Below are positions 1 through 64,000 of a stretch of DNA of 64,000 nucleotides, one piece after another. The translations under genes and the position numbers were made by a program. The stretch lies in the NCBI GenBank assembly GCA_963828195.1, contig CAWHDT010000001.1, forward strand, positions 32,001 to 96,000. The letters run 5' to 3'. How positions within the stretch are numbered: position 1 is the first letter of the stretch; each line of letters opens with the position of its first letter. Origin of the DNA: Candidatus Bathyarchaeota archaeon (GTDB lineage: Archaea > Thermoproteota > Bathyarchaeia > Bathyarchaeales > Bathycorpusculaceae). The notes below the pieces were generated by a model, which was given only the letters and a program-made list of their open reading frames with translations, had not been told where the DNA came from and made no database searches.

Positions 1-2
1 AC

Positions 3-461
3 AGGGAAAACGGCACAACCGTCGTCTTGACCACACACATGATGGTGGACGCCGATTTAATGTGTGAACGCATAGCCATCGTCGACCACGGAAAAGTGGT
101 AGCGTTAGACACTTCAGCCAACTTGAAAAAAACCATTTCAGGAAAAGACACAACCATAGTAAAACTTACAATACCTAACCTCTCATCAAATCTTTTGGAG
201 AAACTTCAGGCGCTTAACTGCGCGGATTCCGTGACTCAAGAGAGTGAAACCGAACTAAAGTTTTTGGTTCATGGAGAAGACGCGTTCGATAACATCATTG
301 ACGCCACGAGGGCAAACAGTGGAAAAATAAGCTCCATGGAAAACCTGCAGCCAACCCTTGAAGACGTATTCCTGCACATTACCGGCCATCAGGTACGTGA
401 CAGCGCAGACCAGAAAATTCCCATGGGACATAACAGTTTTCAACAAGGGAGAATCAGGTGA
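3..461 (+). CDS. ABC transporter ATP-binding protein (DrrA-like), C-terminal part; truncated by window edge
   Basis: Open frame from base 3 with H-loop 'VVLTTHMM', 'CERIAIVDHGKVVA' and C-terminal 'PTLEDVFLHITG'; overlaps the downstream permease. Confidence 0.9.
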   Translation, partial: RENGTTVVLTTHMMVDADLMCERIAIVDHGKVVALDTSANLKKTISGKDTTIVKLTIPNLSSNLLEKLQALNCADSVTQESETELKFLVHGEDAFDNIIDATRANSGKISSMENLQPTLEDVFLHITGHQVRDSADQKIPMGHNSFQQGRIR

Positions 462-1648
462 GAAGTATGGCCGCAAAAGATCTTTCAAACTCTTTCAGAA
501 TTGCCTGGAAAGACTTAACTGACCTTTTCAGAAATCACTTAGGCTTGGCTTTGCTCGTGTTGATGCCTCTCTTCATGATGGTTTTAGTTGGCTTGATTTA
601 TCCATCCACGGGAACAGTGACTAACCTGCAAGTCGGAATAGTTAACAACGATTCAGGCTTTAACAATTCAACGGTTATGAGCCAAAGTTTAATCACGGGA
701 CTGCAGCAAATTAACAGTCAAACCCATATTTTGGTCCTCTCCAACGTTACCAACGTAGCAAATATAGATGACATGATTAAGAAGGGGGATCTTGAGGGCG
801 GAATTATCATTCCCAGCAACTTCTCATCAAGCACGATGACCGGGCAGCAAGGCACCATAATAATCGTCAGCGACGAGTCTAACCCCCAAGTATCAGCGGC
901 CCTTCAGGGTGAATTGAAAACTGTCTTCGGTGACATGGGTACTGCTTTGGCACAGCAGAAAGTTCAGCCTCTCAATGCAACGGATACTCTGGCAGTCGTT
1001 CAACCATATGACGTGCAAACTCAAGGAGTCATCGCAGGCAACCCCACCTACTTTAGTTTTGTTGCTCCAGGAATAATGGCTCTCACTGTCACGATGAGTG
1101 TCATGACTGGGCTGCCAGTTGCTATTTCGCAGGAAAAAGAACTTGGCACGATGGATGGCATAATGGCGGCTCCAATCAAGAGGCTCTCCATAATCTTCGG
1201 TAAAGCTCTTGGGCAAACTGCAAGAGGAATGATTCAAGGAACAATTGTGCTTCTATTGGCCGTGGGCTTATTTGGAGTAACGATTCAAGGAAGCATCCTG
1301 CTCGTATTTGCGCTGCTTATACTGGGAGTGTTCGCCTTCGTTGGCTTAGGCATTGTAATAACCTCAGTTGCGAAAGACCAACAAACCGCGCAGATGCTGC
1401 TGATGACAATAAGTTTTCCAATGATGTTCCTAAGCGGCGTCTTCTTCCCCATCCAGCAAATGCCCTGGTACATGCAAGACGTCTCAAAGATTCTTCCGCT
1501 TACCTACGAGGCGCAAGCGCTCAGACAAGTCATGGTGCTTGGCGCAGGAATATCCGACATAACCACTGAACTGATAGTACTGATAGTGTTCGGTGCAGTC
1601 ATGATGGCTATTGCAGTGCCAGTGTTCAGGAGACTGATGACCCGATAG
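458..1648 (+). CDS. ABC-2 type transporter permease
   Basis: N-terminal TM, extracytoplasmic loop, 'EKELGTMDGIMAAP' motif, 'FLSGVFFPIQQMP...LPLTY', multiple C-terminal TMs. Confidence 0.92.
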   Translation: MRSMAAKDLSNSFRIAWKDLTDLFRNHLGLALLVLMPLFMMVLVGLIYPSTGTVTNLQVGIVNNDSGFNNSTVMSQSLITGLQQINSQTHILVLSNVTNVANIDDMIKKGDLEGGIIIPSNFSSSTMTGQQGTIIIVSDESNPQVSAALQGELKTVFGDMGTALAQQKVQPLNATDTLAVVQPYDVQTQGVIAGNPTYFSFVAPGIMALTVTMSVMTGLPVAISQEKELGTMDGIMAAPIKRLSIIFGKALGQTARGMIQGTIVLLLAVGLFGVTIQGSILLVFALLILGVFAFVGLGIVITSVAKDQQTAQMLLMTISFPMMFLSGVFFPIQQMPWYMQDVSKILPLTYEAQALRQVMVLGAGISDITTELIVLIVFGAVMMAIAVPVFRRLMTR

Positions 1649-1796
1649 GATCTGCTGGTGAGGAAAACTTGAGCGTGCCCCACAAACCAAGTCAAAAAGA
1701 ATTAATCTTCTTTTTTCTCTGCGGAATCCCTCTGAGTTTTCCTAATGCTTTTTTTAGCAGTTTTCGGCGCACTATGATTTTTTAGAATTGACAGAC

Positions 1797-2333
1797 TCAT
1801 TTGACAATCAGTACGGCGCATCCTGCATGGTGGGCAACTCTTTCACATGTGCTGCCGAGAAAAAGTTCTTTGGTTTTGCTGTGACCTAAGACTATTAAAT
1901 CAATTTCGCTGTTGGCAGCTGTCTCAATTATCTGGGATGGCGGATATCCTTCCTTGAGCTGGGCGGTGATTTTAAGGGCAGGCTTTAGTTTGGTCGCCCT
2001 TTCAGTAGCTTTGGACAAAACATTCTCATGCATCTTTTTAAGGTCATTGATTACTGAGGGATAATCTATTGACTCTTGAGGGTATCCAGATGCTTGAGGC
2101 TTCGGAAACATGTTAAGATATTCAAAATCTGGAGGAGGCTGAAAAACGTTGAGTACCAGAACAGAGGCGGAAAACTTGTCAGCGACTTCAAGAGCATAAT
2201 CCAAAGCTTTTTCCGAATTTTCAGAACCATCTACTCCTACAAGAATCTTCGTTATCAAACTTGGTTCCCTTAGGTTTAATTTGCGATTGAAGCTCATAGG
2301 CATTTCGAAGCAGGCGGAAATTATCAGAACCAA
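1797..2333 (-). CDS. Universal stress protein (UspA family); true start probably downstream of 2333
   Basis: 'KILVGVDGSENSEKALDYA', 'DLIVLG', 'LGSTCERVAHHAGCAVLIVK'. Confidence 0.9.
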   Translation of the reverse strand: MVLIISACFEMPMSFNRKLNLREPSLITKILVGVDGSENSEKALDYALEVADKFSASVLVLNVFQPPPDFEYLNMFPKPQASGYPQESIDYPSVINDLKKMHENVLSKATERATKLKPALKITAQLKEGYPPSQIIETAANSEIDLIVLGHSKTKELFLGSTCERVAHHAGCAVLIVK

Positions 2334-2362
2334 AAAAATTAAAAAATTTTAGATCACTGGTC

Positions 2363-2761
2363 TTAATTATCGCCAGTTAAGATGATCCCTTTTATTTCTT
2401 GGATAATTCCTTTTTCTACCTCACGAGTCCACAACATTTCCGGCACGTCAACGCTGAGAAACAGCAAAGGCGTTAAGACGGCTTCAACTGTTGCCACTGC
2501 CAAATTCTGAATCCACTTGCCAATGCCTACGTGGATTGAGAAATCATTCGGCCGCCCCGTTATCAGGATGCTAAAGGCCCTGTCCGCAGTAATGATATCC
2601 CTCAAAATCCCTGCTTTTTGCGCTTGTATAATTATTCCCATATGCTTAATGGTGGATTGGGTCTTGTATTCTTTGGCTGTTAACTGTTGAATGATCTGTT
2701 GTGATAATAGGTTCAGGTCCTTGTTTTTTCCTTGAAAATGTATTGTTTTTTCGGATACCAA
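2363..2761 (-). CDS. Hypothetical protein
   Basis: 132-aa ORF with natural composition, co-oriented with the USP gene. Confidence 0.7.
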   Translation of the reverse strand: MVSEKTIHFQGKNKDLNLLSQQIIQQLTAKEYKTQSTIKHMGIIIQAQKAGILRDIITADRAFSILITGRPNDFSIHVGIGKWIQNLAVATVEAVLTPLLFLSVDVPEMLWTREVEKGIIQEIKGIILTGDN

Positions 2762-2981
2762 ATTAGAAACCGCAACATTCAGTAGAGATAGAGACTAATT
2801 AATAGTTTTTCATAAGAGGCTCTGTCTCCAAATTTCTTTAAGTTGTTTGAAACGTGAAGCCTTCTTGTTCAAGCTTCGCTATCGATGTTAACGCAGACAC
2901 ATTGTTGTTTGCCAGTACACATTTTCGTCAAATAAGACTAATGGGTATTAGCGACCTATTTGCATTTTGAAGGAAATAGAA

Positions 2982-3248
2982 ATGGCGAATGAAAACAAAC
3001 CAATGGAAAAAGAACGCTCTTTCTCGATTGAACTAAAATCAAAAGACAACCTCAAAAACATCACACTAAACAATGCCTCCCAGGAAAATGCCCTTATCGA
3101 AGGAACAATAGGCAAACTGGAACACGCCCAATTCGTCGAGGACTCAGTTTTGGAAGTCCAAGGCAAAAAAGGCGTTTTGAGAATTGACATTAGCGAAAAC
3201 GAAATCAAAAGAAAAGGAAAAAAAGAAACGAATACTCTAGACAATTAG
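2982..3248 (+). CDS. Hypothetical protein (small, beta-rich)
   Basis: ORF 2967-3248; ATG at 2982 preceded by a purine-rich AAGGA sequence; first gene of a + strand cluster. Confidence 0.65.
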   Translation: MANENKPMEKERSFSIELKSKDNLKNITLNNASQENALIEGTIGKLEHAQFVEDSVLEVQGKKGVLRIDISENEIKRKGKKETNTLDN

Positions 3249-3272
3249 GCAGAAAAGGAGGCGAAAATAACA

Positions 3273-4064
3273 ATGGAAAGAATGGTGGTTGTAGTTTTTG
3301 AGAACGAGCTAAAAGCGTATGACGGATCTAGAGCGCTAAAGGCGCTTGATTCAGAAGGAAGCATTTCTATTCACGCCGAAGCTGTGATAAAGAAAAATGA
3401 TGACGGCACCGTTACCATAAAGCAGAAGGGAGACGAATTTCCGATTCGTACACTCGGTGGAACGACAGTCGGTGCTTTGATTGGGCTTCTGGGAGGCCCA
3501 ATCGGGTTGGCTGTTGGCGTCGTGGCTGGGACTTTTGCCGGAGGCGCTTGGGATATAAACCGGGCTGGAGTCAATTCGGATTTCCTAAATGATGTGTCGG
3601 CTAAACTTACACCTGGCAAATGGGCGATAGTTGCAGAAATCAGCGAAGACTGGGTCACCCCCGTCAACACCCAAATGGAAGCGCTTGGTGGCACCGTATT
3701 TCGCACTGCGCGAAGAAGCGTTGAACACGAACAATACGCCAAAGACGTGGCAGCTATCAAAGCGGACATTGCCCAGTTGAAGGCAGAGCAAGCTAAGTCG
3801 CAGGCAGACCAAAAGGTCAAGCTTCAGACCAAGATTGACAACATGGATAAAAAACTGCATGCAAAGTTGGAGCAAGCGAAGCAGACGTCAGAGCAGCAAA
3901 AGAAAGAAGCCAAAGCTAAAGCGGATGCCTTAGAAAAGAAAGGGGCAAAAGCGAAGGGTGAAGCAAAAGCGAAAATTGATGCAAGGATCGCCGAGATCAA
4001 AGCGAGGGAGAAAAAATCCTCAGATGACTTTGACAAGTGGTTAAACGGAGAAGAGCTCACATGA
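3273..4064 (+). CDS. DUF1269-family glycine-zipper membrane protein with C-terminal coiled coil
   Basis: Strong RBS (AAGGAGG), 'GGTTVGALIGLLGGPIGLAVG' glycine zipper, 'LTPGKWAIVAE', Lys/Ala/Gln-rich tail. Confidence 0.8.
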   Translation: MERMVVVVFENELKAYDGSRALKALDSEGSISIHAEAVIKKNDDGTVTIKQKGDEFPIRTLGGTTVGALIGLLGGPIGLAVGVVAGTFAGGAWDINRAGVNSDFLNDVSAKLTPGKWAIVAEISEDWVTPVNTQMEALGGTVFRTARRSVEHEQYAKDVAAIKADIAQLKAEQAKSQADQKVKLQTKIDNMDKKLHAKLEQAKQTSEQQKKEAKAKADALEKKGAKAKGEAKAKIDARIAEIKAREKKSSDDFDKWLNGEELT

Positions 4065-4143
4065 GTGGGTGGAAAAACAAGGTGCTCGCTAATGCCACTC
4101 GCATGCTTACTTGCGTCATCAATAGTATGGGAGGTGAAAAAGT

Positions 4144-4635
4144 TTGACTGATATGGTCGTACTTGCTTTTGATAGTGAAGGTGGAGCAGACATGGGACGT
4201 GAAAAGCTAGTAGAGCTAGACAACGAATACGAGCTTAACCTCGTTAATGCGGTTGAAGTTGTTAGGCACAAAGATGGCAAAATCAAGGTAAAGGATATTC
4301 GCAGCCTAAGCGGCATCGGAGCATTAGGCGGGGCTTTCTGGGGAACACTTTTCGGTCTTCTGTTTCTCGTGCCAGCCCTCGGACTCGCCGTCGGAGCAGT
4401 CTCAGGCGCCGTCGCAGGCCACTTTGCACACTTTGGCGTCACCAAAGATTATTTGAAGCAGATAGAAGCCTCAGTGGTACCGGGAACCTCAGCTCTTGCA
4501 ATCCTAGCCGCAAACGTTACCGTTGACAAGGTCGTTCAGAAGCTTAGTCCACTTCATCCGAAAGTTATTCGCAGTTCACTATCAACTGAACAAGAAGCAA
4601 AACTAAACGAAGCCTTCGGCTCAATCACAAAGTAA
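4144..4635 (+). CDS. DUF1269-family membrane protein
   Basis: GGAGGTGA RBS, 'GALGGAFWGTLFGLLFLVPALGLAVGA', 'PGTSAL', 'VIRSSLSTEQEAKL'. Confidence 0.85.
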   Translation: MTDMVVLAFDSEGGADMGREKLVELDNEYELNLVNAVEVVRHKDGKIKVKDIRSLSGIGALGGAFWGTLFGLLFLVPALGLAVGAVSGAVAGHFAHFGVTKDYLKQIEASVVPGTSALAILAANVTVDKVVQKLSPLHPKVIRSSLSTEQEAKLNEAFGSITK

Positions 4636-4724
4636 CACCATCAGAAAATCTAAACACCCAAGAAATCAAGATTCTTGGATCCCCATTTTCTTTGTAGTTA
4701 ACATGAGAAGTAATCGACATTGGA

Positions 4725-5414
4725 GTGATACTTACGCGTACACGAGTTTCAAGCCAAAATAAAATAACCAATAATTATATTCAAAAAGTATATCTCTGGA
4801 TGTTCGCAGGCTTAATTATAACCAGCATTACGGCCTATTTGGTTTCCCAGTATCCAGACTTCTACAATGTGATATTGGGTAATGACATTATTTTCTATGG
4901 GGTATTAATCGCACAGTTTTTAGCTATCGTCAGCATAGCTGCTTTCATAAAGAGAATACCCGATAATCTTGCGGAAATTACGTTTGGACTGTACTGCTTC
5001 CTTACTGGCCTTACTCTTTCAATAATTTTTTTGGATTTTTCAATAAGCTCCATAGCTTACGCGATTTTGATTGCAGCCGCTATGTTCGGCTTTATGAGTC
5101 TTTATGGTTACGTAACTAAAACAGATCTTACCTCGGTAGGTAGCATTTTAACAATGTGTTTATTTGGGATTATTTCAGCATTGATCGTTAATTTGTTTAT
5201 TATGAATTCGCTTCTTGACACAATACTTAGCATTTTGGGCGTCCTCGTTTTTTCTGGTTTTGCAGCACACGACACGCAAAACGTCAAGAATACTCTAATG
5301 TATGGCGATGGTGATCTTATAAAGAAAGAAATACTTGGCGCCCTCAACCTCTATTTGGATTTCGTAAATCTCTTCTTGGACCTCCTCAATTTATTTGGAA
5401 AAAGGAGAGATTAG
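4725..5414 (+). CDS. Bax inhibitor-1/YccA family membrane protein
   Basis: About 7 TMs, 'KVYLWMFAGL', 'YGYVTKTDLT', 'AHDTQ', 'GALNLYLDFVNLFL'. Confidence 0.9.
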   Translation: MILTRTRVSSQNKITNNYIQKVYLWMFAGLIITSITAYLVSQYPDFYNVILGNDIIFYGVLIAQFLAIVSIAAFIKRIPDNLAEITFGLYCFLTGLTLSIIFLDFSISSIAYAILIAAAMFGFMSLYGYVTKTDLTSVGSILTMCLFGIISALIVNLFIMNSLLDTILSILGVLVFSGFAAHDTQNVKNTLMYGDGDLIKKEILGALNLYLDFVNLFLDLLNLFGKRRD

Positions 5415-5569
5415 TCTTTTCTTACGAAGGAAAAGCTTACTTAGGATAAATTAGATGTGCCTCTATAAACTAACTTTCCTTACGAAATTCGAAACCTTAA
5501 ATAGAAAAACCAAAGAGGCATGTAACTGTGAGCCTGCCTTGTTAGTAAAAGTTTTTATGTTAATAATTA

Positions 5570-6112
5570 TTAAGAATTTTTAGGTGATACGGGCGCACGC
5601 ACTTTTCTCTTTTTCATTTCTATTTTTATATTTTTTTCATTGATGAATTCATCTAAAAATTGTTTGAGGTTTTCATGCATCTTTTTTGCCGGTTCTCTAA
5701 GCTTCTCTGTTGCTTCTGCGGGCGGTTGGAAAAAGCCATATTCCGTTAGATAAAAGTTAACGCTTGAATAATCGCCTGCTAAAGCGGAGTCAATAGTTTT
5801 TTTGCCCATTTCACGACAAGCCCAATATCTGTGGTGGCCATCCAAAACGGCGTAAAGGTCTATTCGGGGATGTTTAACGACAATTATGGGATTTATTTTT
5901 TCGTTGTTTGCTATCTTTTTCTTATAGAATTCTACTCCTTCCCTTGAAACCTTTGTATCAGCAACAATTTTCTCAATAGTCAACGGCCGTGAATATTTAC
6001 CGGGATTAATAAAAACGTCTGGATTAAATTCAGGCTTTCTTTTAACAAGACCAAGAATATCTTTTTTGATTGACTCCCAAAGATTTCTTGAAATCTGACG
6101 GAAACTCATCAT
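5570..6112 (-). CDS. ParB/sulfiredoxin N-terminal domain protein
   Basis: 'PIIVV...YAVLDGHHRYWAC' ParB/Srx motif. Confidence 0.8.
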   Translation of the reverse strand: MMSFRQISRNLWESIKKDILGLVKRKPEFNPDVFINPGKYSRPLTIEKIVADTKVSREGVEFYKKKIANNEKINPIIVVKHPRIDLYAVLDGHHRYWACREMGKKTIDSALAGDYSSVNFYLTEYGFFQPPAEATEKLREPAKKMHENLKQFLDEFINEKNIKIEMKKRKVRAPVSPKNS

Positions 6113-6134
6113 ACCATACTTGTCATGCTAATAA

Positions 6135-6233
6135 TTAATTTTTTCCTTGTTTATTAGCGCACCGTAGAAGTTGTTGGCGCGCCATATCAAATCCTGCTTT
6201 GTAACCTTTATTCCAATAATCATCTTCATTCAT
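6135..6233 (-). CDS. Putative 32-aa small protein (not in ORF track)
   Basis: MNEDDYWNKGYKAGFDMARQQLLRCANKQGKN; ATG directly abuts the TAG of the upstream ORF. Confidence 0.35.
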   Translation of the reverse strand: MNEDDYWNKGYKAGFDMARQQLLRCANKQGKN

Positions 6234-6404
6234 CTAAATCATTATTCCTGCAATAATAATAGCTATGCCAAGAGCAGTCCTTGCGTATCTTTCTCCGTCG
6301 AACCATGCATTATGATGCTGCCCACCTTTTACAAGTACGCTGCCGACTCCGTCAGCCACTATTGCGAATCCTGAAGCTATAAAGAAATAATTAAAGAAGT
6401 TCAT
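6234..6404 (-). CDS. Small two-TM membrane protein
   Basis: From ATG 6404: MNFFNYFFIASGFAIVADG...ALGIAIIIAGIMI, two hydrophobic segments. Confidence 0.5.
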   Translation of the reverse strand: MNFFNYFFIASGFAIVADGVGSVLVKGGQHHNAWFDGERYARTALGIAIIIAGIMI

Positions 6405-6636
6405 ACAAAGCCACCGTACCTGCACGACTAAGTGTTCACATACTGCCCATCGCAAACACACTTCTTATGTTAGTTCCTAATCTTACATCTATGTTGAGAT
6501 GCAGCATAGGTAAAAGTTATTTTGGTACACTCGAGTTATCGCGCCGCCCAAATTTAGGAACAACCACGCTCGCTACGTTTCGCATCTTAACGGTATGCGT
6601 CTCTATGGTTTTTGAACTCAGATTCTGGTACGGTTG

Positions 6637-6715
6637 TGGTGCGGTCGCCGGGATTTGAACCCGGGATCATTAGCTTGGAAGGCTAATGTCCTAAACCAGA
6701 CTAGACGACGACCGC
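6637..6715 (-). tRNA. tRNA-Gly (anticodon TCC), intronless, CCA encoded
   Basis: Reverse complement GCGGTCG...TTAGC-CTTCCAA-GCTAA...CCGGG-TTCAAAT-CCCGG-CGACCGC-A-CCA folds into a cloverleaf. Confidence 0.97.
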
Positions 6716-7143
6716 CCTCAATATTGCTTGTATTTCCAATATCTATGCTTGATTTAAGGATATTGCAATCAGCTTTAACTAGGTTTTGAACACTCAGAAG
6801 ATTAGATTGACCAGCATCAGTGTTCAATTGGTCGTTAGTAGAAACTTTGCTGCTTAGCTGATTTTGAACCCACTCTTTAGTTTGCCGGTGATAAGAAAAC
6901 TTTCCCTTGCCAGTTGCCCCTTTCCCTGCATAATGCCTAACTCTATAGTAGTTACCTAATTGCTGAAGATACCTTCTTGCTTACAGACTTCATATATAAT
7001 TCTCATTTTAAGACTAAGAAAGCAGAGAATAAGCTGAGAATATGCTCTGAATGTGTCTTGCTGCCCTTCGGTTTAGTGAGTAGGTTATATTGGATTAGTG
7101 GTCTGGAAAAATCTTAATTTGAACGTTTTTGGTTTTGATTTGT

Positions 7144-7422
7144 TTAGGCGGGTTGTATGATTACGTCATAGATATAGCCTGTTAGGGGTGGTTTTTCTTT
7201 CTGCAGGAGCAATTGGATTATTTCTGGGATAAAAATGCGTCCATCTTTGCCTGTTTTTGCGTAAAAAGACTGCCAGTTGCTGACATAGTCTAGGCGGGTT
7301 ATTTCAACTTTGAAAACTTGGTTTGCTTCTATTTTGAATTGTTCTCGGATGATTTTTGGAATTTGCAGCCTGTTACCTTTCTGGATTATTGTTTTAAACT
7401 CAATTTGTTGCGGAAGAGGCAT
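7144..7422 (-). CDS. AbrB/MazE-like (swapped-hairpin) DNA-binding protein, two repeats
   Basis: 'IQKGNRLQIPKIIREQFKI' and 'KTGKDGRIFIPEII' AbrB-type motifs; AAGGAG RBS. Confidence 0.75.
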   Translation of the reverse strand: MPLPQQIEFKTIIQKGNRLQIPKIIREQFKIEANQVFKVEITRLDYVSNWQSFYAKTGKDGRIFIPEIIQLLLQKEKPPLTGYIYDVIIQPA

Positions 7423-7438
7423 AACAGTCTGTCTCCTT

Positions 7439-7482
7439 TGACGCGTAGCGACGCACCTTGACGGATAATGACGCGTAGTGAC
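7439..7482. repeat. Direct repeat TGACGCGTAG(C/T)GAC x2, 30-bp period
   Basis: Copies at 7439-7452 and 7469-7482, just upstream of the AbrB-like gene. Confidence 0.7.
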
Positions 7483-7638
7483 TTTTTAATACGCAACCTG
7501 CAAACGATTTAAGCTTTGCCACAAAAAAGCAACCCAAAACAGCCCCTCTACAAAATAAAAATTCAACCGTTGTTGTTCTATCAAAAAAATGAATCCACTA
7601 AAATCTGAGTTGCAGGATGGAATGGTATATCTTACTCC

Positions 7639-7953
7639 ATGAATGGATATACTGTTGGATTGGTTTGGAAGATGGGTATGGGAAAGGAAGCGAAAAAGGT
7701 TCCTAACAGCCGCATTAAAATTTTAACTAAAGACGCGAAGCAAATGGTGAATGGACCTTACTATTGCCCAAAATGCCGAAAGGAACTATTGCAGATTTTG
7801 GCGAATGTACACAAAAAAGAAGTTTACGCCGTTTGCAAATGCGGTCTCGAGTGGCAGTTGACATATGCACCTGTTTTCCAGCCGATAGATTACTATAACA
7901 AGTTTAGGGATTGCTGGAAGAAGCAGAGCTACGGCATAATCAAACAAAAATAA
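7639..7953 (+). CDS. Zinc-ribbon protein, Elf1-like transcription elongation factor family (start uncertain)
   Basis: 'YYCPKC...VCKCG...PIDYYNKFRD' matches the Elf1 pattern CxxC...CxxG...(I/V)DxYxxFxD. Confidence 0.6.
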   Translation: MNGYTVGLVWKMGMGKEAKKVPNSRIKILTKDAKQMVNGPYYCPKCRKELLQILANVHKKEVYAVCKCGLEWQLTYAPVFQPIDYYNKFRDCWKKQSYGIIKQK

Positions 7954-8069
7954 GGACTAAAATTTACAAATTCATTTTTAGCTCTACCCAATTACTGTAA
8001 TTTAAGCAAAAACTTTTACCACACATGTTATCTATAAGATGAAATCACCTGGCAATAGAAGGAGAAAAA

Positions 8070-8528
8070 GTGACCGAAGAAAAACTTGAATTCACACGCC
8101 GTCTACTTATTTTGGGAAATCTGGCGCTTCTCGCATGGGTTTTTCTAGCTTTTTTCAGCGTCCTTTTTTACAACCAGATCGAGGGGTGGGGCTACCTACT
8201 TTTAGAAGTCGTTGTCATCTATCTTATTCTGCGTCGGCTCGGATGCAGTAGCTGTTACAATTGCAAAACTTGTACAAGCGGCTTTGGAAGACTTGTAGGC
8301 GCATTTTTTGGAAAAGGCTTCGTCAAGAAAGCAAGCGTTGGAAACAAGTGGGGAATAATAGGTTTTACTTATTTTCTTCTCTTTCCTCTTCCATTAGTAA
8401 TTTTACTTTACACTTTTTCGCAGTCGTTTTCGCTCTTAAAGGTGTTAGTGCTTCTTTGCCTTTTAGCCGTGTCTATTTACAGTCTGACGACGTGGTACAC
8501 CCGTTCAACAGTTCCTAAAAAGGTGTAA
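8070..8528 (+). CDS. Four-TM membrane protein with Cys cluster
   Basis: Hydrophobic segments, 'GCSSCYNCKTCTSG' loop, AAGGAG RBS. Confidence 0.75.
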   Translation: MTEEKLEFTRRLLILGNLALLAWVFLAFFSVLFYNQIEGWGYLLLEVVVIYLILRRLGCSSCYNCKTCTSGFGRLVGAFFGKGFVKKASVGNKWGIIGFTYFLLFPLPLVILLYTFSQSFSLLKVLVLLCLLAVSIYSLTTWYTRSTVPKKV

Positions 8529-8585
8529 TTTGGGGGAACTTTTAAACGGTTGAATGATTCATGTAACGACTCTGAAGATGTGTGA

Positions 8586-9722
8586 ATGCGCAAGCCGCCG
8601 CTTAACCGTAAGCCAGTCAAGCTGCTGATTATCTTTACATTAGCGGTTATAGTTTCTTTACCGATTTTTCTGCCCTTCGGGGTGGTGGCTGCTCAAAGCT
8701 CAGCCCAAAATCAGTATTACAACACAGAATTTGCATGGGATTACGGAGGAAACCATTGGGATTGGAACCTGAGCATTCCAATGACGCTCTATGATTCTTT
8801 CGACTCGACGGCAGTTCCCGATTCAGTTCGAACACCGTATGGGCTTGCAGACTTTGGCTTTTTCACTACAACTCAAGATGCCTACATGATTACTCTTGCC
8901 GACAAACTTAATGAAAGCGCAGCGCAGAATGGATATGGCTCATACGATGAAGTAAACTTTATTTTAGCATTCGTGCAAAGCATACCCTACAAAACAGACA
9001 ATGTGAGCACAGGTTACCAGGACTACCCGAGGTTCCCCGTTGAAACTTTGGTGGATAATGTTGGAGACTGCAAATCTCACTCCGTACTTTTTGCCACGTT
9101 AATGCTTATTTTGGGTTATGGCACCGTTTTCATCAACCCGCCAGATCATTTAGCGGTTGGCATACTGGGAAGTAACCTTCAAGGAACATATTGGACTTAC
9201 AATAACGGATCTTACTATTACTGCGAAACTACCGGTCCGGGGTTTACAATTGGTGTACTTCCCGAACAATTCAATGGCGTAACTGCCAATGTCTACCCGA
9301 TAGACACCAATGAACAATACGTTCCAAATTTGCAGACAACTTCAACCGAGCCCAACCCATTTATTGTTCCTTACCAATCTACGCCAACTCCGACTTCGGA
9401 ACCGAACCCGTCGGCTTCTTCGCCTAACATCTCTGAACCCACAATTCAACCAGTCATGCCGATGTCACTTAATTTAATTTCTGAGGACCCATTTTTCTTC
9501 ACCGTAATTATTATTGCAATAGTAATTTCGATAACGGTCACCATTAAGACAGCAGGCAAATCCAAGCAAAGGTCTCCTCTCAATGAAACAGTTTCAACTG
9601 GGTCAAGCAGCCCCAATGGGGCAATTGTCAACTCAGAAAACGGCAAGTTCTGCATCTATTGTGGCTCAAGTAACAAATCGATTGCGGTATACTGCGAAAA
9701 ATGCGGTAAAAAAATAGCTTAA
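8586..9722 (+). CDS. Membrane-anchored transglutaminase-like protein with C-terminal zinc ribbon
   Basis: N-terminal signal/TM; 'GDCKSHS', 'PDHLAVG', 'YCETT' triad; P/T/S linker; TM; 'FCIYCG...YCEKCG'. Confidence 0.8.
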   Translation: MRKPPLNRKPVKLLIIFTLAVIVSLPIFLPFGVVAAQSSAQNQYYNTEFAWDYGGNHWDWNLSIPMTLYDSFDSTAVPDSVRTPYGLADFGFFTTTQDAYMITLADKLNESAAQNGYGSYDEVNFILAFVQSIPYKTDNVSTGYQDYPRFPVETLVDNVGDCKSHSVLFATLMLILGYGTVFINPPDHLAVGILGSNLQGTYWTYNNGSYYYCETTGPGFTIGVLPEQFNGVTANVYPIDTNEQYVPNLQTTSTEPNPFIVPYQSTPTPTSEPNPSASSPNISEPTIQPVMPMSLNLISEDPFFFTVIIIAIVISITVTIKTAGKSKQRSPLNETVSTGSSSPNGAIVNSENGKFCIYCGSSNKSIAVYCEKCGKKIA

Positions 9723-9750
9723 GCCGCAATCCTACCTTTCTTAATGCGTT

Positions 9751-10302
9751 TCAAGTTTCATGTCTCAACAGCGAATTGAGAGTTTCATCCGCAAATCTGT
9801 CTAGTTTAGCCTTCACATAAGCGACGATTCCGACTTCTAAAAGTATAGCAGCTGAAAGGAAGATGGCAAGAGATTTTGTTAGAGTCACAAAAGCGTGTCC
9901 TATTTGAAAATTCACGCCTCCATTAACTGTTATTAGCCAGCTCCAGAAATTAGGATTCTGATTAACCATAAACGCTTCTAAATCAAACGTTATCCATAGA
10001 CATAAACTGACCAACAAGGCAGCTAAGGCGCAGCCGACGACTGTTAGGTTTTTCCAGTCCGAAGTCAACTGGGAAGAGCAGGTTACTTGTGTTTCAGAAT
10101 CAACCCTCTCAAAATCGATGGTGATTGTTTTTTTGGCTGTTCTTGGCGACGCCCCCCATAGCGAGCCCTGTTTAACCAAAATTTGCTTAGGCGGATCTTC
10201 TGAGATTATTTTGCAGCCTTTTGCTGCGAACGCAGCTTTCACATCTGAATAGGCTTTATCGATTCTTAAATTGACAGTTCGTTTGAGCAACGGAGGCACC
10301 AT
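9751..10302 (-). CDS. Hypothetical membrane protein
   Basis: 183-aa ORF, soluble N-terminal domain and two TMs. Confidence 0.7.
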   Translation of the reverse strand: MVPPLLKRTVNLRIDKAYSDVKAAFAAKGCKIISEDPPKQILVKQGSLWGASPRTAKKTITIDFERVDSETQVTCSSQLTSDWKNLTVVGCALAALLVSLCLWITFDLEAFMVNQNPNFWSWLITVNGGVNFQIGHAFVTLTKSLAIFLSAAILLEVGIVAYVKAKLDRFADETLNSLLRHET

Positions 10303-10345
10303 TTAGATTGAGCAGTTATGCAGCTGTTTACCTAAAAAGCTTCTT

Positions 10346-10966
10346 CTAATGCCTCGCCCTAGCTTTAAAACCTTTAATGTGCCTGCGCTCTAAGGCTCGG
10401 TTTCGCTCCATGTTTTTTATGCGGGCATAAAGCTTTGACACCTTGGTTTTAGAGGGCACCTTAGACCGCGGCTTATGAACAGGCACAGGAGTGAACGGTT
10501 TATTAATTTCAAGTTTGCGTCTTCTAGATTTTTTGACTGCAACATTACGGACTTTCTTGAATATCACGTAGCCCTCTTTGAGGTTTAGTTCCTGCACTTC
10601 CCAACCCGCATTTAGCCAAGCCTTTGCATGAGCGCTTGATGTTGAGTTACTCCACCAAGCATCATCTCTGAAAGCGTTCATAGGAAGGTTACTGCCGATT
10701 AAGCCGTCTATTCTTGCAAAGGAAAGTTTCACCAAATCTGTGAAAGCAGCTCTAAACTTCAAATGGCTTTCAAGCCCATCATACTTGGAGGCTGAACGCG
10801 GCGAAACCACTCGCCTAGCACAATGGAGGCACAACATGGCATTCGGGTCCCCAGTGGCAACATCAGGCACCATGCAGTCTCTGCAAAACAGTTTTTTACA
10901 ACGTTCGCACTTTCGCATGTAAGCTACGCGCAGAACTCTTCCACAGATCCCGCATTCATCTTTCAA
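10346..10966 (-). CDS. Cys8 zinc-finger protein with DUF7662-like domain and basic tail
   Basis: Four CxxC pairs, then 'KYDGLESHL...LSFARIDGLIG..LP....WWSN....HAKAWLNAGW'. Confidence 0.7.
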   Translation of the reverse strand: MKDECGICGRVLRVAYMRKCERCKKLFCRDCMVPDVATGDPNAMLCLHCARRVVSPRSASKYDGLESHLKFRAAFTDLVKLSFARIDGLIGSNLPMNAFRDDAWWSNSTSSAHAKAWLNAGWEVQELNLKEGYVIFKKVRNVAVKKSRRRKLEINKPFTPVPVHKPRSKVPSKTKVSKLYARIKNMERNRALERRHIKGFKARARH

Positions 10967-11031
10967 CGAATAGTCAACCTTTTACTAAGCGAACTTAAAA
11001 GTCACTAAACATATTCCGCATTTTAGACATA

Positions 11032-12570
11032 TTAATTTTCATTTTCTGAAAAACCGTTTTCGCCCAAATTATTGCCTTTATGGGTTAACTGTCGTAGCGT
11101 GACCTTGATTTCTTCCACTATTAATCTAATCAGGTCTCTCGCTTGGGCATCAATCGTCAGCAGCAAACCCGCATAGATTGCAAAGCCCCCAACGGCTTTT
11201 GCTATTGTAGGAAGCAGTGTTGATGGAGTGGGAAGCAGAAAAAGTACAACGCCCATAAAGATGGAAGCAAGAACATATTTGACTATACTTTTCCAAGCAA
11301 CAGGTAACCTAATTGAACGACGCCAAGACCAGTAAAGCCCAATAAAGGCTGAAAACTGAATGACAGTAAGTATTACGATAATGTCAACTGCCGCTTGGGG
11401 TGTTCCAGCTAGCCGAACATGCGTCAGAACTAAATAGATTAATGGTAAAGCAAATGCTGCCTGAATGTATCCAAGACTGAAAACGCCGAATATTTTGCTT
11501 CCGACAAGTTTACGAAGTGAAATTTTTCCTTCAGCGTCAAACCCTTCTCGGCCCATAATGAGCGAAGAATAAAACGAAATTATCACACCTACAAAAGTAT
11601 TAGCCGTTAATGCAACGAGAACGGGCCAAGCAACACTGTAAGATATATTTAAAACTGATAAGAACGAGATAGACATAACCATAGTTATAGTGGCTAATGG
11701 AATGGCCAACATTAACACTGTTCTTAATGATGTTCGCACCTGATCGTCTGGGCAACATTTAGCCAACAGTTTAGGATACATCGCAAATGCCAAAGAAGAG
11801 GAATAACCCACTATAGTCGTGAAACTTAAAGCTGCTTGATAGTAAGCTCTATCCGTTGCTCCACCATATAGGAAGAGCAAGATAAGTGCGAAAGCAACTA
11901 ACTGTCCGCCAATGGAGCTATAAGCAAATGCTGTTGAACCCTTAAGCCATTCTTTTAGGTAACTCCAGTTTATTTTTTGCTTAAATTCATCAGCTAAAAG
12001 TCGCATATAGTATGAAATTTGAACTAGGACAGAAATAACCAAACTTAGTATTGCGCCGAGAAATAGCTGCCTAAAACCAAGAATCAAAACTAAAGCAACA
12101 ATCACTTTCACTATTTCCTCAATCAAAAAACCATAGCCAATTACATGCGGCTTCATAGCAGTTAAAACGCTTTCAAAAATTGAGATCATGTAAGTGTTCA
12201 AAATGTACAAGCCAGTAATCAAGTAAATTAGCAAGTAAGCTTCGGTACCGATTGCTCTTGAAATCAGAACAATTACAGGAAGATAAATTACGACTGAAAT
12301 AAGAGCTATGAATAACTGCGCTAAAACGCCTGTTTTAACAGTTCCCGCCTTGCCTCTTGCCATAAACCGAGTTGCCCAGAAGGGTAACATGCCACTGAAA
12401 AGCAGAAAGTACCCAGTGTAATCAAAAATGTTTGTCCAAATACCAAATTGGCTTGTGGTCATGTTTCGGGTAAGCAAAAGTGTATAGATAAGCCCCGTAA
12501 TTATGCCTAATACTTGAGACGTAAAAATAATAAATCCGCTGTACTGAAGCCTGATTTCATGTTTGCTCAA
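11032..12570 (-). CDS. Polysaccharide/oligosaccharide flippase (MOP superfamily)
   Basis: About 13-14 TMs, 'LLTRNMTTSQFGIW', 'AMYPKL'. Confidence 0.75.
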   Translation of the reverse strand: MSKHEIRLQYSGFIIFTSQVLGIITGLIYTLLLTRNMTTSQFGIWTNIFDYTGYFLLFSGMLPFWATRFMARGKAGTVKTGVLAQLFIALISVVIYLPVIVLISRAIGTEAYLLIYLITGLYILNTYMISIFESVLTAMKPHVIGYGFLIEEIVKVIVALVLILGFRQLFLGAILSLVISVLVQISYYMRLLADEFKQKINWSYLKEWLKGSTAFAYSSIGGQLVAFALILLFLYGGATDRAYYQAALSFTTIVGYSSSLAFAMYPKLLAKCCPDDQVRTSLRTVLMLAIPLATITMVMSISFLSVLNISYSVAWPVLVALTANTFVGVIISFYSSLIMGREGFDAEGKISLRKLVGSKIFGVFSLGYIQAAFALPLIYLVLTHVRLAGTPQAAVDIIVILTVIQFSAFIGLYWSWRRSIRLPVAWKSIVKYVLASIFMGVVLFLLPTPSTLLPTIAKAVGGFAIYAGLLLTIDAQARDLIRLIVEEIKVTLRQLTHKGNNLGENGFSENEN

Positions 12571-12692
12571 GTGAGCCTTCCCGCTTTTGACGATTTAGTA
12601 AAAGACCATTATTAAACTTCTAGATATACGATTCCCCAAATCAACCCACAAAAACAAGATTCAACCAAAAAAATAAAAACGAGGAATAAGCT

Positions 12693-14171
12693 CTAGCCTT
12701 TCACCACAGCGAGCGGAACGAGCCGAGCGACTTTAGTGGCAATTCCAACTTTATCGCTGACGTCGGCAACCACATCAACATTCTTATACGCTGGGTCGGC
12801 TTCCTCTGCCAAAACAGAAATGCTTGCTGCACGAACAACAATACCACGTTTCTCCAAAGCCGCTTTTATGTCTCCGCCCCAGTACTGCCGTTTTGCTGCT
12901 GATCGACTCATCATTCTTCCTGCGCCATGAGCTGTTGAACCAAAAGTTAAGTCCATAGCTTTCGGTGAACCCACCAAAACCCACGAGCTTGTGCCCATGC
13001 TCCCTGGAATGAGTACTGGCTGCCCTTCACTTCTGTAATCGACGGGAACATCTTGATGCCCTGCTGGGAAGGCACGTGTTGCTCCCTTGCGATGAACCCA
13101 AACCTTCTTTTCTCCGCCATCAATCTTGTGTGTTTCTACTTTAGCGATATTATGGGTTACGTCATAAACAAGTTTTAAACCGAAGTTTTCGGGAGGCTGC
13201 TGGAAAGCTTGTTGAAAGCTTTGTCTGACCCAATGCATAATTGCGTGGCGATTGCAAAAAGCATAGTTTACGGCGCACGCCATAGCTTGGAAGTAATCAC
13301 TTGCTTCACTGCTATGTCCAGGGGCACATGCCAATTCCCGGTCAGGTAACGTTATCTTGTACTTTTGCACTGCATGCTCCATTACCCTCAGGTAGTCGGA
13401 GCAGACTTGGTGACCATAGCCTCGTGAACCGCAGTGAATCATGACTGTAACTTGGCCTTCTTGCATAATTCCAAAAGCTTTAGCTGTTTTAGGGTTAAAG
13501 ATTTTATCTACTTTTTGGATTTCTAAGAAATGATTCCCCGAACCTAAAGTGCCAATTTGGGTTAATCCCCTGCTTTTAGCTGTCGACGAAACCTTATCAG
13601 GGTCAGCATTAGCCATGCAGCCGTTTTCTTCACAGTGCGAAGCATCTTCAGGCCAACCAAACCCTCGTTTAATAAGCCAGGGCACTCCTTCAACTACCAA
13701 GTGGTCTAGGTCGGCTGATAAAATCGTTAAATCCTTTCGCCGGCTGCCAAGTCCAGAGGGAACATTTCGGAAAATTGTTTCAGCTAAAGCCACAAGTTTA
13801 GGGCGGATCTCTTGTTCCGAAAGCGTTGTTGATAGTAGGCGAACGCCACAATTAATATCGTAGCCTACGCCGCCTGGGCTTATTACGCCTTCATCATAGT
13901 CGGTTGCGGCGACGCCGCCTATTGGAAAACCGTAACCTTCATGCCCGTCGGGCAATGTTATTGCATGCTTATAAATTCCAGGCAATTGTGCTACGTTTGT
14001 GCATTGCCAGAGAGTACGATCAGTCTTCATCTTTTCTAAAAGCGCTTCGTTTGCAAAAACCACGCCTGGAACTCTCATAGCTGACTTGTATTTAGGGATA
14101 CGCCAAGAGTAATCATTTATTTTCTCAAGAGGAACTTCTTCTGGCGCCCCTCGACTTTCACTTTCACCCAA
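12693..14171 (-). CDS. rtcB: RNA-splicing ligase RtcB
   Basis: 'PDGHEGYGFPIGG', 'GYDINCG', 'GTLGSGNHFLE', 'HRKGAT', 'HGAGR', ends 'VVKG'; no intein. Confidence 0.97.
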   Translation of the reverse strand: MGESESRGAPEEVPLEKINDYSWRIPKYKSAMRVPGVVFANEALLEKMKTDRTLWQCTNVAQLPGIYKHAITLPDGHEGYGFPIGGVAATDYDEGVISPGGVGYDINCGVRLLSTTLSEQEIRPKLVALAETIFRNVPSGLGSRRKDLTILSADLDHLVVEGVPWLIKRGFGWPEDASHCEENGCMANADPDKVSSTAKSRGLTQIGTLGSGNHFLEIQKVDKIFNPKTAKAFGIMQEGQVTVMIHCGSRGYGHQVCSDYLRVMEHAVQKYKITLPDRELACAPGHSSEASDYFQAMACAVNYAFCNRHAIMHWVRQSFQQAFQQPPENFGLKLVYDVTHNIAKVETHKIDGGEKKVWVHRKGATRAFPAGHQDVPVDYRSEGQPVLIPGSMGTSSWVLVGSPKAMDLTFGSTAHGAGRMMSRSAAKRQYWGGDIKAALEKRGIVVRAASISVLAEEADPAYKNVDVVADVSDKVGIATKVARLVPLAVVKG

Positions 14172-14204
14172 AACTTTTCACCTTAAAAACAAAGTGGAAA
14201 GATA

Positions 14205-14217
14205 CTATAAAACGTTT
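14205..14217 (-). promoter_or_regulatory. Putative BRE/TATA promoter of rtcB
   Basis: Minus strand AAACGTTTTATAG about 34 nt upstream of the start, with an AGGTGA RBS; similar AAA(C/G)(G/C)TTT(T)A boxes precede neighbouring genes. Confidence 0.5.
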
Positions 14218-15136
14218 ATGAATCCTCTTTAGCCTGATTTTGCTTCGCATATTCGATAAAACCCTGTACACTGTTTCCAAGAGCGGTCCTTGAGTAAATT
14301 CGATGCGATTTTAGGTAATTTGCCAGTTGATGCATAACCGTATCCTCAGCAATTATTCTTTCTCGCACCTCCTCCAAACTTTGGTTTTTCCTGACACCTT
14401 CCTCCGCGACTTTCGCCCATAAACGAAGCTGGCTCTTGTAATCCTTAAGGCGTTGAACCCCATTCGAGGCTTTTCCGAAGTGGCTGTAATACAAGGCTGT
14501 CGGCTTAAGGCTGATTAATTTATCTAAAGAAGCTAACCCTGCGGCAAGATAGAAGGGAGGCGGCGTTGTAGGCATCACCACATCGAACTCTGGGAAATAA
14601 GTGCCTGCTGCATCCCCAGGGAAAACTCCTCCGTTGAACGATTCGTGAAAGCTAAGGTTGTGTGAAGCATGCCCAGGCGTTTCAATGACCGTTAGTTTTG
14701 CGCCGTCATCCAGGTTAAAGGAGCCTTCTGTGATAGGGATCATTCGTTCTTTTGAAACAGGTTCAGGCTTTCCGAAGATTCCGCTTACATACCCGAGAAC
14801 TTCTTGAGCAGAAAGCCAAAGCTTTTCGGGATTAATCAGATGGGGCATTCCCCGCGGGTGGACAAGGATTTTTGCGTTCGGCAAAAACTTTAGTAACGTG
14901 CCAGCGCCGCCGCCGTGATCTAAATGTACGTGCGTAATAGCAACGTATTCAACATCTTCGAATCTGATGTCGAGTTCCATTAAGCCAGAAACAAGGTTAG
15001 GCACCGAAGAAGTTGGACCGGACTCCACCAGCAAAGTTTTAGGGCCCTTTATTGCGTAGCTGCAGATGAGGTTTTTGAATCCTCCAGTTTCCAAGTCGAT
15101 CTGAAACAGGTTTTTCCCAATTTCTTTTGTATGCAA
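14216..15136 (-). CDS. Metallo-beta-lactamase fold hydrolase
   Basis: 'THVHLDHGGG', 'TPGHASH', 'GDAAG', 'YSHFG'. Confidence 0.9.
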   Translation of the reverse strand: MHTKEIGKNLFQIDLETGGFKNLICSYAIKGPKTLLVESGPTSSVPNLVSGLMELDIRFEDVEYVAITHVHLDHGGGAGTLLKFLPNAKILVHPRGMPHLINPEKLWLSAQEVLGYVSGIFGKPEPVSKERMIPITEGSFNLDDGAKLTVIETPGHASHNLSFHESFNGGVFPGDAAGTYFPEFDVVMPTTPPPFYLAAGLASLDKLISLKPTALYYSHFGKASNGVQRLKDYKSQLRLWAKVAEEGVRKNQSLEEVRERIIAEDTVMHQLANYLKSHRIYSRTALGNSVQGFIEYAKQNQAKEDS

Positions 15137-15267
15137 AACTTCACCCTTGATTAGGTCTGATAAGTTTTTGTTATGCCATAAACGTTTCCATGAATCTAAA
15201 AAGCAACTAGTAAAACTTAATTATACACCAGTATTCTATGGGAGAGTTAAGAGGTTGCAGATGTAAA

Positions 15268-15921
15268 TTGAAAGCAATTATCTTTGGAGCACCAGGCTCT
15301 GGAAAGGGAACGTATGGTTCAAGGCTACAAGCAAAACTCAATGTTGAAGTAATAGCAACGGGCGATATTTTCCGCGAATTAATGAAAGAAGAGTCTGAAG
15401 TAGGCAGAAAAGTAAGGGGATACGTGGAAAAGGGGCTTCTTGTCCCAGACAATGTTGTTGTAGAAGTATTAAAGCAACGCTTAAGCAAAATTCCAGAAGA
15501 AAAAGGCTTCATTTTGGACGGTTACCCACGAACACTTGATCAAACGAAAATCTTGGAAAACATCACTAAAATTGACGTAATACTGCTGCTGGATGTTCCA
15601 GACTGGATTATTATTGAGCGCTTATCTTCACGTAGAATATGCCGGAACTGCGGAACTGTTTACAACATTCGCTTCTTAAAGCCAAAAATTGAAGGGGTCT
15701 GTGACAAGTGCGGCGGAGCTTTGTATCAGCGATCTGATGATAATCCCGAAGTTATAAAGCAAAGGCTAAATGTTTACCAAGAGCAAACAAAGCCGCTTCT
15801 GGAGTATTTTAAAGCCGAAAAAGTGCCCTTTATCACTTCACACACTACAAGCCTAGAACAATCACCAGAACCCATAGTTGACAAAATGATAGAGGACCTA
15901 AAAAAAATAAAGATAATCTAA
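15268..15921 (+). CDS. adk: Adenylate kinase, bacterial-type with Zn-LID
   Basis: 'GAPGSGKGT', 'LDGYPR', LID 'CRNC...CDKC', 'QRSDD'; TTG at 15268 is the likely start. Confidence 0.92.
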   Translation: MKAIIFGAPGSGKGTYGSRLQAKLNVEVIATGDIFRELMKEESEVGRKVRGYVEKGLLVPDNVVVEVLKQRLSKIPEEKGFILDGYPRTLDQTKILENITKIDVILLLDVPDWIIIERLSSRRICRNCGTVYNIRFLKPKIEGVCDKCGGALYQRSDDNPEVIKQRLNVYQEQTKPLLEYFKAEKVPFITSHTTSLEQSPEPIVDKMIEDLKKIKII

Positions 15922-16148
15922 ACGACGACACAAATTTCTCGCCAAACACCGTTTTCTTTTCATATTCTCCTTTGTATCCAAAGCTTTTAGCATGAAGGAA
16001 CACGCAGAAATTAAATTGCCACAGCCATGCCCTGGTTTTGATCCAAAAAACAAACAGCGTTTAGTTTAAAGGAGCAATAAAGCAAAAACAAAACTGAAAA
16101 AGAACTAGCTTTAATGTTTATATAGATTCGGCTAATTATGCTATCGCT

Positions 16149-17207
16149 ATGAGCTCCAAAAAAACTGGTTTCGAGGACTCACTTTTAGCTGAAGTTGTTT
16201 CAACCGGAAAATGCGCAAGCTGTGGAACATGCGTTGTCGTCTGCCCCTTCGGCAGCCTTGAATTTGCCGAGGGTAAACCCAATTTGATAAAAGAATGCAA
16301 GGTCTGCGGCATATGCTCCCAGGCTTGTCCAAGATACAACTGGGCTATGGCGAAAGCTGAGAACTTTGTTTTCGGCAGGGAAAGAAAACCAGAAGAGGAA
16401 TTCGGAGTTTTCCGCAGAATAGCCGCTGCCCAAGCAAAACCTTCAGATATTCTTAAGGCACGTCAGGATGGGGGTGCCGCTACCGCAATGTTGGTTGCTG
16501 CTTTGCAGAGCGGACTAATCGATGGAGCCGTCGTTTCTGGGAAAAGCCGAGAAAAACCATTCCGGCCCATCCCTATTCTTGCAACGTCTGGAGAGAAAAT
16601 TGTTGAGTCGGCTGGAACAAAGTACACTTGCTCCTCGGCGCTTGCTGCTTTGCCCGAAGTAATTAAGCAGAAAAAGAGTCAAGTCGCGTTTGTGGGCACA
16701 CCATGCCAGATTCAAGCTGTCAGAAAAATGCAGATGAACGGTGTGAAGAGGTACAGCGCGCCGATAAAGTATCTAGTTGGGCTTATGTGCTCTGAGTGTT
16801 TTGATTACGAGGGACTCATGGAAACCCACATTAAAGGCAAATTAGGCATCAACCTAAACGACATCACAAAAATGAACATTAAAGGAAAAATGCTTGTAAC
16901 CACGCCGGCGGGAACCACAGCCATTCCCCTTGCAGACATAAAACAGTACGTTAGAAAAAGCTGCAGCGTCTGCGAAGACTTCAGCTCCGAACTCGCCGAC
17001 GTCTCAGTGGGCGGATTGGGGCTTGACGGCTGGACCTTCACAATTATCCGAACAGAAAAAGGCGAAGAACTATTCACAAACGCCGAAAAAACAGGATTCT
17101 TAGAATCAAAACCGCTCGAAGAAGGCGCATTCTCCAAGGGACTGCTGCTTAAGTTATCGAAGAAAAAACACGATACAGTAGCCACTCAGGCCCAGCCAAA
17201 ACAGTAA
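16149..17207 (+). CDS. Coenzyme F420 hydrogenase/dehydrogenase beta-subunit family protein (FrhB/FpoF-like) with N-terminal 2x[4Fe-4S] domain
   Basis: 'CASCGTCVVVCP', 'CKVCGICSQACP', 'QDGG', 'AGTKY', 'VGTPCQ', 'GLMCSE', 'CSVCEDFSSELADVSVG'. Confidence 0.9.
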   Translation: MSSKKTGFEDSLLAEVVSTGKCASCGTCVVVCPFGSLEFAEGKPNLIKECKVCGICSQACPRYNWAMAKAENFVFGRERKPEEEFGVFRRIAAAQAKPSDILKARQDGGAATAMLVAALQSGLIDGAVVSGKSREKPFRPIPILATSGEKIVESAGTKYTCSSALAALPEVIKQKKSQVAFVGTPCQIQAVRKMQMNGVKRYSAPIKYLVGLMCSECFDYEGLMETHIKGKLGINLNDITKMNIKGKMLVTTPAGTTAIPLADIKQYVRKSCSVCEDFSSELADVSVGGLGLDGWTFTIIRTEKGEELFTNAEKTGFLESKPLEEGAFSKGLLLKLSKKKHDTVATQAQPKQ

Positions 17208-17325
17208 ACAACCAAAAGCCAAATCTTCCATATTCTTAACTATTTTTTTACATTTCGGCATATAGATCATCAGGCACATAGTTTATTGGAGAGCGCAGAT
17301 GAAAGAAAAAAATGCGCGTAAGGCT

Positions 17326-17787
17326 TTAAATATCCATGATGAATTCTAAGACAACCAAATCCCTTTCTCTAATGATTACCATTCTATGATAAGTTACAGC
17401 TTTTACGGCGACTTTCTGCGGGTGCTTCTGAGAATCAAATTTTTCACCCCAAATTTTCGCCTTAATTTTGAAGTTTTCATCTGTTTCTGCCCATTTAGTT
17501 ATTTGGAATTTTGAGTAAAGCATATTTTCAGTTTCAAACTTCACCAGCAACGCTTCAAGCCAATTATAAAGCAGCGCGTACTGATCTTCGGCTTCAACCT
17601 CCACGGTTTCCTCTTGTGTTTGGGCTATTTTGTCGGTATCTGTCATGGTTTCAAACATTGAGAGAGCAGCGTTTTCGTATGCTTCCTCCATTGTTTTGCC
17701 ATGAGCCCGGACGTAAACATCCGCGGTATGTTCTAAAAACTCGAATTTTCCAGCAAATTTATCAGCAGAGTCCATTTTGAGCCTCAA
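17326..17787 (-). CDS. Archease (RtcB cofactor)
   Basis: 'FEFLEHTADV', 'VKAVTYH', C-terminal 'DI'. Confidence 0.95.
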   Translation of the reverse strand: MRLKMDSADKFAGKFEFLEHTADVYVRAHGKTMEEAYENAALSMFETMTDTDKIAQTQEETVEVEAEDQYALLYNWLEALLVKFETENMLYSKFQITKWAETDENFKIKAKIWGEKFDSQKHPQKVAVKAVTYHRMVIIRERDLVVLEFIMDI

Positions 17788-17843
17788 TAGTTAAATGATG
17801 GTGAACAGTTAAAACGCTTTTGCTGGTAATGGCTACCAAAAAA

Positions 17844-18299
17844 TTATTTGTTTTCTAATGCAAGAAAACTTTCGATCGCATTTTTAATCAGGTTAGCGCA
17901 CACTTTCTCAAAGACCTTTTCCTGCCGAGCTTTAGCCGCCTGTTCATGATTTGACAAGTCATATTTAATCAGGTCGCGACATAGAACGGTGCCATTCTGC
18001 GTCTCAAATTGTTTGAAAAGTTTTTTTGCTTTTGTGTATGTTTCTGCCCTTTTATCCATGCCAGCTTCGTTTGATGCATATTTGATTCCCACCGCCATGA
18101 TACTGCCTGTTAAAGCTCCACACGTGGAGCCGCATCGCCCGATACCTCCTCCGAAACCCGCCGCAATTTTCGGAATTAAGTCGCTGTTGCCTTCAGGTTC
18201 CAAGTATTGATATAATGTTAAGAGTACACTCTGTGCACAGTTGTAGCCGCTTTGAAAGTGTTTAATTGCTTTTCCTCCCAAATCTTGATCGGATGGCAC
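17844..18299 (-). CDS. C_GCAxxG_C_C family putative redox protein
   Basis: 'YNCAQSV', 'GGGIGRCGSTCGALTG', 'LCRDL', 'VC'. Confidence 0.85.
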   Translation of the reverse strand: MPSDQDLGGKAIKHFQSGYNCAQSVLLTLYQYLEPEGNSDLIPKIAAGFGGGIGRCGSTCGALTGSIMAVGIKYASNEAGMDKRAETYTKAKKLFKQFETQNGTVLCRDLIKYDLSNHEQAAKARQEKVFEKVCANLIKNAIESFLALENK

Positions 18300-18313
18300 C
18301 GTTTTTTCACCCT

Positions 18314-19357
18314 TCAGAAATATTTTGAAATTCTCTTTATTGCTGCAACTGTAAGTTTAGCTGAGTTTTCAATGTCTTTTAGGCATAGCATACCGACTGG
18401 GCTGTGAATGTACCTTGTAGGTATGGATATGTTCCCACATGGAATTCCCTGCCTAGTAAGGGAAATTCTTGCTGCGTCAGTTGAGCCGAGCAAGCCTGTT
18501 TCAAGCTGAAAAGGGATTTTTTCTTCTTCCGCCGTTTCTAGAAGCCACCGTAAAACCTTGGGGTGAGTAATTAAGCCTGAATCTGAAATTGTCAACGAAG
18601 GACCTTTACCCATCTTAACGCTGGTGTCATATTCTCTTACGCCCGGAACGTCACCCGCAATAGTTACGTCCAACGCTATTGCTAATTCAGGGTCAACACC
18701 GAAAGCGGCTGTTGCGGCGCCCCGTAAGCCGACTTCCTCCTGAACGGTGCCGACAGCGCAGATTGTGTAGTCAGTTTTCTCCATCAATTTGAGGGCTTCA
18801 ACCATTGTAGCGCAACCAGCTCGGTTATCGAAGGCTTTACCGGTAACAACATCTCTGCCTAAAGGAACATATTTTATGTCAAACCCCACTGGGTCACCGA
18901 CTGCAACCCCTAGTGCCGTAGCATCTTCCTTGCTTTCGGCTCCAATGTCGATGAAAAGCTCATCGAAAGCTGTGACTTTTTTCCGCTCCTCTTCTTTCTG
19001 AATATGCGGTGGTTTTGAGCCGATAATGCCGGGAAAAGTTCCTTGTCTCGAAAAAACTGTGACTTTCTGAGCGGGTAAGATGCGATCATCTATTCCACCC
19101 ATTTTAGCGAATTGCAAAAAGCCGTCTTTAGTGATTGTTTTCACCATTAAGCCGACTTCGTCCATGTGAGCGGCAAGCATGATTTTTGGGGCGTCAGACT
19201 TCCCTTTTTTTATAGCGATAACGTTTTCAAGTTTATCAACAACTATCTGGTCTGCGTAAGGAGTCATCAGCCGAATCATTAATTCACTAACTTCGCTTTC
19301 TCTACCCGTTACTCCGCAGGCGTTTGACAATGATCCTAAAGTTTCGTTTAGCGTCAT
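18314..19357 (-). CDS. M42 family (TET-like) aminopeptidase
   Basis: 'AAHMDEVG', 'KAFDNR', 'QEEVGLRGA', 'TDA', 'RYIHSP'. Confidence 0.93.
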   Translation of the reverse strand: MTLNETLGSLSNACGVTGRESEVSELMIRLMTPYADQIVVDKLENVIAIKKGKSDAPKIMLAAHMDEVGLMVKTITKDGFLQFAKMGGIDDRILPAQKVTVFSRQGTFPGIIGSKPPHIQKEEERKKVTAFDELFIDIGAESKEDATALGVAVGDPVGFDIKYVPLGRDVVTGKAFDNRAGCATMVEALKLMEKTDYTICAVGTVQEEVGLRGAATAAFGVDPELAIALDVTIAGDVPGVREYDTSVKMGKGPSLTISDSGLITHPKVLRWLLETAEEEKIPFQLETGLLGSTDAARISLTRQGIPCGNISIPTRYIHSPVGMLCLKDIENSAKLTVAAIKRISKYF

Positions 19358-19637
19358 TACCTTTCCTTCTTTAAGATTGTTAACTAGAAGCCTAAGTTAT
19401 TAAATAATTTCGGTCAGTGAAGATGTTCAAGTTTTCAAGGCAAAAGTTAACCAACGAGGCAGCAACCCATGCTCATGTTCACAGAGTTAAACGGTTTTTC
19501 ACACACATGCGCCAAATATTATTTTTCATTAGAATCTGCGAAAAAACCACATTATTAAAATCAAAAGAAAAGGGGTAAATTCAACTGAAACGCTAAGCTT
19601 AAAAATCTGCTCACATAACTTTAGAGGGGGAACAAAC

Positions 19638-20516
19638 TTGGAACAGCAACCATTAAAAAAGATTGGAATTTTTAAATGCGGTAACATCGGTACCTCACCA
19701 AATCTTGAGCTCCTTCTTGACGAACTGGCTGACCGAAAAGACATCAAAGTTCGCGTTGTCACTACGGGATCAAAAATGAACCTTGACGATGTTGAGGATG
19801 CGTTTCCCAAAATTTTAGAATTCAACCCCGATATGATTGTCACAATATCGCCCAACACAGCTTTGCCCGGACCATCGAAAGCTAGAGAGCAGATTTCAAA
19901 AAGCCATCTGCCAGGAATTGTAATATCTGATTCTCCTGGAAAACGGGCAAAAGCGGAAATGGAAAGCCAAGGGCTAGGCTACCTAATCATCAGCGGTGAT
20001 CCGTTAATCGGCGCCAGAAAAGAATTCTTAGATCCAATTGAAATGGCAATATTCAACTCAAACATCAACAAAATACTTGCAATCACTGGCGTTTACAGGA
20101 TAGTTCAACAAGAAATTGACAAAGTAATTTATTCACTTGAAACTGGTCAAACTCCAGTTCTGCCCAAATTGGTAATAGACATGAATGCCGTCCGCGACAA
20201 TTCACCTTTCAGCAATCCCTATGCAAAAGCAAAGGCAATGGCTGCTTACGGCATGGCAGAGAAAGTTGCTGAGGTTGACACTCAAGCTTGCTTCATGGAG
20301 AAAGAGAGTGAAAAGTATATTCCTCTAGTCACCTGCGCGCATGAGATAGCTCAAGCAGCCGCGAGATTGGCTGAAGAGGCTCGTGAAATTGAGAAATACA
20401 ATGACAGCGTCCTTAGGAAACCTCACTCGAAAGACGGCAGGCAAAAAACTAAGAATAGACTGATGCTAGCGCCGACTTTCTCTGAAGAATTCTACGAGAA
20501 AAGCGGAGCACTTTAG
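19638..20516 (+). CDS. mtd: F420-dependent methylene-H4MPT dehydrogenase
   Basis: 'KCGNIGTS', 'LLLDELADRKDI', 'IGARKEFLDPIEMAIFN', 'NPYAKAKAMAA', 'AREIEK..D.V.R.PH..DG'. Confidence 0.9.
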   Translation: MEQQPLKKIGIFKCGNIGTSPNLELLLDELADRKDIKVRVVTTGSKMNLDDVEDAFPKILEFNPDMIVTISPNTALPGPSKAREQISKSHLPGIVISDSPGKRAKAEMESQGLGYLIISGDPLIGARKEFLDPIEMAIFNSNINKILAITGVYRIVQQEIDKVIYSLETGQTPVLPKLVIDMNAVRDNSPFSNPYAKAKAMAAYGMAEKVAEVDTQACFMEKESEKYIPLVTCAHEIAQAAARLAEEAREIEKYNDSVLRKPHSKDGRQKTKNRLMLAPTFSEEFYEKSGAL

Positions 20517-20734
20517 CCTCCTCTTTCATTTTTCGAGCACTTGTAAAATATGCTCGCAATTTAAAGAGGCGCTATTGCAAGTTTTTAATTTCTAACATTT
20601 ACTTTCGCTTTCAGGTTTTTTGTTGAATTCTGCGTTTACATAAATATTTCTGCGAAGGTTAATATTGGCGTTCGCTTTTTTTGTAAAACTGTTTATTTTA
20701 AAATTTTTAAAAAAAATCGAGGGAAAGGTTCATT

Positions 20735-20790
20735 GTATATATCGTATATACTCGCATATAGTGTATTGCGACTAAGTATATATTTTTAAA
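20735..20790 (+). promoter_or_regulatory. Putative operator (GTATATAC-based repeats) and TATA box of the MtdB fusion gene
   Basis: GTATATATCGTATATACTC at 20735-20753, TAAGTATATA at 20773-20782, then TTTTTAAA; the same motif recurs at 23581-23631. Confidence 0.55.
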
Positions 20791-20830
20791 CGATATGCAT
20801 GTATTATAAAAAACCAAGGAGATAAAAAAT

Positions 20831-22552
20831 ATGAAAGCACTTGAAGTTAAACCGCTTGAAAACAAGAATTTAACTGTAATGATACAGGAGAAAGAATACA
20901 ATGAGCCTTTCCAGCTTTTCGAATCTTCACAGCCAAAACAAAACATACTGCAAGCCCTCCAAAAACCCTCAATTGGTTTTTACAAATTTGTCGAGAATGT
21001 CGTTGCCAAAGTAAATATAGACTTCGTCACAGAAGAGCTAGGCAATAGAACTCAAAAAGAATTCTACCAAGATAACATCTTAGCAAACGTATTTCAAAAA
21101 AGCAACGTTCCTTTCTTCCCCGTTGACATAGACACCGAAGCCAAAACCTACATTGAATCTTCTTTTGAGAAAAAAATTGAATTAAGAGACAACATAATCA
21201 AAAACATAGAAAACCTAAGCAAACAGAAAAACAGCGATACCACAGAGAGAGACTACCTCATTGCGTACGGTCAGAGTTTGCAATCGGAAATAGAGGAACA
21301 AGAACGCGAAGTCAACTTCTCAATCAGAGAAAGCTGGATCGTCATGGGCATTATGGAACATGCAAGAGAAATCAAAAACAAAGACCAGATAACCTGCCTC
21401 TACGTTTGCAGCCCAGAGCATGTTACAGGAGTTAAGCAAATGCTAGAATCAGTTAACGCCAACGTGGAAATCGCGAAACTCTCAAAAAAGATAATGTCAA
21501 CTCAGGTTGAAACTCCCTCGTCACAGGAAATGGAAAACTGGCTCCAATCAATGCAGATTCAAGTTAAACCCATTGTCGGAAAAGCAGCTGACAAATCACC
21601 TTACTTGCTGTTCTACCTCGACACCGACGTTAAAGCAAGCCCATTTGACATTTGCATGGCATACGATGCAGGATACAACGCCGTCATTCCTTACGAGAAC
21701 ATCATTCCTGAAGACGTCAAAAGTATAGTGATGGATGCGTTACTCTCCAGAGGACCAAAAGCTGTTAAGCACACATGCTTTCTGATCGGAGGAAAAAACG
21801 CTGAAAGAGCCGAAAAAGTTTATGAAGTTATGAAAGATGCGATGTTCCCCCCATTCAAAGCAAGCATAATAGTTGACCCGGCCGGTGCATATACAACTGC
21901 CGCCGCAATGGTAGCAAAAGCTGAAAACGCGGTCGAAGCGAGCAAACTCGGAGAGTTAAAAACCAAAACGGTCGCTATCCTCGGCACAGGTGCTGTTGGA
22001 CAAATAGCTGCAGTTCTCTTAGCTAAAATGGGATGCAATGTAATGATTGCCAGTCTTAATCCGAAACGCGTTGATGGAAAAGAACATGCTGAAGGAATAT
22101 CTAAACTTCTTGCAAGAGATCATGGCGTCCAAGTTGAAGGGATCTTCGCTCCAACTCCAGCTTCGAAAATTGAGATCATAAAGAAAGCCGATGTAGTGAT
22201 GTGCGCAGGAGTAATGGGTGTTCGAATCATAGACAAAGAAATGCTAAATGAAGTCAAAACCATGAAGGTTCTACTTGACATAAACGCTGTACCGCCATTC
22301 GGAGTTGAAGGAATAGAATTAAAAGATGACATGAAAGAAATGCTGCCTGGAATTTTTACAATTGGAGCACTGACAGTTGGAGATCTGAAACATAAACTTG
22401 AAAAAGAAATTCTGCGCGATGCATTAGCCAACGGAAAAGAAGTCTATAACTTCAACAGTGATTTGCCACTTGCACGAAAACTGCTACAGAAAGATCTGTT
22501 CCCCACAAAGTTGGCGCTAACTCTCAACTATCCAACCGTTAAAAAATCCTAA
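20831..22552 (+). CDS. mtdB: Fusion: ~250-aa unknown N-terminal domain plus NAD(P)-dependent methylene-H4MPT dehydrogenase (MtdB-like)
   Basis: C-terminal half has 'SPFDICMAYDAG', 'SRGP', 'IGG', 'MFPPF', 'DPAGAYTTAAAMVA', Rossmann 'GTGAVG', 'DINAVPPFG', 'IGALTVGDLK'. Confidence 0.85.
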   Translation: MKALEVKPLENKNLTVMIQEKEYNEPFQLFESSQPKQNILQALQKPSIGFYKFVENVVAKVNIDFVTEELGNRTQKEFYQDNILANVFQKSNVPFFPVDIDTEAKTYIESSFEKKIELRDNIIKNIENLSKQKNSDTTERDYLIAYGQSLQSEIEEQEREVNFSIRESWIVMGIMEHAREIKNKDQITCLYVCSPEHVTGVKQMLESVNANVEIAKLSKKIMSTQVETPSSQEMENWLQSMQIQVKPIVGKAADKSPYLLFYLDTDVKASPFDICMAYDAGYNAVIPYENIIPEDVKSIVMDALLSRGPKAVKHTCFLIGGKNAERAEKVYEVMKDAMFPPFKASIIVDPAGAYTTAAAMVAKAENAVEASKLGELKTKTVAILGTGAVGQIAAVLLAKMGCNVMIASLNPKRVDGKEHAEGISKLLARDHGVQVEGIFAPTPASKIEIIKKADVVMCAGVMGVRIIDKEMLNEVKTMKVLLDINAVPPFGVEGIELKDDMKEMLPGIFTIGALTVGDLKHKLEKEILRDALANGKEVYNFNSDLPLARKLLQKDLFPTKLALTLNYPTVKKS

Positions 22553-23565
22553 ACACCTACGCTAAACGCGCGATTTATCGCGATCTCAGCTATGTTTGCG
22601 GCACAGTCCGCAATTCTTTTTATATTATCTCTCACAGAGCAGATTGCGCATACCAATTGCTCATTTTTTTGTTTTTCGGCGAATGCTTTAGCAGCTATTT
22701 CCTGATCCAACTTCGCAATTCCTTGTCTTTGCCTCAGTATCTCAATTGATTTCGTGAAATCCTTCAAAAAGAAAGTGTCCACTGCCTTTACATATAAATT
22801 CACAGCTTCATTTCCTGCGATGCACATTAGCTCTAATACGTTCTCGGGGATGTTTAGTTGGCTTCCGTCAAGCATTATTACGTCCCGCGCTACATCCGCT
22901 GAATTATCTGCTACCTCCCGCATCATGTAAACTAAGGTTTGGTAATCCATACATTCTAGCGGATCAATGCGAAACTCATTTGCCAAAGCAGCATCTTGAG
23001 CTGCATTACGTAGAACCCGAATAAGAAAATACGCAAAATGATATACATCACTGTCGAGGGAGAAAACAGCTTTGGCCAAGGGCACATCTTTGGTTTTTAG
23101 AGATCTAATTGCATCCTCCCCAATTGACTGAGAGATCATATGCATTCTCTGCACAGTTTGTTTTAAATCCGCCTTTGTTTCATCCATTAAGGTTTGGATG
23201 AAAACACCCTTAGAGTTAGACTCCATAATTCTCATGTACAGCATCCCTGCAATTTTACGGATTGCTTTTATCTGGGGAATGGAAAAAACTTTTTCCGAGA
23301 TAAGGGTGATTCCACTGTTTCCGTTTAAGTAGCTGCCTACGATCTTCATCGTTATTACCAGTTCATCTTCATTGGGGTCAATGCGGAGCGTTGTCTCTTT
23401 TGTTGTTGTCTTTTTCTTAGCGACAGGATAAATAACCAGGGAGCGGTCGCGTTGAATGGCGAATGAAACTACATCTCCTTTATTTAATTCGTTTAGCTGC
23501 ATCCAGTTTTTAGGGAGAGAAATTACCAGAGAAGACCTGCCGAGGGACATAACTCTACGTTCCAT
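22549..23565 (-). CDS. AbrB-PhoU family regulator (archaeal phosphate-uptake-regulator architecture)
   Basis: N-terminal 'RRVMSLGRSSLVISLPKNW...LNKGD' AbrB domain and two PhoU-like helical repeats ('IKRIADCAANIAEIA'); ATG 23565 follows the RBS AGGTTGAGG. Confidence 0.85.
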   Translation of the reverse strand: MERRVMSLGRSSLVISLPKNWMQLNELNKGDVVSFAIQRDRSLVIYPVAKKKTTTKETTLRIDPNEDELVITMKIVGSYLNGNSGITLISEKVFSIPQIKAIRKIAGMLYMRIMESNSKGVFIQTLMDETKADLKQTVQRMHMISQSIGEDAIRSLKTKDVPLAKAVFSLDSDVYHFAYFLIRVLRNAAQDAALANEFRIDPLECMDYQTLVYMMREVADNSADVARDVIMLDGSQLNIPENVLELMCIAGNEAVNLYVKAVDTFFLKDFTKSIEILRQRQGIAKLDQEIAAKAFAEKQKNEQLVCAICSVRDNIKRIADCAANIAEIAINRAFSVGV

Positions 23566-23580
23566 AATATTCCTCAACCT

Positions 23581-23631
23581 TAGTATATACTCATCATGAA
23601 TCATATAAATTAAGTATATACGAATATACTC
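23581..23631 (-). promoter_or_regulatory. Putative autoregulatory operator and TATA box of the AbrB-PhoU gene
   Basis: GTATATAC at 23583-23590 and 23614-23621 flank minus-strand TTTATATG (23602-23609). Confidence 0.55.
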
Positions 23632-23793
23632 ACAGTTATCCTAACCGTCGAAACCACATGAAACCACAATTTCAGAAAAACAATTGTCGTTCTACGCAGT
23701 GTCTAAAAGCAGGCAGACATCGGTCCCACTGCACAGCAGATTACTTGAAGAAAATAACTTTTCATAGTTTCGGCAGGTTTAGTTGGTTCAAGT

Positions 23794-24963
23794 CTACTTA
23801 AAAGCGCGTTCCATTCTGTCACAAGCTTCCCGGATCTTTTCTTTGGGCTGAGTTAAGGCAAATCGAACATGACTTTCTCCGCATTCACCGAAACCAGTTC
23901 CAGGCGTGACAACCACTCCAGCATTCAGCATTTTGCTCGTGAAGTCCATCGAATTGAAGTTGCCGTTTACCCAAAGATAGAAAGTGGCTTTTGGTTTCTC
24001 GCATTTGAAGCCTAATGAGCATAATCGTTCCACAAGCACATCACGCCTCTCTTTGTAAATGTGGTTATTTTTTTTCAAAAAATCGGGCTGTTCTCTGTTC
24101 TTGTAGCTTTGAAGGGCCTTGACCGCTACTTTTTGAATGTAAACAGGTGGTCCGGAATCAATTTGCGACTTGACTTTAGTTAAGCCAGCGACGAGCTGCT
24201 TGTTTCCGACAGCAAAACCTATACGATCGCCTGTCATGTTGAAAGTTTTTGAAAGCGAGTGAAACTCGATAGCAACATCCATGGCGCCATCGACCTCCAG
24301 AATGCTGGGTGCGCGGTAGCCATCGTAGGTGATTTCTGAGTAGGCGTTATCATAGCAAAGGATTATGTTGTTGTCTTTAGCGAAGTCTACTGCTGCTTTG
24401 AGAAATTTCGTGTCAACGGTTGCTGCTGTGGGATTATTTGGATAATTTAGAAACATCATCTTTACATTATTTGTCTTTACAGCTTCAAAATCTGGCGTAA
24501 AGCCTTTTTCCTCAAGAAGTGGCAGTGGCACCGATATGCCGTCGCAAAGGATTGTGCTACCATTGGCATACACTGGGTAAGCTGGGTCGGGAACTAACAC
24601 TCGGTCGCCCGGGTTTATGAACGCTCGGGCAATGTTCGCTATACCTTCTTTTGAGCCTAAAAGCGCAATCACCTGGTCCTGCTGCAGGTCAACAGTGAAT
24701 CGCTTCTTGTACCATTCGGCAACTGCTCCTCGAAAGTCCGGTTCGCCTTGGCTAAATGAGTAGTTGTGGTTCTTTGGGTTAGCTGCCTCTTCTTTGAGCG
24801 AGTCTATGACAAAGCTTGGCGGCGGAAGGTCTGGGTCACCGATGCTAAGTGAAATTAGGTCAATGCCTTGAGCCCTTTTTTGCTTAATTATTCTCTCAAT
24901 TTCAGCGAACATATACGGAGGCAATCGCGTTATTCGCCCAGCATAATCAAATGTCATATTCAT
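23794..24963 (-). CDS. dapL: LL-diaminopimelate aminotransferase
   Basis: Class I PLP motifs 'IGDPD', 'NYPNNPT', 'DNAY', 'SLSKTFNMTGDRIG'; last gene of the dap operon. Confidence 0.85.
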   Translation of the reverse strand: MNMTFDYAGRITRLPPYMFAEIERIIKQKRAQGIDLISLSIGDPDLPPPSFVIDSLKEEAANPKNHNYSFSQGEPDFRGAVAEWYKKRFTVDLQQDQVIALLGSKEGIANIARAFINPGDRVLVPDPAYPVYANGSTILCDGISVPLPLLEEKGFTPDFEAVKTNNVKMMFLNYPNNPTAATVDTKFLKAAVDFAKDNNIILCYDNAYSEITYDGYRAPSILEVDGAMDVAIEFHSLSKTFNMTGDRIGFAVGNKQLVAGLTKVKSQIDSGPPVYIQKVAVKALQSYKNREQPDFLKKNNHIYKERRDVLVERLCSLGFKCEKPKATFYLWVNGNFNSMDFTSKMLNAGVVVTPGTGFGECGESHVRFALTQPKEKIREACDRMERAFK

Positions 24964-25793
24964 ACTTCTCCAAACAGCGCACCCTTAAACACTTTTTCGG
25001 CTCCCCCGCTTAAAAATAAGCTTTTAGCCACTTCAATCTGCAAGTCTCCGCCCAGCACATGAACGACAACTTTTTTTCCGACTTTTCCAAGCTTGTTTGC
25101 AACAGCCACAGCAGCACACGCACCCGTCCCGCACGCTAAAGTCTCACCGCAGCCTCTTTCCCAAACGCGAACTTTCAACTCATTAGGGCTTAAGACTTGA
25201 ACGAAGCCTACATTGGTTCTTTTTGGAAAGCCACTATGGTTCTCAATTTTTCGTCCTATTTGCTCTACTGGAAAATCGTCTAGGTCGTCAACGAATATTA
25301 TGCAGTGCGGATTACCCATTGAAATGCACGTAATCTTGAAGGTCTGATCGTCAATGTCCAAGCTTTCGTTGATGCATGTCCCTTGTCCAATCATTGGGAG
25401 GGAGCATCTTTCCCAGTTTGGCGAGCCCATATCCACCTTGACAGCACTAACTTCATGATGCTGCAGAGTTAACCAAACAGCCTTTATCCCAGACATGGTC
25501 TCAACAAAAAAAGCGTTCTTCTTAACAACACCGTTTTCGTAGCAGTACTTGGCAAAGCATCGTATCCCGTTGCCACACATTTCTGCTTCACTGCCGTCAG
25601 CGTTAAAAATCCGCATTTTAACATCAGCCACCGTGGAGGTTGAAACCAGCAAAAGACCATCTGCTCCAACAGAAAAGTGTCTCTCGCAGAGCTTCTTAGC
25701 TAAGTCTGCAGCTTGCTTACTGCTGAACTTCTCTTCTCTGTTGTCGATAACTACGTAATCGTTGCCTAAACCATGCATTTTCCAGAAAAGCAT
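24960..25793 (-). CDS. dapF: Diaminopimelate epimerase
   Basis: 'KMHGLGNDY', 'EMCGNGIRC', 'GNPHC', 'ERGCGETLACGTG'; ATG overlaps the lysA stop. Confidence 0.96.
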   Translation of the reverse strand: MLFWKMHGLGNDYVVIDNREEKFSSKQAADLAKKLCERHFSVGADGLLLVSTSTVADVKMRIFNADGSEAEMCGNGIRCFAKYCYENGVVKKNAFFVETMSGIKAVWLTLQHHEVSAVKVDMGSPNWERCSLPMIGQGTCINESLDIDDQTFKITCISMGNPHCIIFVDDLDDFPVEQIGRKIENHSGFPKRTNVGFVQVLSPNELKVRVWERGCGETLACGTGACAAVAVANKLGKVGKKVVVHVLGGDLQIEVAKSLFLSGGAEKVFKGALFGEV

Positions 25794-27103
25794 CAAGGGC
25801 ACTCTGCCATTCGCTGATTAGCGGTTAAATTATCAAGTTGCTCTCGCTCTCTAATAACCAACGGTTTGCCTTGCCTAATCAAAACTTCTTCAGCTCGTGG
25901 CCGTGCATTATACTGTGAACTCATGCTGAAACCGTATGCGCCAACGTTCAAAACTGCTAGCAAATCACCTTCTTCAACAACAGGCAGCTCTCGGTCTTTA
26001 GCTAAGGCGTCGCCTGACTCACAGATTGGACCAACCACATCGCAGATTTCCTTATTGGTTGCTCCAAGCTTATTGGCGACCAGTATTGGATGGTAGGAAC
26101 CGTACATTGTGGGTCTGACAAGCGTGTTGAAGCCAGCGTCCACGCCGACGAATTTTTTTGAAGGCGTAACCTTAACCGTATTAACTGTTGTTAAGAGGAT
26201 GCTTGCATCACAGACCAAATACCTGCCGGGTTCAACACACAAAAATGGTTTACCGAGACCATACTCGGCGACTTTACCTTTGAAAGGCGCCACTACTTTT
26301 GAAGCAAATTCAGCCAAATCGAATTCTTGATCCTCAGGCTTGTAAGGAACCCCAAAACCGCCACCAATATCGATAAATTCGAATTCTAGCCCAACCTCAT
26401 CATGAACCCGCTTAGCTATACTTAACAGCTTATCCACTGCCAAAACGTAAGGTTCAACATCAAGAATACCCGACCCTATGTGCATGTGAATACCGAAGCG
26501 TTCCACTCTTGCCCTCTTAGCAATCGCGTAAGCCTGAATCGTCTCTTCTTCCCAAAGCCCAAATTTCGAGTCTGGACCAGCCGTTATGCAGTGGCTGTGA
26601 TGACCAGCGCCGACTTCGGGGTTAACGCGCACCGACAAAATCTGTGGCACAGCAATCTTTAGCAGCCTATCGAGCTCTGATTGAGAATCCACGTTTACGG
26701 TGACATTGGCATCTGTTAGCATTTTTAACTCATCGTTTCTCACGCTGGTTCCAGTAAACATTATTCGGTCCTGCGAGTAACCGCTGATTAAGCCCATGAA
26801 CACTTCGCCGGGGCTAACAGTGTCCAAATATGCACCTTGTGACTGAAGAATCTTGAGCACCGTAAGGTTAGAGTTTGCTTTTGCAGCATAATAAATTCTA
26901 ACGTACTTGTAGTTGCGAACTAACGCGTCATAAATCCGATTGTAATTATCTCTGATGCGTTTCTCGCTTATGACGTATAAGGGCGTATCGTATTTTTCAG
27001 CCAATTCCTTAACTGAAACACCATCGAAGAACAAGTTGCCTTTCCGATCCTCCAATGGTTCACGAAGCTTTCTTGTCTTAACCATCTTGCACACCCAACC
27101 CAA
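25793..27103 (-). CDS. lysA: Diaminopimelate decarboxylase
   Basis: 'YAAKAN', 'SKFG', 'HMHIGS', 'EPGRYLV', 'GPICESGD', 'GAYG'. Confidence 0.96.
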   Translation of the reverse strand: MGWVCKMVKTRKLREPLEDRKGNLFFDGVSVKELAEKYDTPLYVISEKRIRDNYNRIYDALVRNYKYVRIYYAAKANSNLTVLKILQSQGAYLDTVSPGEVFMGLISGYSQDRIMFTGTSVRNDELKMLTDANVTVNVDSQSELDRLLKIAVPQILSVRVNPEVGAGHHSHCITAGPDSKFGLWEEETIQAYAIAKRARVERFGIHMHIGSGILDVEPYVLAVDKLLSIAKRVHDEVGLEFEFIDIGGGFGVPYKPEDQEFDLAEFASKVVAPFKGKVAEYGLGKPFLCVEPGRYLVCDASILLTTVNTVKVTPSKKFVGVDAGFNTLVRPTMYGSYHPILVANKLGATNKEICDVVGPICESGDALAKDRELPVVEEGDLLAVLNVGAYGFSMSSQYNARPRAEEVLIRQGKPLVIREREQLDNLTANQRMAECP

Positions 27104-27122
27104 TTGTTTATTGTTTAAGAAT

Positions 27123-28181
27123 TTAAGCTAAGCCTTTAGCAACGAACAACTCAGCGCTAAGTATCCCTGCGCCTGCACCGCCGCGAACCGTATTATGCCC
27201 AAGACACATATACTTGAAAGTCATAATTGGGTCCTTCCTTATTCGCCCAACTACAACACTCATGCCGCATCCTGTGTCACGGTCGAAACGTGGCTGAGGC
27301 CTATTTTTCTCACATCGAACCACAATGGGCTTCGCTGGGGCAGACGGCAACTTTAGTTTTTGCGGTTCACCGCTAAAGTTGGCAAATGAGGTCTCGATTT
27401 CTTTTAAGGAAGGATCCTCTGACAACTTTATGAAAACAGATTCCAGATGCCCGTCCTTAACGTGGACTCTGTTGCAACTTGCGCTAACAGTGAAATCAGC
27501 ATTCTTCACTGCTTTACCGTTGAAGGTTCCCAATATCTTTAGAGCTTCAGCTTCCATCTTCTCTTCCTCGCCTGAGATGAAGGGAACAACGTTGTCTATT
27601 ATATCTAGTGATGCAACACCGGGGTATCCTGCCCCGCTAAGCGCCTGCATAGTTGAGACAATAATTTGCTTTAGACCAAACTGCATCAAAGGCTTCAGCG
27701 TAATTGCAAGTTGGATGGTGCTACAGTTGGGGTCAGTTGTTATGAACCCTTTCCAGCCCCTTAATTTCTGCTGAACCTTAACTAAATCAGCATGGTCAGG
27801 GTTAATTTCTGGAATGATCAAAGGAACATCTTTTTCCATGCGGTGCGCGCTTGCTTTGCTGAAAACCGGATAAAGCGCCGCGAATTCGGATTCAACCGGA
27901 CCCGCCAAGTCACCTGGAAGAGACGAAAACACCAAATCCACGTCCCCTGCCTTCTCCACTGATTCCACATCAGCGTTTGCCACGGACATTTCTGCAATCT
28001 CCTTAGGCAAGTTTGACTCCATAACCCAGTTGCAAGCATCCCCGTATTTTTTTCCTGCTGACCGCTCTGAAGCAGCAATCACCTCTATTTGGAACCATGG
28101 GTGCCCCTGTAACAGTTGAATGTACCGTTGCCCAACCGCTCCGGTTGCGCCTAATATGGCTACCTTACGCTTCATCGACAT
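27123..28181 (-). CDS. asd: Aspartate-semialdehyde dehydrogenase
   Basis: 'GATGAVGQR', 'PNCST', 'QALSGAG', 'HNTVRGGAG'. Confidence 0.96.
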   Translation of the reverse strand: MSMKRKVAILGATGAVGQRYIQLLQGHPWFQIEVIAASERSAGKKYGDACNWVMESNLPKEIAEMSVANADVESVEKAGDVDLVFSSLPGDLAGPVESEFAALYPVFSKASAHRMEKDVPLIIPEINPDHADLVKVQQKLRGWKGFITTDPNCSTIQLAITLKPLMQFGLKQIIVSTMQALSGAGYPGVASLDIIDNVVPFISGEEEKMEAEALKILGTFNGKAVKNADFTVSASCNRVHVKDGHLESVFIKLSEDPSLKEIETSFANFSGEPQKLKLPSAPAKPIVVRCEKNRPQPRFDRDTGCGMSVVVGRIRKDPIMTFKYMCLGHNTVRGGAGAGILSAELFVAKGLA

Positions 28182-28248
28182 TATTGGTTCTTCCTTTTGC
28201 TTGTGAGTTGTTGTTCCTTGATAAAAAAGTTAATGGTTGATTTTCTGG

Positions 28249-29043
28249 TCAAGATAAACCTAAAACATCAGCCATGCTAAACACCTTAGGCTCATTTTGT
28301 TTGCTTAACCATTCCGCTGCGTAAATAGCCCCTTGAGCAAAAACGTCACGGGAGAAAGCCGTATGCTCAATACGCAGCATCTCGTAGGGTCCTGCAATTA
28401 TCAGGTCGTGAATGCCCGGAACACCTCCGGCTCGTAGAGCAGTTATTTCAAGTTCGCCAGGTTGCCTAGGGCTTATTCCTTCGCGTCCCGAAACGATTTT
28501 TGTGTAACCGCGCGCGTTAGCAACTATTTCGCCTAGTTTTTTTGCAGTTCCGCTTGGCGCATCTTTCTTGCCTGTGTGATGGACTTCGTTTATGCTGAAA
28601 TCGTATCCAGTCGGAAAAGCCTTCAAAGCTTCAGCGAGCTTGAACAGTATGTTGACCCCAACGGAATAGTTTGGTGAGAAAACGGCTGGAACTTTGCCTG
28701 ACATGGCAGCTACTACTTGGCGGTTTTGCTCAACTGTGAAGCCGGTGGTGCCAAGAATTATGCGTTTTCCAAGGTTAGCAACGATGGGTATGTTGATTAC
28801 CTCGGCGGCAGGAACTGTGAAACTGACATAAGTGTCAGCGTGCTCTAAAGCTTCGTTCAATCTGTCGGAACTCAGGATTTGCGTGTCTGAATTGGTAATG
28901 CCTAGTTCTCTCAGGGTTCGCCCTATATTTGGGTTATTTGGAGCTTCAATTGCCCCAACTATCTCATGCCCTTTTGAGGTGGCTTCAGTGATTATGGCGT
29001 TGCCCATTCTTCCTGCGGCGCCTGCAACGCACAGCTTAAGCAT
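28249..29043 (-). CDS. dapB: 4-hydroxy-tetrahydrodipicolinate reductase
   Basis: 'GAAGRMG', 'GTTG', 'EVHHTGKKDAPSGTA'. Confidence 0.96.
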   Translation of the reverse strand: MLKLCVAGAAGRMGNAIITEATSKGHEIVGAIEAPNNPNIGRTLRELGITNSDTQILSSDRLNEALEHADTYVSFTVPAAEVINIPIVANLGKRIILGTTGFTVEQNRQVVAAMSGKVPAVFSPNYSVGVNILFKLAEALKAFPTGYDFSINEVHHTGKKDAPSGTAKKLGEIVANARGYTKIVSGREGISPRQPGELEITALRAGGVPGIHDLIIAGPYEMLRIEHTAFSRDVFAQGAIYAAEWLSKQNEPKVFSMADVLGLS

Positions 29044-30073
29044 AGTAGAGCCCTTCCAAGTACTTCTCGTTGTATAGCCGGTTCTTTAAGTCGACGTTGA
29101 AGTAGTCGGCGATCGGCTGAAGGATTTCTGGGGTGTTCTCATATACTTTCCGGGCGTTCGTAAGCACTACTTCTAAACCGTTTCGAGTCATCTTTCCTAA
29201 TGGTTGCCTGCAGGGACCGGAGGGCATACCCAACACATTCATCAGCGTTTTGTAGGCGAGAGGATTGCGGGCTCTGCATGCTACTGTGCCGTATATGGTT
29301 TGTTCGTGTGTTTTAACGGTGACTATGCTAAAGAGCGGTTGGAGTGCTTGGGCAATGACGCTTGCAGCCTCTTCGTTTCCATCCAGGACATAATGCACCA
29401 TATCCACTACGGCGCTTGGAGCTACGTTAGATATTACTGATATTGCGCCGCTGGCCCTTATGTCGGGCGAAATCATCATAGTATATGTTTTATCGTCGTC
29501 TCCCGAAAGGATGTCAAAGTCGTCACCGCAAAATTGCCTTGTCAACTCCATGTTCTTCAAATCGCCAGTGGCTTCCTTCACGCAGCGGACGTTTGGGTAT
29601 TGCTGATGAAGTATTGCTAAATCTTGCGGGTAAAGCTGAGTTCCCGTCCTTCCCGGGATTATATAGGGGATTACTTGGATTTCAGGGAACTGCCTTGCAA
29701 TTGGTTCAACATATTCCATACGTATCTCTAAGGAGCTCGGTCCGTTATAGTATGGATCCACAAGCAAAACACTTTTTATGCCTAACTGCTGCGCGTGTTC
29801 CGTACCGTCGATGGCTTCCTGGGTTGAGTTGCTTCCTGTCCCAGCTATAGTTAAGACTTTTTCACCTGCGTAATCATGGGTTTTTTCAATTACGTTGTTA
29901 TGTTCATTCCAGTCTAAGGTGGGGCTTTCGCCAGTTGTGCCGACGGCAAGTATACCTTTTACACCTTCTTCTATTTGGAAATCTACCAGTTGACGTAAGC
30001 CTTCGTAATCGACTTGGCGATTACGGGTCATGGGGGTTATTAGCGCAGTGTAACATCCACTAAATTTCACCAT
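29036..30073 (-). CDS. dapA: 4-hydroxy-tetrahydrodipicolinate synthase (with C-terminal extension)
   Basis: 'GTTGESPTL', 'GTGSNST', 'PYYN', 'VKEATG', 'LSGDD'. Confidence 0.93.
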   Translation of the reverse strand: MVKFSGCYTALITPMTRNRQVDYEGLRQLVDFQIEEGVKGILAVGTTGESPTLDWNEHNNVIEKTHDYAGEKVLTIAGTGSNSTQEAIDGTEHAQQLGIKSVLLVDPYYNGPSSLEIRMEYVEPIARQFPEIQVIPYIIPGRTGTQLYPQDLAILHQQYPNVRCVKEATGDLKNMELTRQFCGDDFDILSGDDDKTYTMMISPDIRASGAISVISNVAPSAVVDMVHYVLDGNEEAASVIAQALQPLFSIVTVKTHEQTIYGTVACRARNPLAYKTLMNVLGMPSGPCRQPLGKMTRNGLEVVLTNARKVYENTPEILQPIADYFNVDLKNRLYNEKYLEGLYYA

Positions 30074-30225
30074 TATGATTCCTCATCAGGATAATGAACA
30101 AATCAATAGCACCATATTTAAGCGTTACGTTTTAATTATTTTTTCAACTGAAAACGTAAAATAAATCGATTATAACTCCAGTTTAACCACTTATTTTAAC
30201 ATAAAAGTAAAATAACTAAAAATGT

Positions 30226-30543
30226 TTAACTCTCTAGCGGTTCGATATAATAAGCAGTAAAAACGTCGTCATACCCCGCATAAAGCTCCCGCAGGTAAAC
30301 AAGAGCATCATCAATAACTGCAGCTGAAGGAATAACCAGCTTGTAATTATCGGCCCGCACAACTTCGCCAAGTTTTCCGACTTCCGTTTTAATAATTCTC
30401 ATTCGAAGGACCTTACGACCTGAAAGATAAACTGCAAACTCGCCTCGGTGTGGAGTACCTTTTCTGACGTCAATGGTTTTTTTGCTTGACGTTAACCAGT
30501 CGAATGCTTCTTTTTTTGTTCGGAAGAGGGGCAAACTAGGCAC
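30226..30543 (-). CDS. ASCH/PUA-like domain protein
   Basis: 'FDWLTSSKKTIDVRK' resembles the ASCH GxKxxExR motif. Confidence 0.65.
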   Translation of the reverse strand: MPSLPLFRTKKEAFDWLTSSKKTIDVRKGTPHRGEFAVYLSGRKVLRMRIIKTEVGKLGEVVRADNYKLVIPSAAVIDDALVYLRELYAGYDDVFTAYYIEPLES

Positions 30544-30650
30544 CTAAATTCATGATTAAAACCACTGAAAGATAAGCTTTCAGTTAAAAAGCGAATAACA
30601 AAATTGCTAAAAAATGAAAAATAGGTTGGAAACTCAAAGGACTTGTGGTT

Positions 30651-30848
30651 TTAACCTTTACCTTTTTCTTCTTTACCGAAGTACTTGGTCCACTTTAGTT
30701 TACGTGCATCTCGTTTGAATTGCAGTGAGCTTTTCTTGCATTTGCCAGAATCGTACCATAGAATTGATCCGTCGTTTTTAACGAACATCATGCCTGTGCC
30801 AGCTGGAAAATCGACACCGCAGAATGAACATTTTCTTGTTTTTGGCAT
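30651..30848 (-). CDS. rpl24e: 50S ribosomal protein L24e
   Basis: 'CSFCG...PAGTGMMFVKNDGS...RKLKWT'. Confidence 0.95.
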   Translation of the reverse strand: MPKTRKCSFCGVDFPAGTGMMFVKNDGSILWYDSGKCKKSSLQFKRDARKLKWTKYFGKEEKGKG

Positions 30849-30864
30849 GACAAAGTCTCCTCAA

Positions 30865-31083
30865 TTATCTTGTAATTTTCTTTGCTTCTCGCTCTGTTTC
30901 CCGCAGCATCAAAATATCTTGAACGCGGATGGGTCCTTTAACGTTGCGTGTTATAATTCTGCCTTTGTCTTTTCCTTCTAAGATGCGAACTCGAACCTGT
31001 GTAATTTCGCCGGTGACACCTGTGCGACCTATGACTTGGATAACTTCTGCGGGAATAAGCTCTTCTGCTGCTTCTTTACTCAT
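30865..31083 (-). CDS. rps28e: 30S ribosomal protein S28e
   Basis: '[14 protein letters not shown]...RNVKGP...LRETERE'. Confidence 0.97.
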
Positions 31084-31463
31084 TACTGAGATCCTCGTTT
31101 AACCTGGTCAATCCGAGTTACGATTTCTTTGATTAATCCTGCGGCTTCCCCTTCTTTGAGAATACAGGCTGCGGCGCATGGAACGTCTATGCCTATGGCG
31201 TTGCCTAGTTTATCTTTGTTTGGAACGAATACGTATGGGATTTTTCTTTCTTCGCAAAGAAGCGGCAGATGCGCCACAACTTCTGGTGGATCAACATCTT
31301 CAGCTATAACGACAAGTTTCGCTATGGATCGTTCAACAGCTTTTGTTGCCTCGTTTGTTCCTTTCCTAACTACGCCTGATTTAGAAGCAATGGTTAGGGC
31401 TTCATAGGCTGCATCTACGATTTCTTTCGGTACTTCATATTTTACATAGAATGGTTTGGACAT
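31083..31463 (-). CDS. rpl7ae: Ribosomal/RNP protein L7Ae
   Basis: '[13 protein letters not shown]...[14 protein letters not shown]'. Confidence 0.97.
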
Positions 31464-31600
31464 ATTAGCCTCACCCTTTTAAGGCACAGTCTTATCCACA
31501 CTTCTTATTTAAGAATCTTTCGACTCTAAAACGTCAGTCTAAATCGTTCAGCTTATAAAGCCTTTAGAAAGCTTTAAATAAAGTACTACGGTCACCTAAC

Positions 31601-31879
31601 ATGTTTCGCGAGAGGGGAATGGCGCGTTTGCAAAAATTGGGTAGAGTGCGGGCGTTAACTCCATCGAAAAACATGATCGTTAAGACTGAAAAAGCTCCTA
31701 AAATTGGCTCAGAAGTTATTGACGAAAACTTGAATGTTGTCGGCAAAGTTTTTGACATTATAGGTCCAGTGTCTACTCCTTATGCGGTGGTTAAACCGAC
31801 TGTCAGAGAACCCGCAAAACTAGTGAATAAACCGGTGTACTTGCTTCTCTCGAAAACACAACGGAGAAAAAATGAATGA
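31601..31879 (+). CDS. gar1: H/ACA RNP subunit Gar1
   Basis: '[14 protein letters not shown]'; conserved position upstream of tfb. Confidence 0.85.
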
Positions 31880-32841
31880 TTAGAGACAGCAAGTTACATG
31901 AAGAAACAGATCAATCTACCAAAACAGAACCAGCAAAAATACAATCGTGCCCTGAATGCGGCAGCATACGACTTATGCGCGACTATGAATGCGCGGAAAT
32001 AGTATGCATGGACTGCGGTTTCGTAATAGCAGCCAAAATAACTGATCGAGGACCAGAATGGAGAGCTTTCGATGATGAGCAAAGATCAAAGCGAACCCGA
32101 GTTGGAGCACCCCTAACTTACACAATCCACGACAAGGGTTTATCAACAACGATCGATTGGCATGACCGAGACATTTATGGTAAAAGTCTCTCACCTGGGC
32201 AGAAAGCGCAGGTTTACCGACTTCGCAAATGGCAAAGGCGCATAAGGGTTTCAGACGCCACGGAACGCAACTTGGCATTTGCACTTTCTGAAATAACAAA
32301 GATTTCTAATAATTTGAATCTTCCAAAAAATATTCTGGAAACCGCTTCAGTAATTTACCGAAAGGCAGTAAAAGAACGCCTAATTCGAGGAAGATCAATT
32401 CAGGGAGTTACTTCAGCAGCGCTTTACTTAGCTTGCAGACAATGCGCGTTACCGCGAACTTTAGACGAAATTGCTCAGGCTTCAAGTGTAAACAAGAAAG
32501 AAGTCGGCAGAAGCTACCGTTTCCTAATCAGAGAACTTAACTATTCAATTCCACCACTTAGACCCAGCCAGTACATAACAAAGTTTTCTAATCAACTAAC
32601 AATGCAGGGAAAAGTTGAAGAAATCGCCCACAAAATCTTAGCTGCAGCAAAAGAACTTAAACTCACATCAGGCAGAGGACCAACCGGAATTGCGGCGGCA
32701 GCAAGTTACGTCGCGTCTGTTTTGACTGGTGAACGGAAAACTCAGAGGGAAATCGCTGAAATTGCACAGGTGACAGAGGTTACCATTCGTAACAGATACA
32801 AGGAGCTCGTTGAACGGTTAATGTTCGAAATAAGCATCTAA
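31876..32841 (+). CDS. tfb: Transcription initiation factor IIB
   Basis: Zn ribbon 'CPECG...CMDCG', 'GPEWRAF', two cyclin repeats, '[13 protein letters not shown]'. Confidence 0.98.
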
Positions 32842-32875
32842 AAGCTGCCTTTGTTTATTTTTAATTTCAAGCAAA

Positions 32876-33163
32876 GTGTTTAAAGAGATGGCTAAGTCCT
32901 CCAAAAAAACTCCCGAAGAGCCAAAAATAAAAGAGTTAATTGTAAAACTTAAGGAAATACAGCTAGGGCTCAAACAAAATTTGGTTGATCTGCAGCAGAA
33001 AATAGAAACGCTTGATTCAGAGCCTGAATTGTTGACTAGCTTGGAGAACGCCAAAAAAGACGCAGAATCAAAAGCCATCGACCTTGAAGCTGAAGTAAAG
33101 CAGCTTCGAGAAGAGCTTAAAGCCATTAAAGATTTGTTAGGCTTAAACAGGGAGAAGAAATAA
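32876..33163 (+). CDS. Small coiled-coil hypothetical protein
   Basis: Heptad-rich Leu/Glu/Lys sequence. Confidence 0.65.
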   Translation: MFKEMAKSSKKTPEEPKIKELIVKLKEIQLGLKQNLVDLQQKIETLDSEPELLTSLENAKKDAESKAIDLEAEVKQLREELKAIKDLLGLNREKK

Positions 33164-33226
33164 GACTGTTAATTTATACAAAGACACAGCTATTTTTTTA
33201 AGCATCATGCCCGCTTAACTAAGTAT

Positions 33227-33841
33227 ATGCCCTATAAATTTACTTTCGACCTGTCAAAGGTCCCGCTTTTCTTCTTCACCGAAATCGCGACAGTGAGTTA
33301 CCAAAAGGGCATGCATAAAACAGTAATTAAAAAATTACAAGAAATTATTTTAAGGTTCAGAATACAAGAAGCCACAGGATTGAACCTGTCTGATTCGTTA
33401 GTTTTACTTCAAGACCTAATTGATTTGCAAGCAGTAAACATGATAGAGCGGGGCAAATTCTTGCAGACCAAGAAAAGAGCCCTCTTTCTTTCTCACTGCA
33501 CAAGAAAGTACTTGGATGGACGCTGCAAAGCAGTTTTTAACTCAGATATTCCATCCTACTCCTGCGTTCACTGCTCAAAAGACTGCTTAGTCAGCCAGTC
33601 CGACTACTTAGCTAAAGAAAAAGGGTATGACGTTTATGTGGTTCCAGGCGGCTCATGCATACCGAAAATCCTAAAGAGCACAAATTACGAAGGCGTCGTG
33701 GGAATTGCATGCGGAGAAGAAATGCGAATGCTGGAGCCGTTTCTGAACAGTTTAAACGTAGCCGGACAAGCCATACCGCTGCTAAAGAACGGCTGCGCAA
33801 ACACCGTTTTCAACATGGAGACCCTAGAGAAAACACTATAG
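33227..33841 (+). CDS. DUF116 family Cys-rich protein, copy 1
   Basis: 'LFLSHC', 'CVHCSKDC', 'YVVPGGSC', 'GIAC', 'PLLKNGC'. Confidence 0.8.
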   Translation: MPYKFTFDLSKVPLFFFTEIATVSYQKGMHKTVIKKLQEIILRFRIQEATGLNLSDSLVLLQDLIDLQAVNMIERGKFLQTKKRALFLSHCTRKYLDGRCKAVFNSDIPSYSCVHCSKDCLVSQSDYLAKEKGYDVYVVPGGSCIPKILKSTNYEGVVGIACGEEMRMLEPFLNSLNVAGQAIPLLKNGCANTVFNMETLEKTL

Positions 33842-33929
33842 CACGCTTTGACTGCTAAAACGAAACCGCTTTTCATTATGCAGCCTGAGAGATATTCTTT
33901 TTAAGTTTGGTTCTTTATTCACTTGATTT

Positions 33930-34544
33930 ATGCCCTATAAGTTTACTTTCGACATTTCAAAAGCTCCGCAACATTTTTTCATAGAACTCGCCGTAATCGG
34001 CAACCAAATGGGCATGCAGAAGGTTTTTGAGAAAACCCTACAGGAATCAATCAAAAAATTCAGAATCCAAGAAATTACAGGACTCAACATAGAAGATACA
34101 GCGGTACTGATTCAAGATCTTCTCAAGATGCAAACTTTGAATTTAATACAGAAGCAGGAATTTCTGCATACCAAAAAAAGAGCTCTGTTCCTCCCTCATT
34201 GTAGCAGGAAATACATGGATAGTCGATGCCAAGCCGTTTTTGATACGGACTTGACTTCTTATGTTTGTGCTCACTGCTCACCCGACTGTTTGGTCAACAG
34301 AACGGAACGTATTGCCAAGGAAAAAGGGTACGACGTTTACGTTTTATCTGGAGGTTCTTGTGTGCCTAATATTTTGAAACACAAGAAGTATGAAGGTGTC
34401 GTTGGGGTCGCTTGCGGTCCAGAAGTGGTTATGTCTGGCGAAAAGTTAAGCAGTATGGGGTTAGCTTGGCAATCAGTTCCTTTGCTAAAGAACGGCTGCG
34501 CAAACACCGTTTTCAACTTGGAAACCCTAGTAAAAATCCTTTAA
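33930..34544 (+). CDS. DUF116 family Cys-rich protein, copy 2
   Basis: Same length (204 aa) and Cys pattern as copy 1. Confidence 0.8.
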   Translation: MPYKFTFDISKAPQHFFIELAVIGNQMGMQKVFEKTLQESIKKFRIQEITGLNIEDTAVLIQDLLKMQTLNLIQKQEFLHTKKRALFLPHCSRKYMDSRCQAVFDTDLTSYVCAHCSPDCLVNRTERIAKEKGYDVYVLSGGSCVPNILKHKKYEGVVGVACGPEVVMSGEKLSSMGLAWQSVPLLKNGCANTVFNLETLVKIL

Positions 34545-34629
34545 CCAAGGAACAGGCTGCTTAAGTGAAAAGCTCGGCTCGGCAAAGCCTTATAATTTTA
34601 ACCAACCCAAAATAGTAGATTGATGTAAA

Positions 34630-34812
34630 TTGAAAAAAGCAAAAACCAAAAAATATTAGAGGACAGGCGAAAAATGCCCAGAGTCTGGCTTATACTCGCA
34701 TTTCTGCAAAGAGAAAGGTGAGAAGTCAAGGATTCCTTTGTCAAAAACGGAGACTTTTCCGCCGTGCAGAACCTGCGGTTCAGTTAGATGGACATTAGCG
34801 GTAGCAGCATAA
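34630..34812 (+). pseudogene. YjzC-like small zinc-ribbon gene interrupted by an in-frame TAG
   Basis: TTG 34630: LKKAKTKKY*RTGEKCPESGLY...IPLSKTETFPPCRTCGSVRWTL; TAG at 34657-34659. Confidence 0.6.
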
Positions 34813-34985
34813 CTGACCTAAGCCGTGCGCGGTCTTACTAATTTCGGTAAAACAGCTAAACCACCATAAAAAACCTTCATTCTTACAATGGAGAAAATTT
34901 TTCTGAAAATAGGCTACCCTGCAATTTTTCTATTAATTAAAGAAGGACTGTTGATTAGAAAATGAAATGAGGAGAAGAAAACAGC

Positions 34986-35147
34986 TTACTTTACTATTTC
35001 TCGTTTCTTCCAGCGCAGGTTTTTGCCTTTGCATTTTCTGCATTTTACTGCAGTTTCAGCATTTCGTGCGCCGCAGTCTCTGCAGATCTTCATGTATAAC
35101 CTATGCTTCTGCGCAATTGCCTTCTTAACTGGGTCTAATATTGGCAT
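34986..35147 (-). CDS. rpl40e: 50S ribosomal protein L40e (not in ORF track)
   Basis: MPILDPVKKAIAQKHRLYMKICRDCGARNAETAVKCRKCKGKNLRWKKREIVK. Confidence 0.95.
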   Translation of the reverse strand: MPILDPVKKAIAQKHRLYMKICRDCGARNAETAVKCRKCKGKNLRWKKREIVK

Positions 35148-35243
35148 TTTATTGTTAACCGTCCATTTTGGCTAAGTCTTTGATGGTTAAGTATCAAATA
35201 TACCTTTTGTCTTAACTTTGCAGTTTACAGGAAAACCCAATCG

Positions 35244-36116
35244 TTAAGACTGAAGCGCTTCCATTGACATTGCCACATCGCCAGGTTTCTCAGCCACCGT
35301 GACTCCCGCGTCTGTTAATGCTTCAATTTTGCTCTGCGCAGTTCCCTGCTTGCCCATTATTATGGCTCCCGCGTGACCCATCCGTTTGCCAACTGGAGCA
35401 AAACGACCAGCCACATAGGCTACAATCGGCTTGGGATAACGTTGACGAGTTATGTACTCTGCTGTTAGCTCTTCCATGTTGCCACCAATTTCGCCAATCA
35501 AAACAACAGCCTTAGTTCTTGCATCTGTTTTGAATAATTCTAGGGCTTCAATAAAATTTAACCCGACAACGGGGTCGCCGCCGATGCCAACGCAGGTGGA
35601 TTGACCTAAACCTTTGGCTGTGAGCCCGGCGGCTATTTCATAGGTTAAAGTTCCGCTTCTGGAAGCCACCCCAATGCTGCCCGGCGCGAAGACGTCGGCA
35701 GGCATTATTCCAAGTTTGCACACTGTCGGCGTTATGATTCCAGGGGTGTTTGGACCAATAATAGTGACCTGCGATCGGTTTGCGTAACCCATTACATTTA
35801 TCGCATCTTGTATTGGCAAATGCTCAGTAACCACTACGATTGTCTGGATTTTGTTAACGATGGCTTCCAAAACAGCGTCCTGGGCAAATGGTGCTGGGAC
35901 AAAAATTATTGAAGCGTTAGGCGAATATGCTTCGACGGTTTCTTTTACAGTGTCATAAACTGGCACTCCATTGGGTGATGTTCCTCCTTTGCCTGGAACC
36001 ACACCCGCCACTATTTTGGTTCCATAATCAAGCATTAATTTAGTGTGGTAACTGCCCTGCTTTCCAGTTACGCCCTGGACAATTGCTTTTGTGTCAGCAT
36101 TGATTAATATGCCCAT
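35244..36116 (-). CDS. sucD: Succinyl-CoA synthetase alpha subunit
   Basis: 'VQGVTGKQG', 'IGPNTPG', 'SRSGTLTYE', 'RMGHAGA'. Confidence 0.93.
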
Positions 36117-37255
36117 CAGGCTTGCGCTCCCCTTGCAATGGTAACGGCTTGTTTTGCGGCTGCTTCCATGCTGTCTAAAACTTTTATGCCTGCGTTAGCG
36201 AGAATTTTTTGGCCTTCCTGCTGGTTTGTGCCAACAAGCCTAACAACCAACGGTTTTTTAACTTTAGCCTCGTTTGCCGCCTCAACAATGCCTCGTGCAA
36301 CATCATCGCAGTGGGTTATCCCCCCAAGGACATTAACTAACACGACTTTAGAGGCGGGTTCAGCTAAAACAATCTGCAAAGCTGCCGCGATGGCTTCCAC
36401 GTTTGCTCCGCCACCTAAATCCAAAAAGTCTGCGGGTTTGCCGCCAAAGAAATTCAGCAAATCAAGCGTAGCCATAACCAAACCGGCGCCGTTACCGACC
36501 AAGCCTATGTCGCCGTCAAGTTTAACGTAAGCCAAATTATTCTTTAAAGCCAAAACATCCTCCTTCGAGAGCGCTTGGGTTTCTTTCGCCGCGTACTCTG
36601 GATGCCTGAACAGGGCGTTATCGTCAATCACCATTCGACCGTCCAGAGCAACAAAGTCACCTGATTGGGTCTCGGCTAATGGGTTAATTTCCACTAATTC
36701 AGCGTCGTTATCGACGCAAACTCTGTACAACTTTTGGATTGTGGCTGATAATTTTACGAGTTCACCGCTACTGTAACCTAGCTGTTTTGCTATTGCCAAC
36801 CCGTGGAAAGAACGTATACCCAACTGAGAATCAACCAGAGTCCGGATAATTGCTTTGGGCGCTTCAGTGGCTATTTCCTCGATTTCTTCTCCGCCTTTTT
36901 CCGAGGCTATTGCGACGTAACTTCGGTTGAAGCGGTCAATTGTGAAGCCCAAATATAATTCCTTGCGGGTTTGAATTTTTTCTTCTATTAGCACCTGGTT
37001 AACTGGCAAACCCCTTATTTGTGCCCCAAGAAGTTTAACGACGTCTTCTTCAGCTTCTTTTGCAGTTTGGGCAAACAGGATTCCGCCTGCTTTTCCCCGT
37101 CCACCAACTAAAACCTGCGCTTTCACCATGTAAGGCGGCTTAAGAGTAGCAATTGCTTCGCTTGTTTGGGCGGGGTCGCTAATTAATGAACCATTTGGAA
37201 TGGAAATACTGTGCTTTGAGAACTCTTGTTTTGCTTCGTACTCAAATAAATTCAA
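36116..37255 (-). CDS. sucC: Succinyl-CoA synthetase beta subunit
   Basis: 'KAQVLVGGRGKAGG', 'EINPL', 'DDNALFRH', 'GNGAGLVMATLD', 'GGITHCD'. Confidence 0.93.
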   Translation of the reverse strand: MNLFEYEAKQEFSKHSISIPNGSLISDPAQTSEAIATLKPPYMVKAQVLVGGRGKAGGILFAQTAKEAEEDVVKLLGAQIRGLPVNQVLIEEKIQTRKELYLGFTIDRFNRSYVAIASEKGGEEIEEIATEAPKAIIRTLVDSQLGIRSFHGLAIAKQLGYSSGELVKLSATIQKLYRVCVDNDAELVEINPLAETQSGDFVALDGRMVIDDNALFRHPEYAAKETQALSKEDVLALKNNLAYVKLDGDIGLVGNGAGLVMATLDLLNFFGGKPADFLDLGGGANVEAIAAALQIVLAEPASKVVLVNVLGGITHCDDVARGIVEAANEAKVKKPLVVRLVGTNQQEGQKILANAGIKVLDSMEAAAKQAVTIARGAQA

Positions 37256-37263
37256 AACTTTCC

Positions 37264-37731
37264 CTATTTAATTTCCTCAATCGTGACATAAGAACGTGTG
37301 TCTTCGATTCCGTCTATTCCATAGAGTTTCTTTAAAACTTCATCCAAGTTATCTCGCTCAACAATTATCAATGCATCGACTTCCCCGGCTATGCGGAAGG
37401 CTCTTGAGACTGCAAGCTCGCGAATTTGGTCATAAACGTGTATTCGCTTAATTGGTGAAACCTTAAGCAGAATAAAAGCTGGAGTAGTGGATACTCCTAG
37501 AGCGTTCAATCCTTTATCGGTAACATCTATGAAGCCTCTGCCAGTTCGGATGTAGCCTCGGTTTTTTAGTTTGCGCAAGTGCACATTCAAAGCTTGTCTG
37601 CTTACGCCCAATTGGCTTGATAATTCGTCTTGCTTAACCCTAAGAGTATAGGTGTTTGTGGATTTCCCTTTCTCATAGAGTGTTTTTAAGAGTTGGATTG
37701 AACGTTTAGTTAATGGTTCCAAATTAATCAC
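37264..37731 (-). CDS. Lrp/AsnC-type transcriptional regulator
   Basis: HTH 'QDELSSQLGVSRQALNVHLRKL' plus RAM-like C-terminal domain; first gene of the sucCD operon. Confidence 0.8.
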   Translation of the reverse strand: MINLEPLTKRSIQLLKTLYEKGKSTNTYTLRVKQDELSSQLGVSRQALNVHLRKLKNRGYIRTGRGFIDVTDKGLNALGVSTTPAFILLKVSPIKRIHVYDQIRELAVSRAFRIAGEVDALIIVERDNLDEVLKKLYGIDGIEDTRSYVTIEEIK

Positions 37732-38089
37732 TTATGTGATGTTTGTTAAGTTAAACGTTTACAATGATGAGGTTGCTTAAGAATTTGGTGTTACAAACCC
37801 GTCGAAAACACGACGCAATCCATCAAAAAATTGCTTCCTCTTACAATTCAGGGCTTTTTTATTATCAAGATTCTCAATTGGCTTCTTAAAAGGCGGCTAT
37901 TGACTTTTTGCGTGCAGAGTAGAGCTTGTATTTTTAAGCAGATCTGGCGCTATATAAATAGAAACAGCAAATGATGCAACCAACTTGCATATTTCAGATA
38001 GAACATTAAACATTTACCACAATGTATTTATTTTCAGAAAAAGCTTTACTGAAGCCACTTAAAAAGTAAACTAGGAGTGAAGCGAAGAC

Positions 38090-38371
38090 GTGACTGAGGC
38101 TAGCGCTGTCTTAATCGGGAAAAAACCAGTAATGAACTATGTACTCGCATGCATCACTTTCTTTCATGGCGGAGCAAAAGAAGTAAGCATAAAGGCACGG
38201 GGAAGATCCATCAGCCGAGCAATAGATGTGGCTGAAGTTGTCAGGCACAGGTTCCTCCCAGACGCAAAAATCAAAAACATAAGCATCGGAACCGACAAAC
38301 TATTGCCACAAGACGAAGACGACTCAGCAACTGTTAACGTGAGCACAATTGAAATAACGTTAATAAGATGA
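38090..38371 (+). CDS. albA: DNA/RNA-binding protein Alba
   Basis: '[12 protein letters not shown]', '[16 protein letters not shown]', 'VSTIEI'. Confidence 0.96.
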
Positions 38372-38395
38372 ATCATGCATTAGCCAAACTCCTAT

Positions 38396-38926
38396 TTGCA
38401 GGATAACGACACACAAATGAAAACTGAACTATGCAGTTTCTGCTTAAAAAGCGGCATTCTATGCCAAAAATGCTCGGCTAAAGTTAAAGCTGGCGAAATC
38501 AGTCAGATGGACCTAAAAATAGCCCGTTTACTGCTTTCGCTAGAAGAGAAGTATCCTTCCCTGCAAAGCGTATGTTTCTACAAGGCAATTGAGGTAGAAA
38601 AAACCTTAGCCATCATTGTCGGACATGGCGATGTACCCAGACTTTTAGGTTACAGTGGCAAAATCATCAAAGCTCTAAGCGATGAAACAGGCAAAAACGT
38701 CCGTGTATTAGAGTATGGTGTTGATGACCGCAAATTCCTCGAAGACCTTTTCATACCCTTCAGCATATTGACAATCAACACGATTTGGCTTCCAGACGGA
38801 ACAACCGAAACCAGAGTTATCCTGAAGCGGAAACGCGGCACACAGTTGCCTTTTGACCTAAAGGCTCTAAAGGAAATCGCCAGCAAAGTGCGAAAAATGT
38901 CCCTCCGTGTAGAAATCGCAGATTAA
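38396..38926 (+). CDS. Archaeal NusA-like KH-domain protein with N-terminal Zn motif
   Basis: 'CSFCLKSGILCQKC', KH-like 'LLGYSGKIIKAL', 'INTIWLPDG'; adjacent to aspS. Confidence 0.75.
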   Translation: MQDNDTQMKTELCSFCLKSGILCQKCSAKVKAGEISQMDLKIARLLLSLEEKYPSLQSVCFYKAIEVEKTLAIIVGHGDVPRLLGYSGKIIKALSDETGKNVRVLEYGVDDRKFLEDLFIPFSILTINTIWLPDGTTETRVILKRKRGTQLPFDLKALKEIASKVRKMSLRVEIAD

Positions 38927-38941
38927 GGATCAGCGATAAAC

Positions 38942-40261
38942 ATGAACTTGGACTCTGTCGGTGACTGGACTAGAACTCATTATACAAGCAGCGTGACGCC
39001 AGAGTTAGATGGTCAAGAAGTCACGGTTTTCGGTTGGGTTCAGGAAATCCGCGATTTAGGCGGCATCCGCTTTATCATACTTCAAGACCGAGCAGGAACC
39101 ATCCAAATAACCATTCCCAAAAAACGAATAGCCCCCGAAGTTTTAGCTAAATCAGACTTGCTGCAGAAAAGATTCAGCTTGGCAGTCAAGGGCGCGGTTA
39201 AGAAAACTAACATGACGCCAAGAGGCATAGAAATCATCCCGAGCGCCATAAAAATCTTGAACTCCGCCATTGAAGCATTACCCATCGACATTACAGGCAA
39301 AACCCCCGCCAACATTGAAGCTCGCTTAGACGCAAGAGCTTTGGATTTGACGCAGGATAAAGTGTTGGCAGCCTTCAAAATCCAGCACACAGCCCTAAAC
39401 TCAATCAGAGACTACCTCTTTGAGAAGGGATTTCTGGAAGTTCACACACCACGAATTATTGCTTCAGCCACGGAAGGCGGAGCAGAACTTTTCTCAGTTA
39501 AATATTTTGACCAAAAAGCGTACCTAGCGCAGAGTCCTCAGCTCTACAAAGAAGAATTGACGCTTAGCTTCGAGAAAGTCTTTGAGGTTGGACCTTTTTT
39601 TAGAGCGGAAGAATCGCATACCCGCAGGCACCTAAGCGAGTTCACATCCGTTGACATTGAAGAGGCTTTTGTCAACGCACAAGACGTGATGGCGCTTCTT
39701 GAGCAAGTCATCCACCATGCATGCGTCACGGTAAGAGAAAAGTGCGCCGCGGAGCTTTCGGTGCTCAAGTACAAGTTTGAGGTGCCCGAGGTTCCGTTTA
39801 AACGTTTAACCTACACCCAAGTGCTTGAGGACCTCAAAGGGCAGGGCGTAACAATTTCATGGGGCGAAGACATCCCAACTGAAGCCTTCAGGGAACTAGC
39901 CAAGCTATACCCATTCTTTTACTTCATCACTGACTGGCCCACACACGCAAAGGCTTTTTACATTAAACCGCGGGAAGACAAGCCTGAAGTTTGCGAAGGG
40001 TTCGATTTGATGTGGCGCTACATCGAGTTGGTGTCGGGCGGAACAAGAATTAGCCAAAAAGAACAGCTTATCCAAAGGATGACCGAGAAAGGATTGAATC
40101 CTGAATCGTTCAAGTACCATCTACAAGCGTTTGATTATGGAATGCCGCCTCATGCGGGCTGGGCGATTGGACTTGAAAGGTTAACGATGATTCTGACTGG
40201 GAAAAAGAACATTCGGGAAGTAACGCTGTACCCACGTGATAGAGCCAGATTAACCCCATAG
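38942..40261 (+). CDS. aspS: Aspartyl-tRNA synthetase, archaeal type, probably non-discriminating
   Basis: 'GWVQEIRDLGG', 'AQSPQLYK', 'FRAE', 'GMPPHAG..GLERL', 'YPRD'. Confidence 0.96.
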   Translation: MNLDSVGDWTRTHYTSSVTPELDGQEVTVFGWVQEIRDLGGIRFIILQDRAGTIQITIPKKRIAPEVLAKSDLLQKRFSLAVKGAVKKTNMTPRGIEIIPSAIKILNSAIEALPIDITGKTPANIEARLDARALDLTQDKVLAAFKIQHTALNSIRDYLFEKGFLEVHTPRIIASATEGGAELFSVKYFDQKAYLAQSPQLYKEELTLSFEKVFEVGPFFRAEESHTRRHLSEFTSVDIEEAFVNAQDVMALLEQVIHHACVTVREKCAAELSVLKYKFEVPEVPFKRLTYTQVLEDLKGQGVTISWGEDIPTEAFRELAKLYPFFYFITDWPTHAKAFYIKPREDKPEVCEGFDLMWRYIELVSGGTRISQKEQLIQRMTEKGLNPESFKYHLQAFDYGMPPHAGWAIGLERLTMILTGKKNIREVTLYPRDRARLTP

Positions 40262-40335
40262 GGCGAATTTTCCCACTATTTCTAACAAAAGCGTCAAGTT
40301 TACTTGCAGTTAAGAAGGGGCTTTAATTTTGTCAA

Positions 40336-40377
40336 AAGAAGAAGAAGACTGGAAAAACAATTTTTCTTCTTCTTCTT
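40336..40377. repeat. 13-bp perfect inverted repeat (AAGAAGAAGAAGA / TCTTCTTCTTCTT) between convergent genes
   Basis: Arms at 40336-40348 and 40365-40377. Confidence 0.7.
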
Positions 40378-40598
40378 CCAATTCAGTGAACATTTTCAAA
40401 AGAACAACAACACCCGGAAAACAAATGGTGTTCTTCTTTTTGGGGCAGCTGTAAGAATTTGTTTTTTGTCCAGTGTTGTCTGGTGTTTTATACCATTGGG
40501 TATAATACCTTGCGGTCTAACATCGCCGGGTAGCATTTTTCAACCCGGCAAAGTGGCAAAATTAATCATAAGAGCTGCTTAAAGAAAAAGCCAAGAGC

Positions 40599-42044
40599 TC
40601 AGCGCTTTGAAGCCGCAAAAAGCTCACCGATGTATTCGTTAGCCGTTTTATTCTGCTTTTTAGCTATCCGCTTAATCGCATTGTTTATACCCGTGGAGTA
40701 CTGCACCGCCTTTTTGGGTTTATCCACCATCGAACTTGGCAAGCCAACAGCCAAAGCCACTTTTCTTAGAACAAGCTTTCGCAGCGTATCAGCTTTCCGC
40801 TCCATTTTACATTCAACCGGCAGACTCAAAGCAAACTCCGCAAGCTCAAACGAAGCAAACGGCAGCCGAAGCTCGACATCGTGGAAACCCGTGATTTTCA
40901 GGTCACGCTCCAAGTTGCTTTCATGAATCCTAACCACGTCATTGAACATTGTTTTACGAACCGCTTCGCCTCCGTCTTTACAGTACTCGGTAACGTAGCG
41001 TTGGTAGCCGCCGAACAACTCGTCCGCGCCCTGCCCAGCCAACATCACCTTGAAACCAGCTTCAGAGGCCTCTTCCGCCGCCCAATAAAACGGCAAACCC
41101 ACGCTTGCTTTGATCGGGTCAGCTTCTTCAATCAGCGCCACCGCCTTAGGCAGAGTGTCTTCAACGTCAGAGTCCTTGAACAAATGCACCTGAAGCGGCA
41201 AATTCAGCTTGTTTGAAGCATAAATGGCTTCTTCGGTTTCAGCTTGGTTTTCCATGCTTACATGAAGCAGATTAACTTTTGCGCCAAGCTTACTTGCCAA
41301 ATAAGCCACTAAGCTGCTGTCCAAGCCTCCCGAAAACGCCACCGCAACCTTTTCCACGCCCCGTATGCGTCTTCGAACTGATTCTTCCAAAAGACCCTGA
41401 AGCCTTTTAGCCGCCTCATCCAGCGAAATCGATGTAGGCTCAGCAAAAGTCAGCGTTTTAATGTGTTTAAATTGGAAGCCTTCACGGTTCACAAACGCGA
41501 TGTTTCCAGGCGGAAAAGACAGGGGGTTCTCTATTCCCAGTTTCCAAAGGGCTTCTTTGTTTGTAGCCACTGCGGCAATGTCGTGGTTTTCGCCGAAGTA
41601 GAGCGGCTGAACACCCACGGGGTCTCTTCCTGCGCCAATCCAGCCGTCCTTAATCATAATGAAAGAATAATCCCCATCCGCACCCGAAATAAGTTTTTGA
41701 AGAAAGGCTTCGCAGTGAAGCGGTTCCTTGGCAACCTGTGCCGTAACAGCGACTTTTGGTACAGGCGAGTAAACTCTGCCTTCGAAAACAAGCGACGCAT
41801 CATCAAGCTGCAGAAACTCGTAGCCGCCCGCCCCTTTAGGTTTAGAAGAAACGTACCCAGCCATAGTTGACGAAACTAAGCCTTGCCTGCTCATGATGTC
41901 AAGGTTTTTGTCCAAAAGACTCTTCGTCGGGGAAACTAACCCGAAATTCGAAGTCCGCACATCACCGAGCATTGGGAGCAATCCAAGAACCCGCTCAACC
42001 ACGTTATTACGCTGCTTATCCAACACCGCAACAGTAACTTTCAT
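40599..42044 (-). CDS. asnB: Asparagine synthetase B-like protein (degenerate glutaminase N-terminus)
   Basis: 'RDPVGVQPLYF', 'FSGGLDSS', 'GQGADELFGGY', 'ELRLPF', 'KKAVQYSTG'; no N-terminal Cys. Confidence 0.8.
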   Translation of the reverse strand: MKVTVAVLDKQRNNVVERVLGLLPMLGDVRTSNFGLVSPTKSLLDKNLDIMSRQGLVSSTMAGYVSSKPKGAGGYEFLQLDDASLVFEGRVYSPVPKVAVTAQVAKEPLHCEAFLQKLISGADGDYSFIMIKDGWIGAGRDPVGVQPLYFGENHDIAAVATNKEALWKLGIENPLSFPPGNIAFVNREGFQFKHIKTLTFAEPTSISLDEAAKRLQGLLEESVRRRIRGVEKVAVAFSGGLDSSLVAYLASKLGAKVNLLHVSMENQAETEEAIYASNKLNLPLQVHLFKDSDVEDTLPKAVALIEEADPIKASVGLPFYWAAEEASEAGFKVMLAGQGADELFGGYQRYVTEYCKDGGEAVRKTMFNDVVRIHESNLERDLKITGFHDVELRLPFASFELAEFALSLPVECKMERKADTLRKLVLRKVALAVGLPSSMVDKPKKAVQYSTGINNAIKRIAKKQNKTANEYIGELFAASKR

Positions 42045-42118
42045 GCACTCACACTCAACATTACAATCTGCAATAGTATTGGTAAAACATTAATCCTTAA
42101 TGTGTATATCCTTAGCCC

Positions 42119-43468
42119 TTGAGGAAACATCACTTGCCTATCTTACCTATCGACACTGGTCGTTATGGAACGCCGGAGATGCTTAAAATCTTCGAGGAAG
42201 AAACCCGAGTTCAAAAACTGCTTGACGTTGAAGCTGCGTTGGCTTTAGCTCATGCTGAAGTGGGCAACATTCCAAAGAAAGATGCTGAAAAAATAGCTGA
42301 GATGGCTTCCACCAAATACGTCAAAGTTGAGCGTGTTAAGGCTATTGAGAAGGAGATTAAGCATGATATTGCATCGCTTGTTCGTGCGCTCTCCGAGGTT
42401 TGCGGGTCAAGCGGCGCTTACGTGCATTTGGGCGCAACAAGCTACGACATTGTGGACACTGCTAATGCGTTGCAGCTAAAGGATGCTTTGGGACTTATCG
42501 AGGAAAAACTAGCCGACTTGAAAGAAATATTGCAAAAGCAAGCGGCTCAGCATAAAGAAACTGTGATGATTGGCAGAACCCACGGGCAGCATGCTTTGCC
42601 TATTACTCTGGGTTTCAAATTTGCCGTCTGGGGCTACGAGGTTAACAGGCACATTGAACGGCTCAACGAGTGCAAAAAACGTGTCTTAGTCGGTAAAGTC
42701 AGCGGTGCGGTAGGCACGCAAGCTGGGTTAGGTGAGCACGCCGAGGAGATTCAGGAGCTTGTAATGAAACGGCTTGGTCTGACTGCCGCCGAGATTTCGA
42801 CCCAGATTGTTCAAAGAGACCGCTACGCTGAACTTGCGTGCATTTACGCGATGGCTGCTTCGTCGCTTGAGGACTTCGCAACTGAAATTCGGGAGCTGCA
42901 GAGACCCGAAATAGCGGAGGTCTTCGAGGCGTTTGAAGCCAGCAAACAGGTCGGCAGCTCCACAATGCCTCATAAACAGAACCCTGAGACATGCGAACGG
43001 GTTTGCGGTTTAGCGCGAATAGTACGAAGCCTCAGCACACCCGCATTGGAAGACATAGTGACATGGCATGAGCGGGACCTGACGCAGTCGTCAACTGAAC
43101 GCTTCATTCTGCCCGAATCAAACATCCTGCTTGATTACATGCTTAGCTTAATGTGCAATATCGTGGCTAACCTGCGGGTGGACAAAGAGCGGATGCTGCA
43201 GAACCTGAACTTAACGCGGGGACGCGCAATGTCCGAAGCTGTGATGATGGCGTTGACAAAGAAAGGCGTGAACAGGCAAGAAGCCCATGAAATGCTTAGG
43301 AAACTGACAATTCAAAGCGCACTGGAAAAACGGGACTTTAAGCAAATTCTTCTAGAGGACAAGTTCGTGAGCAGCAAACTAAACGAAAAAGAAATAGACG
43401 AGGCATTAAACCCCAAGAACTATTTGGGAACGGCGGTTAAACAGGCGGAAAAATTTGCAAAAAGCTAA
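42119..43468 (+). CDS. purB: Adenylosuccinate lyase
   Basis: 'HLGATSYD', 'GRTHGQHA', 'GSSTMPHKQNP', 'WHERDL'. Confidence 0.96.
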   Translation: MRKHHLPILPIDTGRYGTPEMLKIFEEETRVQKLLDVEAALALAHAEVGNIPKKDAEKIAEMASTKYVKVERVKAIEKEIKHDIASLVRALSEVCGSSGAYVHLGATSYDIVDTANALQLKDALGLIEEKLADLKEILQKQAAQHKETVMIGRTHGQHALPITLGFKFAVWGYEVNRHIERLNECKKRVLVGKVSGAVGTQAGLGEHAEEIQELVMKRLGLTAAEISTQIVQRDRYAELACIYAMAASSLEDFATEIRELQRPEIAEVFEAFEASKQVGSSTMPHKQNPETCERVCGLARIVRSLSTPALEDIVTWHERDLTQSSTERFILPESNILLDYMLSLMCNIVANLRVDKERMLQNLNLTRGRAMSEAVMMALTKKGVNRQEAHEMLRKLTIQSALEKRDFKQILLEDKFVSSKLNEKEIDEALNPKNYLGTAVKQAEKFAKS

Positions 43469-45714
43469 AAGTCGCCTAAGGCTTTTTGCTTAAATTCTTG
43501 TTCGCTACCGAGTTTTTCCCATGTGTCCTTTTTCACGAAACCGCCGACTTGCTCTTTAATTTTCTTAGCTAACCTTGGTCCGATAAGCGGCAGATTAGTC
43601 AAGTCCTCGACTGACGCATGTTTTATGTCTTCAATGCTCTGGTAGCCTGCGTTGAACATTATGCGTCCGCGGACTCTACCGACACCTTCCAACCGCACGA
43701 TGGGCAGCAGCTCTTTCTTTATGCCGTTAGAAACCCGCTCCACCAACTCACTGGTGAGAGGCAAAACCTCTTTTTCCTTGAAGAGCTGAGCTAACTCGTC
43801 GGTGGCGTGAATAAGCCACTTCGCATTCTCAATAGTACGGTACAAGTCGCCGGGCTGCACGTTAAACTGCTCAATCAGCTTTTCCTCGCTGACCTCCCCA
43901 ATCCAACTGTGCATAACCCACGCCGTTTTGACTTCGCCGAGAAACTCCTCATAGGAAACCCGGTCGTCCCACGGGTTTGGAACGTCAGTGAAAAACTCAT
44001 CCCTGCGCTGTTCAAGCAAGTTCGCCAGCGGGTCAATCTCACGCGCGTAGGGTCTCATAACGGGTCCCATGTCGGGCGTGTGGGAAACCAAGTGAAGCAT
44101 GCTGAAATCCGTCAGTGAGGCAGGCTTGTTTTTTAAGGCGTCGCGGATTACAACTCCTGTGAGCGGGTCAATGTACAGCTCGCTTACCCGTTTCCCGAAC
44201 TTTGTTGCGCAGAGATTGTCTCCGACGTAGTCGATCATTTTCTCTTCGTAGAGGTACTCGAGGATTTTGCCGATGATGCCTTTTATTGCTTTTACGTCGT
44301 ATTGGTAGGCGTAGAAGGTTTTGCCGAAAAACTCGTAAATGCCCTGTTCTGAATGCGCAAAATCCGACGCAATCGTCGCCAACACGTGCCCGCGGATTAT
44401 TTTTTCAACGCCCAATCTGGACCAAATTCTCTCGGGCTTAGCCATAACGTAGCCTTCCATCAAATAGTCCGCTTCATCCGAGGTTTTGGCGATAAGGATT
44501 GATTCGCCGACTTTGTCGTATTTCGGTCGCCCAGCCCTGCCTGCCATCTGCTTATACTCCAAAACGCTGATTGGGTAGTTGCCGTAGCCAGCCTCAAAAC
44601 GCCTGTAATCCATAATAATGACCGTTCGCGCTGGAAGGTTAACGCCGAACGCCAATGTGGGTGTAGCGGTTAGAACCTTGATTTTGCCCTCCTTGAAAGA
44701 ATCCTCAATAATCTTTCGTTGAGCTCCCGATAAGCCTGCATGGTGAAAAGCTGTTCCACATCGAACAGTTTCGGCAAGGGCTTCGCTGATTTGGGTTCGC
44801 TCGCCTGCTGAGAGGATTTTTTCTGATTCATGATCAAGCGTGCGCTTCATTGGCTTAGATAAGACTTCGCCTGTGTGTTGAGCAATGGTTTTTGCGGCTG
44901 AAACCGAGTTTTTCCTTGTGGAAGCAAAAACGAGCGCTTGCCCACCCGTCTTCAGAGTGTTTAAAACAAGGTTTATTGCTGGAAAATGCGTTTTCTTCTC
45001 AACTTTTCTTGCGCTGCCGTCTTTGTACTGGATTTCATCGTTTAAAACGACGCCTTCTTTGAGGATAACTGGACGCCACTCAGTCACGATGTAGGCGGCT
45101 TTTAGCCATTCTGCGATTTCGTTAACGTTGCCTATGGTGGCGCTTAACGCTAAAACCTGAATGGCAGGATTAACCTGCATAAGCCTAGCCAACACCACCT
45201 CAAGAGTTGGACCTCGCCCAGCATCATTCAAGAGGTGAACTTCATCCGCTATGACCAGAGAGATTTCATCCATCCATTTAGCTCTGTGCCGCAGAAGCGA
45301 ATCAGCTTTCTCGTTGGTGGTAACTATGATGTCGTAGCGTTCAAGCCAATTGTCAGCTGTATCAAAATCGCCTGTGCTGATACCCACACTGACCTTTCTG
45401 CCGTCAGGCTTGCGTATGGAGGAGTATTTTTTGAAATCCTCGAATTTTTCGCTCGCCAAAGCCCGAAGCGGCGCAAGATAAATAACTTTACCATGTTTCT
45501 CTAAAACGTGTTTAAGTCCACAGAGTTCAGCAATCAAAGTTTTGCCCGAAGCAGTTGGGCTGGCTAAAACGATGTTTTTGCCCTCCAGCACTCCTGCCCG
45601 TATGGTTTCTTCTTGAGGAGGAAACAGCTCTGCAATCCCTAAGTTAAGAAGAACATTCTTAACTGGTTCAGGCACGGGCAACTCGGCAATCTTCAACTTT
45701 GAACACGCCATCAA
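43465..45714 (-). CDS. hel308: Ski2-like DNA helicase Hel308/Hjm
   Basis: 'SPTASGKT', 'DEVH', 'LSAT', 'FHHAGL', 'QMAGRAGR', C-terminal HhH. Confidence 0.95.
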   Translation of the reverse strand: MMACSKLKIAELPVPEPVKNVLLNLGIAELFPPQEETIRAGVLEGKNIVLASPTASGKTLIAELCGLKHVLEKHGKVIYLAPLRALASEKFEDFKKYSSIRKPDGRKVSVGISTGDFDTADNWLERYDIIVTTNEKADSLLRHRAKWMDEISLVIADEVHLLNDAGRGPTLEVVLARLMQVNPAIQVLALSATIGNVNEIAEWLKAAYIVTEWRPVILKEGVVLNDEIQYKDGSARKVEKKTHFPAINLVLNTLKTGGQALVFASTRKNSVSAAKTIAQHTGEVLSKPMKRTLDHESEKILSAGERTQISEALAETVRCGTAFHHAGLSGAQRKIIEDSFKEGKIKVLTATPTLAFGVNLPARTVIIMDYRRFEAGYGNYPISVLEYKQMAGRAGRPKYDKVGESILIAKTSDEADYLMEGYVMAKPERIWSRLGVEKIIRGHVLATIASDFAHSEQGIYEFFGKTFYAYQYDVKAIKGIIGKILEYLYEEKMIDYVGDNLCATKFGKRVSELYIDPLTGVVIRDALKNKPASLTDFSMLHLVSHTPDMGPVMRPYAREIDPLANLLEQRRDEFFTDVPNPWDDRVSYEEFLGEVKTAWVMHSWIGEVSEEKLIEQFNVQPGDLYRTIENAKWLIHATDELAQLFKEKEVLPLTSELVERVSNGIKKELLPIVRLEGVGRVRGRIMFNAGYQSIEDIKHASVEDLTNLPLIGPRLAKKIKEQVGGFVKKDTWEKLGSEQEFKQKALGDF

Positions 45715-45857
45715 TTTTTTATTTATGACGTATTGAACAAGCTGATTAATAGAATTAGCCGTTGAATAAACTGTTTTTTCAGCTACATTTTTCTATCTGA
45801 ACTAGATACTAGCAAGGTGACGAGTTATATTATCCCTTAAAACAGGAAGGTTACTCT

Positions 45858-47081
45858 ATGGTTGAAAACGTGAAAGAACTCCTTAAACTGCATGAAGGCA
45901 TAACACATGAGGTTTACCTTGACAACGAGAACTCCAGCATAGTTCCCCAAGAAGTCGTTGACGAGATGCTGCCCTATTTTAACAAGAAAGCCTACGGCAA
46001 CCCCACGCTTACCCATAAGCCAGGCTGGGAAGCCTTTGAAGTCATAATGAACTGTTTCCAAAAAATCAGCAACACAATGGGCGCAAAAATCCTGGAAGAA
46101 ATAACCTTCACTCCAGGCGAAACCGAAGCCAACAACTTAGCCATCATGGGCGCATGCTTTGCGCAAAAAAGCAAAGGCAAAAAAATCATCATATCCGAAA
46201 TCGAACCAGTAAACGTGATGCAGGTTGCGGAAATGATGCAGAAATTCGGTTTCACCACCCAAAAAATCAAAGTCAATCATGAAGGCTTCATCAACCTTGA
46301 GAAACTCAAAGAAGCAGTCGACAACGACACGATTCTTGTCAGCGTTTCAGCCGTGAACAACGAGATTGGCACGGTGCAGCCGATTAAAGAAGCGGTGGAT
46401 ATTGTTAAAGCCAAAAACCCGGGGGCGCTCTTCCACACCGACGCGTCAGATGCTTATGGCAGGATTCCCTTTAACGTGCAAGACTTAAACGTTGACTTAG
46501 CCACCATCAGCAGCTACAAGATCCAGGGACCACGAGGCATGGGTGCAATGTATCTGCGTGACGGCGTAAACATGGAGCGCATTTTAGAAGGGCAAATTGG
46601 AACACAGAAGCTCTGGCCAGGAGTCGAAAACACCCCGCTAATTGTCGGCTTCACCAAGGCGTCGGAGCTTGCATTCCAAAACTTCGAAGCAAACACCACC
46701 AAGATGCGAAAGTTGCGGGACATGCTGGTTGAAGGCATATTTGGCGAGCTTGATGACTTGCGTTTTAACGGTCCAAAAGGCGATAAACGATCCCCCGACA
46801 ACGCTAATGTTAGTTTCCTGCGAGCTGAAGGCGAAGCATTAACCATTGAACTCAGCCTCAAAGGCGTCTACGTTTCCAGCGGAAGCGCATGCAGCCGCCG
46901 ACTTTTGCAGCCAAGCCATGTTCTTATCGCTATTGGACGCATATTCGAGGAAGCTCACGGCAGCATTCTAATGAAAGTCACGCGTAGCCACACAGAAGAG
47001 GATATAACCTACGTTTTAGAAGTTTTACCTGCAGCTGTCAACCGTATTAGAGGGATAGTTGGCTCAACAGGAGTGCATTAA
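45858..47081 (+). CDS. iscS: IscS/NifS-like class V PLP protein, divergent active site
   Basis: 'YGNP', 'ETEANN', 'NNEIGTVQP', 'SSYKIQGPRG', 'SSGSACS'; several canonical residues substituted. Confidence 0.8.
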   Translation: MVENVKELLKLHEGITHEVYLDNENSSIVPQEVVDEMLPYFNKKAYGNPTLTHKPGWEAFEVIMNCFQKISNTMGAKILEEITFTPGETEANNLAIMGACFAQKSKGKKIIISEIEPVNVMQVAEMMQKFGFTTQKIKVNHEGFINLEKLKEAVDNDTILVSVSAVNNEIGTVQPIKEAVDIVKAKNPGALFHTDASDAYGRIPFNVQDLNVDLATISSYKIQGPRGMGAMYLRDGVNMERILEGQIGTQKLWPGVENTPLIVGFTKASELAFQNFEANTTKMRKLRDMLVEGIFGELDDLRFNGPKGDKRSPDNANVSFLRAEGEALTIELSLKGVYVSSGSACSRRLLQPSHVLIAIGRIFEEAHGSILMKVTRSHTEEDITYVLEVLPAAVNRIRGIVGSTGVH

Positions 47082-47082
47082 T

Positions 47083-47601
47083 ATGTCACGTATACCATTA
47101 CCGTACAACCCAAAAGTTATGGATTTATTTAGACACCCCAAGAACCTGGGAAAAATGGAAGATGCCACCGTAGTAGCAGTCGCTGGAAACCCAGCTTGCG
47201 GAGACATGATAACCTTCTACCTGAAAATAACCGATAAAGACGTTATTGAGAAGGCAAGCTTTGAAAGCTATGGCTGCGCCGCCAACATCGCCACGTCAAG
47301 CATTGTAACTGAGATGATCAAGGGTTTAACTCTTGAGAAAGCTTGGGAAGAGATAACTTGGAAGAGAGTAACTGAGGAAATCGGCGGGTTGCCAAGCGTC
47401 AAATTCCACTGCGGAGTCCTTGCGGTAGGCGCGCTGAAACGAGCAATACGGCAATATTTCACGCAAAGAAATGTTGCTGCTCCAAGCTGGATGCCGGCGG
47501 AGCATACGTTTGAGGAAAAGCAGGCGTTGGAAGAGGAAGAACTTTCAAAGATGCTGTCAAAGAGAATGAAGGCAGAGGACGAGAAGAAGGCTGAGAAGTA
47601 A
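47083..47601 (+). CDS. iscU: Fe-S scaffold IscU/NifU-N
   Basis: 'FRHPKNLG', 'GNPACGD', 'YGCAA', 'KFHC'; acidic C-terminal extension. Confidence 0.93.
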   Translation: MSRIPLPYNPKVMDLFRHPKNLGKMEDATVVAVAGNPACGDMITFYLKITDKDVIEKASFESYGCAANIATSSIVTEMIKGLTLEKAWEEITWKRVTEEIGGLPSVKFHCGVLAVGALKRAIRQYFTQRNVAAPSWMPAEHTFEEKQALEEEELSKMLSKRMKAEDEKKAEK

Positions 47602-47603
47602 TC

Positions 47604-48833
47604 GTGGATATTCAAGCGGTTCGACAAGATTTTCCAATACTAAAACGCCAAGTGAACAACAATCCCTTAATTTATTTTGATAATGCAGCAACCACCCAGA
47701 AGCCCCAGCAAGTAATAGATGCAGTAAGCGATTTTTACGAAAAACACAACGGCAACGTGCATCGGGCAGTCCACACCCTGTCTCTGGAGGCAACGGATCT
47801 TTATGAGAAGTCACGGGAAAAAATCGCAAAATTCATCAACGCCAAAGACCCCGCGGAACTTATATTTGTCAGAGGCACAACCGAAGCGGTGAACTTGGTT
47901 GCGTATTCTCTGGGGCTCAATAACCTGAGCAAGGGCGACGAGGTTCTGGTTTCGTTGATGGAGCATCACAGCAACATTGTTCCATGGGAAATCATCTCTA
48001 AACTGAAGGGTTTCACAGTGAAATACGCCAACGTAAATCCCGACGGCACCTTGGACTACAACGATTTTGAGGGCAAATTTTCAAGCAAAACAAAAATCGC
48101 ATGCCTAAGCCATGTCTCAAACGTTACAGGCATAATCAACGATGTTAAACGAATCGGGAAAGCTGCACATGACCACGGCGCATATATGCTGGTTGACGGA
48201 GCACAGTCAGTCCCGCATCTGAAGGTTGATGTACAGGATTTAGACGCGGATTTTCTTGCTTTTTCGGGACACAAAATGCTTGGACCCACGGGCATCGGGG
48301 GGCTTTACGGCAAAAAGGAACTGCTTGAAAAAATGGCTCCGTTCCAAGGCGGAGGAGAAATGATTAAGGAAGTGGAGTTTATCCAAAGCGGCTGCAGCAT
48401 AAGCTGGAATGAGCTGCCGTGGAAGTTTGAAGCGGGCACGCCTGACATCGGCGGCGCCGTCGGTTTAGCCGAAGCGGTAAAATATCTTGAAGCAGTCGGC
48501 ATGGATAATGTGCTTAGCCACGAGAAAGCGTTAACTGAGTACGCGGTTGAACGCATACGGGAATGCACTAAAGTTACAATTTACGGCTGCAGCAACCTTA
48601 ACGAGAAATGCGGAATAATACCTTTCAGCGTCAGAGGATTATCGTCCCATGACGTTGCACTCATCTGCGACAACTACGGCATAATGATTCGAAGCGGTTA
48701 CCACTGCGCGCAGCCGCTGCATCAGCAAATTTTGAAGCTTCACTCCTCCGACCGAGCAAGCTTCTACATTTACAACACAAAAGAGGAAATTGACCGTTTC
48801 GTCGAAGTTTTAAGGGAGATCGATCAGCTCTAA
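47604..48833 (+). CDS. sufS: Cysteine desulfurase SufS (class II)
   Basis: 'YFDNAATTQKP', 'MEHHSN', 'DGAQS', 'SGHKMLGPTG', 'RSGYHCAQP'. Confidence 0.95.
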   Translation: MDIQAVRQDFPILKRQVNNNPLIYFDNAATTQKPQQVIDAVSDFYEKHNGNVHRAVHTLSLEATDLYEKSREKIAKFINAKDPAELIFVRGTTEAVNLVAYSLGLNNLSKGDEVLVSLMEHHSNIVPWEIISKLKGFTVKYANVNPDGTLDYNDFEGKFSSKTKIACLSHVSNVTGIINDVKRIGKAAHDHGAYMLVDGAQSVPHLKVDVQDLDADFLAFSGHKMLGPTGIGGLYGKKELLEKMAPFQGGGEMIKEVEFIQSGCSISWNELPWKFEAGTPDIGGAVGLAEAVKYLEAVGMDNVLSHEKALTEYAVERIRECTKVTIYGCSNLNEKCGIIPFSVRGLSSHDVALICDNYGIMIRSGYHCAQPLHQQILKLHSSDRASFYIYNTKEEIDRFVEVLREIDQL

Positions 48834-49102
48834 TGACGACTATTGAAGACTATGTGGCACGCGTTGAAGGCACATGCGGGGAAGAAAAGGACGTCATTGT
48901 TGTTTTCAAGTACGAGAAGAAGGAGGAAGCCATCGCCCGCATCCTAAAAAAAGCAACCCTGAAAAATACGATAGCTGGAATAATTTTTGAATTAACATTT
49001 GAAAACTTTTCCTTCCGCGTCTACGCAAGCGGAAAAGCCATTTTTAGAAGCATCAAAAACAGAGAAGAGCTAAACCAAATTCTAAAGGCACTTCTGCTTT
49101 AG
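48833..49102 (+). CDS. Small hypothetical protein translationally coupled to sufS
   Basis: TAATG overlap with sufS; 89 aa with a 'GTCG' Cys and 'RVYASGKAIF'. Confidence 0.7.
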   Translation: MTTIEDYVARVEGTCGEEKDVIVVFKYEKKEEAIARILKKATLKNTIAGIIFELTFENFSFRVYASGKAIFRSIKNREELNQILKALLL

Positions 49103-49391
49103 AATGGCTTACGCTTTAGTTTTGTTACCTGAGTTTTTGGCTTTTTTTATCTTACTCGGAAAAGGCACCTGTATATTAGTTATGGAAAAACAAAAACGCA
49201 GGTTTCTTTTTTTTTCGGGAGGCTCTTTTTTAGTCAAAATAGAAAGATACGGGGCAAAATTTACCGAATCGTATAATATTTTCGGGATTCTCTATTGAAT
49301 AGAAAAGTATGCAGAAAATGGCAAGCACGAAGAAAACAGAGGGGTTTACCTCTAAAGTCAGAAGGCGGATCAGGGAGAAAGGATAAGATAC

Positions 49392-50072
49392 GTGGCCTTG
49401 GCTCCTTTCAGGATTATTCGGTATAGACTTCAAATTCCTTTTTGGTACAACTACAATAAATTTTTCAACTTTTGGAGAACATTCACCTTTCAAGAAAAGA
49501 AATACAAGTATTTTTATCATGAAGCTAACACAACGTGGCGAAACGAGAGAGCAGTTGAGATTCCAATAGTTTGGGAAATGGTGAAGTCTTCCAAGGGAAC
49601 TATTTTGGAGGTGGGCAATGTCCTTTCACATTATTTTAGTTTCAAGCATGATATTGTTGATAAATACGAAAAAGCCGAGGGCGTTGTAAACAAAGACATT
49701 ACCAATTTTCAAACAACGAAAAAGTACGATCTAATCATCAGCATTTCAACTTTGGAACACGTTGGATGGGACGAAAACCCGACAAGTCATGAAATCACAG
49801 GCGAATCAGAAAAGATTCTGAGTGCTGTCGAATGCTTGAAAAATATGCTCGCTCCAAACGGCAGAATTGTCGTAACGGTTCCCTTAGGATACAATCCCTT
49901 TTTGGACGAGTTAATCAAATCTGGCAAACTAAAGTTTGACAAGCAATTCTACCTGAAACGAATCTCGAAGGACAGATGGTTCGAAACGGATTGGAACAAC
50001 GTTAAAGAAGCAAAATTCAGAAAGGAGGTTCCTGCTGCCAACGCATTGATGATCGGTGTCTTCGACGCTTAA
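49392..50072 (+). CDS. SAM-dependent methyltransferase-like protein (5' end possibly frameshifted)
   Basis: 'NERAVEIP', 'LEVGN', 'YDLIISISTLEHVG', 'LAPNGRIVVTVP'. Confidence 0.7.
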   Translation: MALAPFRIIRYRLQIPFWYNYNKFFNFWRTFTFQEKKYKYFYHEANTTWRNERAVEIPIVWEMVKSSKGTILEVGNVLSHYFSFKHDIVDKYEKAEGVVNKDITNFQTTKKYDLIISISTLEHVGWDENPTSHEITGESEKILSAVECLKNMLAPNGRIVVTVPLGYNPFLDELIKSGKLKFDKQFYLKRISKDRWFETDWNNVKEAKFRKEVPAANALMIGVFDA

Positions 50073-50251
50073 TACGCGAAATAATTACAGATGCGCTAGC
50101 TACTTTGTACACAATTCACCCTAGTAGAATATTGAATTCGAAGATTTTTTGACCAATTTTTGGTTCAAATCAAAGTTTTTCTAATATCAGTTCGGAAGCG
50201 AAAATGATTTTATACTGGTCTGCTGACTTGAGATGACAGCGGGGCACCTTC

Positions 50252-51535
50252 ATGAGCACAAATGCACGGGAGACTTGTCGGGTTTGCGGATCAAGTAAAC
50301 TAACTCCAATATTTTCTCTGGGCAATCAGTTCATTACTAATTTTGTTGAAGATCCAAACGGCGATTATGCGAAAGGACCATTGGAGCTTGTTCTTTGCAA
50401 CGTTCAAGATGGGGGCTGCGGGCTACTCCAGTTAAAGCATACAGTAGACCGGGATGTTCTATACAGGAAATATTGGTACAGGTCCGGAATAAGTACAACA
50501 ATGATAAAAGCATTAGCCGATATTGTCTCTGCCGCCGAGAAATTGATTAAATTATCTTCCGGAGACTTGGTCATTGACGTTGGTGCAAACGATGGAACAT
50601 TGCTGAGACAATACAAGACTCCAGAGTTGATAACGGTCGGTTTTGAGCCCTCGAACCTATGGAAATTAGGAACCGAGGGATGTTGCAAAATAATTAATGA
50701 CTATTTTAATCGTTCATCATTCCAAAATGAATTTGGAAACAAAAAAGCAAAAGTGATAACCAGCATATCCATGTTCTACGATTTGGAGGACCCAAACGCC
50801 TTTGTCGATGACATAAGCAAGTGTTTAGACAAAGATGGTTTATGGATTATACAGATGAATTATTTGGGGTTAATGTTGGAAAACAACACATTTGACAACA
50901 TCAGCCATGAACATCTTGAATATTATTCGCTGTTATCGCTTTCAAATCTTTTGAAGAAACACGAAATGGATATTTTTGATGTTGAACTTAATGACGTGAA
51001 CGGCGGAAGCTTCAGAGTCTACATTAAGCAAAAGACGGGATGCATAAACGGTTTTTCTGGGCACGCAAAAAGACTTGAAAAACAGATTAGATACGAAGAA
51101 AAAATGGGTTTTGAGGATAGCAAGGTTTATGATAAATTCGGAGAACGGGTGGAAAAAACCAAACATGACTTATTGGCATTTCTAAATCAAGAAGTAAAGA
51201 AAGGAAAGAAGATATTCATCTATGGAGCTTCCACTCGCGGTTTGGTGGTCCTCCAATACGTAGGGATTGACAAAAAGCTTGTTGATGCAGCCGTTGACAA
51301 AAATCCTGACAAGTGGGGAAAATATATTGTTGGAACGGGTATCCCGATAATGCCAGTTGAAGAGTATAGAAAAGAAAAGCCAGACTACTTGTTCGTTTTA
51401 CCTTATCATTTTATCGAAGAAATTAAGGTTCAGGAAAAAGATTTTCTCAAAAATGGCGGAAAAATGATTGTTGCAATACCCGAGTTTCGAATAATCTCTT
51501 GGGACAATACTTTAAACGAATTTACTTCTGTCTAA
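50252..51535 (+). CDS. NDP-sugar C-methyltransferase family protein
   Basis: N-terminal 'CRVCG...CGLLQL', 'DVGANDG', 'FDNISHEHLEYYS', 'NGGS', 'YGASTRG'. Confidence 0.88.
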   Translation: MSTNARETCRVCGSSKLTPIFSLGNQFITNFVEDPNGDYAKGPLELVLCNVQDGGCGLLQLKHTVDRDVLYRKYWYRSGISTTMIKALADIVSAAEKLIKLSSGDLVIDVGANDGTLLRQYKTPELITVGFEPSNLWKLGTEGCCKIINDYFNRSSFQNEFGNKKAKVITSISMFYDLEDPNAFVDDISKCLDKDGLWIIQMNYLGLMLENNTFDNISHEHLEYYSLLSLSNLLKKHEMDIFDVELNDVNGGSFRVYIKQKTGCINGFSGHAKRLEKQIRYEEKMGFEDSKVYDKFGERVEKTKHDLLAFLNQEVKKGKKIFIYGASTRGLVVLQYVGIDKKLVDAAVDKNPDKWGKYIVGTGIPIMPVEEYRKEKPDYLFVLPYHFIEEIKVQEKDFLKNGGKMIVAIPEFRIISWDNTLNEFTSV

Positions 51536-51567
51536 GCATTCATTTTTCACTTCCGGCTTATTTGAGA

Positions 51568-52851
51568 TTATTTTGTCTTGCGACGTGTAATTTCCTCTAA
51601 AAATACGGCTTCAACATTTTTGGCGTAATTTTGCCATGACAAGTTTTCTTTGACATATTCATAAGCGTTTTCACCAATTGTTTTACAAAGCTTGGGTTTC
51701 TCTATCAATATTTCGATTTGTTCTGCAATCTTCTCAGGTGTATCTTTGTCGATAATTATCCCGTTTACGTAATCTTGTATGATCTCTGCCGTTCCGACTT
51801 GCTTAGAAATTATTACGGGTTTACCAGCGGCCATGGCTTCAGTTACCACTAATCCCCAGGGGCTTGCTGATGAAGGATAGACAAAAACATCACAGGCAGC
51901 GTAAACTTCTGCAAGTTCAACATCGCTGTGGCTGTTAAGTAGCAGAACTTTGTCTTTTAAACCCAATTCTTCACTAAGTTTTGTTAAAAAGTCCCGCTCC
52001 CTGTAAGTATCAAGTATCAGTCTAACGTTGCTGTATTTCTTAGAAAGGATTGCCAGTGCCCTGATCAGATTGGATCTTTTCGCGTAAGTGCTGCCGCCAA
52101 CGAACAAAAGAATAAAAGATTTCTCGAGATCGTATTTTTTTCTCAAGCCTCCTCCTTTAGCGTTGTGAAATAGCTCAGCGTCTACGCCTGTTCTCACAAT
52201 CCTGGATGATCGCCCATAGGCATTTCTAACATACTTTTCAGAAACATGGGACAACACCATAATTTCATCAATATAGTTCACTGTTGTTCTGTCAATTATT
52301 TCAAACATTGGCCAGTTAATTTTTCTGAAGCGTGATTTATCGGGGGCAAAGAACCAGGAGATTGGTTCATTGCACATCCACACAAGAGGCACTTTAAGCC
52401 TATTCTTCGCGACAAAACCAGCCCAGTTGGTGAAAATATTGTGGTTATTAATTATGTCAAATCTCTTCGGTATTTTCCTGCCCATTTCAATCATATAAGG
52501 AAGATGATTAACGTAATATTGACCGAGCCAAAGCTTACGCACTCTTCTTCTAATTTTTCCAAAATGGGCTGCTTCTTGAACCCTTTTTTGCGGTATTTGC
52601 GTAATCTTGGGCGGAAGAATATAAGGAATCCACTCAGGAGGCAGTTTTCCAGCAAGTGGATAATGAATTACGTTTAATTTTACTTTGTCAAAAAACTCAG
52701 GGTATGTTTCAAGGTTAACGCTGTTAGTGAAAATTTCAACTTCATGGCCCATTTTTTGCAACTCAATTGCCAGCCTTAGAATCTGTCTTTCGCCCCCAGA
52801 GCGTGCTTCAAAGGGTGTATGAATCAAGGCTATTCGCATGGCAATGATCAC
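51568..52851 (-). CDS. Glycosyltransferase family 4
   Basis: 'SGGERQ', 'DVFVYPS..PWGLVVTEAMAAGKPVI'. Confidence 0.9.
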   Translation of the reverse strand: MIIAMRIALIHTPFEARSGGERQILRLAIELQKMGHEVEIFTNSVNLETYPEFFDKVKLNVIHYPLAGKLPPEWIPYILPPKITQIPQKRVQEAAHFGKIRRRVRKLWLGQYYVNHLPYMIEMGRKIPKRFDIINNHNIFTNWAGFVAKNRLKVPLVWMCNEPISWFFAPDKSRFRKINWPMFEIIDRTTVNYIDEIMVLSHVSEKYVRNAYGRSSRIVRTGVDAELFHNAKGGGLRKKYDLEKSFILLFVGGSTYAKRSNLIRALAILSKKYSNVRLILDTYRERDFLTKLSEELGLKDKVLLLNSHSDVELAEVYAACDVFVYPSSASPWGLVVTEAMAAGKPVIISKQVGTAEIIQDYVNGIIIDKDTPEKIAEQIEILIEKPKLCKTIGENAYEYVKENLSWQNYAKNVEAVFLEEITRRKTK

Positions 52852-52865
52852 TCAGCGTCCTATGA

Positions 52866-53126
52866 ATGAAGATTTCAAAGTTTAAATATTTCTATGTCTT
52901 TCTTGAAGACAAACTGGTTAGCGCAGGCATTTATGTTTTTAACCGCGCAATCACTAAATACCTGCCAGAGATTGGATCAATTGAAAAAACAACCTTTCCC
53001 ACTCTTGCAGAAAGAAGACTCCTTAAGGCGTATAGACTAAGCAAAAATGAATTGAATCGGTCACCTCAGCTCAATCTAAGTCAGGGAATTGACAAAACCA
53101 TGGCATATTTCAGGAACCATAAATAG
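52866..53126 (+). pseudogene. Chimeric remnant: NDP-sugar nucleotidyltransferase fragment joined to an epimerase C-terminus
   Basis: 'VSAGIYVFN...LP..GSIEKTTFPTLA...LKAY' followed by 'PQLNLSQGIDKTMAYF'. Confidence 0.55.
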
Positions 53127-53226
53127 ACAAGTGTTCAAAGGCAAAAGTGGCAGGTTGTCAGCTTGCTCACCCTTAACATGGCGGGTGATTCATTTTAACA
53201 ATTCTGCAAAACATTATTGGTTAACC

Positions 53227-54444
53227 TTAAGCTTCGTTTTCTGACTCAGAATCAACAATTCTGGTTGCAGTTTTAATCGGCAAGAAAGATTTCCATTTCT
53301 CTTTGAAATCAGCCAACGAAGCAAGGTACTCGGGTGAGTTTATGTCTCCTTTTAAGGTTCTGCTTTTATGCTGACAATTTATTTGTGTGGCAAGAACGTC
53401 GAACCCCTTAATGTATGCCTGCATGCAGAAGTCGGCATCATAGAAGTGGAAACGGAATCTTTCATCAAACCATAACCCTTGCCTAAAAACTGATGAGTGA
53501 GCAATTAGGCACTGGGCGTCAAGCGTTTGGACGAGGGCATCTTTAATCAACGGCGTGCCGATGGGTTCATTGTTGGTTTGAATTATTTGGCCAAGAGAAT
53601 ATTCTAATCCAAGACGTCCACCTATTGGACCATAAACTGATTCGGTGTCTTTCTCTTTCAAACGAAGAGCCAAGTCTTCCCGAAAAATAAAGTCTTGGTG
53701 ACAAAAAATAAACCAGGTATCCTCAGCCAAGTGGTTTCGAACGGTTTCGTTGTAAAACTTGGGAAGAGGCTCATTTTTCACGTTGTGGTACGCGATTGCT
53801 CGGTCGGGTGAAACAAACCTGCTTGAAGAAAAACACTTCTTAAAAATCTCTGGAATATTGTAAACCACAACAAATTTTGTCTCAGCGGAATCAAAACAGG
53901 GTCCAGTTTTCTTAAGCCAAGCTTCCATCTCAAGCGGAACCTTATGTATTCGCCTGGTCCATCTTTCAAAATGCCGTAGATGACGCCAAAGCGAAGTCTT
54001 CTGAATTTTTTTGGGAAAGATTTTCAGGAGTCTTCCACTGATTGGGTAATCGATAGTGTTGACGAACTGGACGCTTTCATAAGTTAGAGTTGCAGCTGCA
54101 TTCTGGAACCATTTTTCATCAAAACGGTAGATACGTCGGTGCACCGCCGCACCGCTTCCCCACTTGTAGAAGTACCGCACTATTGCTTTTCTTTTAGCAA
54201 CGCGGCACATTTCTTTCAGCATACGAAAAGGGTTAGGGACTTGCTCGATGATGAATGCGGAAAACGCAACATTAAACGCTTCATCTCTAAATGGCAGAAA
54301 AGCAGGGTCGGCGACGACAAAGTTTTTTGCTCTTTTTTTCAGGGAAGTCGGATGTCGGATGAGGTCTATGTTTACGTCGCCTTTCGGTTCGTTTCCTGAG
54401 CCGACGTCAAGAATGTTAAACTCTGCGGGATATTGTTCAGTCAT
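53227..54444 (-). CDS. Methyltransferase / glycosyltransferase-like fusion
   Basis: N-terminal 'LDVGSG...LPFRDEAF...EMCRV'; C-terminal 'FIFCHQD...FDERFRFHFYDADFC...CQHKS'. Confidence 0.75.
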   Translation of the reverse strand: MTEQYPAEFNILDVGSGNEPKGDVNIDLIRHPTSLKKRAKNFVVADPAFLPFRDEAFNVAFSAFIIEQVPNPFRMLKEMCRVAKRKAIVRYFYKWGSGAAVHRRIYRFDEKWFQNAAATLTYESVQFVNTIDYPISGRLLKIFPKKIQKTSLWRHLRHFERWTRRIHKVPLEMEAWLKKTGPCFDSAETKFVVVYNIPEIFKKCFSSSRFVSPDRAIAYHNVKNEPLPKFYNETVRNHLAEDTWFIFCHQDFIFREDLALRLKEKDTESVYGPIGGRLGLEYSLGQIIQTNNEPIGTPLIKDALVQTLDAQCLIAHSSVFRQGLWFDERFRFHFYDADFCMQAYIKGFDVLATQINCQHKSRTLKGDINSPEYLASLADFKEKWKSFLPIKTATRIVDSESENEA

Positions 54445-54516
54445 GCGGGACTTTCCGTTTTTTATTGACTAATTCAGCGACTTATTAATTATATGCTGTG
54501 ACCGAAGCGGCAGCGT

Positions 54517-56016
54517 TTATTTTACGAACAGTTTCAACCGCATTTTATTTCTGCTCGCCCAGTTCAAAACTGGAATAAGCGGACCCTTAAGCCACTGGGG
54601 CAAAGCATCTTTAAAGTCCATGTGCAAGCCTAAGCGCATGGCAACTCTGCCCTTCCACGTTAAGGGCACATAGTAACGTGTTATCGGAAATTTGGAAAAC
54701 CCGTTGCTTTCTTTAAATTTATCAAGTGAGGGGTGGTTTCCTATTCTGCCATACATCAGCCACCGCTCGCCCTTGGACGCGCAGACTTCAACCGCTTTAG
54801 CAAGAAGCGCGTTGTTTACCGATTTATCCCAGTGCTTCTGCATCGAAAGAATCTGGGAAATAATAGCGATGCTATCCCCATAGATAATTTGGATAAATCC
54901 GACCAGGTCTTCGTCCAAAAAAGCCCCAATGAAAGTGGAGTTTTGAACGGCAGAAAGGTTGCGGGAAACTGTTTCTTTCGATTCGCCGTAATGTGAAAAA
55001 GCGCGCTCTTGCCTTATCGGTGTTTCATTATATATTTTCCATACCCCTTCACTGAATTCCGCGTTTGGCTCAACCACATCTACTTTTACACCGCTTTTCT
55101 CAGCTCGCCGAACCATGTTGCGGGTTTTTTTTCCAACCGAGTTCCACCAACCGTCATAGTCTTTTATTTCAAGCAAGCCAACGTTATCCTCGTTTTTTAT
55201 CCAAGCACTTGTAGCATTCGCGATGGGGCAGCACCATTTCCGCTCAAGAAACGTGAAAATATCGACGCCTCTGTCCTCCAGCTTCTCAACGAAAATGTCG
55301 GTTGGAACAATATTTTTTTCGTACTCTTGGATGTCGTGTGCTATTTTGAAGAATGCTTTCTCTTTTACTTGTACAGTGTCAAACTCTTTGTCCACGTCCA
55401 AAATGCTCTTCAGCACATGATAAAAAGGTCCCCTGTGGCTTGCTCCCCCTTGCTTAAATAGCCAGTCAGGATGTATGGAAAACACTTTCCCTTGACTAAT
55501 GTATTCTTCAGCTCGTTTTTTACCGACATCGACACCTTCGTTACCAATCACAGTATCTAAACTAAAGGTTTCAAAATCAGGGAGAATCTTGAGTGGAAAG
55601 TCACTGGGGATGTTTGCTTGTTTTTGCCCGATTTTCCGTCCCCATATCAACTGAGCAATTAACCGTGATGTTCCGTGAATGGTGTAGTACTCAACGGTTC
55701 GGTTGGTTTCATTCTCCAAGATTTTCCATTCGCGGTAAGGGTCGTTTGCGACGTGCAAACCCACTTCCTGCGTACTTGGATTTAACAAATCTAAAAGTTT
55801 TTTGTCGGGAATTGTGTAGGGCGTAAAAAACCAGTAAGCCATAACCTGCTTTGGCGACTCATCAATCATCCTGGCGATGATGCGGGCATTTCTGAGGTAG
55901 TCTTTACCTGTTCTTTTTTTGATTCCTAAAACTATGTAAAGAAAACTTTTAGCCCTTGACGGGTAAGGATAATCTACGTCGACTCTTAGATTTATCATTG
56001 CTTCTTCATTTGCCAA
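54517..56016 (-). CDS. Deacetylase-like / GNAT (FemAB-like) fusion protein
   Basis: N-terminal 'LRVDVD', 'EVGLH', 'IHG', 'IHPDW'; C-terminal 'KKTRNMVRRAEKSGV', 'LDKFKESNGF'. Confidence 0.65.
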   Translation of the reverse strand: MANEEAMINLRVDVDYPYPSRAKSFLYIVLGIKKRTGKDYLRNARIIARMIDESPKQVMAYWFFTPYTIPDKKLLDLLNPSTQEVGLHVANDPYREWKILENETNRTVEYYTIHGTSRLIAQLIWGRKIGQKQANIPSDFPLKILPDFETFSLDTVIGNEGVDVGKKRAEEYISQGKVFSIHPDWLFKQGGASHRGPFYHVLKSILDVDKEFDTVQVKEKAFFKIAHDIQEYEKNIVPTDIFVEKLEDRGVDIFTFLERKWCCPIANATSAWIKNEDNVGLLEIKDYDGWWNSVGKKTRNMVRRAEKSGVKVDVVEPNAEFSEGVWKIYNETPIRQERAFSHYGESKETVSRNLSAVQNSTFIGAFLDEDLVGFIQIIYGDSIAIISQILSMQKHWDKSVNNALLAKAVEVCASKGERWLMYGRIGNHPSLDKFKESNGFSKFPITRYYVPLTWKGRVAMRLGLHMDFKDALPQWLKGPLIPVLNWASRNKMRLKLFVK

Positions 56017-56076
56017 CTAAGGGAAAATACTAGTTTAGTTATAAACCCTCTGTCAAATAAACCGATTTTGAATTTG

Positions 56077-57003
56077 CTATAATTTGCCTATTGATTCAAG
56101 TACATTTTGCCGAATGTAGTAGCTTTGGATGTTTGGGTTGGAAATAAAATCTTGCATTATTTTAGGGTGGTCTTCCTTATTTACAACTCCGAAGGCAGGA
56201 TAATTAACGCCGCCTAATTGTGATCTAAATAAATCGGAGGTTTGTTGCCAAAAAAAACTAGGATCACCCACTTTATCTTTAAGCAGTTCAACAGTGTCTT
56301 TAAATTTTGGCATACCGAACATTTCAGCGTGATTTTTGATTTTCTCAATGAAGTCGCGCGGAAAAAGGGAATAATACCTGAAAACTGGTTTGGATAAATA
56401 TAAGGTTCTTGAAAGAAGGTTGCTGCATGAATTTACATAAGTCCACTCGATGCCTCTTCCAAGATAATTGAGAAGCTTTTTTGGATTTCGTAAACTTTTC
56501 GCGGCTTCAGAAGCAATGAAGGCTTTGCTTGGACCCAGTGCCCATGCATCCCCAATCGCAACTATACCGTTTAGGTTCTTGGAGAATCTTAATCGAAATT
56601 CTTCAGCGTATTTGTAGTTTCCCATCAAATGCAAATAGGGAAAGCAGAATGTGTTAACTTGAGGCAACATTTCTGGCAAGTCTCTAATAAAACCAACATC
56701 TGCTTCGTGAACTATCTCGTTGGCTTGAATATAAAATATGTACTCGCCTCTGCACTTTTTACGCAGCGCGTTTGTAGCATCGGTTAAAACGGTTACGCTT
56801 TTTGCATCAAGCCAGTTGTACCTGAAAATCTTGATTTTCTTGTTCGAAAGCGACATCTGCCTAAGCAATTCAAATGTTCCGTCCGTCGAGTAGCCGTCTG
56901 ATATCAAGAATTCATCGCATATTGGCAGGGCTGAGGCAATAGCTTCTGGAAAAGGATAGCCTTGTTTCAAAGCATTCTTAAGTATCATAAAACCTGAAAT
57001 CAT
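56077..57003 (-). CDS. Glycosyltransferase family 2-like
   Basis: 'GYPFPEAI', 'DGYSTDGT', 'YIQANE'. Confidence 0.8.
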   Translation of the reverse strand: MISGFMILKNALKQGYPFPEAIASALPICDEFLISDGYSTDGTFELLRQMSLSNKKIKIFRYNWLDAKSVTVLTDATNALRKKCRGEYIFYIQANEIVHEADVGFIRDLPEMLPQVNTFCFPYLHLMGNYKYAEEFRLRFSKNLNGIVAIGDAWALGPSKAFIASEAAKSLRNPKKLLNYLGRGIEWTYVNSCSNLLSRTLYLSKPVFRYYSLFPRDFIEKIKNHAEMFGMPKFKDTVELLKDKVGDPSFFWQQTSDLFRSQLGGVNYPAFGVVNKEDHPKIMQDFISNPNIQSYYIRQNVLESIGKL

Positions 57004-57168
57004 TTTTCTTGTAACCTGATTTCAATAAAACTTAGCATCTATTTAATACTTGTCTGATTTCTGCAAGCTTCACCAGTTTTTTTGGTTTTTGCTTTGCCAG
57101 TATTCAATTAGCCTTTAAATTTCTTCAAGTATCCCCGAATCCCGATGATAGGGAAAACTGAAGAGAGC

Positions 57169-58302
57169 TTAGCCGATTAAGGTTTCAACATGCGACCATA
57201 TGCCATTTTGGAATTCTTCTGGATTAAGAACTGAAATCTTATCCCACAATGTCTTACGTTTATTTTCCCAACTTGCTGTTTCATCGTCTGATTCCATGTA
57301 TCTGACGATTTTTTCCTTCAAATCATCATATGTTTCCCATCGAAATTCATCGGGAATAAACTCTTTCATTCCCCCACTGTTGTGAACTAACGTAACGCAC
57401 CCGCTTGCTAACCCTTCCACTGGGGCTATGCCGAAGTGCTCTCCCACCATTAAATGAACGTACATTCGGGAGTCGTGAAGCATTTTGACTAAATCTGGTC
57501 CAGGAAGGTTAGTTTTTAGAGCATAGTTCGGGGGCAGATTTTCCGAGAATTTGTTAAACCAGCTCTTTTCCGCATCGATTAATCCGCCAACGCTTACAAA
57601 CTCGTATGATGGTAAATCAGAAGCTAACTTTTTCATGATTTCGTGTCTTTTCACAGGAATAAAACGGGCAACGTAGATTACTCTTTTGCGTCGTTCAGAC
57701 AGGGGCGCATCGCACCAAAAACTATCCAAGTTTACCGGCGGATAAACAACAATCGGGTCTTTAACGCCGTGACTTTTCCAGAAGCACTCAATCATTTCTC
57801 GGGTATAGTTGCTGTTGCAGAAAACCATGTCGAGTTTACTTATTCCCTGTTCGACCCACTTCTTGAACAGCCAAAGGTAAAGTCTCCGTCTCAATCTAGC
57901 CGTAGCGTAGTCGAAGTGTATTTCTGGAAAGTGGACGTAAGCAATGTTTTTTTTCGCTTTATTTAGGAAAACAGGTTCAAACGGGGAGGAAGACTGCGTG
58001 GAAAACAAGTAATCATATTCTAAGCTGGATCTGTACTTTTTCAGTAATTCTACAAAATGTCGGCGTCTTTTGTAGATGGTAAATGGCGGCGCAACTTCAA
58101 TTCTTTTTCCTAGCGACCTAATGATTACGCTTTTAGGTAAATCTTCACCTACAATCTCTCTATATCGGTCAGCTTCAAAATCGAAAGTTAACAATTCAAC
58201 GTTTTGGCCGTTGGTAACTAGGGTTTTGATTACGTTGTGGCAGACCCTTTCGCCTCCGCCGTAAACGTCTAAGTATGGGTGAACCACTAGGAATTTTGCC
58301 AA
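57169..58302 (-). CDS. Glycosyltransferase family 4 (ALG11-like motif)
   Basis: 'HPYLDVYGGGERV', 'VVYPPV', 'EHFGIAPVEGLASG..HNSGG'. Confidence 0.88.
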   Translation of the reverse strand: MAKFLVVHPYLDVYGGGERVCHNVIKTLVTNGQNVELLTFDFEADRYREIVGEDLPKSVIIRSLGKRIEVAPPFTIYKRRRHFVELLKKYRSSLEYDYLFSTQSSSPFEPVFLNKAKKNIAYVHFPEIHFDYATARLRRRLYLWLFKKWVEQGISKLDMVFCNSNYTREMIECFWKSHGVKDPIVVYPPVNLDSFWCDAPLSERRKRVIYVARFIPVKRHEIMKKLASDLPSYEFVSVGGLIDAEKSWFNKFSENLPPNYALKTNLPGPDLVKMLHDSRMYVHLMVGEHFGIAPVEGLASGCVTLVHNSGGMKEFIPDEFRWETYDDLKEKIVRYMESDDETASWENKRKTLWDKISVLNPEEFQNGIWSHVETLIG

Positions 58303-58497
58303 GTCACTCGCCTGCTCGCTTACCTGTTGATTATTTACTAATGCATTATTTTAGCTAAACCCTAATGAGGTTGCGCTTATAAGCTTACATTGGAAAGGCA
58401 GTCATGCAGGCTTGCAAATTTAATCTGCACAGTTAATTACAGAAGATTAATTAAGCCAAATCTTCGATTTTTGTGATATCTGCTGGGAGGCTAAGGA

Positions 58498-59361
58498 TTG
58501 AAAGTTGATTTGGTCATGTGGACTTTAAACGGGGAAAAAACTTTGCCGCTTGTCCTTAGCCGCATCAATGAAGTCGTCCCTAAAGATGTTGTTAACCAAA
58601 AATTGATTGTTGACGACGGCAGCAAAGATAACACAGTTGCTATAGCAAGAAAATGCGGTTGGAACGTCATAAAAAACAAGGGCAAAGGAATAAGCGACGG
58701 CGCAAACACTGCGCTGAAACATGTCCAAACTAGCTATTTTTGCAGTTTCGAACAAGACGTTTTTTTATCCCGCGATTGGTGGAGTAAAGTTTCAGCTTTA
58801 ATTTTGAATAAAAAAGATGTGGGCGCCGCCTGTGGACTGCGTTTCCTTCCCCGAAGCAACTTCTGCTTCAGCATTGAACCCTATCAGCTAACACGGAAAG
58901 ACGTTGATTTCTACGGCGGTTTCGGAAAAACATTAGACAACACGATTTGGAACACAGATGCGTTGAGGTCTGTAGGCGGATTTCCGAAGGTTAATTTTGC
59001 CGGCATCGACACCTTTGTTCTTAATTTGCTTGAGTCAAAAGGGTACAGTTGGCTGGTGGATTATGATGTTAAAAGCTTACATCTGCATTATGGCGGCGTT
59101 TGGAGTGAGTTTAAACATTACTATTTTTATGGATTAAGCTTGCCTCAGATTTACAGCCGCCTAAGAAACATGCGTGCCTTCTACCAAAATGAAAATGTAA
59201 GCAACCTTTTTCTAAGATTTGTGAAGTCGCCAGTTTCGAGTTTAAAGATGTCTTTGCGGATGCATGATTCCCGATTGATGCTGTGTTACCCCATAATCAG
59301 GTTATGTTGGCTCTTAGGGTACATTCGCGGGACGAGTTGGCAAAATAAGCCAATAAAATGA
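58498..59361 (+). CDS. Glycosyltransferase family 2
   Basis: 'IVDDGSKDNT', 'FEQD', 'VGGFP'. Confidence 0.85.
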   Translation: MKVDLVMWTLNGEKTLPLVLSRINEVVPKDVVNQKLIVDDGSKDNTVAIARKCGWNVIKNKGKGISDGANTALKHVQTSYFCSFEQDVFLSRDWWSKVSALILNKKDVGAACGLRFLPRSNFCFSIEPYQLTRKDVDFYGGFGKTLDNTIWNTDALRSVGGFPKVNFAGIDTFVLNLLESKGYSWLVDYDVKSLHLHYGGVWSEFKHYYFYGLSLPQIYSRLRNMRAFYQNENVSNLFLRFVKSPVSSLKMSLRMHDSRLMLCYPIIRLCWLLGYIRGTSWQNKPIK

Positions 59362-59404
59362 AAAATTGAAATTCCCCGATGCGTTGCTGAAAAAACTCTA
59401 TTAA

Positions 59405-60349
59405 CTATTTCTTGAATTCTTCAAAAAGCATCTGCAACCCTTTTTTTAAATCGACGGTAGCGCTGAAACCTAAGGTTTCTTTAGCCTTAGCTGGGTCGCC
59501 ATAGCTGTCTCGTATGTCGCCTATCCTTGCAGGTCCATGCTTAACTTCGGGTTTTTTTCCCGCAACATCCTTCAAAGAAGACACAAGCTGATTAATGCTT
59601 GTGGGAACGCCCGTACAAACATTAAAAGCCTCGCCTTTCAATCCATCAGTCTCCAGAGCCAAAACAACGGCGTTAACAACATCACTTACATGTATGAAAT
59701 CTCGAGTCTGCTCTCCGTCGCCGTCGATGGTTAAGGCTTCGCCGTTTATTATTTTTTTAATGAACTTTGTGATAACGCCGCTGTAAGGGCTGTTTTCGCT
59801 TCTTAAACCGTAAATATTGAAAAACCTCAATGCAACCGCGTCAACCCCAAAGCAGCTTGCGAATGCACTGCAATAAGCTTCACCAGCAACTTTTGAGGCA
59901 GCGTAGGGAGAAATCGGGTGAACAGCAAAACTTTCTTGAATTGGAAGGGTCTTCACGTCGCCGTAAACCGCGGTTGAAGAGGCAAAAACAAACTTCTTTA
60001 CTTCATGCTTGATTGATGCGTGGAGCATATTGAAGGTTCCATCTACGTTAACTTCATGATTTTTAATCGGGTCAGCAACAGAAGCAGATATGTCAATTAA
60101 GGCAGCAAGATGAATGACAGATTCAACCCCTTCAAAAACGTCTTGCAGAATAGTCTTATCAAGTATGTCTCCGCGTTTAAAACGAAGCTTAGGATGGTCA
60201 ATTACTCCACTTAGATTCTCTAACTTTCCAGCAGATAAATTATCCAGCACGGTTACAGAGTAGCCTAATTTAAGAAGACGGGGAACCAAATGTGAGCCGA
60301 TGAAACCTGCGCCGCCAGTCACGAGAACGCTTCTGCGAGTTTTGTTCAT
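59405..60349 (-). CDS. NAD-dependent epimerase/dehydratase (UDP-glucose 4-epimerase-like)
   Basis: 'TGGAGFIGSH', 'ASSTAVYG', 'PYAASK', 'QTRDFIHV'. Confidence 0.93.
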   Translation of the reverse strand: MNKTRRSVLVTGGAGFIGSHLVPRLLKLGYSVTVLDNLSAGKLENLSGVIDHPKLRFKRGDILDKTILQDVFEGVESVIHLAALIDISASVADPIKNHEVNVDGTFNMLHASIKHEVKKFVFASSTAVYGDVKTLPIQESFAVHPISPYAASKVAGEAYCSAFASCFGVDAVALRFFNIYGLRSENSPYSGVITKFIKKIINGEALTIDGDGEQTRDFIHVSDVVNAVVLALETDGLKGEAFNVCTGVPTSINQLVSSLKDVAGKKPEVKHGPARIGDIRDSYGDPAKAKETLGFSATVDLKKGLQMLFEEFKK

Positions 60350-60554
60350 AATGCTCTTTCAACGTTTATGAATTAAAATTAATATTGCTTTCGCATAAGA
60401 TTTAATTTAGAAAAAAATTATCTTAGTTCATTCAAGCTTTGATCCCCAAGTATTATTGTCATAATGCTTAGCCCGGCTTTTTCGATTATAAATAGCATAC
60501 GCTATAGCTTACAGAAAATCTTGTTTTACGTTGTTTTTTGGTTATCGCCCTTCA

Positions 60555-61721
60555 TTATACCAGCGATGCTACCAAAGCTATCGCTCTTGCCGCAGTATCT
60601 AAATCCAGCTTGCCCGTATTCAAAACCAAATCGTAAATCGCTGGGTCTTCCCAATCAAGGTTGTAAGATCTCTGCAGGTATTCAGCCGACGCTTTGTCAT
60701 TGTCTTCAATCAACTTTAAAGCGTCTTCTTGACTTAAATTTCCGCTCTTCATAATTCTTTTAACCCTAACTGCCGTGGGAGCAACTATTCTCACGTGAAG
60801 GGCACCTACCTTATTCTTCAATATCGCTTGTCCACCGCGTCCTACAATAACCGTTTTTCCTCGGCTAGCCAAATTATTGATAACCGTTTGAATTACGGAG
60901 AGGCATTCCTCCTCGTCAAGGTTTTTTCTGATTTGCACATTGTCTTTCAAGTTCTGGGAATCAATGATAGTCGTCTTGCGAAGCAAAATTTTATCCACGA
61001 TACTCTTAACTTTATAAGTGTCTTCACAAAAATCCGCGATTTCTTCCTCAGATACACCTAGGCTTTTGCCTACACTTACCATCAAACTCTTATCGAAATA
61101 AGCGCAATCAAGAATTTTGCTGACTTTTAAGGCAATTTCGTCTCCGCCGCTGCCCACCTGCCTCGAAACCGTTATGATGGTAGGCACGACTGTTTCCACT
61201 TTTTCCTCCGACGTAGCCTGTGCTAAAACTTTTTTTATTTCCTGGTAATTTGGCTCAACCGTCGGCTTCTCGGCAATCCAGGTGTAACGCACAAAGCCGT
61301 TTTCGTCAAGGATGAAGATTGAGCGTTTAGCTATCGGGTAACAGCCACTTCCCCAGCGGCAGGCACTTGATTCACCCTCTTGCCCACTTAAATCGGGCAC
61401 TTCGAGCCCGTATGCTTCGATGACTTCGTGCTTGTGATCGCTAAGTATTGGGAAGGTAAGCATGTTTTTCTTGGCAAGGCCCTTATTTGCAGAAGGAACG
61501 TTTATGTCTATTCCGACGATTTGAGCGTTCAAATCAATTAGCTGCCCCACCGAATCTCGAAACTCACATATCTCTTTAGTGCAATTTGAAGTAAAAGCTC
61601 CAACAAAGAAAACTAACACGACTTTTTGCCCTAAAAACTCTTTGAGACTTCTGGTTCTTTTGTTAACATCGGGCAAATTGAAGTCGGGCGCCTTGTCTCC
61701 AATTTTAACTTTATTTACCAT
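60555..61721 (-). CDS. Peroxiredoxin (BCP/AhpE-like) fused to a cytidylate-kinase-like domain
   Basis: 'APDFNL', 'AFTSNCTKEIC', 'KRSIFILD'; then 'ITVSRQVGSGGDEIA', 'IVGRGG', 'YDLVLNT'. Confidence 0.85.
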   Translation of the reverse strand: MVNKVKIGDKAPDFNLPDVNKRTRSLKEFLGQKVVLVFFVGAFTSNCTKEICEFRDSVGQLIDLNAQIVGIDINVPSANKGLAKKNMLTFPILSDHKHEVIEAYGLEVPDLSGQEGESSACRWGSGCYPIAKRSIFILDENGFVRYTWIAEKPTVEPNYQEIKKVLAQATSEEKVETVVPTIITVSRQVGSGGDEIALKVSKILDCAYFDKSLMVSVGKSLGVSEEEIADFCEDTYKVKSIVDKILLRKTTIIDSQNLKDNVQIRKNLDEEECLSVIQTVINNLASRGKTVIVGRGGQAILKNKVGALHVRIVAPTAVRVKRIMKSGNLSQEDALKLIEDNDKASAEYLQRSYNLDWEDPAIYDLVLNTGKLDLDTAARAIALVASLV

Positions 61722-61834
61722 AAAAACTAGCCCGTCTAGAATTATAAGATACCCGCTTGTATAAACATAGTGCTAGCGGAAATAAGCCACTTTCGCTAAG
61801 TCTAATTAGTTTTCTCTAACTGGTTTTTGTTGTT

Positions 61835-62788
61835 TTAGTTAAGTGTTGAGTAAATCTTAAGAAGCTTCTGAACAAGAACGGGAGCTGAATGGGCGGCGTT
61901 TACAAAGTCAAGTTGTTCCTTTACTCTGGTTTCTTTTTCGTTTTGGTTGCTGAGAAGTTTTTGGATTATTTCTGCGGTTGCCGCGGGGTCTTTTAGCTCT
62001 TCCAATGGAATTGAAGGAAAATATTTGTTCGATACGGAGTGGACGACTGGGCGCCCGCACGCCATGGCTTCGATCGCTATGGTATCTAAATGTTCACGGC
62101 CAACGGCGAAGCTTCCTAAAACCAAGTCGCTTTCCCAGAACAATTCATTCATCGAGCCATGAGGAACTTTGCTGATAAAATCAATGTCCAGCTTTAGCTC
62201 TTTTGCAAGCTGCTTTGTTTTCTCCAGATCTCTGCCGGCGTTAAAGGTTTTGACCTTAATCTTTTCAGGAACAAATGAAACCGCCCGCAGCAACTTGTCG
62301 GTGCCTTTTACGTTAAAGTCAGGGACCGATGCCAGAAAAACTTGGTATTCGGGTCTTTTTTCGGCTAATGCTTTGGGATAAAAGATTTCGGGGTCGAATG
62401 GTATGGGAAAGTATTCTGCGGTTTCGTTGTATTCTTTTGCAGTGCTAAGAACTGTAGGCTGGGCTACAATTATTTTGTTGCAGCTCTTTAAATTGCTTTT
62501 AACGATTCTGCCCCATTTTCGGCTTTGCAATGTTTCACGCAGGTCGCTTCCATGCGCGTGGCCGACGAGAGGTTTCTTGCCTAAGTGCGAGGCGATGTAG
62601 CAGTCCTGAAGCAGATAGTGAACGTGGTACAAGTCGCCTTTGGCCCTGAGAATCTTGTAGGATATGCCAAAAGTTTTGTTCCAGAGCCCCCTGGTCCTTT
62701 TGATATGCTGCTTTTCAATGTCTGCTGGAAAATATTTCAGCAATGTTTCTCCGACGTAAGCGCAATCGTTAATCATTACGACTTTCAT
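61835..62788 (-). CDS. Glycosyltransferase family 4
   Basis: 'HAHGSD', 'KGTD', 'IEAMACGRPVV'. Confidence 0.85.
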   Translation of the reverse strand: MKVVMINDCAYVGETLLKYFPADIEKQHIKRTRGLWNKTFGISYKILRAKGDLYHVHYLLQDCYIASHLGKKPLVGHAHGSDLRETLQSRKWGRIVKSNLKSCNKIIVAQPTVLSTAKEYNETAEYFPIPFDPEIFYPKALAEKRPEYQVFLASVPDFNVKGTDKLLRAVSFVPEKIKVKTFNAGRDLEKTKQLAKELKLDIDFISKVPHGSMNELFWESDLVLGSFAVGREHLDTIAIEAMACGRPVVHSVSNKYFPSIPLEELKDPAATAEIIQKLLSNQNEKETRVKEQLDFVNAAHSAPVLVQKLLKIYSTLN

Positions 62789-62876
62789 GGGGCATCCGAA
62801 CCATCAGCTATCAGTTAAGCAGTTGCTTCTTTTAATTGTAACCTTTTCACCTGGCAAATGCGCATTTGTTTTTTGT

Positions 62877-63758
62877 TCAGGTGCATTCTTTATGGGTGTT
62901 ACCAGTTTTCTTCTCCAGCGCCTCTACTCTTTTTGCAATTTTAGCTATTTCTTTTTGGATGGTCTCGTCTTTAACTTCTTCTTTTCGTTTCTCATTAGAC
63001 TCTAAAATCAGACGCAAAAACTCCGAGTCGTAAACCGACAGCAGCAATTCAGTGTTGGGTATCAAGCAGTGCCCGCCGATTACACCTGGAAACATAACAG
63101 GCCTATCGAACCTTACAAGATGAGTGTCCTCAAGAAAATCAACGGCTTCGTCGAAGTCAGCGCCAAAAGCCCTTGAAATGCGGTGCATCTCTTGAAAACA
63201 CGCAATCATCCAGGCACGGTAAGTGGTCTCGAAAAGCTTAGCCAACTCGGTATCCGTAGCGCTTTTAAGAACTTTCACTTTTAAACCTAATTTCTCAAAG
63301 TGCGTCTGAGCAGCCTGCGCAGCAAGCATGTTTGCGCCGCCAACATATTTAGTCCAACGCTTCATTTCCCATTTCATATGCTCAGAACTTGTATGCACGC
63401 CGCGGGATGGCGAATGAGCGACGAGGCACCTGCATTTTTCAGCCACCTTCATAGTGGTTCCAGGCGGAACGGTGCTGTTGATGATTGTGAGTTTTGGCTT
63501 AAACTCTTGAACGTAGCCGACTGTTACGTCTGCGAATTTTTGCTGGCTACTGCAGGGTAGGCAAATATGCATGGTGTCTATTTGAAGGGGAACATTTTTT
63601 CTGTTTTGATTTAGATCCTGCATTTTGGTTTGATCCAAATCCAGGCCGTAAACATCAAAACTGTTTTTGGCATCATTTGTTAATGCAAAAAGGGTATGTC
63701 CGATTTCGCCTAACCCTATAATTAGAACTGTCTCTTTAGCCAAGACGCTTGCCTCCAT
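62877..63758 (-). CDS. UDP-glucose/GDP-mannose dehydrogenase family, short form lacking the C-terminal domain
   Basis: 'IGLGEIG', 'STVPPGT', 'ELAKLFETTYRA', 'GGHCL'. Confidence 0.85.
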   Translation of the reverse strand: MEASVLAKETVLIIGLGEIGHTLFALTNDAKNSFDVYGLDLDQTKMQDLNQNRKNVPLQIDTMHICLPCSSQQKFADVTVGYVQEFKPKLTIINSTVPPGTTMKVAEKCRCLVAHSPSRGVHTSSEHMKWEMKRWTKYVGGANMLAAQAAQTHFEKLGLKVKVLKSATDTELAKLFETTYRAWMIACFQEMHRISRAFGADFDEAVDFLEDTHLVRFDRPVMFPGVIGGHCLIPNTELLLSVYDSEFLRLILESNEKRKEEVKDETIQKEIAKIAKRVEALEKKTGNTHKECT

Positions 63759-63815
63759 CGTTGGAAAGCAAGTTAATGTTAAACTATTTAAATCTGGAGC
63801 CCGAAAGAACAGTTT

Positions 63816-64000
63816 ATGCTGAACCCTAAAAAAGGCACTGGCATAGTTACAGGCGTCAACGTGGAAATAGGCAAAGACGTTGCCATTTGGAATTACGTTG
63901 TAATAGGCGATAACGCAAAAATCGGCGACGGAACCAGCATAGGCAGCTTCTGCGACATAGGCAAAGATGTGGTTTTAGGCAAAAAATGCAACATACAAGC
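63816..64000 (+). CDS. Hexapeptide-repeat (LbH) acyltransferase, truncated by window edge
   Basis: MLNPKKGTGIVTGVNVEIGKDVAIWNYVVIGDNAKIGDGTSIGSFCDIGKDVVLG with IGxxxx repeats. Confidence 0.8.
   Translation, partial: MLNPKKGTGIVTGVNVEIGKDVAIWNYVVIGDNAKIGDGTSIGSFCDIGKDVVLGKKCNIQ

Follow-up and report, generated by a model that had tools for sequence, protein, structure and literature searches.

Co-occurrence of an F420-dependent Mtd, an MtdA/MtdB-like fusion protein and an AbrB-PhoU regulator in a conserved Bathyarchaeia gene cluster

Two unrelated enzymes, predicted to share one one-carbon step, are encoded by neighbouring genes in a soil archaeon. What might such a cell do with both? Here, we report an analysis of this locus, which lies in a 64-kb window (the whole stretch of DNA analysed) of a 2.83-Mb Bathyarchaeia genome (G000), and of its relatives. 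All of the genes named in the original prediction (Mtd, the fusion, AbrB-PhoU and an FrhB/FpoF-like gene) were present, as follows.

16149..17207, plus strand: stand-alone FrhB/FpoF-like iron-sulfur flavoprotein (N-terminal 2x[4Fe-4S], FrhB_N, FrhB_C)
19638..20516, plus strand: F420-dependent Mtd, 292 aa (Pfam MTD, NF002162, PDB 1qv9)
20831-22552, plus strand: whole fusion gene, 573 aa, two-part (N-terminal domain plus MtdA/MtdB-like domain)
20831..21598, plus strand: N-terminal domain of the fusion, residues 1-256 (alpha/beta core plus long helical hairpin; no described family)
21599..22552, plus strand: predicted MtdA/MtdB-like NAD(P)-type methylene-H4MPT dehydrogenase domain, residues 257-573 (Mpt_N, MtdA, GTGAVG)
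22549..23604, minus strand: AbrB/SpoVT-PhoU two-domain putative transcription regulator, 351 aa (Pfam), convergent with the fusion

Synteny of the trio was counted over 80 fusion loci (one per species genome), co-occurrence of the fusion, Mtd and a short MtdB-like gene over a sample of 301 genomes, and split pairs over 80 distant metagenome loci. The sampled genomes are related, so that the counts are non-independent samples; the tallies of Mtd, fusion and short gene, and the count of genomes lacking Fno, were made by hand.

The product of 19638-20516 is classed by sequence as a bona fide F420-dependent Mtd (397 bits with Pfam MTD; 394 bits with the NCBIfam equivalog NF002162, whose cut-off is 297), and the solved Mtd 1qv9 matched it with an E value of 6e-85. 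Residues 257-551 of the fusion are predicted to form a full-length NAD(P)-type dehydrogenase resembling MtdA and MtdB. Mpt_N spans residues 271-351 (Pfam, 92.5 bits; cut-off, 27) and is followed by Rossmann-type matches at residues 355-490. Solved MtdA (6tlk and 1lu9) aligned end to end with residues 257-551 (E, 1e-37; ~31% identity), the fusion model fitted MtdA (Foldseek E, 1e-24; target TM, 0.93), and the dinucleotide-binding motif GTGAVG was present, G-T-G-x-V-G being invariant in 11/11 aligned domains. The claim that two unrelated C1 dehydrogenases lie side by side was borne out by the equivalog match of the one and the MtdA-like fold and alignment of the other. The Mpt_N plus Rossmann architecture is common to the fusion and to MtdA/MtdB of methylotrophic bacteria (solved MtdA, 1lu9, 6tlk and 6tge), but the archaeal fusion, at 573 aa, carries an extra 256-aa N-terminal domain missing in the bacterial enzymes, and its subfamily always has this domain as a partner, either in the same protein or from the adjacent gene.

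Mtd, the fusion and the AbrB-PhoU gene form a conserved Bathyarchaeia cluster, and in the synteny survey the predicted trio behaved as a module. In 58 of the 80 loci, the gene immediately 5' of the fusion and co-oriented with it was Mtd, with a median gap of 128 bases; in 2, Mtd was divergent; and the regulator gene was convergent with the fusion in 77/80 (26/30 in another set); because it recurs in relatives, the arrangement is not chance. At 14/80 loci, Mtd was absent within at least 1 kb upstream. Among the 301 genomes, Mtd was present in all 33 with the fusion (on a different contig in 10), against 1 of the 44 with a solo short MtdB-like gene (G297, 66% complete), which argues that the fusion supplements Mtd and does not replace it. 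Within the window's own genus, 5/15 genomes held Mtd and the fusion and 10/15 the short gene without Mtd; G193 has a short MtdB-like gene between the same anchor genes.

The accessory domain and the MtdB-like enzyme are an old two-part unit, paired since before fusion. A stand-alone accessory-domain gene was directly followed by an MtdB-like gene in 63 of the 80 distant metagenome loci, a permuted fusion exists (P0148), and a 100/100 branch parts fused and split (partnered) MtdB-like domains from solo short ones. A search for adjacent Mtd at the distant split pairs gave 1 weak match in 80 loci, so the subfamily needs no neighbouring Mtd.

Residues 1-256 matched no Pfam or NCBIfam family, 26 members of this domain gave no consistent Pfam match at E ≤ 10, and only 68 representatives were found at E ≤ 1e-3 among 1.84 billion. 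Foldseek with the domain model (pLDDT, 88.2) returned zero matches at E ≤ 1e-3. VIA-align returned CbiL (Z, 9.5), ChaN (8.4; 146 aligned), HopBA1 (7.5), EreC (7.1) and 2qgm (6.9), and the nearest named Atlas cluster was TraB/GumN (0.84). These weak fold matches suggest a degenerate domain distantly like TraB/ChaN: the alpha/beta core is common to the TraB/PrgY-GumN-Tiki-ChaN-erythromycin esterase superfamily, but a long helical hairpin is inserted here, and no sequence-family or Foldseek match was obtained. The histidine-/glutamate-bearing motifs usual in the superfamily appeared, by eye, to be replaced. W169 is the sole invariant residue (L4, A104, Y107 and R166 are nearly so), and the domain is probably a non-catalytic accessory for assembly or docking.

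Two further features bear on control of the fusion.

20733..20786, plus strand: conserved non-coding block, ~52 bp, 45-100 bases before the fusion start; presumed operator plus promoter
23612..23633, no strand assigned: GTATATAC-type boxes, 8-29 bases before the regulator start codon; possible autoregulation site

The putative regulator has an AbrB/MazE-type domain at 23-65 (MazE_antitoxin, 32.6 bits) and PhoU in two stretches (42.2 bits, Pfam); with 33 bits, it falls short of the 130-bit cut-off of the PhoU equivalog. Its stop codon and that of the fusion overlap by 4 bases, and six genomes without the fusion also hold close homologues of the regulator (56-62% identity). In the block before the fusion, palindromic GTATATAC-type boxes are followed by a TATA-like AAGTATATAT. 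Upstream of the fusion, 35 columns were at least 80% conserved (76 loci), compared with 7 columns upstream of Mtd (55 loci), and the 19-base core pattern of the block (≤1 mismatch) had its single occurrence in the 2.83-Mb genome there. An Rfam search of the block matched no family, and its RNA fold was no better than shuffles (z, −1.06). Within the window, CGWATATACTCRC (≤1 mismatch) occurred only at 20743 and 23621, a circular count because the pattern was drawn from both sites; the regulator promoters of 35 relatives have in common aaagTATATATt, 11 bases and then gtaTTAAt. Control of the fusion by the AbrB-PhoU regulator has indirect support from the fusion's own conserved block, which has no counterpart at Mtd.

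The FrhB/FpoF-like gene, noted about 2.4 kb upstream of Mtd, was located 2,431 bases from it (end of gene to Mtd), with three unrelated minus-strand genes between (archease, C_GCAxxG protein and M42 peptidase), and is the single FrhB-family copy in G000. Its product matched FrhB_FdhB_C (147.8 bits), FrhB_FdhB_N (76.8 bits) and two Fer4 (4Fe-4S) motifs (Pfam), the best solved match to residues 12-340 was 8riu_B (E, 9e-58), and it is likely a ferredoxin- or F420-linked oxidoreductase. A soluble FqoF/FpoF-type ferredoxin:F420 oxidoreductase has been proposed in homoacetogenic archaea (PMC10667645). Both are stand-alone FrhB-family proteins with N-terminal 2x[4Fe-4S] beside F420-dependent C1 genes, but the predicted protein of the window falls below both the FpoF and the FrhB equivalog cut-offs.

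Beyond the observed gene identities, folds, synteny, co-occurrence and conserved block, we infer cofactors, direction, regulatory control and a cycle. Our leading reading, held tentatively and with slightly less than even confidence, is that the cluster gives the H4MPT C1 pool two hydride ports, F420 and NAD(P), as a regulated add-on working in a coupled cycle. Mtd would couple methenyl/methylene-H4MPT to coenzyme F420, and the MtdA/B-like half of the fusion would couple the same pair to NAD(P), most likely NADP in this organism. The fusion would be transcribed from its own strongly conserved promoter/operator, probably under the convergent regulator, and Mtd separately. Since the fusion occurs only where Mtd is present, it may serve to give an F420-driven pathway a regulated link to NAD(P). 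With both enzymes active, hydride would pass between F420H2 and NAD(P)+ by way of catalytic amounts of H4MPT-bound C1, and the single nearby FrhB-like protein plausibly connects ferredoxin to F420. Several findings weigh against this reading: the N-terminal domain, the partner that defines the subfamily, is unexplained by a simple two-enzyme cycle; Mtd does not always lie near the fusion and is hardly ever seen beside the distant split pairs; and close regulator homologues exist in genomes lacking the fusion.

Such an F420H2:NAD(P)+ exchange via H4MPT fits the annotation, the co-occurrence and one precedent, the coupling of Hmd to Mtd in nickel-limited hydrogenotrophic methanogens (PMC13572956). 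There too, two unrelated enzymes, one of them Mtd, act on methenyl/methylene-H4MPT with different hydride partners, so that H4MPT-bound C1 works as a catalytic shuttle. The present locus differs in that Mtd is paired with a predicted Rossmann dehydrogenase of NAD(P) type, extended by an additional domain, in place of the [Fe]-hydrogenase; the net reaction would be F420H2:NAD(P)+ instead of H2:F420, and the host is a non-methanogenic member of Bathyarchaeia.

H4MPT-related genes in the genome are Mch, two Ftr, CdhC, Fae and CofD; FolD and MTHFR were sought there and not found. Fno/NpdG, the F420H2:NADP+ oxidoreductase, catalyses directly, as one enzyme, the net reaction proposed for the two-enzyme route via H4MPT. 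A bona fide Fno (TIGR01915 above cut-off) was not found in G000 (best, 71.9 versus 149.8 bits) and occurred in only 2/33 fusion genomes. Among Mtd-positive, fusion-negative genomes, 108/154 also lacked it (hand count), so a link between F420 and NADP is no general requirement, and an NfnB/GltD-like gene in G000 suggests that NADPH can probably be made another way; for both reasons, a need for the cycle is not evident. In G053, NfnA- and NfnB-like genes lie directly downstream of the fusion.

Mtd and the fusion could instead be alternative isoenzymes only, each serving its own conditions or reaction direction, with the regulator switching between them and no meaningful hydride cycle; F420H2 might drive CO2 reduction while NAD(P)+ takes hydride from oxidation of formaldehyde- or serine-derived C1. 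We consider this unlikely. It would agree with a conserved block dedicated to the fusion, with oligo-T runs after the Mtd stop codon, between the two genes, with Fae as a route from formaldehyde to methylene-H4MPT, and with the 43 genomes in which the solo short gene takes the place of Mtd, suggesting that enzymes of NAD(P) type can carry the step alone. A self-sufficient fusion, however, should sometimes lack Mtd, which it did in 0/33 genomes, and the tight adjacency at 58/80 loci suggests joint and not exclusive use.

More doubtful still is an electron-transfer assembly, with the two-part enzyme as its C1-facing arm and the accessory domain docking an FrhB-like or Hdr/Mvh-like iron-sulfur flavoprotein, so that methenyl-H4MPT reduction would draw on ferredoxin, F420 or H2 and not only on free NAD(P)H. 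The few invariant residues of the accessory domain are of a non-catalytic type. An orthologous FrhB-like gene lay within 4 kb of the fusion in 21/80 loci, and FrhB-like genes lay within 4-5 kb in 13/80 split loci and as immediate neighbours of the solo short gene in 4/4 genomes of one genus; split loci also had HdrA-like (33/80), HdrD-like (19), NiFe small-subunit-like (8) and NfnA-like (7) neighbours. Just as often, however, the FrhB-like gene adjoins plain Mtd (at least 22 non-fusion genomes) or CofD (7) in a hand comparison among the rows listed, which fits ordinary clustering of pathway genes. Least probable of all is that the fusion is a trigger enzyme, mainly a sensor whose accessory domain signals the C1/NAD(P) pool to AbrB-PhoU, or a dehydrogenase of a different substrate: the regulator is its most constant neighbour (77/80 loci), and G005 (no MtdB-like match) has the accessory domain alone, divergent beside AbrB-PhoU, as does G053, but the fusion keeps MtdA-like sequence blocks common to the solved enzyme, a PhoU-type neighbour occurred in just 1/80 distant split loci, and the convergent layout is atypical of a sensor-regulator pair.

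Because the trio recurs across the class, the cell may pass reducing power between F420 and NAD(P). If the coupled cycle is true, the trio would let the cell exchange reducing power between these two carriers.

By annotation, the methenyl/methylene-H4MPT couple is served in one cell by two enzymes that differ in hydride partner: the F420-dependent dehydrogenase Mtd and, directly downstream in the window, a 573-aa fusion protein (N-domain, residues 1-256; MtdA/MtdB-like C-domain, residues 257-573). The best-supported reading is that an F420-driven H4MPT pathway has gained a regulated NAD(P) port, the activities being predicted. The cluster and its flanks hold these features:

16149-17207, + strand, FrhB/FpoF-like gene (PF04432, 147.8 bits; PF04422, 76.8 bits)
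19638-20516, + strand, Mtd, F420-dependent methylene-H4MPT dehydrogenase (NF002162, PF01993, 1qv9)
20733-20786, + strand, conserved block before the fusion start (conservation across 76 loci)
20831-22552, + strand, fusion gene, 573 aa (Mpt_N and Rossmann; N-terminal 256 aa outside families)
22549-23604, - strand, AbrB-PhoU regulator (AbrB/MazE-type DNA-binding domain, 32.6 bits; two PhoU stretches, 42.2 bits)
23794-30073, - strand, uninterrupted string of six diaminopimelate/lysine genes (Pfam)

The product of 19638-20516 is Mtd by full-length family match (NCBIfam equivalog NF002162 at 394.2 bits, cut-off 297; Pfam MTD PF01993 at 397 bits, spanning profile positions 2-273 of 274; solved Mtd 1qv9 at E 6e-85), and its F420-dependent activity is predicted from sequence. 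In the fusion, Mpt_N (PF09176, 92.5 bits, cut-off 27) occupies residues 271-351, Rossmann-type matches cover residues 355-490, and a G-T-G-x-V-G motif is invariant across 11 aligned domains. Residues 257-551 aligned with phmmer to residues 3-287 of a solved MtdA chain (E 1e-37), and the structure model (mean pLDDT 88.6) was matched by Foldseek to MtdA 6tlk/1lu9 (E 1e-24; target TM, 0.93; rmsd, 2.0-2.1). With Mpt_N, a glycine-rich Rossmann region and the MtdA fold along its whole length, the dehydrogenase half is MtdA/MtdB-like, confirming the original observation of an F420 Mtd beside an unrelated NAD(P)-type dehydrogenase; MtdA and MtdB are single-domain proteins of about 290-300 residues, whereas the fusion carries a conserved 256-aa N-domain. 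The second Rossmann strand is followed by no acidic residue (IASLNPKR), which suggests that the cofactor may be NADP. A complex prediction for the whole fusion with Mtd (score 0.17, mark 0.32) had no controls and counts neither way. The fusion start (window 20831-20860, MKALEVKPLENK) and the linker (21545-21600, MQIQVKPIVGK) have a common x-hydrophobic-x-VKP arm.

The source genome (G000; 2.83 Mb, 9 contigs, 96% complete), of which the window is C1:32001-96000, contains Mch, Ftr (two copies), CdhC and Fae (480-aa frame), and neither FolD nor MTHFR was found in it, so its C1 carrier is H4MPT. Its top match to the Mer model reached only 61 bits (cut-off, 349). CofD scored 357.9 bits (cut-off, 257), Mpt_N and the FrhB family occur once each (the latter as 16149-17207), an NfnB/GltD-like gene is present, and the matches include no bona fide Fno (best, 71.9 bits versus a cut-off of 149.8). 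In the class sample, one large family (f19) has Mtd in 66/71 genomes and CofD above cut-off in just 5/71, and 13 of the 33 fusion genomes have no CofD match; such genomes would scavenge F420, use another enzyme for the CofD step, or supply Mtd from another deazaflavin source.

Close protein relatives carry Bathyarchaeota or Bathyarchaeia labels. A genome-collection scan kept the best 80 of 408 relatives, all Bathyarchaeota/Bathyarchaeia by name except one mislabelled bin, and the N-domain is fused in 77/77 informative loci among them; the other three comprise two loci without upstream sequence and L064, which has an N run. L064 had been considered as a C-domain without an N-domain, and with that run just upstream and the linker sequence kept it is no exception. 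Of the same best 80 of 408 loci, 58 have Mtd directly upstream of the fusion and in the same orientation (gap, 88-409 bases; median, 128); in 2 it is divergent, in 1 it lies beyond the regulator, in 14 it is missing from an upstream stretch of 1 kb or more, and 5 are undecidable. The regulator gene is convergent with the fusion in 77 of them; L114 has none, and 2 loci are undecidable. The co-location of the three genes proposed from the window thus recurs in relatives. Of these best 80 of 408 loci, 21 have an orthologue of the FrhB-like gene (57-93% identical) no more than 4 kb away, in three different arrangements. The regulator is convergent directly after the fusion in 26 of 30 class-sample loci; two of those without a regulator call have <120 bases on that side. 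At L012, a second fusion copy with an in-frame TGA, there is no regulator within 778 bases, and at L035 there is none within 1,500 bases.

Distribution was tallied by hand over one set of 301 class genomes, which are akin to each other, so the counts overstate independence. Fusion-protein matches occur in 79 genomes, the full-length fusion in 33 (in G062 a contig ends within the gene region and only a fragment is seen), Mtd in 187, and a solo short MtdB-like gene without the N-domain (~310-330 aa, 35-48% identical to the fusion C-domain) as the only form in 44. Mtd accompanies the fusion in 33/33 fusion genomes and is found in 1/44 short-type genomes (G297; 66% complete, 330 contigs). Within the window's genus, 5/15 genomes have Mtd and the fusion and 10/15 have the short gene without Mtd; in G193 the short gene sits between the same anchors, aminotransferase and M42 peptidase, with Na/Ca exchanger, Usp, MscS and PAS histidine kinase genes as neighbours. 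Our reading is that the solo enzyme takes the place of Mtd, whereas the partnered one only accompanies it. Substitution for Mtd after F420 loss was considered for the solo gene and rejected: CofD is above cut-off in 23/44 short-type and 20/33 fusion genomes, as it is in 15/15 genomes of the window's genus. In a rival explanation, Mtd and the fusion could form a pure isoenzyme switch, two enzymes for one step between which the regulator would change.

A tree of 33 C-domains comprised that of the window, those of the 80 fusion loci sampled at every fifth, those of the long split hits sampled at every fourth, and five short genes. Four solo short genes stand apart from all partnered ones (branch, 100/100), and the group in which the N-domain and the MtdB-like enzyme are adjacent genes (split pairs) forms one side of a 100/99 branch. 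An unfused copy from G148 falls on a long branch within the fused group. This copy (L122, G148:C16, 7216-10341) is a fast-evolving fusion-type dehydrogenase (48% identity) that keeps a convergent AbrB-PhoU gene and adjoins a solo short-type copy, in a genome with no Mtd match.

In a metagenome scan whose queries were five distant N-domain proteins of the stand-alone form, 80 loci were recovered, in 63 of which an MtdB-like gene (~328 aa; Mpt_N, 88 bits) follows the N-domain gene on the same strand (median gap, 115 bases). The unit of N-domain and MtdB-like enzyme predates the fusion. Adjacent Mtd yielded just one weak match in the 80 split loci. A universal link between the N-domain and AbrB-PhoU was also considered and rejected, the PhoU profile matching in 1/80. 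Neighbours across the 80 loci are HdrA-like (33), HdrD-like (19), FrhB-like (13), NiFe small-subunit-like (8) and NfnA-like (7) genes; in a second rival reading, the fusion could belong as one arm to a larger assembly with iron-sulfur flavoproteins. In these metagenome loci (L123-L202) the HdrA-like neighbours carry an N-terminal winged-helix DUF7347 and the HdrD-like ones CCG, and 17 of the loci contain a recurring 126-aa ORF that has no Pfam match. Among class genomes, G005 has an N-domain gene alone, divergent from an AbrB-PhoU gene, and G053 has the order AbrB-PhoU, stand-alone N-domain, fusion, NfnA-like, NfnB-like. The last two genes (L121, G053:C22, 9428-11657) lie directly 3' of the fusion on the same strand; the NfnA-like protein has DHODB_Fe-S_bind, FAD_binding_6 and NAD_binding_1 domains, and the NfnB/GltD-like protein has Fer4_20 and Pyr_redox_2.

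Residues 1-256 of the fusion matched nothing in Pfam or NCBIfam, and a search of 1.84 billion representatives returned just 68 proteins at E <= 1e-3. These comprise fusions (~550-580 aa), stand-alone proteins (200-265 aa) and a single fusion in permuted order (P0148; dehydrogenase first, N-domain second). Across 40 aligned sequences W169 alone is invariant, L4, A104, Y107 and R166 are nearly so, and no catalytic set is evident. A third rival reading is that the fusion would act as a sensor. Modelled alone (pLDDT, 88.2; pTM, 0.79), the domain has a five-stranded alpha/beta core and a long helical hairpin. Foldseek against PDB gave no match at E <= 1e-3, and VIA-align gave middling matches (CbiL, Z 9.5, top; ChaN, 8.4, 146 aligned; HopBA1, 7.5; EreC, 7.1; 2qgm, 6.9). 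The closest named cluster in the Atlas is TraB/GumN (0.84, a lead only), and 0/26 family members matched PF01963 or another TraB/ChaN-superfamily profile at E <= 10, Pfam matches being otherwise inconsistent. The domain lacks a sequence match to the TraB/Tiki/ChaN/erythromycin-esterase superfamily, and its fold matches there are middling, with CbiL ahead; a distantly TraB/ChaN-like origin is a lead, and membership is not claimed.

The neighbouring regulator bore out the predicted combination of an AbrB-type domain and PhoU stretches; against the PhoU equivalog TIGR02135 it scored 33 bits, below the cut-off of 130, short of a full-length PhoU. No solved relative was found by sequence. Its family has five matches in G000 and is present in 278/301 genomes, and homologues 56-62% identical occur also in six genomes without the fusion. 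Upstream of the fusion, a block of ~52 bp has 35 columns conserved at >=80% across 76 loci (consensus, tgTATATAc..TATatAt.t.tATATA.ggTATTTCGActAaGTATATATttt), a threshold reached by 7 columns in front of Mtd (55 loci) and by 15, ATG included, in front of the regulator (35 loci). Across the G000 genome the core pattern of the fusion's block has a single occurrence. A riboswitch or leader RNA was considered and rejected: no Rfam family matches the block and its fold is not better than shuffles (z, -1.06). Because RNA signal is lacking and the 3' end resembles a TATA box, ~45 bases upstream of the fusion start codon, the block is read as a DNA-level operator plus promoter. Similar boxes of the GTATATAC type also lie upstream of the regulator in the window; the 13-mer common to the fusion and regulator promoters was drawn from both sites, so its count is circular. 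From conserved adjacency, the regulator is predicted to bind the block.

The stand-alone FrhB/FpoF-like gene seen upstream of Mtd was upheld by matches to both PF04432 and PF04422, and it fell below the equivalogs TIGR03289 (220.8; cut-off, 331.5) and NF040616 (143.2; cut-off, 475). Its neighbours are adenylate kinase and archease, with no FrhA/FrhG or Fpo subunit genes. By hand comparison, among the matches listed, it adjoins plain Mtd (gap <=1.4 kb) in at least 22 genomes that lack the fusion and CofD in at least 7; it also adjoins the solo short gene in 4/4 genomes of one genus among the matches listed. Because of these associations it is part of the F420/C1 neighbourhood generally and not of the Mtd-fusion-regulator trio specifically. 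In that genus (G032, G142, G244 and G121, all without Mtd) the short gene is convergent with the FrhB-like orthologue at 5-40 bases, and the orthologue is 52-54% identical to that of the window. The gene is absent between adenylate kinase and archease in G187 and G193, of the window's genus, and looks like a local insertion in the window. PMC10667645 proposes a soluble FqoF-type ferredoxin:F420 oxidoreductase for homoacetogenic archaea. Housekeeping genes flank the cluster. On one side these encode RtcB, a protein of metallo-beta-lactamase fold, adenylate kinase, archease, a C_GCAxxG protein and M42 peptidase; RtcB RNA ligase (12693-14171) and archease (17326-17787), its known cofactor, share a strand and are separated by 3 kb. 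On the other side is the diaminopimelate/lysine string, which close relatives also keep beside the cluster: class I/II aminotransferase, DAP epimerase, DAP decarboxylase, aspartate-semialdehyde dehydrogenase, DapB and DapA.

If Mtd and the fusion were active together, hydride would necessarily be exchanged between F420 and NAD(P) via H4MPT. Given midpoint potentials of about -390 mV for the H4MPT couple, -340 mV for F420 and -320 mV for NADP, net flow from F420H2 to NADP+ would be downhill. PMC13572956 shows this logic, the coupled shuttling of hydride on H4MPT-bound C1, for Hmd plus Mtd, which the present pair resembles in having, by annotation, two hydride partners on one H4MPT couple. A required transhydrogenase role is weighed against by the Nfn-like gene in the genome, by the many Mtd-only genomes that have neither Fno nor the fusion, by the accessory domain, which that role leaves unexplained, and by the distant split group without adjacent Mtd. 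Fno is missing in most genomes sampled; it occurs in 2/33 fusion genomes versus 46/154 other Mtd genomes, a difference that tracks family lines and points only weakly to the fusion substituting for Fno. The regulated NAD(P) port could be extended to a regulated hydride relay without a dedicated transhydrogenase, an arrangement we think improbable. The FrhB-like protein would hand ferredoxin electrons to F420, Mtd would put them onto H4MPT-bound C1, and the two-domain MtdB-like enzyme would move them on to NADP+; the C1 carrier would serve as a catalytic redox shuttle as well, in place of Fno, the N-domain would be a scaffold docking the enzyme to its partners, and AbrB-PhoU would turn the NADP port on via the ~52-bp block.

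Of the archaea in sediments and soils, Bathyarchaeia are some of the most abundant, and what is understood of their energy and carbon metabolism comes, to our knowledge, from genomes only; NAD(P)-type methylene-H4MPT dehydrogenases are a family studied in methylotrophic bacteria. A literature search covering main texts, chiefly of non-subscription journals, found no account of the fusion or of an archaeal Mtd/MtdB pairing, and the pathway legend of a Bathyarchaeia survey names 'Mtd' only (PMC10321748). The archaeal NAD(P)-type enzymes come in two distinct forms, one replacing Mtd and one only accompanying it, the latter always carrying an undescribed partner domain. For the question of how ferredoxin, F420 and NAD(P) pools are linked around the archaeal Wood-Ljungdahl pathway in Bathyarchaeia, the cluster offers a concrete, testable answer: two soluble, purifiable enzymes that one assay at the cofactor level can address, a regulator and a sharply delimited DNA site.
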